DNA of 52,366 bases, the filler included, from Sphacelaria rigidula (taxonomy: Eukaryota), in NCBI GenBank assembly GCA_964200075.2. It is 4 parts of 4 records of this genome, joined end to end, with 100 filler letters (N's around TTAATTAATTAA, not from the genome) between each part and the next. Parts side by side here need not be neighbours in the genome. Positions count along the whole stretch, not along the records: positions 13,118 to 26,134 come from CAXNAA020003225.1; 3 more parts are not named here. The stretch is one strand, 5' to 3'. The first letter of the stretch is position 1. Every line of letters begins with the position of its first letter. The notes beneath the pieces are model-generated. The model was not told the DNA's origin and made no database searches. It saw only the letters and a program-made list of their open reading frames with translations. Made by a program: the position numbers and the translations under genes. This document shows positions 1-52,366 of this stretch, piece by piece.

Positions 1-76
1 AGGCAAGGATTTTTTAGATGCGAGAAATCCAAAGAGAAAAGGACGCAAACACCCCCCCCCACACACTTTGCCCCGT

Positions 77-145
77 CCGTCTCGAAAGGGATGCATGGTC
101 AATGGTCAAACGACTGAGGCAAGCAACTAATGAGTGCCCCCCCCG
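77..145 (+). repeat. Short interspersed repeat, copy 1 (other copies ~8300-8370 and partial 51093-51130)
   Basis: The sequence cgtctcgaaagggatgcRtggtcaatggtcaaacgactRaggcaagcaac..atgagt followed by a C-run occurs at ~77 and ~8301. The core gtcaatggtca.acgactaaggcaagcaac recurs at 51093. Confidence 0.8.
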
Positions 146-356
146 CCCCCGCCCACTTGCCCCCCTCTCCCTCCTCCTTGCTGCTGCGAACAAGGTCCAC
201 AAAAGTACTAAAACGCGCTGTGCCACAGTTGAGCTTTCCATTTTTGCTCAAGCGGGTGTAACCTCTCCGCCGCCCCCCTCCCCTCAAGAGGTGGACACAT
301 TCATTCACTCGTGAAATACGAACTGGGCCAGCCTAGAGGGGCATTTGCAGTTTGCA

Positions 357-641
357 GGCCCATTCGCCGACCAATATTTAGAGTTTGACGCTGAAATTTG
401 GTATGGATAATGAAAAGGGCAACTAATGAATATATATATATATATATGTACCAATGAACCCATTTTCTCTCCCGAGTTGAGGGTAGTTTACTGATACCTG
501 AAAATCGATTATTGCCCTCAACTCATCAGAAGAAAAAGAAAACGCTTTGGGTAAATGCGTAATTTTGTTTTTCATGTGCTCCAATCATTGTTCACACCGA
601 ATTTCAGGATCCAACTCCAAATATTCGCCGCCGAATGGGCC
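357..641. mobile_element. MITE-like element with ~55-bp imperfect terminal inverted repeats
   Basis: Left arm 357-412 (ggcccattcgccgaccaatatttagagtttgacgctgaaatttggtatggataatg) matches the reverse complement of 586-641 (ggcccattcggcggcgaatatttggagttggatcctgaaattcggtgtgaacaatg). AT-rich non-coding interior with a (TA)n tract. Confidence 0.65.
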
Positions 642-2557
642 GTTTAGTATCGGGGTCGGTAGAAACTCCGAACAGTACTCTGCAGGCCACTTACCGGTCG
701 ACGTTTGGTGTTTGTGTATCGAAATTTTGTGTGGGATTCCGCTAAGGCATGATGAACAAAAAGACGTGGGTCACGTTTTTTCTTTCAATCCCCTGGTTTA
801 GGGCGTCTTAGTATGGTCACGACCATTTTTTCAATACAACGCCTCAACCTCTCCTGCCCCCGAAAAAAAATAAAGGCCCATGTTCTTCCTTTATTCAGCG
901 TACCTCCGTGGTTCTCCATGCTGAGTTTCAGATGACAGTTCTCAAAATTGAGCAATAAAATTGAGACAAGGCCCAACGAGCAGTGTTCATTTCTCCTCAA
1001 AACTGCCCTTAAACCACGGACAAAATGAATAAAAAGGAATAATATGAAAGAGCTGTGTTTTCTCAGCTTTGTTGTGCACTAGCGGTTCTCCGTACGAAAG
1101 TTCACGGCATAACTCTCATAAATTGAGATGCGATATCCAGATTTAGTTTATCTAGTGCCTCTGCTCGTAATATATTCATTCTAGTATGGAACCTCATGTG
1201 TGCCGCCATATATCGAGATAAATTGCGAATTAGGTGAAGGTGACGGTATCTGTCGTCTCCCCGTGCTCCAGAGAATGTCCACGCCAAAAAAACGTCGCCA
1301 TTCGCTGAATGCATCGATCGGGGTTCCATGAAGATTTTAGTATGGACTCTATCTAATAGGTTTCATCAACGAGAAAATATTGGCCTAGATTTTCGAGTAC
1401 ATGGGCACCTTTCCCTTGATTAGACGATTCATACACTATGCGGATTACGGCCCAACTCGTCTGTGTCGATGAGATACTGCATCCGTTTCTAGGCTGGCCC
1501 AGCTTTACCATACAAAACGGAAGACACACGAAATCACAAAACGCACTCATGACAAAAGCGCACAACACAAGTCACGCAAGACATCAAATAAACCACCGTG
1601 GTATTCGGGGTCTTGCAATCTGCACGTCCAAATGGACGCAACGTCACATGTCGTGAGCATCCCCCTTCCCCGTTCCCCCTCCCCCCCCCGGCTCGCCGCC
1701 TCTCCCTCTCACACACGCGTGGCGTAACATACAAATAAAAGTGTTCCGACTTGGCTGAGAAACCAACGTACCCGAACGTGTTACCCCGAATTTGCATTGC
1801 AGAAACATCAACACACCGTATATGCCGTGATACGATAACGATAGCGGATGCTCGAAGCGTCAGTGCAGTTCGTATTTGGACCCAGGTTCACATGACCCGT
1901 GCCGTTCAGAAACCAAGCTCCACATCACAGAACACCAAGTGATACATACACGTCGTGAATCAACTTCTTGTTTCCCTAACGAAATCGTTGTGCAAAACAG
2001 TCATCATCCCCTTACATGATCGGCACGCTCCACGCAGCTAGACTTGAAAAGGTTAGCTTACACAAGGCGTGGCGACAAAAGACAGAAATGGAAACGCACA
2101 CACACGCACACACACCCACACACAAGGTCGTATACTACTGGAATGGAGGGCTTCGAAAAAAAAACATCTCCAGAGCAACACACCACTTACTATCAATACC
2201 GGCCGTGTTGAGTTCCCAATAATACCACACTATTGGCCATGCCTTCACCCGCACTGCTGCAGACGCTAGGGACACTTCCTTCAGGCACCACTGACTAGCA
2301 GTCCTTAAAAAGCCCTCGCCCGGTGCAAATGCAACCTTTCCACCCTCCACCCCCGACTGCGAAAATCCAACCCTCCCTACACAGCCAATTACACCCAGGC
2401 CGTGGTCCGGCTTTCCTTGTTCGCCACACGAGAGAGACTATCGCTGCTCATGCTGCTCGACAAAATCCTCCACATCTGCGGATCGAAAATGTTATGCGAA
2501 CAGACTCGCTGTCATTCGCGTCGTCAGTCCCAGTCAGTTACCCAGAAAACGACCCTT

Positions 2558-5500
2558 TTAACCCGCCCAGCTTCGATCTCTTCTTCTACCTCCTCCCTCT
2601 TCCTCTCCAACAACCCCAACATCATTCTCATCTACCGTCCTATCGCCAACATCATCATATCCGCCAGCATCGATATCACCCCCTTTCCTCGCGTCATCAA
2701 CGCCCTTCTGTTCGCTCAGAAACTCGACAGCCGTGAGCAACAAGCCCCCCTGCTGTGGGGTACGGCGGTTGGGCGGCCCCCTTAGCGTTCCCTGATACTG
2801 GTTCAGGAGCTGATGAGCGAATTCCGCGTCCCTCTGAGGGTTGGTTGGTTCAGGAAACGAGGACGGCGGGGTGAGGGGTATTCAAACGACAGTTGCCAAG
2901 CTGCTGCAAAAAAGACTAGTTCCCACGCTGGTCAGGTACGTTCCACAGAATAACGCCCATTTTCCAATCTAGGCAACAACACAGCAACAGTACAGTACAG
3001 TACAGCACAGCGAAGCTCAGCACAACACGTACTGTACAGCATTAAAGGCATGTACTTCCTCTGTCCTTCAAGTCTGTGCAGTTATGGACGCTTGATCGTT
3101 TGGGTATTTCGACGCTGACGATCATCCTACAGTTGGGTTTGTTAGAGAGATAACGCACAGACAAAGCTGACTCAAAACAAAAAAAGAAAAAAAATCGTCA
3201 TTACTAAAATTATGTCAAAATACACCCACGTGTTGGCCCTTTTTGGTCCACTTACACCCCAATGTTGACCGATTTCGGACGTTTTGACGTCGAGCACTAG
3301 CCATTACATGCTGAAGATTTATCAGATGGGGCGTGCGTAGGTTAACATCACGGAGATATCCAAATCAGTGGTGGTTTCGCGGTTTCCACATTTTTTTCCA
3401 CATTTTTCGCGATTTCCGGGTCTGCTATGCTTTACTGGGAAAAAAGCGAAAAATGGCCAAATTTTTACCGACCCACATTTTTGCGGTCGCGAGTCTGCAC
3501 GGGTCAAGTACCCTCGTTGCAGAAAGAGTATTATTTGTAGCTAAAAAAACGCCAACGAATGCAACCAAAAAAATCGAAAATCAAATCGGAAAACGTTAAG
3601 GGCTCATACAAACATAACTGCACAGACTTATAGGACAAAGTATGTGAGAGGATGGGTTACATCTTCTTGACTTCTGATTGTCACGCTCGGTTTCAAAATA
3701 CGGAAAAAACAGCTGTATCGTAGTCGTCCCCATATGGAAAGTTCTCGTTGGAACCAACAGTGAATCTCACAGCACAAGCACGTAAACTATTAATAACGCT
3801 TTCTCTCATAGGATTGCTATTCGACCTTCCCAACAGCAATTCCCTTCCCCCCTCCCCCCCCCTCCCCCACACCTCTAAGGCATGCACACCCTCGACCATA
3901 GTTTATACTGTCAAAACATGTACTGCGCACGGTATCAAATCCATTGCCTAATGCAATAGCCGCAATAGTCGGTACTGTACGCAGTACACTGTTGTATTCT
4001 ATTTTCCAGGGTGTGAAGGCATGCAATATCTCAGTACACCCGGCCCTCTTCCTTCAAAACAACCTCCTAGTTCAAGGGACTAGCTTGTCCATTTCTTCCC
4101 ACCCTCACCGTCCATTTCCACCACCACTACTACTACTTTTACTACTACCAACAGCGGATCAGTGCTCCTGGAGTCAACTGTTCGTCGACCTCTCGTCTTC
4201 ATTTTCGTGCAAGTATCAAGTACCACGACTTTGGGTCAGCAGTCCCCTGCATCGCGTCTACTCTCGTCAAAGACAACTTCCATTACTTCTCATAACACCA
4301 CGAAACTAGACACTCTTCAGCACAAGAAGAACATATGCATGTGCGGGAACTCGAACCCTCATTCTCCCGCACTCCCTGGTTCCAGGTGCACTCTTGATAT
4401 GAATATTGATGCTGATGACGTTGATATTAATGTTGATATGAGTGTGACAGTGAATGTACACAACCAGGGCGCGGCGGCCACAATAAAGTATGACCAATAC
4501 ACATGCATGCGTGCACACGCACGGTAGTACGTGCATATACACGTGTACAAGGGACACACCTTCGACCTCGCTGCTCGCGGTACTTGGCCTTGCCGTCCTC
4601 ATGACAACTGACCAGCGACCCCTTAGCCTTGACCCCTGCCCTAGCGCCCAACGCGTCTAGATCGGCCAGCTAGCTGCACGAGCGAAAAAGGCCGGCGCAT
4701 GGTTTACTCCTGTACAACGATAGAGAAGGAGTATCACGTGCATACACATGCAGAGAGTACGACAAACACCAAGTGAGGCACGAACCATGAAGAAAAACCG
4801 AGACGTTAAAAAAAAAAAAATGAAACAAAAACGCGCTCGAGTCAAAACATAGACACCCGCCGCTGCAAAAAGTTTCCTTACGGCCTTCATACGACACACT
4901 CCCTTTCCCAGACCGTCGCCACATTGAAAGATTGAGCGATTCCTTCCATACATTCAGCCATCCACTGTCGCACACACTACTATAATAGCGCATCCGCCGC
5001 GACTCTATCGGTGTCGCAGGATACACACACGCCCGCAAGGCACAGTGAAACAAACGGAAATTCTTCATCAAGCACACTCCAAGCAAGGAACAACACAACG
5101 GGGATCGAAACGAGCAATCTTCACTTGTCTGGCGGCTCTCCTTCAAACAAACGGCAAAAAAATCGTAAATATTGATTGATCCAAGCGTATCTGTACACAC
5201 TGAAAACACCAGGCTCTCATCCACTACTGTATATCACCACGGAAATTTATTCTCATTCATTCTCATCTCATCTCGCACATGCGTCTCCGTCGCCATCCAC
5301 GTGTGTTCCGGCCGAAACGTAACGTGAACCGTGATTTTTTTTTCTCATGAATGTAACGTACCTTGAACGTTAAATTTTCAAGTGAGAGTTTCACGTAACC
5401 TTCATGTTTTATAAAGTGCCGAACGAAACGTAAGGTGACCATTCAAATGTCCAAACGTTCAAAACACTTCATATGAAGCATCAAAAGGAAAATTTCGAAA

Positions 5501-6706
5501 AAAATGTGAACGTAACGTTAATCTCTTTTAACGTACCGAACGAAACGTGAACATAACGTGAATATGGACGTGAAACGTGTGGAGCCCTGGTGATTTTTCT
5601 TTTGCATATATTGGGGAACGGGGCTTGCTGGGGACACTCCATCGAGGTCTAGACTTTTTCCGGCCCGTTCTCGACGGCTACTTCACATGTGTGATTTGAG
5701 TACTGACTGTTGCGTTGGGTGCTCCAGACTCGAATGCATCATACAGCGCCGGCCATTTTCCGTGTGTGAACTGGGAGGGCATCGCCTGAACGCGCGAGTC
5801 ACCCGTGAAGAGGTCGGACTCGAAAACCAAGTGTACCCGGGCGAAGCATTCCAGGAAAAATAGCAAGAACAGATGATGACCTGTCTCTGGTCGGTATGGT
5901 GTCGTCAAACAGCCCCGACTCTTTTTGGGCTCGGATTAGCACAGCTAACTGTGTTTCCCGCAACCGCATAGCCAACCTGGAGTGCGCCGAGCGCCCTGAT
6001 CGGGATCATCCAGGCGGGTTTACGATTTCCGATCCAACTAACTATCCTTGGACACGAAAAACAGCCTCCTGGAGGTACATCCATTCGTTGGTGGTGGTGT
6101 GGTGTGGTGTGGTGTGGTGTGGTGTACAAATCAAAATGCACAAATAATCATGCGATTGCGCTGAAAATGGGCAAGTAGGTGAGCGAGTAGTTCGCACAGA
6201 TGAAAGAGCAGCAGTTTTGTAGCTCCTAACTCGTTGCCGTCCGAAAAAAACGGCCCGAACAAACAGTGGGAAGAAAGTATCTGGAACATGTGTGAGATGT
6301 GCACTCCCTGTAGGATCCACCTATCTCTCAGTTCTCGCTCGAGGTGTGAGGGTTAGGCTCTGAACTCAGGAGAAGCGCAGATGAAGCGTTTTCTGGGCGC
6401 CCTTGGAGTAGTTTTCCTTCTCAATCAGTGGCGAAAATATGGGCAGATCTTGTTCTGGTAAACTCAGCAAATGAATTTCAATCGAAGAGAAAACGAAAGA
6501 GACGACTGCTCGATTTCATTGATGGCCGTACGATTGTCGATTTGCCTCCGTCCTTCCAATTTCAGGTCTCAAGTATCAAGTCTCACAACCTTGAACGAGA
6601 ATCCAGGGTCGCGCTTTGCTGTCTCAAGTGGTGAGACCAGCTTGTTCTTCCTCCGAATGACAGAAGAAAACATGTCGGGTAATTGAGAAATAACAATAAC
6701 AATATC

Positions 6707-6741
<35 letters not shown>

Positions 6742-9700
6742 CCGCTTCCAAGTTCGCTGCAACCAACATGGCGACAGTATGCTCCCCTGCGTTCCAGAGA
6801 CTTGACTGTTTTGGCTCCGCAATCCATCATCATACACGCTAGTCCGCCAATCAACAAGGGAGTACGAATATATAGCCGGTAGTCATTTCCAACGCCGTTA
6901 TTGGAAGTCGGGAGGTGATACTTCACGTGCGTGCTCCTGAGGGTAAGCCCGAGGCGGACTCGAAAGTGCTCACGATGCGGGCCTGTTCAGCTTGGAATCA
7001 CCCATTTCATATTTCATGTCCCGACTCCCGACTCCCAACTCCCGGCGACAGCGTGAGAAATGGCTACCGACCGGCTATACCCCCTCTTCGTTTGGCGGAA
7101 CCAAACTACTCCACTCTATGCAGCCGAGGAAGACGTACCGCCGCCACATATGGTTGCAGCGAGCTTCGATTCATCTGCGTTTCATCGACTACGCGGGGTC
7201 CCCGCTCAACACGGGAGCACGGGGAACTCCCCAAAAGACGCCCGAACGCTGATGAAAGTAGAAAAAATCCATCACTGACGAACTCGGGGTGTTCCGTGAG
7301 GAAAACGCACGTGAAATTTCATGTAACACCTCTCCGTAGCAGTACCGTACCTTCAGGAACTGTTCACGATCATCCCCTGACCGCGGGCTACAGCGATCGG
7401 ACTCATGCGTCCATACGTGGAAAATGTGACACAGAGGGCATACATCATGCATTTGTGCAGCACAGGATGAATAGACCAACAAAACAAGCAATCAGGAACA
7501 CTTGCACAGCTGTGACGGGGAACCATGGGCAGCGTGTTGACTCCACCTTGCCCACGACTGTAGACTGTAGGTGTTCGCGACAAGCTTCCTGACTCACCAG
7601 GGGTTCACGGGACACGTGAAATGTCTCGTGGGCAAGAATTCAGCGATTCACCCTGGGAGGAAAGACTGGGTGACACAACCAACTGTTGCGGGGATGAATG
7701 AGGGCCATAACGACCGAAAAAAAAACATGCAAGAGGAAAAGAGCAAAAAGGCAGAGGAAAAAGCAACGTCATCAGCTGTTCCGAGCTGTTCCGAGTAGGA
7801 CACACGATTCGTCCCTAATTACCTTGGTTTCAGTATGTGACAGCTGTAGCACTTCTATCGTCTTCTCCTCGACACACCATTATGCCCGTGATTGGAGGCC
7901 CCAGAGACCTGCGATCCGTGGGCAAAAAACAATAAAAAAAAAGCGCGGACGGACGATGAAGACGTCATCACCTGTTCGGACCTGTATCGAACCTCTGCTG
8001 GACACAACACACGCTTCGTCCCTAACTAACTCGGTTTACCATGCGACAGCTGTAATGTTTTCAGCGCCTCGTTCTCGACACAGGAAGCAAACCGGCCAGT
8101 GACCCTTCACACCTCCCCGCACACACACTCTACCTAGATAACCATGGGGCGGATTTGCCCAACTCGCCACAGAAAACCCGAAAAGCCCCAAAGCGTTGAA
8201 GTAAACGCGTTTTCAAGTATGTTTGGGATTTGGTGCAGCGGTTTGCAGGGTGCTGCGGCCTCTGCAGTGTGCGTTCCGGAAATCCGCCCCATCATTGCTC
8301 CGTCTCGAAAGGGATGCGTGGTCAATGGTCAAACGACTAAGGCAAGCAACAAATGAGTACGCCCCCCCCCCCCTCATCATTGTACGCCCCCCTCATCATT
8401 CGCTAGTTCCGGTGTGTGGGAAGCGCACGCAACAAACCGCAGTGCAATATCCTCTGCTTTGTTATTGGGAAATCCGCGGTGAAAGACAGGCACAACAACG
8501 AACTGCAACAACAGGGGCACAATAACAACACGAGCAGCAGTTTCTATCCTCCTCCTGTTGTGAACCCTGTGTAAAGAGATGTACAGCAACGTCAGTCACA
8601 GGCTTGTAATAGAAATGTACTATATACAGTACATTTCATATGATCCAGGTCGTTCTTTCGTTATTTGGAAGTGACGCGTGCTCTTGTGACTCATACTGAT
8701 TGACTCATCATTCAGCCTTACTTTCTTCTGTAGACAGATGTCGATGCACATTTTTCCCAAATATAGTGCCCAGCATCGGCCCTCGTTCACCCCATGACTG
8801 TTCCAGCAGGGTTTCTGCGGGACTTCAGCCATCTTCCATTACCGACAGCCTCCGCCGAGGGGACGGAGTACGAGGAGGTACTGGCCTGCACTTGGTAGAC
8901 CCCATGCCCAAGCACATAGAACCGCAGTACTTTGGAAATTCCATAGTTGGGCTACTTACTTGCCTGTGAGTCAATCGATCAAATGCAAATGCCGGTCCGC
9001 GCGGGACTACACCTCCCCCCCCCTTCCCCCCGCAGGAAGCACTCAACGCAACAAAACACATGAACACACACACATCAATGAAAAACCTGAAGATCGCCCG
9101 ACTCCAGCACCTACAGCACCAGCGACTCCACATTGTGCCTCACCACAGATATACTACTAGCGGGGGCCTTCCTCCCCGCCCCTCTACCCACCCCCATCTC
9201 CGCCGCCGCGTTTTGAACCGCTAATGCTTCCCCCGCACGAGACCGTGGCTTTCGTCGCCCCCACCGCGCGTAGTCTCAGGCCCACCAGTCGACGTTAGCC
9301 AGGGTTGTGGGATCGCGACAACGCTGGACGGGACGTTTCTCTCGAGTCTTCGCCCTTGTCTATTTTGTTGTTGCGGGGTCTCGGCGACGCGAGGCGAGGC
9401 CGCCGCGATCATCGCGCTCTTGTTTTGCCGAACGACGTCACGCGTGGGAGTGGTGGGAAATGGAACAAAGCAGGATGGAGTGAAGCACAAGAGGGACGAT
9501 TTCTTGTGCGCAAAAGATTTCCCTCTGTACTTTGCCGAACAAACGGACGGTGCAAGGGACAAACGCACTGATGCACCCGGAACATGACACGGGTATTTCG
9601 AGCTTCATATTCCAACATTGTCCATGGTTTCTCATACAGTACAACGGTTCCCTGTTTGGCCGGTTTTGCTTTTGACTCTTCTCATCTAGCGCACGGTTCC

Positions 9701-11061
9701 GGGTACACTACGTGCTGTTGGGAAGCCTTTTGAGCTCCGGTCGTTGCAGTAGACACAGAGGACTATTTCGATCGTCACATCCATCCACTGTATCGATACC
9801 TGTATTAATACACACGTTTCCCGACCATCACGTTCGTGGAAAATACTGTCAGACGAAACGCTTGACTGAATGTATGATGTCCAACTTGTACTTCTCGATG
9901 ATGACGGAGCAATAGCAACAAAGGAGGCAGTTGAAAGAAAACACCATGAGCATTCGCCCTCTCTCGTCAGCGAGTGGAATCGGAATCGCCCTAACGACCA
10001 TAGATAAGGAGCAGCCCAGAACCCCCGGTCATCTCCAAGTATCTGTATCACGTCAGATACGTCTCCGAGCCTCAAATGCCGAACACGACAAGAAACAAAG
10101 AGAAAAGGAGAAAAATCTCCCCGCCTACTTGGCCCTCTGATTTCCAACTTTCCAATTGATTTTCATTCCATTTTCGTTCTTCACCTTCCGCGCCGTGGAC
10201 CTGGCGTGTGACCTCTTGATGACATTGGACGGCGATTTCTTCGACAGCTGAGGCACAATGCCCCCCCTCCCTGCGCGGCGCGGTTCGAGTTGTGCTGCCT
10301 CGTGAAAGTTACACAACCTGCTCGACGTTAGCACACAGACCCAGTCCAGTCGATATCTGATACGCGCTCGATCAAGCATCCGTAACACTATACGCATATG
10401 AGACCCACAGAACAAATGTGTACAACGCGGTTTGCTACGGGGCGACGGCTTGTGTTAAAACTTTTCTTACCCTCATCGGAGCGGACGCAACGACAGAACA
10501 GTACCCCCCTTAAAGCGCTGGTCGTTTTTTACTCGAGTATAACGGCGAATATCACGCAGCACTCACGAACGGTAGACAAAAGGCACCACAACATGTTCTT
10601 CCACTCGCGTCCATGACCTCCCATGACAAGGGTACTTACTGGATGTAGCTTTTACGGTATGTACATCGACTTGATGATTATCCCAGTGCATACTTAAAAT
10701 ATCATGAACGAGCCCACTCCATCGCCAAAGCCATTCTGTGTACAGTATCGACATGATAAATGACTGACCCAACAGCACTACCCTCTTCCAGCAGCTCATA
10801 CTTAGAGGTATACACGACAACCGATAGACGCAAAGTGATAGCCGTTGTCGATCATCACACCCAACCCTACTACTGCTTGTCAACATCTGTGTTGGGCGCC
10901 TTTCCTTCACTAGTTTCCTTGCAGTTCGTTGGTTGTGTTTTTTTCCAAACTTTTTCCCCTTGCAACCGTTCATCGCGATCCAACATCTACCTACTCTACG
11001 AGTAGCGCTTTCGAGTGCCAAAACAAGAATTGTAGCCCAGAAAAAACATACAAATACCCAA
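2558..11061 (-). CDS. Partly resolved multi-exon gene of unknown function with an N-terminal hydrophobic segment
   Basis: Three phase-compatible GT-AG exons: 11061-10991 (WVFVCFFWATILVLALESATRRV), 10735-10567 (EWLWRWSGLVHDILSMHW...PFVYRS) and 10317-10129 (LCNFHEAAQ...NQRA). Further exon-like segments at ~8950-8843, ~5880-5708, ~4670-4560 and ~2750-2558 could not be chained reliably and may not belong to the same gene. Confidence 0.35.
5300..5588. mobile_element. Degenerate MITE/DNA-transposon end with many AACGT subterminal motifs
   Basis: Dense aacgt/aacgtaacgt/aacgaaacgt motifs ending in gtggagccctg (reverse complement cagggctccac, hAT-like terminus). Only one end is recognisable. Confidence 0.4.
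6087..6125. repeat. (GTGTG)n microsatellite
   Basis: Direct reading of the sequence. Confidence 0.85.
6692..6742. repeat. (AAC)n microsatellite
   Basis: Direct reading. It explains the spurious poly-V/L/C ORFs in the track. Confidence 0.9.
8144..8292. mobile_element. Small element with perfect 13-bp inverted termini
   Basis: atggggcggattt (8144-8156) and aaatccgccccat (8280-8292). No clear target-site duplication. Confidence 0.5.
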
Positions 11062-11947
11062 CTACGAAAATGGACGGGGGGGGGCGGGGGGGGGGGGGGG
11101 CGGTGTCTTTGTTCGGCTTAAAAACACAATTTGTCGGACTCCAGTGCGATTGAAAGGTGGAAATACAATCTAAAAAAGGTTTATGGTGGTCAACCAATAC
11201 ACACGGCCTTCCCTCAATCGGGCTTGTTGCACAGGCGATTTGTAACCTTCATTCGCAAGCCTGAGAATCGCTAGGCGTTAGGGGGAAACAGCACGTCTTC
11301 CTCAGGAGGCATTTCCCGATTTTGGGTTGTCGGAACGATACAGAGTCAAACCCCGGTCATCGACGGGATAGAACAGAACGTTTTCGGGGGCTGTAGCGCA
11401 ACCAATACTGTAACGGGAGAATAAGAAATCTGATCCCATGGAATGGTTCACTAGAACGATCCGGATTGCTTCGGTCGAGAGAAAATGTCAAAAGGTGGAG
11501 AACCGAGGGCTGTACACTCGTAGAGCACCCCAAAACCCGGTGACCCCGTATCTCGCCCACAAATGGTCGTAGGCTTTTCTTGTACGAAAATTGTATCGGG
11601 TACTCGTGCTCTCCGATCCCCAACGTTTGGGGCGCTTGAACGGTGGGTATTTGCCGTGAGAGCCCTGCCACCCCCAGCGTAGGCAATGTGCTGAATCGGC
11701 ATCACTTCCCCTTGACGAGTGACTTCTGGAACCAAGATAACCCAACCTGACGGCCGAAGGTTTACCCCTCGATCATCAGCGGAGCTCAGCTATCCTGGAC
11801 ACTACAACATACAGTCACCATCCGAGTGGAAATGGTGCCCATTCAACACAAGACTCATTTCGGCGGTCCAGGGGTGGATTGACACTGTGGTCGCCAGGGT
11901 GTGCGTTTCTTTGGCCTTCGCGTCGATTCTCCAGCAGAAATATTATA

Positions 11948-12153
11948 GAGTTTCGGAAAACCTTTTTTTTGGTCATTTCAGAGTGCAAACATCTTGGGAT
12001 CAGAGTGCAGAAAAAAATGAAATAATATCACATGGAAAAAATACGAAGGGGATACCAACCACATTTTACGGAGGGAGGAATAAGTTTTCGTTACTCTCCG
12101 ACTCTGAGATATTTGCACTCTGAAATGACAACAAGAATATTTCCCGAAATTCT
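11948..12153. mobile_element. Palindromic MITE-like element
   Basis: gtcatttcagagtgcaaa (~11972) pairs with tttgcactctgaaatgac (~12112-12129). Outer gagtttcggaaaa pairs imperfectly with tttcccgaaattc. Confidence 0.55.
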
Positions 12154-13017
12154 CCGTTGCCGATTTCTATTCTAACACACGACCCGCACACTGCTGGCCG
12201 GAGGGTTAGCCATTCGACTCCGAGTTCGGGATTCATCCTGTTGGGGAAGCTGTGTACAAACCCGACACGAGGTGAGCCGGCCTAAAAGCTGAAAAACCTT
12301 CCACCGAACACACCTCAACAATCGCGGCGATATATCGCCCAGTGAACCTATCCCTGTGAGTGGAAGATCGCCATGCGTGTGCTCCGGTAGCTCGTGAGTC
12401 GAAAATATACTGGGTTAAGCACGGGGCGAGAGCGCCGTGTAGTGGTCAAACTGTCACCCTTGAAGGACAGAGAACGTAGGTCCGGTTCTCGCCACAGACG
12501 GTTTTTCTTGGGCAGTGGCCTAGAAGAGGTATACCTTATCGATTTCGCCCACGAAGGGTACGGAAAATGACCAGAAACGCGAGAACAGCAAAATACACAA
12601 TCTAGACCGATGTCGCCCCGAATATCTCACGCACATCAATTGGGAGGCCCCTTGGCACCCGGGCACCGAAGAAAAAACATGATTGAAAAAAACATGCGAC
12701 TCGCGAGAGGCACAGATAAGGTACGAATGGGAAATATGTCCTGGATCAGGTATACCTGGCGACTATTTAGCCAAGGAATGGGGAGTGGTTTCTGGTGGCG
12801 AGACGTCCTTTTGCGCATGGCCGTATCTCGCGAGTAACGTGTTTTTTTTCTGTATATGTTCTCTTCCGTTCTTTCTTCAATGCCCGGGTGTCGAGGAGCC
12901 TCCCAGTCGATGTGTGTGGTGTATGAAGGTGGTGCCTTGTTACGTGCCTGGAGTGTCTGTTACGTGACGAGGTGGTCGCTGCACACGTGTGAGTTGTCAT
13001 TTTTCTGCGTTTTGTCC

Positions 13018-13117
13018 NNNNNNNNNNNNNNNNNNNNNNNNNNNNNNNNNNNNNNNNNNNNTTAATTAATTAANNNNNNNNNNNNNNNNNNNNNNNNNNN
13101 NNNNNNNNNNNNNNNNN
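13018..13117. other. Artificial contig linker (N44-TTAATTAATTAA-N44)
   Basis: 100-nt N block with a six-frame-stop core, identical at three positions. Confidence 0.97.
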
Positions 13118-13478
13118 TTACAAGGGACCTCGGGAAGTACGGGGGATTCAAAACTAGACGGGCGTGAAAATGGTTCTGCGAAGGAGAGGCGATGTTGGAT
13201 TTGCAGGAAGCAAACAACACACTTCGCGCGTGACTGTCCGAAACGACATTGTATGAGATGCGGAAAAAAGGGGCACTCTCATCAGGATTGTAATACAGGA
13301 GAAAACGAAGATACAGCGATGGCAGTAGGGTCGTCGGGTAGTACCGATTCTTCAGTATGTTCGGAAGCGGACGCAGAAGCCTTTTGAAAATTGATGGCAT
13401 GAGACCTATGCATGACTCAAATACCCCTTTGTTTTTATGTTTTGAGTGTTCGTGACCGGCACGAAGATAGCGATTCAT
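13118..13478 (-). pseudogene. Possible degenerate DNA transposase fragment (Harbinger/PIF-like N-terminal HTH region), truncated by the contig end
   Basis: Intronless peptide FESCIGLMPSIFKRLL...LYLRFLLYY...FFRISYNVVS loosely resembles the F-R-M-x-x-x-F-x-x-L / L-R-Y-L / F-R-V-S-x-S-T-V-S spacing of Harbinger transposases. Weak, by eye only. Confidence 0.2.
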
Positions 13479-15708
13479 TTACCTTGGGTTTTTCTGTCTC
13501 GATGAGTGCAGACTTACTTTGCGCGTTTGTTTGACTCGATTGATGAATGGAAAATTGTCTGCCGTTTTTGTAAGTGTGAGGAGAGCGGGGCACCGCGACT
13601 TGACTTGACTGTGGAACGGTGTCGGTACAATCGCACAGAGTGAAGTGCATGAAGAGTGTTGAGAACATGTTTTGACATGGATGCCGAGACTCAATGCTTA
13701 TGTGTAACATTGTTGCTACCCCGATGAACGCAGGACTGTGGGGCACCACACCCTTACTCGATCGGTTGAGGTGGAACCTTGTTCGTCGCCTTAGTGAGTA
13801 CAGGCACGTGGGGTACTGCTGTCTGACGAGACTAGAGGGTGATGTCGGTAAAATGTTCCGCAGAGGGGTATGCGGATGAGTGATGGTTGAGACCACAAAA
13901 TTTGAGGTGGGTTCCGAAACTCGACATCTAAGTGAAAAAGTTGTTATCCTTTCAAGAAGTGTAGGATTCGCGAGTCATCGGCTTGTTGACTGGATTGGTT
14001 GATAAGACTTCGTTGTTATGGTAGGAGCAAGGACTGAGTATAGCGCAATACTAGTAGCTTGGCCTGATCATGATAATATCGGAAGAGTGACTGTGGGCAC
14101 AAACGAAATTCCTGTGCTACAGGTCAGCAAAACGCATGTGACACATATTTGATGGCTAATAGATAGAGCTGACGTTATGAGCGAGATGCGGTTCATGTGC
14201 ACAGCATGATAAAAGAAGAGTGCATTGTATCACCCATATGGGAGCTGGTCGTTGCTCGGTTGGCTGGCCAGGCGAATTCCATACAGGTTTACACATGTTG
14301 GCACGGCATGTCAAAGGCAAAGTGTACTGTTTCATGCAACCAGGATGGTAGCGGCCGAACTGCCGTTTGATCCATGCATTGTATGTGAAGGAGAAGTGAA
14401 GAGTTGAAATAATAGTGCTGGATCCACGTGAAATATGTGGGTGTGCGTTCGCGACTGCCGTAACGCGACACCACAGTACGGTGCGTGGTGAGAGTATGTT
14501 TATCGGTTGGTGATTGACGCGCCTGAGTAACATGGATATTAATACTTTTCCTTTCTGTCATCCCACTGCCAATTTCCCTCGGGTCTGCACGATATGTGAG
14601 ACGCTGAGCCTCCAAAAACTATCTTTGTCCGACACAGGTGCTGTCTGTACGGCTGACACGAGCACGAGGTGACGGTTGGTTTTGGAGGGCGGTGACCGAC
14701 CAGGATCAAGATCAACCCCTCGCTGCAAATCTCCCCGCTACGGGGGAAGGATGATGAATGCAGCACTCCTTCCCCGTGGCCTAGAAGCGGAGGGGGAAGA
14801 CTTTGATTAGCAAGAATTGGGGGGGCTGATGCTGCTCGTGTGTTTTGTCTGGAGGCGTTGAGCTGCTTTGCTCCGCCGGTCACCGAGGGGTAATAAGGGG
14901 TTAAGTAGATGTAGTGAGTGTCTCGTTTGGTTTGATGACGTAGGCACTACTGTAGTATGGATTGCTGAATTTGAATTTTGAAATTTGATTCTTGTACTAT
15001 AGGCAGCTGACTGACTGTGAAGTGGATTTTGCAACATGTGATCCGAGTTTCGAAAGTTGTCAACTGCACTGTGTTGTCTGGGTTCATATATGTTACCTTG
15101 GAGTTTGGTCTCGCGTGCGTAATGCAGGTTACTCGAATGCTAAGTACGACCACTCACGCTATTGTAAGGAGCATGGGCTAGTACAGTTGAGGAATTTGAC
15201 TTGCGTTTCGCTTGGGTTGAACATCAGGAGCTACAGTGTAGTGAAACACACAGCTCATCCATCCCTGTTTTTTTGTCTTGGTGTGAAAAGAAATGTACCG
15301 ATGTAATTGATTCTTTGCTGGTCCCATAGTCGTTGAAAGCAGTGACGAGTTGCGGGATTTACGGTGGTTTTACAGTTGCTGATGAAATTCATTTTTTTAG
15401 AAGATATAACTGGTGAATGCGCCGTGAGCGGAAGAGTACTTTTCCCGGTGGGTAGTTCTGTTCACTGAGCATGGTCCTTGAACCTTACATTTGACACCGC
15501 AGTCAATGGGGGGGTGTTCGTAGGATAGCCTGTGGTGGTCAGTAAGATAACACCTAGTCAGGGTAAGGTACAACAGTCTAGTGATATACCTGTTTGAGTT
15601 CCGGGTACTACGCGGGATGACTTTATATTGTGATGTTCGTGACCGGACATACGTGAGTGGTGCTCGTCGCATGTTGGGACCTTGATCCCAACTGCGATCA
15701 CTCCCCGA

Positions 15709-15963
15709 GTGATGCTGCGATAGGGTCTGCACTTTTGGGGGCCAAAACCGGCCTGATTCAGGGGTTCCTAAAATTAGGAACTACACAAGAATATGGGTAA
15801 GTATATCCCCGTTTGCAAATTCATTCAGGATATCCCTAGCAGATTGGAAGAAAAACCCTGGCATACTCTCACCTATTTCGAAAGTTGTGTTTTGGATGAG
15901 GTAAAGGGTTCCTAACAATTCTACTCTCAGGCCGTAAAAGTGCTGACCCTATCGCAGCATCAC
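15709..15963. mobile_element. MITE (~255 bp) with ~28-bp TIRs; second partial copy at 26235-26404
   Basis: gtgatgctgcgatagggtctgcactttt pairs with aaaagtgctgaccctatcgcagcatcac. The interior (atccccgtttgca...ggatatccc...gatgag.taaaggg...aacaattcta) is homologous to 26241-26370. Confidence 0.8.
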
Positions 15964-16860
15964 CCCCCCTTCCTTCGCTTTCCATCAACAAAGCTTTATA
16001 TACATTTCTACCTCATCTTGATCGGCAATCAGCCTTGTCCATTGATCGACTATCGCAGTCGTGTCCATTGATCGACTATCTGAGTCGAGTCTGTACCCCA
16101 TCCTCTCACGGGGTCACGAAGCTACGAACACTCAAAAACGCCGCCCATACACCATATTTTAAGGTAACATGAAAGATGATGCTGTGTACTTCTCGACTTT
16201 GTTCTCAAAATTGTGTATTCTTGAAGCGCAGTATATATCTTGTCAACCAAACTCGGTACTCAAAAATGTGTTTTTTTCACACGTCGGACAGATGAGGTCA
16301 TGACAGATCCGGATCGGCTCATTTGGGGCTTGCCCGCGTTCTCAGGATCTGCCCTTAAGCATATCCACCACAACCCGCTGATTCGGGCTGCGGGTAGGCA
16401 CCGAGGCGGGGCACATTCCTTCCCTACCCGGGTAATCTCGGAATCTTACCCAAAAAAGCTTCCCTGTAGAGCTCCCAGCTCGACAGGAAGTGACACCAAA
16501 ATAAAGACAACTATAGCTCAGTAGTAAAAACCCCGAAAGCCTGTCCGTACCTCAGAATCGCACAACCAATCCTGTTTCTGCTTCGCCCCGCCCCAAGGAG
16601 TCATGGACGCTGTATCTCTATACAAATCTCTATATATAGGCATACATATATATATATGAGGAGCTCCTTCTGATGTCGGATCGGAGGATATACAGGAGGA
16701 TTTTCGCCCTTGCCCGATCCGATAGACTATAAAGCCACGAACTTGGAAAATAACAACAACGAGCGGCGCTCGATTTGAATGTTCTCCCCCTTGCTCCACC
16801 TCCATGACAAAAAAAATTCCACACCCCAACATATGCCAACAGAGATAACGCCCAACCCAC

Positions 16861-17620
16861 ACGCCCATCAATCACAACGCCCCTAAACATTAACATTCTG
16901 CTCACGTATTGTTGTTGGCTCTCGGTCTGACCAACACGAAGGCCAAAAGCAGCACATTGCCTTTGGCGCACCCCCTCTGTTACGGGGCGCCAAAACATGC
17001 AGCACACACATTGTTTTTGGACTTCGGCCCCATCAACAAGCACGGCAACAACAGACCACCCATCACAGGGCCCCAAAACCCTTCGCACGCATGATTGTTG
17101 TTGGTTCTTAGTCTCGCTCATCGAATAGGGAATATACAGTACATCGTTTTCCCCGCACCCTTAATAGTCACAGGGTTCCAAAAATATCAAGCGATATTCT
17201 GTTTTTGGCTCATGGCCTACCAATAAACCGGGTAATTCCGGACTATCCATCACAGGGCCCCGGAACATTTCAGCCCACAATGTGTTTGTGGGCATCCAGC
17301 CACTCCAACGCAAATACGGCAAAGCCAGTACTTCGTTTTTGCCACACCCTCTTCATCACAGGATCCCAGAACAGTCACACCCGTCGGTGCCTCTCAGCTT
17401 CGTCAATAAATCAAGTATCACCAACAGTAAGTACATTCATCTTTGCTGCGCCTTCTCTATCGTAGGACCCGACAACATTCACCATACTTTTCGATGGCTC
17501 TCAGCCTCGCCAACAAATAGGGTAATAGTCACCGGTATGCTGATTTTTGCCACACCCTCTCTATCACAGGGCTCCACGCTATTCACTTGTTGGCTCTCCG
17601 TTCCACAAGGAACAGGGCAA
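16861..17620. repeat. Degenerate ~80-108-bp minisatellite
   Basis: An atcacagggcccc-like anchor recurs at about 16871, 16979, 17062, 17168, 17249, 17355, 17459 and 17563, usually followed by a ttgttggctctc-like motif. Confidence 0.65.
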
Positions 17621-17817
17621 AAACGGTACATTCTCAACGGCTGTGGGTTCTCACACCAATATTCCAGCATGTACTACATTGGTAATGTCTCGTCATCTCT
17701 TTCATATAAGGCCCGAAACATCCAAAGATAAAGGGTTTGTGTGCATTATTTTTCCTCCTCTCTCGGTCTTACAAAATGGCAGTCTCGACTCTCTGAGATG
17801 AGCTATGCGCCGCGTGG

Positions 17818-20800
17818 CTAAAACGTTGCATCGCACAATGACGCTGCTACCTCCTTCTCCCGTGCCCATACAGGGTCACCGGAGATTTCATCCTCACCGC
17901 TACGCGTTACCCTAGCGGTCTCACGCGTCGCACACAGCCGAAACTCCGCCCCGCAAGCTGGGCTGACCCCCCCCCACACCTCCGCATCCCCACTTTCCTC
18001 CTCATCGAGAGACAGGCACACGCCACTGGGGGTAGCCCAGATAAGCATGGTTGCCCCCGTTTCAGGGTCTTGGCACGTGGGCCGCCGTAATACCCCTTTT
18101 GATCCCGCCGCCCGCGTGGAAAACGAGGAACGAGTCGCACTTGTCCTGCGCGGCGGAGTCGCGCGGCGGGTGCCGAAGAGCTCGTGTCGAAGGCCGTCCA
18201 ACGCAAGCAAGAAAACGATAGTCACCACCACCTTTTGCAGCCAGCTTCCCGCTGATCGGGGCGACGCGCGGTTACCGTCCACGTCGCTTCGATCAATGTC
18301 TGAATCGGCTTGCGCCCCACTGCTATCAGCGACGTCGTCGGAAACCACCCCACTGGCGGCTCCTGTCCTACCTCGTGTTTCTGTCGGCGATCGGTCATCG
18401 CCGCCAACTTCCTGGTATCGCCGGGCTGCATCGTGCAGGGTGCGCTCCACCGTACGTAGAGTCGGTGGTGACAACTGTCTCTCCAGTTCGACCGGCGCCC
18501 CCCTCAGGATCGGAAGGAAGGTGCGCATGCTGTGCTTTGGCATGACATGCGGCCCGTCACGGCGGTATCCGACCGGCGCGCCTGGAGAATCAGGGTCGTC
18601 GGCACTCACATCTACACCCACGCCCGCAACGGCAACCTCATTCTCGCTGCCCACCGCATTCTGTCGAACTACCAGGGCGTCCGGTGCTCTACCGACTCTG
18701 TCTCCGACCATGCTGTCGCTGTTAGAACGCGGCCGCCCTCCGCCGGCGCTCGCCACTGGTGCTCCGTCATGTATCACGGCGGGGGCAGAGTTTGCACCCG
18801 ACCAGTCGTGCCGGCCGACAGGGGTTGAAGGCGTGCTCCATCCTCCGGTCTCGGCGCCGCTCCTCCCTACCACGTTCGACGAAGCAGCTGCACTGCCGCT
18901 CCTGGCTAGCCCAATACCCACGCCATCACCACTCGACGGTGTACCGGGAGCTGGAGGAAGTGGCGAAGCTGCAGCTGGTGATGGGTGAGGGGACAGAGTG
19001 GAAGAGGCAATGGCGGCGGCAAATTCCGGGCTCGACATTCGCAGGCCTCTGTTCCGGTACAAGTCTGCCTGTGTGATCGGGGTCGGGTGGGTGCGTACCT
19101 CCGCCGCCATCGCCCTGCTCGTGCGGTCGGTGTTGCCGCTCCAAACACTGCCCCTGGCACTGCTATCGCTGCGGGAACGATGCGCACCGGCAACAGCATC
19201 ACCCGCCGTGCTCACTGCTGCCGCTGCCGCTGTCGATGTCGCTTGCCCCCCGAGGGTGCCCGATGCGAGAGCAGCCCTACCCCGCTCTAAGGTGAAGCTG
19301 TAGCTGTCACTAACATCACCATCTGGGCTAACGATGCTCGCAGGGTGACTGACCGCGAACCGCGGATCGTTCCTCTCGCCCGATATGTGTTCCATCTCGA
19401 GCGCGTGGTAAACGTCCGCAGTGAGCTCGGCGGTCATATCCATAGCTTCCGACGAGTTCGCGAGTTCCAGTAATCGTGCCGCGGTGTTCGCCGCGTCCTT
19501 ACATAGAATCACAACAAACGAACGATTCGTACGCATTGCATTGTTTATTGGATAAACCGCGTGTCACATGGCCGCTGAAAGTGATAACATGACACGGTAT
19601 TAGATGGCCTAGCCAACAACAGAGGTAGTTGTGCACCTGATTGACCTGAAATGGATCAAAAGAATACTGAACAGTGAGGTAATCGTACCGCGCAGACAGC
19701 GAGCGTCGCTTCACAGGCTGACAGTCCAGGGACATCGGGGGGTTTCCAGGGTAGCGGGGGGTGGTTTTCGACAGGGTCTGGTGGAAAGCTGTTCGCAGAA
19801 CAGCCGGAGAGCTGACCAAGTCAGCCATGTGTGTTTGGAAGATTCCCGAGGAAAATTGTAAGCCAGGAACGAGGCCCGAAAGGAGCGGAATGACCATTTT
19901 GACCAATCACGGCAATCAAAATGGCCACTTTGTTCCCCAATAGGTGGACTACAGGTGGACTCCTTCGCTATCTTGCCGTATTTTTCATCTTGGTCAGGAC
20001 AATTTAACCATAGTGTATATGAGCACATAGAACGCTTTGCCAGCATAGCTTCACACTGCACTGTTGTTGTGGAACACTAAGCAGAAGCATCAGCAGCATG
20101 CAGTAGGTGGTGCTCAGTGGAGAGCGATGGCTCGCTGAGTGCTTCTTGCCGTTGTATCCAGCGGAGACATACAGCACCCATACTGACTCTGAACGCAACA
20201 GAATGTAGGGACAAACCCGGGCAGGGGTCCTCCGGTAGTTCTTCTACATATATGCCCCTTGGGGGTGCTGTGACGAAAATACGCCGTTATGTTGAGTTTG
20301 AAGTGATGATACGGATAACGACTGGGGGCACGGGGATTCTAAAGGGTTCTGGATAATGACCGGGGACACGGAGATGGTGCCGGCGGGTGCAGAAAAGCTG
20401 GTGCCTTGGAAGGTCACTCCTGATAATATGAGATGTTGTACAGGCTGACAACTAAAACTGAGGCCAGTGAGACTGGGGAGTCCGCCAACAGCAGTGATCC
20501 ACCAGTCCTTCTTCTGGCTGGCGTCACACACAGCTAGACCCCTGGGGGTCAGTGAAAGTGCGGCAATCAATCAATCCATCCATCAATCATGCCCAATATC
20601 CAGATGATCATTTCAAAAGGCGTTTGTGATGCGAGAAAAAAACTGTCCCGAACCCCAAATGTGGCATAGTCCATCCCAGTCCACCTGCGGGGGGAACGCT
20701 GTCGAAGGCTGAACGCATTGTCCAGCGTCAGTACTACCGTACGAAGTATATTGTCATCTTTTGTCGTCAACGTCGTCTGTCCAGCGATGTCCTCTCACAC

Positions 20801-21123
20801 ATACCTGCAGGAAAAGCTTGGTGTGCTGAGTCGCCATCGCATCCACGGCTCTGGCCATAACCACAGCGCCCTGCTGCAGGACGTTCTTGAACTCTGGCGT
20901 ATTCATGGCCTCTGCCACCTTCACCAGCCCGGTAGCAGAGTCCATGACAAACTGCCTCCCGGCAGGCGACGAAACCGCCATCGCCAACGAACTACTGGCA
21001 GCCGACGCCGACCGCAACACCTCGGCCCCTTCGGCGGTTTTCCAGATCTTCGCCACGTTAATGGCCCCGTTCTTGTAGATTCGACCGATATCTCTCGCCC
21101 GCTGCGGAGTCCATTTCACGAAC
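17818..21123 (-). CDS. Hypothetical protein, last two exons: helical N-terminal part, long Ser/Ala/Gly/Pro-rich region and one C-proximal transmembrane segment; 5' exons unresolved
   Basis: Exon 21123-20805 (RFVKWTPQRARDIGRIY...TKLFLQ, GT donor) joins in phase 0 to exon 19497-17818 (560 codons including the TAG stop). Hydrophobic segment WLQKVVVTIVFLLALDGL. Confidence 0.8.
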
Positions 21124-22889
21124 CTATTGTTCATGTGCATTAACATTGAATTATGATAGATACGTCAGAGCTGGTAAACGCTTATCGTCCGAAATACACA
21201 TATCTGCACATGTTCACGCCGATTCTTGAAGTGAGACTCTGAAACCTTGCACACATATATACGTGGAACATGACGAAAAATCGATGGATGCGGTCATTCG
21301 AAGTTTTTTTTCTCGCCAGTTATCGGGGGTTCAAGGCCTTGGAGGGTTTTGGGGGATCTGTGGTGGCTGTAGACTCTAGCCACCATTGTTACCTAAGGTT
21401 GGGGACATTCTGTAGGTGGAGTTGCGGGTCTGATTGCCGGACTCTGCGATGGGTGACCTCCATGACGAGAGAGCCTAGTTTTGCTACTCTGGTGGAGAGA
21501 GGCTATGGTCGTGTTCTCCTGTATATGCTAAAGGTTGATACATAAATAAACGTTTATTGTGGACCTGCCTGCAATCAGGACAAGGTTACAGTGCTGCTCC
21601 AGAGGCTTCTTCCCAGTCCCGGGCTCCAGAGACTTCAAGACTTCAAGCAGTTATACAAACGGCAGTCTTCGTTAACCAGAAGTACCCTTGCACCTCGTGT
21701 GCAAACATCATACATCACGGAGTCCAACAATCATACTCTCAGACCCGTTATCCATCAACCAGACTATAAACGCCTGCTATGCACTCTCTCCACTGCAGTC
21801 ATGTACCGAATCAAGGTAACAATGTTGCCTGGAGTCTACAGATCACATGCTCTCCTGGGAACCCCAATAACGAAAATATCGGAAGATCTCATCCATGATA
21901 GATTGCCCTGTGCCCAGGGCGCTTCCAATTTCAATTTATTGCGGTGTTCGTGACGTTGCGGTCTCGAATTTCGGCGGTGAAACCGGAGTGGTCTCAGCTG
22001 GGCCCTTCTACTCTAAAATGAAGGTGCGGCACGCACCCGGGGTGTGGTGATGTGTCGTTGCACGGAAGCGTAAAAGTGCATTGAAGCATACATCATGTTC
22101 GGGTTATCGCCGTCGCCCTATTTTCGCAAGGGCCCGCAGCAAGCCGGTGCTGAGCCGCGAGCCGTTTCCTGGCAAATTCCCGCCAGGTCGCCCCGCACTA
22201 TTATAGTCCCAGCCACTACCATGCGTGTTTTCAAGTACACGTACACGACTTGCTTCCCGGTGTGCCATAGACTAAAATTTGCAAACTGCTGTTTCTCGGG
22301 CAGACAAGAGACAGCGTCAAGCGTCAAGCAGCTGCACGCTGGGTCGAGAGGCCCCACATCGGGAAATGACGGCACCACCACCCCCCAGGTCGCCCAAACC
22401 TCTTTCTAGGAGGGGAGGGGGGGAACCCCCGGGTACCCTATTTGAGGAGAGGGGGTACCCCCCTGATCGATGGATCTATGTACGGTACATAAAATATGCT
22501 GATTGCTGCTGTGTTCGACACTGCGTACCAACTGTAGCGTGACGCCTTCGGCGGTACTACCTGTTCACTGCACAGCGGCAGGGTGAAGGGTGACAAAGCA
22601 CACTGCAGGACGTCACACCCTTAGCCTATCCCTGCCCTGCATTGATTTTGCGTTGGCCTATGCAGTTCGCCACATCATGAACGCAGCCGCTTGTATCTTG
22701 GCCAATGTGTACGCGGGATATCACCCCTCGCTACGCGCTATATCGCTACACCACATTTTGTGAAGCTGTCCGTGTTGCAGCTACAGCGTGCGTTTGCGCC
22801 AGGTGGCGCACGCGGGAGTGAAAGGCCGCCTCGGCCGCTGTAATGGCTGCCTGTATCTTGGGCGAAGCTGTATGGTAACACAGCCGCGA

Positions 22890-22956
22890 CTGGTGCGCCC
22901 ACATATACCGAAAGGTGGAGACCGGCGTCCAGAATAGATGGGACGACAACATACAC
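22890..22956 (+). repeat. 3' fragment of the tRNA-derived SINE
   Basis: Reverse complement of the gtcccatctattctggacg...tgtgggcgcaccag motif also seen at 40491-40566, 49935-49998 and 51825-51900. Confidence 0.7.
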
Positions 22957-23524
22957 AATACACTGTGCGCAATACACTTTCAACATCGTGTTCGTACTGA
23001 CCATGATAAACTCTTTGTCTACGGTTGGGTTCATCTCCACATATAATCCAGAGTCTGGTATATCTCCACGTGTAAATGTATGTAATATTACTGTGATGTT
23101 GTGAAAAAAGTCCGCAACATCTGGGCGAACTGCAGGTGAGGCAATCGCCGAAATATTCACCTGCAAACTCTGCTCCAGTGCACTATAAGTTGATATCGCT
23201 AGAAATACGCTACCATAACCGCCTTGCCGGCTGCCAGACTGTCAGGACGTCGGGTCCGCTAGCATTGCCTCTGTTTGTACGGGAATGTTGCCCCCTTGGC
23301 GGGTACGTGCGGAAGGGTCAGTGGCAGAACGCAGTGGTCGCGTCAAGCAGGTGCACGCTGGGCGTTCTCACTCAAGACTTCGATTTGAAGGACGATACTA
23401 GGTAGGCAGCAGCAACTGCTGTGTGTCCAGGAGCCCCTTGGAGCAGGATGCGTTTGGTTTCTGTTTGACAACGTTTTCCCCGGAAAACAGAAATTAATAA
23501 GGGTGTAAGAGTGGAAAAATCTAG

Positions 23525-23590
23525 CAAAAAAATGTCGCAAAAAAATGTCGCAAAAAAATGGAGTCGCAAAAATGGAGTCGCAAAAATCAT
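23525..23590. repeat. Short tandem aaaaaatg(gag)tcgc repeat
   Basis: Four imperfect units read directly from the sequence. Confidence 0.7.
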
Positions 23591-24927
23591 GTTGCAAAAA
23601 ACCGCCTAGACGAATTTTCACCCGCAGCAAAAACCAAATTCACTGTGTAGAATTGGAAAACGTTCCGCAATGTCCCGTTGTGTATGTGTGCAAATTGCAA
23701 GAGTCTGACTCCAGGAATAGGCGAAAACAAATGGGCTTTTTTGCGATGAAGTAAATTTTATGCAAACTCCTATCTACTCGATTCGAATACGGAAACGTAC
23801 TTTCACGTCAAAACGAGAAAAACTGTATCGGGTTTCGAGTTACGAAACGGAATTTGCCGCAAATGTTCCTTGAACTACTCCAGGACGCATGTACTTCATA
23901 TTTTCTTGCTTTGAGGCATTCTGCACCGGCCCTAGGAAGCGGTACAGAGTTGAGGAACGCTGGAAAAATATTTTTCTTCCATATATATTTTCCACATAAA
24001 ACACCAAAACCTACCGAACTGCCAAGTGTGAGAGCGATCTGAGGTTTTTCATGACAGAAACAAGGGAAACCGTAAGGAGACTTCATGAGTCTTTTGTTCA
24101 TATCAGTGAAAATCCAACGAAGCCGAAACCCCGTGTCACCGACATACAACGATTTGGGGTATAATTCGATCCCATCGTAACCGTCTTCACATATGTTGTT
24201 TTCCGTTAAGCTCCCAGGCTAATGGCGGTTACTATGACTTGATGAACGTAGACATTGAGTAGTGATCGGATGGGGAATTTGTATTTATGTTTCCGAGCAG
24301 TTTGAAGGCCGCTGATTGGTCAAGGTACCTTTTCACCGTCGGCGCCGCCGCGACGGCCCTCCACAAAAAGCCAGCTATAGCAACGTCCTCAGCTGTCCAT
24401 GGTGATCAGTATGACGCCATGTGTGTGTGACCAATGGGTAGGTATTGCGGACGTCATTTACTGGTGACGCAATTTTGGGTTATAAGAGTGAACCAGCTCG
24501 TACCGCAATCGTTTACGCCTAGCTCGTCCTATATTGTAAGTTTTATACCTCCCAGTATCATCATATCAACCTTTGCATTCACGTCTTGATTCCTTCAAAT
24601 TGCACAGTCCTTCATGTATATGCTATAGAGGCATGTCGCTGCTTCCCCGTGGTCTAACTGACGTAGCTGAAGATAGCTAGGGCGGAAGATTGAGGGTTTG
24701 ATTCACGGCGGATAACTTTCACCCCTCTTGTCTGAGACGTGTCTGATTTCCGTCGTTGAAACCGGAGAATGTGAAAAGCAAAAACTCTTCATCTGACGAG
24801 AGGTGACGCGTCAAGAATGGTTAACCAGACGAGGATGGTGACCACCGGTGGCAACTGACTTACTGCAGTAGAGATACCGAGCAGCGCGTTAAACTGATCT
24901 CATCATGCTACATTCTTGAGCCGTCAT

Positions 24928-25657
24928 TTTAGGCGAATCAGGCGCGCTACAATGAGTTATGCTGACCAGGCAAACCCCATGCCATGATACGTATCACTTT
25001 CAGCGGTCTTGTGACGCCCTACTCTCGGAATGTTGTACACACGTACGAAATCGTGCATTTGCTGTGATTCTGTCTCAGGGCACGCCAAGCGCCGCAGCAC
25101 AGCTGCTAAAACTGGCGGACTCCTCGGAATCCACTGACGCAGCCGCCGACTTAAACGCGGACGTTTGCCACGCCCTCGAGATGTAGCACCTCGCTGGCGG
25201 CGGGAACGATCCGCGATATGCGATTAGTACGCCCGTGACCGCGCCGGTAGACAACCATGGCACCGTTCGGCGACGGCCACAAGCGAGCATCGGGATTGCG
25301 GCTGCCGTTGAAGAGGGTCGTGGTTGTCTATCGGCGTGGTCACGGGCGCATTGATCGGGAATCGCGGATCGATCCTGCTGCCAGCGAGGTGCTCTATTCT
25401 TAGGGCATGGCACACGTTCGAGGCGGATTCGGCGGCCATGTCCGTGGGTTCGGAGGAGTCGGCCAATTGGGTCAGTCGTGCCACAGCGTTCGCCGCGTCC
25501 TGAGATGACATCAAAACAAAAGAACGACCCGAACGTGTATAAGACCAATTCGGGAGTCAGGAGTCACATGACCGCGGAAAGTCATGACGTGGCATGGCAT
25601 AGCACGGGATGGCCTGGGCAAAACAAGTCATAGTTGTGGATTGTTGAGTGGCCTAAA
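24928..25657. pseudogene. Inverted duplication of the intron/exon junction (~19330-19650) of the neighbouring gene
   Basis: The + arm encodes GTPSAAAQLLKLADSSESTDAAADLNADVCHALEM* and the - arm encodes DAANAVARLTQLADSSEPTDMAAESASNVCHALRIEH. The gene encodes DAANTAARLLELANSSEAMDMTAELTADVYHALEMEH. Upstream intron sequence (atcactttcagcgg..gtgac) is also retained. In-frame TAG at 25184-25186. Confidence 0.9.
25187..25391 (+). ncRNA. Candidate pre-miRNA/hairpin RNA (96-bp stem, 13-nt loop)
   Basis: Manual ungapped pairing of 25187-25282 with 25296-25391 gives 75 Watson-Crick and 12 G:U pairs over 96 positions on the + strand. No expression evidence available. Confidence 0.5.
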
Positions 25658-25821
25658 GCACGGGAGTGGTCGATAGATCGGCGATACCTCAAGTGTGTAC
25701 AGGCGAAGTGATGAGCCGATCGCTTGAGATCACGGGCTCATCCCGAAAAAGAGGGGGGTAAAAAGTGTGACGAGCAAGAAAATTAAAATAGCATGCAACA
25801 AAAAAGTGAAAAACCGAGTGG

Positions 25822-25865
25822 TGTTGTTGTTGTTGTTGTTGTTGCTGCTGCTGCTGTTGTTGTTG
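25822..25865. repeat. (TGT/TGC)n microsatellite
   Basis: Direct reading. Source of the spurious polyQ/polyL ORFs. Confidence 0.9.
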
Positions 25866-26134
25866 GTTATTTCTGAGCATTTACACAAGTATTCTTGTTT
25901 CAGTCAGTCGTTCAATATCTTCAAACCTTGTTTAGTTATATGTTCCGTAGAGATTGTTGACTTGGCAACCCAGCACACGTGAAAAGATATATGAAAAAGG
26001 TGTAAATTGTCACCGCTAGCCTGCAACAATGGTAAAAAATGGTTGCCCCCTATAAACCTCTCCTCGTTGAAAAAACGTACGAAGAGCTCATGAAGGGGGG
26101 GGGGGGTGTACTCATGATCATGCTTGCCATAGTC

Positions 26135-26234
26135 NNNNNNNNNNNNNNNNNNNNNNNNNNNNNNNNNNNNNNNNNNNNTTAATTAATTAANNNNNNNNNN
26201 NNNNNNNNNNNNNNNNNNNNNNNNNNNNNNNNNN
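26135..26234. other. Artificial contig linker
   Basis: Same 100-nt N/TTAATTAATTAA block. Confidence 0.97.
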
Positions 26235-26997
26235 TGGGTCAGTGCATCCCCGTTTGCAGATTTATTCCGGATATCCCCAGCACATTGGAAAAGTAATCCT
26301 GACGTACTCTCGCATGTTTTCATAAGTCGTATTTTAGATGAGATAAAGGGCTCCCAACAATTCTAACCCCAGAAAATATTTGTGTACCCCTACCGTAGCA
26401 TCACTCATGTTGCGCTTTTGTACTTGCCTGGGGTGTGCATCCGACGCTGGAATCAAAGCTCAAAGATTGATTTTCCCGGTACGGTCCAAATCAATTACAC
26501 TAAAATATAGTCATCGTCAAACGAATCATCATTCGTCCAACCCTTGCAACCTACAGCTATACTTCTGACGGTTTCGGTAGTATACCTACCAACGATACCA
26601 AAATAGAGCATAACACACACCAACGAAAATCCCTCCTTAGCAATGGGACCGTGTACCCCAACCTGTCACCAGAACTCATGGTTGACAAATACGAAGTCGT
26701 TGTACTTGGCGAACCCGAACCCGAACTCGAACCGTGATCCAAGCCCCCAATTGAGGGATACCAAGAACCCGCAGGCGAGCAGGGTTCAGAGGGTGACCAA
26801 GGCAAGGTGAGCGTTGGCAGAATTCAGAATTGCACCCGCGGCGCCGATTCGAGCACAAACGCTACATACCTTGGCGAGCAACTAGCACTGTCAGCCGCGG
26901 AAACACCCAAATGTGACGGTCCACACTGAAACCAAGGGTTTCTCAACCATCGACTGTGGCGACTGCTTGGGGAAAACACCGCGGTCAAAAGACTCAC

Positions 26998-29900
26998 CGA
27001 CGACAACGCCCTTCTTAGCTCTTGTCTCTCGTGTTCCGACTCTCTCCTTTCAACCTCCAACCTGCTCTCCGCCGCTTCAACACGCTGCCGTAAACTATCG
27101 GCGTACTCACGCCTCCCTTTTTCTACCGCGGCCGCCGCCGCGTCTGCCGCCGCCGCCGCCGCCACCTTCGCCGTCTGGCCCATCTCTCTCTCCCGTTTTA
27201 GGGCCTCCTTCTCGCGAGCGAAAGCGCTTTCTTTCTTCTCTAAACCGGTAATCAAGGCTGCCAATTGGTGTCGCAGTTGAGCATTTTCAGTGGCGGCCCC
27301 GGGAGCTGCAGCCTCGACGGCGGCGAATGCCTCGCTATCGGACATCAGTACTCCAGAGCCATCTTCGTTCCCGCGTGGTTCTGGCGGACGATCGTCGTGT
27401 GTTTGATTCAATAGACTCGTCATCTCCGCATCCGAAATAATCCCAGTCGAAGACAACCCGCTGCGGTCACGGTCGCCGCGTTGTTCCGCAGCGGGCGCGT
27501 TGTCTTCTGCAACAAGCCCAGCACTCTTCGAGTCATCTTCGACCATTTTATCGCAGTCTTCGTATCCTAATCCTACCGTTACAGCTGCACTTGCGGCCGC
27601 CCTCGTCCTCGCGGCATCGATGAAGACCCCGGGTGGTAATCGAGTGGCGACGGGGGACCCAAGCACACTACTACTTGGAGTAGTTGATCCGCTTGAACCG
27701 CACGCGATTTTCGACCTCACAGCGGCAGAGCTCGAAATTTTTCCAGTCCTACCAGGATCGGCATCGACAACATTGGGATCTGCAGCCCCATGACCGGCGG
27801 CGGCGCGCTTCGTCCGATCACCATCCGCAGATCCATAGCCGTCGTTCGTCTTTTCTTTTCCTGGCCTCGGCCGAAGTTTCCTCACTGCTAGCGTCTTCTT
27901 GGATGTCGCCGCCGCCGTCGTTTCAGCAGCTGCCGATCTATCCATCACCCTATCGAAGCGGTGTTTAGATTCGCGAGATCTCTTGAGCAGGTGCTGGAAC
28001 TGTTCCCAAGTTGCGGCGCTGGCTTTCGCAAGTTCTTCGCTCCTTTCTCTGGTCTTCCTTCGGGTACAGTCGTTGCCATCGCCACCATCGCTGCCGCCGT
28101 CTCTTCCGGTAACCTTCCCTGTCGCACGGCCATCGCCTCCACCGTTACCGGTACAAGCATCAGTGCTGACATCTGTTCCACTCCCTCCTCCCATGCTTCC
28201 AGGCGGCTCCGCCGTGGACCAAGCGCTATTCTCCTGTCTACAACTACCAATCGCACCAGAAGTCGACGCTCGCGTGGTTTCGAACGTGATTGGCGTTACT
28301 AATGATCTGCGGTGCGGGATGTCCGGGGGGCGTCGATCAGCGCCTGCGTGCTTTAGGCCATCTTGTCTTGACATGTCAGACCGACGGCGAATTCTGGCGG
28401 GGGACCGCTTACTTCGTGCTTCCCCGGTGGTACCGTCGTCTTCGAGTGATGAGCTGAGATGGTCTTGCCCGCGGAAAAATGAGAACGTTTCTCCGCCGTT
28501 ACCTCCGCCGTTTATGGCGAGATTGAGGGCGTCAACCTAAGTAGGTCCTCAAACAAGCACAGATGCACGGGTATCGGAACATTGTTCCCCAGGTGTTCAT
28601 GTATGTCGCTGCCACGGGAGTCGTGCTACAGTGAACAAGTTACGACGACACTGGTCCTGTAAATCGATGCCGTCGAAGGGCACTCGTACAGATATGCTTT
28701 GGTTGAGGCAGCAAACCCCGCACCGTTCGAGTCAGCATCAAGTTGTGATAGGGCATGCGAAACCGGCAGTATAACTGTAGTATTTCAAGCCACGAGGGAT
28801 GATCCATGCCCGTCCGATAGGACGATATCGCTTCAGGCATTCGCATTCGGGTCCAGGGTGGAGCAGTTGTGAAACCGACTTTCTTCGACAGAAGCTATTT
28901 TTTCACGGCAACAAGAGATCCAAACCGAACCACGTTCTCCACTCAAAATTCTAAATAAGGTCAGAAATGCGCACAAGTGTAGGTACTGCCGATAGTGGCA
29001 TCATATACCTGTACCGTTTTCCAAGTTTGCGTTCGCAAACTAACATTGGAACATACTTTCCTCGCAAGATATTATCTCACCCATGCTTTTCTGCTACGGG
29101 GGTCCTCGCAGAGTAATGACCAGGAACGGCCGCTGGCCCAGACCAGATCGAAACCGCAGCCGTTAAAGGCACTGATGCCGCTCCATGCAACGGCACGCCT
29201 TGCTCCTTCTAGCGACACCTGCACGGGGTAAGGGTAGCGACGATAAGGGCTAGCTTGTACGCTGGTGTTTGCCGGTGACAAAATCCGGTAGGCTCTATCT
29301 TACACCACGACGTAAGTGTCACCTATGTTACAGCAGACCGTGACGGGATCACACGTACAAGAAAGGAAGTACAGGAACACTCGACCTCTTACAAAGCTTT
29401 TCGGTCTAGCTTTCTCGAGCGGCGGCAGCCTGCAATGACGAAACTGTCTCGTCCAAGGAGCCATTTTGATGACATGTCGCCAGGCCGACGAAATACTTTC
29501 AGCGGCACAAATATGGTGGCGTAGCTACGGGACTACCTGAAAAAAACGTGAGGTTGAAAATCCCATCACGGGGGTGTTATACACCATCATCGACTGCACG
29601 TTCTCTGTGTCAATACGTCAAGTATAACCCCACACCACAATGCAACTCATCACATCTAGTAACACCAGCTGCATTGCAAACGTGCACAAATTCGCCACAC
29701 ACCCGAGTAGCGGACATTCCAGGGCCGAGATGTTCTGGTTCTCCAACTTCTACTCTTGTGGGACAAGCATTTGCCGCCGCCGCGAGCAAGGATGAAAGAT
29801 CCAATCTGCCGGTCCCATCTGCAAAGTCGCTACTAGAATCAACGATGCCCAGTGACTGAGCTGTGACGTCGAGCACGAAGTGTCTCGACTTCCAACATAA

Positions 29901-30596
29901 GATGCTTATGTCATTGTCGTTGTTGTTGCCGGTGGAGTTGATGTTTGAGACAGTGAAGAGAGGACAACGGGTCACAGGAAAAACGGCGAATCGGCAGCAA
30001 GTTGACAGGAGTCAAGTGATGTCAATATTAGCTTCTGTGGCGACAGCGGTACTCTAAAGCAGTACTGACAAGCACGGCAGGGCACGCGTACTCAGGCCTG
30101 CAGGGCATGGCAGTGTCACTCGCAAGGGATGGGTTGCTGCATCGCCGGTGGCTATGTGCATGTGGTGCTGTACTGACTGCACTACAGGGCTCCAGAGTAT
30201 AATAACTGTACTACAGTACTGTCTCTACAGAATATCGTACAGAAGGCAGACAGAGAGGCGTATTGCAAACGTCTCACGTGTGGTGTGCCCAGATCTCGAG
30301 CTCTTTCCTACATCGGCAACGAATCAGCCCATGTGGATAAGGTCATAGCTTTTCTCGAGGCCAATTCGTCGTGTCGGCATGGGCAACTGTATAATGGCAG
30401 TATAAATCTGCAAGTCTTTCCCACCCCGCCCCAACAGCACGGCCGTTAGGGGCAACGGTCAGATTTTCGAGGCACTGCTGTAGTCAGGCCTCGTGAAGTG
30501 ACCAAAATACCATTGTTGAGACGATTATGTAAACAATGCGGTATACTGTCTTTACCCGTCTGTGTCTTGTAGCTTTTGCTTCAGAAGCCCCTCCAT
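26998..30596 (-). CDS. PH-domain protein with long low-complexity region and C-terminal coiled coil; 3' end unresolved
   Basis: Phase-consistent exons 30596-30556, 29904-29703, 29218-29081 and 28536-26998 give MEGLLKQKLQDTDGILCWKSRHFVLD...VSLEGA...GFDLVWASGRSWSLLCEDPRSRKAWVDALNLAI, matching the PH pattern (EG.L.K / WK.R.FVL / W..AL). Heptad-like ENAQLRHQLAALITGLEKKE...RLEVERRE near the end. GTGAGT donor at 26997. Confidence 0.85.
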
Positions 30597-30959
30597 GTTT
30601 GCCCTTCGGGCCACTTTGTCCGCGCGATGTATCACCGTGTCTGAGCCGAGCACGGCATGACGGGACTGTCAACTTTTAGGTTGAGCCTGCCGCTGAATAA
30701 TGGCAAAAGGTGTGTGCGAGGCACCAAAAGATATGAAACGTTATTTCGCATATCCTAGCTCCAATTTCCCGCCAAAAACGCCACGTACATACATACAACT
30801 CTGATTTCGTCATCCACATAGCACTTAGTGTACACACAGACATGGTATACAGCAAACAGTGCGTCACAATTCACTGCACCGTTTTGTAAAAGGTACACCC
30901 ATGAACGGCGATCTGCCAATAGCGCGACGGTGATCTCTGACAAGGCCATCTGGTGCGCC
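30597..30959. promoter_or_regulatory. Probable bidirectional promoter/5' UTR region
   Basis: Only 363 bp separate the divergent predicted ATGs of the PH gene (30596, -) and the dynein-like gene (30960, +). Confidence 0.5.
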
Positions 30960-33900
30960 ATGGATAACAGCGGGTCAGGACTACAGCCTCCTCCCTCGTT
31001 GATCAACACGGAATATGAGCACAGTATTTTCCCATCCTATTCCCCACTGCCGTCCAAAGGAACATCTCGACAAGCAAGGAAGGCCAAACGCGCTCTACGA
31101 CGACGGATCAAGCCAGAACAGCAAAGATGCGGGCACCGCATCAGGAGTCCTGGACCCCTATTCGAACAACAATCAAGGGGGATGCCAAGACTTCCTCGAG
31201 GCGGCGACGGCCTCGCCGACATATCTCTCCGCCCATCGCTCGCCCTACAAGCTTTGCAGCACCCGAAAGTGACGGTGTTTAGATCGAAGGCTTTTGACTC
31301 GGTGGACCAACAACCTAGACGCCCGGCTACGTCTGCCGCGCATGGATTTCCCGCTGGAAAATCGCCGTGTGTATGGGAGAATCGTCCACACTCACGGTCT
31401 GGGTCGGCACCACCGAACATCTCGGTGGAGGCAGAGCGGGAAAGTCATGGGGTATCACCCAAGAGTTGTGTAACAAGTGGTTGGACTGAGACGGGAACTG
31501 TGGACTGTGATCGATCTCTCTCGCTTGATTCAGAGGAGCCACCTGATGTCGAACCGGAGTGTAAGACCCCGTTACCGCCATCGAGGGAGAGTGCTCGAGG
31601 TAGGGCTCCGTCTTTCAGCGAGGGTCGAAGGCGACTAGTTCGAAACTCTTCTCCCGAAGAAGACGACGAGACTCTGCAGAAGCAACGGCAGCAACGGTAT
31701 CAAGGAGAAACATGGTACGGTGATAGTGATGTTAGGTCATTTTCGAAGGATAATGATGAGGAAGGAGAAGATGATTTCTTGTTGGTAACAAGACCTCCGG
31801 ACACTGACGGCGATGTGTGCGAGAATGCTCTTACCATTGACGCACAAAATGACCTGCAAGAGGCTTATCCTCTCTTGGAGGAAGGGCGGGAAGCAAGGGT
31901 GATGCTCTCATCGAATGTTCCCCTCAGCCCTCGAAGTAGATGTAGGACACCGACACTGCCAACGGACAGGCACGGTCTCCCAGTTGACTCCTACCATGGC
32001 GTACATCGTCGGAGGAAAGCCCGAGCATACAGTGATACGGATTGTGGATTTGACAGACCCATGTCTCCTGTCATATCGTTGGAGGAACACTGGTTGCATT
32101 CTAGCTTCGGTCAAGGTGTGGGCAGGGAGGTAAGCCTTGGCTGCACTTTTGTTTTTGGCGCTCTGCGGGAATCAGTTTTCGAGACACAGAGTTTGGAGAG
32201 TCACTGCTGTACGACAGATCTTCCTTGAATTTTTTCAACCTCAATTAAGATTAAAAGTATTTTTCGGACGGTTGTGCATACACTGGCATTTTCCGGACGC
32301 TTGTACTTACCCTAGTGGATCATATCTATCGCCTTCAATTATCAGGTCACGCCTAGTTGCAACGTATGAACTCATTTCCACCGACAGGAACACGCCGCTC
32401 TACTTGACAACCTATGGGGACTCGGTAGCGCCTGTGTGGTTGAGACCGGCGCTGGCTTCAATGAAGCCACCCCCGCGTTCTGCCAGGAATTTTTCGGCAC
32501 CGATGAATTTTCGGGAGACCGGGAAATAGATTTCTTCATCTCCCAAGTACACGCATCCTCCGAAGCGACCATTGACGACGAAGCACCATCGCTATCAGTA
32601 GCGGTTGACAGCTGCAGCGGCAGCTTACCGACCCCAAATAAGGCAGGAACGCAGGAAAATGCTTCAAAACTCGGAGCGCCAATACCGACTTGGTTAACGG
32701 TGTTCATCCGGGCGGTTCCCTGGCACACTACCGACGACTTCGAACGGCGTTACAATCCTTACCACTTGCGTATTATCGGTCGCGAGTTATCACCATGCCC
32801 CGAAGGAAATCACGGAGTTGGTGTCGTCGAAGACTTGAAGAACAGTATTACGGAGACTGGCGGTGGCAACAATGATTTCGAATTTCAGTATGACCGAATG
32901 GCTGGTGCTGTAGGGGAGAATATCGTATATTTTGGTGATGGTGAGTTTGACGGAGCCATAGATGAGAAGGAGAGGGTGTCGGGGTTCGAGAAGGAACGCG
33001 ATGGACTCGGCGCAAGGGGGAATGCGAGCGTTGAGGAGAGGGTGGCCAAGTTGGAGGCTGTGACGTTTTGTTCAACAGGAGTGACGTACGTGAATCTTCA
33101 CGGGGAAACGAATTTCCTCAGCCTGAAGGACTGGTGCCTAGAGAAGCAGCGATTTGACGCTATGTCTCGCATGAGAATCTGCAAGAGGTGAAATGTTGGA
33201 AGCCGCGTGATGTCTGAACTTCTGATGGCGAGTTCAATCCCTCTTGTGGTACTTATCGCGGGGAAAACCCATCTGGCAGAAAACGATGTTTATGGTCTCA
33301 CGCTCTGCTGTCGTCTACTGAGGTCAGCCACGACGACTTAGCGCCACCGAGACCTTCCCAAAGGACTTGCTAGCAACATCCACCGTCGGCATTCTCTGAT
33401 CCATATTGCAGTCACTTGCGGTAGTGCATCCCCGTCAATCACTTCCCTGCTCAAAAATTCCCCCACAAGACGTCTTATGGATGCGTGATCGTACCACAGT
33501 TATCCTGGCTGGAAGTATTTTCGAGCAATGAAGAAATACATTGGAACCAGGCGCCTCGAGGAGCTACGGCATAAAGTTCAAAGGGGTCTTGTCACACTTG
33601 ACCCTGTATGCAGGTGAGAAACCACAGAAATGGGTAAAGAGAAAGTGGACAGGGATAATGTGGGCACGGATGGATGGCTGGGGCGCGGGATTGACCAAGT
33701 ACGGCTTCCCCACTTCCGGCAGAGAGAAACACGGTGGCAAGTGCACCAGTCCGACAGTTTAGTTGCATTCGAAGTTCGACGGAATGCGATAATCTTGGCA
33801 CCTGCTGCAAATAAGGGACACGCAAGGGTCAGATGGCAATGACTTCTCCCTCTACTGTACACATGCGCTAAGCGGATCACCTCCACCTTCATTTCGAAAA

Positions 33901-36900
33901 GGATCGGTAGCTACCTTGAGGATAGACGGTCCAGACGCTGTGCCGATCACAAGGATTTGCAGCGTCCGCCGCGTCGCGCAGGAACAAGGCTTGTTCGTCC
34001 GCCGGAGTGGTTGCATGTGGTTTTCGAGGAAACCCTCATCGTCAATCCCTCTGCGGCCCTAGAAGCTTCGATGTCTTGCGTTACGAACACCCCAAAGGTA
34101 CTGCTGTCTACACCAAACACCCTGTTGTTCGCACAGAATGTGTCCAGCTTCTCAGTTTACAGATTTCGATATTGTTTCCGCCAACCGACCACCCGACCGC
34201 AGATCAGGCCTGGCGGAAGTCGTGGTGGAGCTCCAGCGGCTAGAGTCGCTGAATTTTATAACTACCAACAAAGGTTTCTCGGCATCTTACAGTTTGGACG
34301 AATTCTACGAAGAGTGTGCAAGGTGCGCGTCGTGCGATATCGCCCAGGGGATCATCAGTGAACCACTAACTTATTCATCGAAAATAGTAAACAATCTTGG
34401 CATCGATATCGAATCTCGGGCTGGCGTTTTTCATCTCTCGTTGCTATCTTCCTCTTTCCTTTTCTATTGTCTCATTTATTATTATTATTTTTTTCAGTTC
34501 GGTCCTTTTCTCCTTTCTCTCTTTTCGTGTCTTTCCCCTTCCTGTAAATTCTTCAAGCAAGGGTGTCTCTTTATTTTTACCTTTTGGTACGCCTAGTTTG
34601 TGGTCATGTCTGGATTGGCATCAAATTAGTCAATGTACAACGATATATCACTCAACGGAGCGATAGGATATTCCCCCGTTGGAAACGTGCTCGTTAGTTA
34701 CCCTTTTTAGATAGAGTATGTATTGGAAAATTTGCATACCGGCCACGAAAATACTCATGACGAGGGACAGGCGATAAGGCTCACTCAAGAATGATAATCT
34801 TCACGACTCTCGTAGAGCATTGGGTATATCGTCTAGTTGACATTCCACTGAAGGCAGACAAACGCGCGCGGATGTTTTTATTTCATGACGGAAATACCAC
34901 TACTGAAAACAAAGGTGTCGCCGTAGAATACCAGCACTTTGTTTGGGATTCCAAAGCACCGTAGAAACGTAAAACTTCGAGAATCATCTTCGCGCTTATC
35001 TTTTCAGTGCCCTTTGGTGTCTCGAACACTAGCTCTACTCTTCCCGTTGAAGTGATGAGCAAACAATGCACCACATCTACACTGTGTAGCTGTGACAAGC
35101 GTTGAATAAACAATACACGCCTCGTTGGAGAGCGCTGTGTGATGTGACGTCCTCCACAATGCGCGTAACGTTCAACTGCTTTTTTCGAATATCAAGACAT
35201 CTCACGCCTAAAAACCAACGTGAATACGAGTACATATCTAATGCGGCGGCAGCGGCATGTTGACTCAAACCCATCGTTCTTCTGAATCTCGATACTTTTC
35301 ATGCGTCATGGAAATGATCTAGGTATCACCCCCAGTGAAAAACTTGTTTTGCAGTCAGTCGCAGGCTTAAAGCGCCGGCTGTGGCCTGTGATTATCTCGC
35401 GAGTTCCCTCAGCTTAACCCGCGTTCATCGTACTCGTTGTTTCCTGCAGAAACGTGAAGGAGTGCGAACATACCCTGTGGGAGGTGTTCGATAGGTGAGG
35501 CTACAAGTCAAGATAGCTGTACGTGGTGTTGTGTCGTAAGTACCACGGTCAGCTGTAACATAATCCTTGTCAGCTGCGGTCAGCCGTAATATACTCCTTC
35601 TCAGCTGCACACTGAGCATGATGAGATACGAGTGATCGCGAGAGGATCGCCGGTCTGTGCCTGCCGCTTCTGCCTTCACGTTCCCAGGAGTATTTTCGGT
35701 ATACTTGGCCTAGGCCTAAAAACTGGCGATTCGCATGTGCTAGCACCGCAACCCCGAACGGTAGCATTGGTAAATTCCGAATTATTTTGTTTGTATTGCC
35801 GGGGGTGAGTGGGTGAGCACCACCTCGCCCCGTTAGGGTAGCTGCCAATGTCAGTGTTACGTGTCGTTGCTGGTCACGGTGAAGTCGCCTCTGGTATGAC
35901 ACGTGCTCTTAAGTACAAAGAGCTGTCACATGAAGTAGCCGAAGTACATACATTGTGCTATAGCCTGTGCACAAAGACTTGAATCTAGATAGCTGGTATC
36001 TATAGACCTCTGTCACTCAAGATGAGATCGCCATGTGGGCTCCTCAGATCGTTTCATGTTATTGCACCACAGAACTCATGTTTGCTGCACATTCAACGGG
36101 GTATAGGAAAGGCTGGTAGTTGTGACAGAGAAATTTCTTCGCGGGGGACAGGTTGTGCGCCCTCTCGCGAGTCCCGTTCATTCCCTGCGTGTTTTTGTGA
36201 AAACCTGCATTACCGTGGAAGGTGCGGAAGAATCCTGGGTCGGATGGCGAAGCGCCATCTTGAAGCAAACGCATTGCTCGTCGTTGACAGAGCGTGGAAC
36301 CAGGTACTCTAGGATATACGCTCGAGTTCGTGTTCCTCATACCTGTGATCTCGCTGGCAAGGTACCGGAGGATATTCCAAGATACAAAAATGACAGCCCG
36401 ATACGTGCCTGAATATGTGACGAACGCGACGTCACATGTTCTAGGGTCCTTTGTAGTTACGTCTTCGATAGCCGAAGTGGCGGAGAAACTGATGACGCCA
36501 GGCTTGTGTCTCGATAAGCTAGCGTGCTCCGGACGTCGGCAGATATGCTGTTTTCGTGCTTCCTAAGGTGTGTCGTATCTCCGTAAGCTATATCTCCTCG
36601 AGCATACTTCCACATGGTTCTATATCACTATAATCTTACCCATTACACCATGACGGGGCCACCCAACCAAATTCTCTCCTCGAGCAGATCTCCGTCGTCC
36701 AGCCTCAATCCAGCATGTCGCCGAGAGGTAATGAGACCGCAGATGCACCTCTGCGTGACGCCCACAACAGCAAAAATATAGATGAAGATCAGGCCCTCCG
36801 TGAAGTGCTGGACTCCCTATCTAAGATGCAAAACGCGGCCACCGCGCCTGCCATGGCAGAGCCTGCTAATTACTCCACATCGTATGGCGTTTCTTGTCAC

Positions 36901-37102
36901 GAGTATCATCACCATGGTGTCAACAGCCTCGAGGAGAAAGAAGCGCCACCAACGTCATGGTCATTTGCCGCGCGACAGCGCACGGAGTGCGCACGACTCA
37001 CTCGTGCCTTCCGGTGGGCGCGCCAGCGTATAAGGCAGCAGCTGCGGGGCCTTGCTTTAGATCAGTCGGAGCGTCTGCTCAAGACAGTGCGTAGGATCAA
37101 AG
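30960..37102 (+). CDS. Divergent axonemal dynein heavy chain-like protein (DNAH6-type N-terminal tail region); 3' part probably runs off the contig
   Basis: Phase-consistent exons 30960-32129, 32388-33187, 33500-33613, 34203-34322, 36222-36303 (less sure) and 36688-~37102, with a further candidate at ~38275-38492. Motifs YNPYHLRII, TFCSTGVTYV..GETNFLSLKDWCLEKQRFDAMSRM, WKYFRAMKK, YSLDEFYE and RQRTECARLTRAFRW occur in the same order as DNAH6-type N-terminal motifs (recognised by eye). Confidence 0.7.
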
Positions 37103-39180
37103 GTGGCTGTGTTTTTTCCCCATCATTCTTTCTCTCTATAGCGCACGGCACTTAGTATGCGAATAATCGCGGAGTGGCCGGTCGCCGTAGTAAGCGTTCG
37201 GTTCTTCTTGACGAGTTGTTGAAGGGTTGGGAATTGCTGTACAATAGGTACACATATATTGACCGCAAACATGAAACACACTAGATTATTCGTAGTGGGC
37301 AAGTTCCTAGCCTGCCCACCAGCCGGAGTATCGCATTGTGGGACTGGCGTACCGATGTGGACCGTTGCACACAACAAGGACCTGCACAACTCTTCAGCGC
37401 ATCACCAAGCCTGGCGAGCATGACGAGACTGAGCACAAGATGTACATTGGAAAAAGTGTTGTAATATTGAGCTCACGGATCGTGCGTTGGGTTGCTGGGC
37501 ACGTCGAGACGGAATCGCGACCGCTGCTCATCTGGCGAATCTTGTGAATTTGCTCACAATCGGGTAGAAAGGGTGCAGGCAGTCTCTAACTTTGCGCGAT
37601 TTCCGCAATGCGTTGCGGACAGTGTTGGAGGAATATCACAAGGAGAGTAACGACCCCACCACTGGGTGCCCACTGCCATTTCAAGAGTACACTTGGTGTC
37701 ATATTACATCGGTCCTCTCTCACCCGCGTACGACCGCTCATGCGTTAGCGCACTTCGACCCCTTCCCTTAAATCAGCGTCTGCATCCAACCCTGTCCGTG
37801 TTCTCTTTGGTGGGAAACACTCCTCAGTTAAGAACGGTGAATACTGCGGGAAGGGGGGTGCATGCAGGAGTGGGGAGCACGGAGTGGGGGGTGCAACGGT
37901 AAAATCGGCCCGGGTGGAGGGTGCGAGTACGACTGGGGGTGGCAAGGGTCAATGCCAACGTGCGGAGGAGGTCGAGAGATACGAGGGTGATATCAACTCC
38001 AGATTTGTCAAGTTTCGGTAAGCTCGTGTGGCGCAGAACGGACAGGAGCGGGGCTTCCTTGCAGTTTGCATGTCAAAGCATGACCAAAAATTTTGTAGTT
38101 CTTTCACTCTTCGATAGTAATACAGAATAGCTAGTGAGCCTAAAACTATCCCACATTCGGTTTCGCTCTCTCTGTTTTTCAACTAAAGGATAAATCTTGA
38201 CGATCGTATTTCCCAAGCGATTTCCTTCAGCAGTGCGTACCCGACTACTCCACCGCATCTTGTAACATCACCAGGCACGAGGTTCAGGCCCACCCAGCAA
38301 GAGATATCCGATGTGCTTTCCCCATCGACAAAGAGGAAATGAGGGAATTGCATACTTTAGCATTGGAGGCGTCGGCTCTCGAGGGGACCGGGGTAGGGAA
38401 GTCGGAGGTTCGAGAATGGCGGGAAATGTTTCGGTACAGAGTCAGTATGACGGGTGGGAGGCGTGATCCGAAGGAGCTGTTTACAGTGCCCAGGTATGAA
38501 GGGGGGAGATAGATGGGTACTGGACGTGACCGCACGGAATGGTCGCCACGAACATCACAATTGGTCCAACTGCTAAAGTTAACGATGAAACGCGGTTCGT
38601 TCAGTGGGAACTTGGGCCCATGGGATCATGGATTCTGGCCAGGACCGTTACCTTGAACACGTCGACAACTACTGTGGACTGGGGTTGATATTTCTAAATG
38701 AGTCGTTCCGGTCCGCCGTGCACTATACTAGCGGCGACACGCAACGTGCCGGATTATAGTGAATTGGGAACGCGCTTACAGCTTGAGATTCATCCAGGTT
38801 ATGAGCACGCTGCTGACCTGCTGAATGATATTCAAGCACCAGAGAGTGATAGTCGGGCACACAGCCAACGTCATCACGCGAAGTCCGTAACCGAGTCCGT
38901 TATGTGTACGAGGGCTGCATCGTAGACGTTCGCCTACAGTAATCCTGTCCGCCCTCCTTTCGTTGCAGAACGGCCGTATCGGGTTTATGTTGCGTTTGGT
39001 TGCCTCTTTTTACTCATAGCTGACGGCCTACATCAGGCACATGACTTCCTCCGCACCAGCTTGCTACCCTCTTGTTTACGGGAGTTGTCCAACCAGATTC
39101 AGGTTGAATCTGACCACCCATTCTACAAAAATGAGAATGGCCAGTTTCATCAGCAGAAACTCGTGCTCTTCCTACTTTAG

Positions 39181-39217
<37 letters not shown>

Positions 39218-39250
39218 ACACCCCCCCCCAGCCCTCACCGTCCGAGAACC

Positions 39251-39350
39251 NNNNNNNNNNNNNNNNNNNNNNNNNNNNNNNNNNNNNNNNNNNNTTAATT
39301 AATTAANNNNNNNNNNNNNNNNNNNNNNNNNNNNNNNNNNNNNNNNNNNN
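39251..39350. other. Artificial contig linker
   Basis: Same 100-nt block, preceded by a poly-C run at 39181-39229. Confidence 0.97.
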
Positions 39351-39909
39351 AGTGGCGGGCGGCCCGTCGGCCGCCGCATCCTGTTGGAAGCTGGCTCGTT
39401 ACCGCGACACATACTGCTTGCTACATCAGATGTACACCACCCAATGCGCACCCTGCACCTGAAAACAGACTAGATGAAACTTTCGGTCTTCGTCATAACC
39501 CCGCGGTTACATACGCGGATTTTCAGCAACATGCCGCTGTTTCGTTTAGTCGCCAGACACGCCATTCCTGACCAGCCTATTGGTCGTTCTGGAGGCCCGA
39601 TCCCAAAAGGGTTAACGTGACTGAAATAACCCGGGGAAGATGTTGTTTCGTCCCATCCCTTGAGTACGCGCTGGTATTGAGGCCTAACGTCAGAGCCTGT
39701 TGAATAGAAATGACGATGCCCCTGAACATGTGAAATATAACTGTAACACGTACATCCTAGTTGCTGATTTGGAACCACCCTTGTCCCTCTTCCCAACGAT
39801 CATACGAGCATATTTCCTCCCTGAAACACTTCACCCAGGGGGTATTATTTGACGTATTAGTCGTTTACCGGCGAAATGCAGGATGAGAAGTTTCACTATT
39901 CACGAGGGT

Positions 39910-40454
39910 GAGGCCGCTTCTTTTAGACTGAAAAATCCCTGAGAACTTCCCGGTTGAACCTTTCATCACGAAATATTGGCGGAATACGGACCTTGGCTGA
40001 TTTGGCCTCCTCGAAAGGATTTGCTATATGTTTCACGAGGATTCCAGCGCTCTTGTCCGATCTTTCGTACTCCCAGTTTTACTCTTGGCCGGATTCTAGA
40101 TTATTTCAGTCGCCGCGAAAATCGTCCAGTTGTCAGGAAAAGTACGTATTTTTCTCCGACAACTCAAGAGTTTTTAGGTGACGGAAAAAGTGCAGAATCC
40201 GGCCAAGAGTAAAACGTACTTTTCAGACAAATCAAGTTTTTTCAGGTGACGGAAAAAGTGCAGAATCCGACCATGAGCAGAACCACGAGTACGAAAGATC
40301 GGACAAGCGCGCTGAAATCACCGTGAAAAATATAGGAAATCTTTCCGAGGAGGCCGAATCCGCCAAAGCCCGTATTCCGCCGATAATTCGTGATGAAAGG
40401 TTGAAAAGGGCAGTCCTCAGGGAGAATGTTTTTCAGTCTAGAAGAAGCGGCCTA
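39910..40454. mobile_element. Foldback MITE with ~190-bp inverted arms, hAT-like
   Basis: aggccgcttcttttagactgaaaaa pairs with tttttcagtctagaagaagcggcct, and pairing continues inward (ttgtccgatctttcgtactc / gagtacgaaagatcggacaa). Near-identical 8-bp flanks acgagggt (39902-39909) and acgagggg (40455-40462). Internal direct repeat aggtgacggaaaaagtgcagaatccg twice. Confidence 0.8.
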
Positions 40455-40490
40455 ACGAGGGGAACCACCTTTTGTTACGTGCCGATATAG

Positions 40491-40566
40491 TGTGTTGTCG
40501 CCCCATCTATTCTGGGCGCCGGTCTACACCTTTCGGTACATGTGGGCGCACCAGCCGGGGTCACAT
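40491..40566 (-). repeat. 3' fragment of the tRNA-derived SINE
   Basis: gtgtgttgtcgccccatctattctgggcgcc...tgtgggcgcaccagccggggtcaca is homologous to 51825-51899. Confidence 0.75.
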
Positions 40567-41046
40567 AATAGTGCTCTCAATCCGATTCATTGGTCAGGAC
40601 CCGTCAGGCCAAGTACTGAAAGTTTAGTCGGCGGTTGAAAAGCCGGGCTTGACCAATTCAGCCGCAATCCCCACCACCACCACCCTCACCCCCCCCCTCC
40701 CCATCAATTCGACACCGTAGATGCGATTTCGGCGTTGCCTTTTGTGGTAACTTGCTTAGAAACCTTAATTGGCGATCTTGAATGTCAAGTGGTCACTTTC
40801 CGGTAAAATGAGGTTGATATCGTAAATGGCACCTCGGGTTCGGAGTATCCCGTCAGCTTTTCGGTCGATATATATATATATACATATATATACATTGTAT
40901 ATATATGTATATGCGCACGTCTCTTCTCAAAATGATTATCGTTATTTCCCCAAGTCGCCCCCGATCTTTGATTCTAGACCATCCCTTCCCCACATTCAAT
41001 GTGCTCGTCAACAAATATTGTTTGATAAGAATTTGCTGTAAAGCAG

Positions 41047-44000
41047 TTGACAGCTTTGGCAGAAGATATACTACCAGCACCCGACGTGTTCACGGACTAC
41101 ACGGACACAAATGGAACCTGGAGGACACTCGACAGTGACGGAACCTACGAGGACAACAGCGTTTGGACAAGGTTTGTTCTGTCGCGCGTGGGACAAGAGC
41201 AGACTAGGAAAGTAGCATCAACCAGTGAACATGACCAAATGCGCCGAAGAAGTGGTGTATGGCTCAACGAGAGATGCTACATATTTCGGCGGGAAACGCT
41301 GTTCCTTTCCAAATATTCGTATCTTCAACCATACATATCTCCACAGTTGAAACCCCTCAGAAACAAGATAGGTTCGTTCTAAAGTTATATTGGTCCGGTG
41401 CCTGCCGACCGGTTGCCGGGGTTTTTGAGAGCAAGCCTGTTTCTTTTCGGTAGATCAGTGAGCAGAGAGAGAACCAGTTGCCGCGTCGTGCAGGAGGGGT
41501 TGGCGGTAGTCGACGTCTCGTGCGCGTCATGGATACGAATATGCGAGAAGTTGGTTCAGGAAGTATGACAACGAGGGCATAAGCGATGCAGTCGGCTTCC
41601 ACTGATATCTCGGACAAGTGGAATGTTTTCGACATTTATTTCGAGGACGTAAACGCAGGCCACAACATTTTAGCTCATCACACACCCCCAATCCCGTCCG
41701 CGTGCTGTGACGTACCGTGTGTGTGTGTGTGTGTGTGCGTGCGCGCGCGCGTTGTTGCAGTGGTATGGTGTGCGGGCAGTACTGGTACCTGTTCAGCTAT
41801 ACGGAGGAAGAATATTGGCAGGTGAGGTGTCAACGTTGCCATCTCCTCACGCTATACAAAATTAAACGGTGTTTTCGTCGACATGGAGTAAGGTCAGCTT
41901 CGTGAACTGCCTCCGCTACTTTCGAGCTTTCATTCATGTTTGCGTTTGGCGCCCCCGCCACTCAGCATGCCCATTGATTGCCAACACATGTTTGTTTATA
42001 TGCTTGCCTTCTCAGACGACGGCGGAGGCTTGCACGGCTGGTATGAACGGTACGCAGTTCGCTGACGACAACGACGTTGGATTCCAGGTGAGTCCGCGAA
42101 GCATGCGAGATCAGGAAACGGTATGTTGGTGGTCGAATCGGCCTCGGACTCGGTCACATTTATGGTATAGCTGGACAAGAATCCATTGTTTTCTTCACAT
42201 TCGTAACTTCAACGCCTCATACTCTCGGTAAACGTCTTGTCTTGTAGTACTATAAAGTGTCCAGACAACTATCATACTGCAGTTCCACAAGTTCGGCCCC
42301 GAAAAAAACTTCAACATTCACATTATTCGTGAATAATCGTCGACCAACCTTCCAACCTTCCAAGCCTCCCTTTCTCCTGTTTACCTGGAAAACTGAAGCC
42401 AAGATGTGTCTGAAGGATTGTCGACACGCATGTTTATACCTCACGGAGAAACGCACGCGAATGTGCCTTTTCTGGTGTCGCTGCCGATTCCTCCCTCCTC
42501 AATTGGCTAGCAACACGATGACGGACGGCAACCAGACGAGATGATCACTGGTGTTTCAGTGCGTGGATGGAATAAACGAGAACTATTTCACGTGACGATC
42601 GTTTCGTCCTTTGATCGGTGCAGGTTTTCAACTCGTACGGTCTCGGCTACAAGCTGACCGGGAACGCGGACTACAAGAAGCAAGTCATCACCGGCGCTCA
42701 AACGCTCTACGATATCAGATACGATGTAAGTATACTGTCGCCACGCTTACCGTTCAAGCTGGAAGCTTGAAACGAGTAAAATTATAACCTTGGTCCGTGC
42801 ACAAACCTCCAGTCGTGTGGGTAGAAATCGTTATAGACAGAAACCTGTGGTCGGTCCGTGAGCCTGAACCAACTGTGGCCTGAAGGGAGTAAAAACCCCT
42901 CATTTTCACGGTTTTCTCTGGGATAATGTTCGGTTTGCAACACGAATACTATATAATATATACATACAGTAGAAGATCTTGGGCGATGCAAAGTTCTGGG
43001 TTCGCTCGTTTCTGTTCCTTCTCGTTCGTCTTCGCATTTCTAGGCGTCTTTTTTGTTCTCTACTACGTGTCGCAGTTGCTGGTCGATCAGTCGCATTTTG
43101 TTTGGGGTACTAGCATGCATGCAAACATATCTCCTCCCCCTCACCCCTCGTCTCCCTCTAAATACCGAGTTTCACGTAAAGCAATCGTCATTCATTTGTA
43201 TGTGGTTGCATTGCTGTTGTTGCCGTTTTTGTGTCAGCTATCTGAGCAGATATGCCGTAACTTTCTCTGGACAATCCAATTTCCCTCTTCGTGATCTCCC
43301 ACATGTACCTCCATATGGACTTCTGCAGGGAAAAATCCCGGCTTACTGGTCATGGGCCAACCCTTCCCGAAGACCGGATTGGGATCGAGCCGTGAACGTG
43401 GACATGATGATGAACCTCGAGATTGTGCTCTGGTCGGTGGAGAACGGAGGAAATGAGTCTTGGACCGAAGCTGCTGCAGGGTGAGAAGTCATGAGCTTGC
43501 AATCCTCCTCTCGGTGTGGCTTCGTGTTCTGTGTTCTGACTGTTGCAGTCCGTGGTCCCGCACTTTGTATCGCGCACATCATTGAACGGACTTCGATATT
43601 AACGAGGCAAGAAACACAACCATTCGTCTGAGGAAAACGACGGTTGAGACATATTCGGCACAGACGCGGCTGCTAGCTGATAAGAAGCGCGAAGATGTCA
43701 CTGATTCATCTGGGCGTTCGCTCCCGTGAACCATGAAGCAATCAGGAAGCAAGCAGGCAGAGCTAAAATAAGGTTTTTTGATTCACGCGTCCGAACTTTC
43801 GTGTCAACACGTGAAAACCGGCTTGCAGCATCACCTGCACATGCTGCAATTCCCGTTACACGTGTTCAACCCAGTGTTTTGGAGGCCGAAATAGATGCTC
43901 TAGAAAAAGTGGTGAAACAGCATGCAATCCGTGCAGTACAACCAAAACCAAAAGATCGAACGTCGCTCCACAAAAAGAAGGCGAAACAGCAAACACTCTG

Positions 44001-47000
44001 TAGTACAACCAAAATCAGTAGATCGGAAGCCAGCTCCCGATTATCTTCAGTTTGACCCGTCGTTTTGGTTGCGTCACTTCTTCCCTTCAGATCTCACGAT
44101 TTCCTGAATTGTTAGTGTTCTTGAAAGAATGATTCCCTTCATCATCGCGCTCTTGACTCCATGTGGTGTGGTTACATGACACACGAACATTTTACGGATG
44201 CCACTAAATCACGGTCGCCCCGTCCCTCTCCCTCACAACGCGTGCGTATTGTACAGGCACGCGGACACCACTTGGAAAGATATAGTTCGGGACGACAACA
44301 GCACGTACCACGTCGCCGACTACGATAATTCAACCGGGGTGTTGGTCGATAAAGGTATGATACTCGGGACAGCCTTCATTTCGTTTGCTGCTTGTCGAAA
44401 GATCCGTTTGGTCTGTTCTCGGGATCACATTATACACGTGCTGCAGCGCGCACGTGGTGGGGAAATTAGCATTAAGAGTGTATATATCTTCGATTGGCAA
44501 CGTCGCACCGTGAACGCATGGAGCTATCGCAAACTCAACACAACAACCTTCGTACATTTTACTTGAATTCTGAGGACATTTCGAAAGAATCATTGAAGTT
44601 GCTGTTTGCCATTCGCGCTGTCAGATTTTGACCCCCTTGGAAACGGAAAGAATCCCGGAAAATATCTCTGTGGAGACCCACGTACGATTTGAAAGCAAAT
44701 ACAGCATATTTGCAGTGAGTAGGTCAGACGCAACGTTTGTCTGTGTCTTCTTCTTCGTAACTTTCTCAGGACCCAAGTCTGGGCACTTTCGGCACAGGTT
44801 GTTACGCCCGCTTCTCTTTCCGTGTCCCCTTCCTTCTCCCCTGTGGACTTTCGATGCCAGATTTTGGGAACCAACCGACTGGATTCTTGTGGGGATGGAT
44901 CCTTCGTCGACTGCACATGTTCGAATTTTGAAAACGTTGCAGACGCTCTTGATGACCCCAGGCCAGAAAACCATCGCCTTAAGCCAAGACATGGTAACTT
45001 AGGACACCATCAACTCACCCGGTAGGGGCTTACCCGACTTGCCAAAAAAGGTCCTAAGACACACAGTGGGTGGTTCATTGCCCCAAGCCTCGAGTATTCA
45101 GTCGAAATGTCTCGCCTCCTTCGTGTGTACTTCGATCTTGCGTGGTTTGTGTTGATTCCCACCCCAGTCCCGCCCGTCCCACGCCCTGCTCTCTTCCCCC
45201 CAATGTTCTCGCCTGCAACCAACCAAACAAAAAACTAACGCAGGGACATACCAGGGAGCGTTCGACGAGAGCACTTGGAGCAGAGGGCAGGCATGGGCTA
45301 CCTACGGCTACATCATGACGCACCGTTTCATCCCCGATGGCCCATACTTGACGTATGCCGAAGGATTGCTACAGTGAGTTCACAACCGTTCAATGGTGGA
45401 ATGTTCCATGTAAGGGGCATATACTGTATCCTACTGCAGTGGCGACCCGCCCGTGGCCCGCCCAAAAGAAATGAGGTTGTGACGAAACAAGGATAAAGTG
45501 CTCAGCCTCAGCGACGACCGCTACACGTGAGTCCACTAGAGTGGGCCATGATCAACCATTAGATGAGCAACTCAGGCTGAGCCTAATTCTAGTTTTTTCA
45601 TGAGCGGGCTGCTACTGTAGTCAATTCAATCACGGTGGTCGGACATTAATCAATGATGAGACGCGTGTTTCACGAGGCTGAGTTCACGAAGATATGCGTA
45701 TAACATAAAAGTGTGGCAGGCAGTGAAGACATACCCTAGAGACCAGATACGGGCGGTGAACTTTGGAAGTATTCAGCGAGATTATGATTTTGACATGAAT
45801 GTTGGAAGCTCACATCCCATAAGGGTAAAAAAAAAGAGAAATATAGGCGAGCTATACGTGCAAGCTTGCTTACAACAGGCAAGGAATGGACTCGGAGGAA
45901 AGGGGATCCAAACGCGCAATCGATTACTGGTTTCCCGAAGGAAAATGCGTAGGGATGACCCAATACGTAACCGAACGTGGAAACCCTCGGTCTCTTTTTC
46001 CCCCTCCACGCTTGCTCCGCTTTGCGTGAACTCACTTTCATGCGTGCGGGTGACGAATTTCATTTCACGTTTTGCTTCACCTTCTCTCTCCCTTCCATCG
46101 CCCTTTATCGTAATTTACTTTGCACGTCTCTCTACAGGTATTTCGATGATAACAACGACGAGGATCACATTCCTCCGGCTGATTTCGAGGCCGAAAGAAA
46201 CGCGTCGAACCCCAAAGACTCCTCCTCTACTGTCATTGTCGCGTCCGCACTCTTCGAGATGTTCCACATGACTGGTGAGACTTGTCGTCTTCTATAAAGT
46301 ATTCCGGTACCCCCCTTGTGTCTCCCCATTTTTTGTCTGTCCTCCTCACACATGGAAGAAGCGGACCTTCGTTTTTTTCGCCGCCAGTGCTGCAGTCCGT
46401 TTCAAAACTCTCGCTCTACCTACCCCCTTCTTGTCACCCTTAGTCCCTTTACTCCAGCCGCTCCCCATCTCACCGTGTACCGAATCGCACCGTATCCCGC
46501 CAAACACAACAGAGGACCCGGTACACCTGGAATTGGCGATATTGTACTTGAAATCTGCTCTGCAACCAACGTACTACGAGCCAGATGCTGACGATGGGTG
46601 GCAATCTATCCTACGCAGAGCTTCCTCCGCATACGATTCCCCTGAAGTGGGAGCGGTATTCGGCGACTACTTCTGCATCGAATCTATGGTGAGCCAACCG
46701 TTGGAAAAATCGATTGTTCGCATGTTTTGGATTGAGCCTGCGTTGTCAACTACATGTTTGTATCTCACCAATTCCATCGGCACATCGAGTCGACCCGCCC
46801 GCAGCACGTTTTGACAGACTCACTTCAACAGCCGATAGACATCTCACGGCCTCGGGCGGACTACAGCCGTATGTTATTGGTTACGCAACCGTGCCGGAGG
46901 CACGTTTTTACGCGATCTGGCTTCACCAGAGCTAATAAATACGTTATCCTTGGGCGAAATTCCAAGAGAAAAACGATAGCGCACTTGGCTTGAAAGTTGG

Positions 47001-50000
47001 ATTTTCAAAAACGTAGCCCATTTGAAAGTTTTACAAGAACAGAAATAGGACCGTGATCTCTAGTCTCTAATTTTTTATCGAAGAAATATCGAACTGGTAC
47101 GAGGCCACCACTGCTGCTGCTGCATGTCGTGTATTGTGCATTGTAGCTGTGTGCTGTATGTAGCATACGCAGCCGTGAACGGCTTATAAAGCCGGTAACG
47201 ACAGATGAAGGTCTGAAACCATTATTCAAACTTTTCATACAACCGTTACCATTATCACCGTTATAATCATGGCCACTTTGTAACTGGTACTATTTCCGAG
47301 CTCTATGAAATACTGAAGATACCCAAGTTCCAAAGAGTATACAATTGGGGTGCAGTTGGGTCACGACGGAACCTCGACACTCTCGACAACGGTGACAACT
47401 AGCAGCAAAAAAGGCACGGTCCGCAGCGCCATGGCTGTGAGCGTATCCATTTAGATATGTGAGAGTACGTTGGCCACCGGGTTCCTGCGGTGTGGAGTGG
47501 AGACGTTATGGTGCGGGCTATGGCACAGAAAAGTCGCCATGTGCTCACTCGAAGAATGAAGGACAAAGCATGCATGTTCCGTTGAAAAGTCACCCGCGCA
47601 CAAGAGACCACCCCGTCGTTTTTGACCATGATGGAAATTACCCTGTGTGCTGATTGCACAAAATATACGATGCAGATGCGGTACAACGCCATGGCTCCGT
47701 CCATCCTGCTGCGCGAGGTGACGGTCGATCTCGTCTTCATCCAGGACGGTGACATGCAGGTACTGGACGATTGGATGCCAACTGCGTTTGAACTTCGACG
47801 CGTGTTTTTACCGCAGCCAATGATGTTGCCTACTAGTTGAACATTGACACTTTGACCCTTTGTCCACTCTCCTCATTGGGCGCCTCACTGGTACACAACA
47901 AAGCGGTCGCGAGAAATGGAACCGAATGTCCCGAATTCTGCTGATTTTGTGCTCATCCAACCGGTAGATGCCCACCGATGATTATTCCATCATCGATCAC
48001 GTACCCGTGCTCTCTGTCGGAAAATGATGACCAATGGATATCTTCTGGATCTGATGAAAGTTGGATGGGATGAGCCTCCTTTGATAGTGATGGAGGCGAT
48101 TGGTCGCTGCCTCGGTAATTTAGTGTCTCTGATCGCTGCGTAATAATTGCCGTTGTCCTGTCCCGTTTTCATGTTCATTTTGCGGGAGTCAGCCCGACGA
48201 CGATGCACACGATATCGTGGTGGCTGGAGCGATATACTCGGCCGAGTATCTGGTCGACACAGATTTCTCCAGAATGAGCGCCTCGTCTGATGTTTCGGTG
48301 TGGTGAGTGACACAGCCGGAGCTAATTGGACAGAACACACGCCGCTTCACCTTGAATAAACTCCGTATATTGTGGGATTAGAGTGGTAAAGTCAACGGCG
48401 AGTATCCCATCGAGCTGTGTGCTCAATCATCACCCTTCCGGGTACTTACATCAGCTATCAATCGATGTGTGAGCTTGCGTTGGCAAGGCTTCCAGCCGTG
48501 GGTTTTGTCGGTGGTTATTGTTGTGCCCCAGACATACCACAAGGCTACGGGAATTCGACCGGCGTGGAAGAATTGGTACAAGACTTCGTCGGGAAACCTA
48601 CGGTTGTGCTGCCCATCGCCATATTCTCCTCTGCGAACGTCGTGTTTGATGGGGTGAGCGTGAAGTTGACTGCTTCTCGGATCCAGAAGCAGCACATCAC
48701 ACCTTGTTCCAGTTTTCGCGTAGAAGCCCTCTTGAAGTAAGCCGTCTTGTTTGTTCCTCTCCTCGTTTACTGTTTCTGCGGATGTTCACTGACATTGTGC
48801 AGGTATGGAATTACGCTCACGAGTACGGGCACATTGCCCACTGGGTTTGAAGTCGAAAGCGAAGGAGGCATCTGCACGGCGGCAATCTATGAACCCGCCG
48901 GAGGCTGGAAGGTCGGGAAGAATACGTGAGTGCGCTACGATAATTGAACCAGTATTCTGAGCAATAAAGAAAAACCTGTCAAAATGCAGTTTCTCTCGCA
49001 ATCTCGGACTCGTTCGCCCATCACTCCGAAGGCTGTTCGTCGTCAACTGAAATGTTCCTCGACACGGCAACCCTTTTCTGGTCGAAGAGTACACGGGCGT
49101 TGAGACCATTCGCTTGTACTCGTTTTCATGTTATTGCTTGTTTTTCATCGCACCTCCATTGTTTACAGCCGAGGTTGCGCTCATTTGAAACAAAATAAAA
49201 CATAAATGGCGCAACGTTGTGAAGCACGCAGCAAACACACCAACTCCAATGTTCACGCCCACACCATGCCATCCTGTACCTTCGAATGTTCGTGCGTTAA
49301 ACTCGAAACACGCAACAGACATTCAGAGGACACGAAACGCAGGTTACCATGTTCTTCCAGGTCGCTTCTCGGGTCTAGCGCGTTGACTCACACTTTGATG
49401 CGCGCAGCATATGTTGCATCGCGGATTGGATTGTCTATCCCGAACGGTGTCGATTTGTGTCAGGCGAACGTTTCGGTACTCGCGTGCGCTTTGGGATACA
49501 TCACACGTCGGACAACTCATGAGTTACCTCAGTCAGGTTGCATAACTCACTCGGCCAGAGTATGCACCGCCGAGTCATTCTTCTGCAACTCATCTGGCCA
49601 GAATGTGACCGCTGAGTTTAGACTTCCGTTTTATTTTTTTCGTTCCCTTCATGAAACGAGCATGCGTCCTATTCAAAAGGGGATCATTTTGTAGCGGAAG
49701 CCCCACCGAGGCTTCACAATTACCCGGTTTTAGTGTGGAATAACGAATACCAAGACCCCGCATTACTTTTGCGAATTCTGTGCTGTATGATTCACCATAT
49801 CGGAATATACATCACCGAGTTTTGTTGCATATATCATGCCTGAGTTATCGGAAAACGAGTTATGCCGTGCAACTCACCTGATCGAAAACATGCGGAATAC
49901 AGCGGTCAACACTAGTGACTTGTGTGAGTGTGCTGTGTGTTTTCCCATCTTTTCTGGACGACACTCTACACCTTTTGGTACATGTGAACACATCAGCCGC

Positions 50001-50607
50001 AGCACCGTAAGGATGGGCATTCATCAAATATTTTGTCTTTGTCCTGAACTCACAATGCGGGAGTTCCGCACACAGAGGACGTATGATATATTTCTCACCT
50101 GACTAATTGTCTACCTGATCAGATAAATTATGCAGCGCTGAGCAATGTTGTCTGAATAACTCACAGGTGAGTTGTGGGGAAAAGAGTAAACTCGAGTTAA
50201 CCTACCCATTAACCTGAGTTGATCTGTCCAAGGTGTGAACTATGTGGGGAATGTCCAACAATGGGTGCACGAACACATTAGGCGAATACAGCTAGCACAA
50301 GAGTGTTGATCGAGATGCATTTTTGCTGGCAACACACACACGCCTACACACTATTCCACGTGTTCCGCTCGTGTGGTGTCATTGTACTTGCTTGAAATGT
50401 TTCTTCAGGGGTGTCTTGAGCATTGCGGCTGAATCCCGAGCGTGCTTTGCTGGGATCACTGAGGTTTTGGGGGTCGTGCTATGGTTTTCGGGTGGTGATG
50501 ACACAGACTCCGAGGATATGTCCACCTTCAGCTCCAGCTTCGACTTCGACTATGAGGACGAGATTACCATCAACCACCTGATTGTGGGACACGCGCTGGA
50601 ATTCTAG
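41047..50607 (+). CDS. Glycoside hydrolase family 88 (unsaturated glucuronyl hydrolase-like) with C-terminal extension; 5' exon(s) not identified
   Basis: Phase-consistent exons 41047-41171, 41761-41821, 42016-42087, 42624-42725, 43329-43480, 44257-44354, 45244-45373, 46138-46274, 46513-46688 and 47676-~47759, then ~48532-48653/48736, 48803-48925 and 50409-50607 (stop). GH88 motifs appear in order: WTSG..G..W, NDVGF, SYGLGYKLTGN, YWSW, VDMMMNLE, HADTT...STYHVADY, TYQG..DESTWSRGQAW..YG, DSSS...ASALFE, FGDYF.IE. Confidence 0.92.
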
Positions 50608-51179
50608 GGCAAAACAAATCGTTGTGTACCTAATTGTACTCTTGTATATGAAGAAAGTGGTTCCGAGGGTCGGACGAATGAATGATTCGTCCGAAAAAAA
50701 CCTCATGTTATTATGATTGACTCGTACGGTATGAATCAATCCTAACGCTTTGTTTTCAGCGTTGCAACCCAGGTACGCGCATCCCAGGTACGTGGAATGG
50801 CGCAAAAGTTGCGTGGAGACCTTTTTGACCAGCAGTCGACTTATTTTCTCTTTTTCCATCAATCAGGCCTAAGAAATCGTGGATTTGGTGATTAGAACCG
50901 GCGATGATTCGTCCGAACCGTGGGTGATTCGGACGTGATTTCATTCTGCAGAGCGACATGTAACATTTCTTCGTGCACAGATTCTGATATTGGTGTCCAT
51001 GCTCCTTACCCCCCCTCCCCCCCCTGTTATATTTTCTGGTCTATATATTCTTAAATTGGTATTGCCGTTCCTCTTTCTCCGCGTTGGCCGCTGTCAATGG
51101 TCACACGACTAAGGCAAGCAACAATTGAGTATGCGTTGGCCGATGTCGCTATCCGGAGTTTGTGCTCCAGCTGGCTCGT

Positions 51180-51266
51180 AGTCCCACTGCACAGGGAAGT
51201 ATAGTTCACTGCACAGGAAAGTATCGTCCACTGCACAGGAAAGTATAGTCCACTGCACAGGGTAGT
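51180..51266. repeat. 22-bp tandem repeat, 4 copies
   Basis: (gtccactgcacaggaaagtata)-like units read directly. Confidence 0.9.
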
Positions 51267-51821
51267 GTGCTCCGTGGCGGATTTTGGCGAATTTTGTGTT
51301 TTGTGGCTGCGAAATACGTGGTATCAGAAGTGAGGTTGGTGTAGATGGAAGTGCAGTAGTTCTGTCGGTCGTGTGATTTCTCATGCTGGGGTCCCGTGAG
51401 TTGTCTTCATCAGTTGGATATTGTGTATTCCATGCTCCTGGCACTGGTCGATACTGCCTTTTTTTGCGATGGGGTGTTTTGTTCGACACCCAAGCCCGAG
51501 GTATTAATTCTCATCTTTTCCCGAAGCTTAGATTAGTTTTGATCTCACAATGAGTCTGAGACATTGCTCTCTTGTTCAGCGTAAATCCCGAAACAGTGCT
51601 CCGAACCTGATTTGAAGGTGTAGTGTTGAACGACGCGATGTCGTGCTCGTTAGCGCTGGGGGGTCACAACGGGCTTTCAGAGTCGTTGAAAGGCGGTGGA
51701 AGAGTTTCCATGCAATTAAGGGGGATTAGGCCGACAAGAATGTCAGTCAGGCATGAAGAACTTTAGGTTTAGGTTAGAGAACGGTTTAGGAGTGCATGAA
51801 AACCCCCGTTCATTGTTAGTG

Positions 51822-52312
51822 TACGTGTGCGTTGCCGTCCCATCTATTCTGGACGCTAGTGTCCACTTCGTATGTGGGCCCACCAACCGGGGTCACACAG
51901 GAGGAAAACAACACATTTTTTTTTGTTATTTTGTTTGTTTTAGTTCCTCACCTCCCTTCTGCGGCGCCTTTTTCATCGTGAGGGAGGTCCAGCAGTCCCA
52001 TTCCCTCATCGACTCCGAAGTCGAATTTTGTGTACCCACGACATATTCGCTATTCACTGTTGGGCGTTGTGTGTGGAACCTATTCCAGATCGCTCCGAGA
52101 GTCGAACCCACGACCCAACTGTCCGAAGATTTCGAGGTTACCAACCGAGCCACTTCTGCGGTGCCTTTTTTATCGTGAGGAAGGTCCAGCAGTCCCATTC
52201 CCTGGTCGACTCTGACGTCGAATTTTGTGTACACACGACATATTTGCTCTCCACCGTTGGGCATTGTGTGTATAAACAATCCCAGACCGCTCAGAGAGTC
52301 GAACCCACGACC
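51822..52312 (-). mobile_element. tRNA-derived SINE (~52153-51822) with an adjacent tandem partial copy (52312-52154)
   Basis: The minus strand begins gtggctcggttggt (A box, 52153-52140) then ggttcgactc (B box, 52108-52099). A second B box at 52305-52296 gives a 197-bp period. The 3' body recurs at 22890, 40491 and 49935. Confidence 0.75.
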
Positions 52313-52366
52313 GAGTCATCCTACGATAGGGGGGGGGGTATTTGGTTGCACGAAAAAAGAGGCTGA

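What the first reader, a model, noticed from the sequence alone, without database searches (positions are those of the whole stretch)
24928..25657. Target-derived hairpin: inverted duplication of a neighbouring gene's exon with a pre-miRNA-like inner stem
Seen: two diverged copies of the intron/last-exon junction of the 17818-21123 gene sit head-to-head ~5.5 kb from it, on the same contig. The arms share derived changes absent from the gene, and one arm has an in-frame stop. The inner 96-bp stem (25187-25282 / 25296-25391, 13-nt loop) is gap-free. By manual count, 12 of its 16 transition differences form G:U pairs in a + strand transcript (87/96 positions paired), whereas the adjacent outer coding-derived part shows no such bias. 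In a + transcript the 3' arm is antisense to the gene's mRNA (gaatcgcggatcgatcct vs gaaccgcggatcgttcct at ~19357). Known: inverted duplication of a target gene is an established route to new miRNA/hpRNA genes in plants, and brown algal miRNAs come from long hairpins. Inference: selection has kept a small-RNA hairpin that could regulate its parent gene or its paralogues.
Basis: partly seen in the sequence, partly recalled or inferred. Interest (0 to 1): 0.78.

Follow-up and report, generated by a model that had tools for sequence, protein, structure and literature searches.

The report
Gene-derived hairpin in a brown alga
An old back-to-front double copy of part of a nearby gene forms a long hairpin in a brown seaweed; its inner stem shows modest signs of being kept as folded RNA, so it may be a young small-RNA gene, but there is little sign that it still controls the gene it came from.

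Summary
Window 24928-25657 (Sphacelaria rigidula, by the NCBI name of the adjacent protein) is a single-copy inverted duplication of the intron/last-exon junction of a conserved, uncharacterised ochrophyte gene. Inner 96 bp: 75 Watson-Crick, 12 G:U, 4 A-C, 5 transversions; outer 267 columns show no G:U bias. A test that gene conversion alone cannot pass (wobble versus pair-breaking changes, cut and strand free) gives p 0.002-0.07, and the stem ranks first of 48 inverted repeats in a 600-kb genome sample, so selection on + strand RNA pairing is plausible, not proven. Corrections: hairpins are common here (51 in 600 kb); 'gap-free' extends to 232 bp; the copies converge; the best-paired core has no complementarity to the gene; none of 30 5'-U + strand 21-mers scores 4 or better against the mRNA. 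RNA contigs show the gene is spliced to an exon 1 absent from this contig, so the hairpin may sit in its first intron. Left-arm RNA is present at low depth, strand unknown. No small-RNA data. Best reading: a transitional miRNA/hpRNA-like locus (0.45) versus neutral decay (0.38); parent targeting about 0.13.

The parts
24928..25078 (+). left arm, copy of the 3' end of the gene's last intron, with its AG acceptor at 25077-25078
25079..25186 (+). left arm, copy of the conserved first 36 codons of the last exon; ends in an in-frame TAG (25184-25186)
25187..25282 (+). 5' side of the inner stem (on a + transcript); copy of the start of the gene's variable linker; begins at the His codon that ends the protein's conserved core
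25283..25295 (.). 13-nt spacer / loop
25296..25391 (-). 3' side of the inner stem (on a + transcript); second copy in coding sense on the - strand
25229..25262 (+). longest fully paired block on the + fold (partner about 25316-25349); no usable complementarity to the parent mRNA
25392..25499 (-). right arm, copy of the conserved first 36 codons; frame stays open from 25499 to 25224
25500..25657 (-). right arm, intron copy with AG acceptor
24602..25272 (.). stretch covered by low-depth contigs without differences in 4 of 4 laid runs (extent differs by run); strand unknown
17818..19497 (-). last exon of the parent gene (559 codons plus stop); source region 19299-19693 incl. intron end
20805..21123 (-). 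second exon of the parent gene; spliced to 19497 in 4 of 4 runs and to an upstream exon not on this contig
19357..19390 (-). mRNA stretch with the best residual complementarity to inner-stem 21-mers (scores 3.5-5)
23760..24500 (.). one half of an old, high-copy 1.5-kb element with short terminal inverted repeats; ends about 430 bp before the hairpin; not part of it

Best explanation
A roughly 360-bp piece of the gene (end of last intron plus start of last exon) was copied and duplicated in inverted orientation long ago (shown: arms about 30% apart, each about 33% from the gene). The outer arms have since decayed without strand bias (shown). The innermost about 205 nt is transcribed on the + strand and folds into a long pre-miRNA-sized stem in which pair-breaking changes were purged while G:U-forming ones were tolerated (inferred from the substitution spectrum). 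Dicer would cut it into 21-nt RNAs loaded on the single Argonaute (inferred from Ectocarpus). It works like a plant target-derived MIR/hpRNA locus at a late, drifting stage: the stem has moved away from the parent sequence, so it probably no longer silences the parent strongly; any effect on the parent would more likely come from minor siRNAs of the outer arms or the stem base.
For: Inner 96 vs outer 267 columns: G:U 12 vs 20, A-C 4 vs 22, transversions 5 vs 37, gaps 0 vs 9; transitions are not depleted inside while pair-breaking changes are, which plain homogenisation does not predict. Permutation with cut and strand free: p 0.0025 (gap columns kept), 0.017 (dropped), 0.070 (exon-derived part only); paired-fraction change point p 0.043. 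Wobble share of inner substitutions 0.57, highest of 48 inverted repeats with at least 10 substitutions (47 from 600 kb of the same genome; pooled share 0.25). + fold -166.2 vs - fold -135.7 kcal/mol. The inner stem covers the protein's variable linker, so coding constraint cannot explain its higher arm-to-arm identity. Single copy, not a transposon. Contigs from 4 of 4 laid runs cover the left arm. Foldback length 205 nt is near the brown algal means of 170 and 183 nt (PMC5381526).
Against: G:U bias alone p 0.077; WC-only gradient p 0.18; fold asymmetry p 0.08 two-sided. Inverted repeats are abundant: 51 non-overlapping in 600 kb, so chance extremes exist genome-wide, and the locus was picked for this pattern. 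Next-ranked controls reach 0.55 and 0.53 when their gap columns are ignored. No covariation data from relatives. Left-arm RNA may be pre-mRNA or DNA carry-over: intron 2 is covered at similar depth. If the hairpin lies in the gene's first intron, the default transcribed strand is -, where the bias is the wrong way; 90-94% of intragenic brown algal miRNAs are on the host strand. Two surveys found no brown algal pre-miRNA similar to a protein-coding gene.
Confidence: 0.45

Rival explanations
1. Neutral relic: a decaying inverted duplication of a gene fragment. The better inner stem comes from a later arm-to-arm conversion near the centre plus chance; any RNA is read-through or intronic and has no function.
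For: Outer arms evolve at intron-like rates; every single test except the combined spectrum test is at p 0.04-0.18; exon-only spectrum test p 0.07; hairpins occur about once per 12 kb in this genome; no sign that complementarity to the parent is being kept; shared indels against the gene inside the stem fit conversion or inheritance.
Against: Conversion lowers all classes of difference alike, yet transitions are 16 of 96 inside and 42 of 267 outside while transversions plus gaps fall from 46 of 267 to 5 of 96; top rank among 48 repeats.
Confidence: 0.38
2. Intronic self-regulating hairpin on the - strand: the repeat lies in the parent's first intron, is co-transcribed with it, and yields a 3p 21-mer (25216-25196, 5' U) that pairs at positions 2-14 with the gene's own last exon and with the paralogue.
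For: Expressed mRNA has an exon 1 that is not in 21126-26134, so if the contig is assembled correctly the hairpin is intronic; 75% of brown algal miRNAs are intragenic, mostly intronic and on the host strand; this 21-mer is the only one of 57 5'-U candidates scoring 4 or better (3.5) and scores the same on both gene copies; the - fold still pairs 79 of 96.
Against: The wobble bias points to +; on - the inner stem is no better paired than the outer arms (p 0.41-0.59); a 13-nt identical run is expected from residual homology; the link across the repeat-rich 22557-24500 stretch is unverified and the paralogue's first intron has no hairpin.
Confidence: 0.11
3. Remnants of two convergent coding paralogues (or the right arm is a live alternative last exon), brought tail to tail; the hairpin is incidental.
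For: Arms keep 18 of 36 identical residues in the outer exon, above neutral simulation (mean 14; p 0.04-0.07); dN/dS 0.39; both arms keep AG acceptors; the right arm frame is open for 91 codons.
Against: Non-synonymous divergence between arms (0.28) equals intron divergence (42 of 150); third positions not significantly enriched (16 of 37, p 0.14); no partner second exon for either arm in the assembly; left arm has a stop; the variable linker, not the conserved core, is the better-kept part; listed contigs run unspliced through both acceptors.
Confidence: 0.06

Closest known systems
[quoted passage not shown] 2004 model, seen only as cited in 10.1101/2024.07.25.605110 and PMC4513859; example Aha-miR217)
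   Same: Both arms are homologous to one protein-coding gene nearby; homology extends beyond the tight stem; arms have diverged from each other and from the parent.
   Different: Brown alga, an independent miRNA lineage; arms are about 33% from the parent, so at most a marginal target site is left; no small-RNA evidence; even in A. halleri only 6 of 310 young precursors resemble coding sequence.
Ectocarpus 'weak candidate' or transitional miRNA loci (65 loci in extensive palindromes; PMC4513859)
   Same: Long palindrome of several hundred bases with a tighter inner stem of pre-miRNA size.
   Different: Those loci were defined by mapped small RNAs, which are lacking here; the passages read do not derive them from genes.
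Bona fide brown algal miRNA genes (Ectocarpus 64, Saccharina japonica 117; PMC4513859, PMC5381526)
   Same: Foldback length (205 vs 170-183 nt); possibly intragenic; not conserved in sequence.
   Different: Neither set showed similarity to protein-coding genes; this hairpin is wholly gene-derived and sits in an extended palindrome.
MITE / foldback transposon hairpins
   Same: Long inverted repeat; such repeats are very common in this genome (35 of 52 examined have copies on other sampled contigs, one of them this locus through its paralogous gene).
   Different: Single copy; arms are exon/intron sequence; flanking repeats on the two sides are unrelated.

Membership tests
miRNA gene (criteria of PMC5381526) | At least 15 nt of a 21-mer pair with the opposite arm | tested here: met
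   0-4 mismatches over 19 nt for all 30 5'-U windows on +, 1-6 for 27 on -
miRNA gene (criteria of PMC5381526) | At least 8 nt between miRNA and miRNA* | tested here: met
   13-nt spacer between the arms
miRNA gene (criteria of PMC5381526) | Reads for both miRNA and miRNA*, 2-nt 3' overhangs, precise 5' end | not testable with these tools
   Only assembled contigs of long-RNA or unlabelled runs were available
miRNA gene (criteria of PMC5381526) | Not part of an extended hairpin that yields more abundant other small RNAs | tested here: inconclusive
   The stem is part of a 730-nt hairpin; read abundance unknown
miRNA gene (criteria of PMC5381526) | One transcript spanning both arms | tested here: inconclusive
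   Contigs cover the left arm in 4 of 4 runs; none listed bridges the loop; contigs give no strand and holes prove nothing
Target-derived inverted-duplication hairpin | Both arms homologous to one protein-coding gene | tested here: met
   anchored continuation to the loop p 0.006 (left) and 0.04 (right), last 50 nt alone not significant
Target-derived inverted-duplication hairpin | Retains a target site in the progenitor mRNA | tested here: inconclusive
   Inner stem: best + score 4.0 (5' C) or 4.5 (5' U), best - score 3.5; outer arms 2.5-3; all 5'-U inner candidates have 4 or more non-WC positions, above the three mismatches allowed in PMC12867755
Target-derived inverted-duplication hairpin | Cleavage or repression of the progenitor | not testable with these tools
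   No degradome; the gene is expressed and spliced in 4 of 4 runs, which neither supports nor excludes tuning
MITE / foldback transposon | Dispersed copies sharing the inverted repeat | tested here: not met
   Only the locus itself and the two gene copies match (these searches score only the best candidates)
Known Rfam RNA family | Covariance-model match | tested here: not met
   0 matches at gathering score in the window, 0 at E up to 1 in 24900-25700

The most novel reading that the evidence does not exclude
A brown algal small-RNA gene born by inverted duplication of a protein-coding exon, possibly lodged in the first intron of its own parent, that still yields an Argonaute-loaded 21-mer against the parent and its recent paralogue: the plant route to new miRNAs operating in a lineage where two surveys found none, and a miRNA-target pair predictable from ancestry in a group with no validated targets in the papers read.
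Probability: 0.13. Interest if true: 0.72.

Novelty: new member of a known kind. Interest (0 to 1): 0.42.

Why it matters
Brown algae evolved miRNAs independently, and how their miRNA genes arise and what they target is open: surveys in Ectocarpus and Saccharina found no precursor derived from a protein-coding gene, and an Argonaute mutant study found no consistent effect of miRNAs on predicted target mRNAs. A gene-derived hairpin under structural selection would show the plant route also works here and would offer a testable pair. As it stands it is a good candidate for one small-RNA sequencing look-up, not a demonstrated system; I found no paper on small RNAs of this genus in the library.

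Tried and rejected
Shuffle z-scores (-16.9 and -14.3) were not used: any inverted repeat beats shuffles. No RNA holder was listed as RNA on record; three laid runs are 'RNA?' guesses and one is unlabelled, though all four hold the spliced junction. I laid 4 of the 11 listed runs and no DNA run. Parts without cover (right arm covered only by one contig of X6, 25473-25646; 23894-24449 covered only in X5) prove nothing; contigs of two studies ending at 25272 and 25265 are at most a weak hint of an RNA end or cut near the loop, with tables 7 and 8 truncated, and were not counted for or against. No relative's locus could be compared: the genome has no relatives in the genome tool, the metagenome scan gave one 1261-bp contig with exon 2 only, and a protein search with the start of the last exon returned only the window's own protein. 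Pack-transposon capture rejected: left and right flanking repeats share no match above 11-16 nt. A closer donor for the inner stem was sought and not found (one E 0.43 hit not followed). Parent protein function not found: no Pfam family at the curated cut-off for 24 proteins scanned; Atlas hits below its bars. The bacterial promoter/terminator scan does not apply to this eukaryote and was ignored. Earlier scan notes: none returned. A contig join placing exon 1 was sought at the ends of C3225 and C2303 and not found; C3225 ends in a repeat.

Full report
Setting. The window is four unrelated contigs joined by N spacers; the finding is on the second, window 13118-26134, contig C3225 of a 244-Mb, 27,214-contig assembly. 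The adjacent gene's protein is 100% identical to an NCBI entry named for Sphacelaria rigidula on a 13,017-base contig, so this is a brown alga.

Observation. The inverted repeat is real: one ungapped 232-bp diagonal, arms 25051-25282 and 25296-25527, 13 nt apart, extending with gaps to 24928-25657. Over the outer 267 columns there are 179 WC, 20 G:U, 22 A-C, 37 transversions and 9 gap columns. Both arms are copies of the last intron's 3' end and the start of the last exon of the - strand gene; in coding sense they point at each other. The left arm has a stop at 25184-25186; the right arm's frame is open for 91 codons. Homology continues, with indels, towards the loop (anchored alignment p 0.006 left, 0.04 right; the last 50 nt alone p 0.11 and 0.50). 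The repeat has no other copy among the candidates scored and no Rfam match.

The parent gene. It belongs to an uncharacterised family with named members in Ectocarpus fasciculatus, Phaeothamnion, Tribonema and Vaucheria and no Pfam family at cut-off. Its conserved core ends 37 codons into the last exon, followed by a variable linker. The inner stem begins exactly at the last codon of that core, so the better-kept part of the hairpin is the part least constrained as protein. A paralogue on contig C2303 is 88-92% identical over 6.3 kb including introns, with both frames intact (dN/dS 0.21 and 0.66), and carries a first exon that is found once in the assembly. The window copy is expressed: contigs of 4 of 4 laid runs join 19496 to 20804 across the intron with at most 3 differences, and run on at 21125 into other sequence; the 30 letters shown for X5 equal the end of the C2303 first exon. 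No such exon lies in 21126-26134. So either this copy's exon 1 is beyond the contig end, which puts the hairpin inside the gene's first intron, or the assembly has mixed the flanks of the two copies. I could not decide this.

Age and history. Arms differ from each other by 28% in the intron part and 34% in the outer exon part, and from the gene by about 32-35%: the copy and the inversion are close in time and much older than the paralogue split. At 46 sites both arms differ from both gene copies; not all are derived in the arms, since at one residue the arms agree with 3 of 4 named outgroups. A slight excess of identical residues between the outer arms (18 of 36, neutral mean 14, p 0.04-0.07) is not matched by slower non-synonymous change, so I give two decayed paralogues little weight.

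Is the inner stem under selection? Single measures are borderline: G:U 12 of 16, p 0.077 two-sided; WC identity inner vs outer p 0.076; fold asymmetry -30.5 kcal/mol, p 0.027 one-sided and 0.08 two-sided. The more telling comparison is the spectrum. Conversion between arms would lower all differences alike, but transitions stay at 16 of 96 inside and 42 of 267 outside while transversions plus gaps fall from 46 of 267 to 5 of 96. Shuffling classes among the differing positions, with cut point and strand free, gives p 0.0025 with gap columns (which are not independent), 0.017 without, and 0.070 for the exon-derived part alone. As an empirical control I took 600 kb from 40 contigs chosen by number: 51 non-overlapping inverted repeats with arms of 80 columns or more. 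Of 48 repeats with at least 10 substitutions in their innermost 96 columns or fewer (47 controls and this one; 4 controls dropped for fewer), this one has the highest wobble share, 0.57 against a pooled 0.25; the next are 0.55 and 0.53, each with 7-10 gap columns. It is also the longest. The same control shows that long hairpins are commonplace here, about one per 12 kb, so hairpin folding as such says nothing. Most brown algae lack or nearly lack DNA methylation (10.1101/2024.02.19.579948, passages), so a CpG effect is an unlikely cause of the bias (inference).

Is it transcribed? Contigs without differences cover the left arm and its flank in 4 of 4 runs (X5 24602-25272, X6 24682-24954 and 25013-25163, X7 24763-25265, X8 24923-25166) at depth 2-6; intron 2 is covered at similar depth, so pre-mRNA or DNA cannot be excluded, and contigs give no strand. 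No small-RNA data were reachable.

Does it target the parent? Little supports this. The gene-like inner part is 36-37 of 57 identical to the gene, no better than the outer parts. With a plant-style score (recalled: mismatch 1, G:U 0.5, doubled at 2-13, usual cut-off about 4), 0 of 30 5'-U 21-mers of the + stem reach 4 (best 4.5); the seven with mismatch-free duplexes score 8.5-11; on the - strand 1 of 27 does (25216-25196, 3.5, positions 2-14 paired). The best sites overall, 2.5-3, come from the outer arms and mostly fit the C2303 copy. About 90% of RISC-bound 21-mers in Ectocarpus start with U, and miRNA changes had no consistent effect on predicted target mRNAs (PMC12867755, passages and section 10).

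Comparison with what is known. The architecture is that of plant MIR genes formed by inverted duplication of target sequence, a route that is rare even among young Arabidopsis halleri loci (10.1101/2024.07.25.605110, passages). In brown algae, BLAST of pre-miRNAs found no similarity to protein-coding genes in Ectocarpus (PMC4513859, passages) or Saccharina (PMC5381526, parts 2 and 3 of 6); foldbacks average 170-183 nt and three quarters lie in genes. Ectocarpus also has 65 weak or transitional candidates in long palindromes, the class this locus would most likely join. A review's passages add nothing on inverted duplication (PMC12026948). Seven library searches (listings seen) showed no report of a gene-derived hairpin in a brown alga; supplements listing 295 newer putative loci and the 65 weak ones were not read and could hold such cases. 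It works like a target-derived hairpin in origin; membership of the miRNA class is untested on its defining read-based features.

Verdict. Shown: gene-derived, single-copy, old inverted duplication with an unusually wobble-rich inner stem, next to or inside an expressed parent gene. Inferred: selection for + strand RNA structure and small-RNA production (0.45), against neutral decay with conversion (0.38), an intronic - strand self-targeting hairpin (0.11) and paralogue remnants (0.06). Regulation of the parent, by either strand, about 0.13. Interest 0.42.

Noticed in passing
window 13018-13117, 26135-26234, 39251-39350: The window is four contigs of near-equal length joined by N spacers; features on different pieces are not neighbours.
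   Followed up: yes
window 16139-22556 and L007:3277-9612 (G000:C2303): 6.3-kb duplication at 88-92% identity with both reading frames intact; only one first exon in the assembly, yet RNA joins a matching first exon to the window copy. Missing contig, shared first exon or swapped flanks.
   Followed up: partly
L015 (G000:C41:25944-26084): Isolated 141-bp fragment of the gene's second exon, 85% identical at protein level, without the rest of the gene: a further fragment duplication of this gene.
   Followed up: partly
window 39908-40456: Second long inverted repeat (248 columns, 79% paired WC, 7 G:U vs 13 A-C) with nested internal repeats, next to a dispersed 70-bp repeat; looks like a foldback/MITE element.
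   Followed up: partly
window 23760-24500; full copies L103:783-2267, L104:1902-3427: Half of an abundant 1.5-kb non-autonomous element with about 45-bp terminal inverted repeats and an internal 280-bp palindrome.
   Followed up: partly
window 22782-23059: Summed contig depth 9,000-18,000 in all four runs over a short dispersed repeat (also at 40490, 49935, 51818): a very high-copy element common in transcripts.
   Followed up: no
L051:6774-7288 (G000:C140): 257-column, 90% inverted repeat with a third local copy at 5427-5649 and none on other sampled contigs; may be a younger local inverted duplication of the same sort.
   Followed up: no
L105:3860-4701 and 48-478 (G000:C469): 842-bp palindrome at 91% and 431-bp palindrome at 85% on one contig.
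   Followed up: no
window 17818-21123: The parent protein family (conserved N-terminal core, low-complexity linker, short conserved motif, hydrophobic C-terminal stretch) is widespread in ochrophytes with weaker hits beyond, and has no Pfam model.
   Followed up: partly
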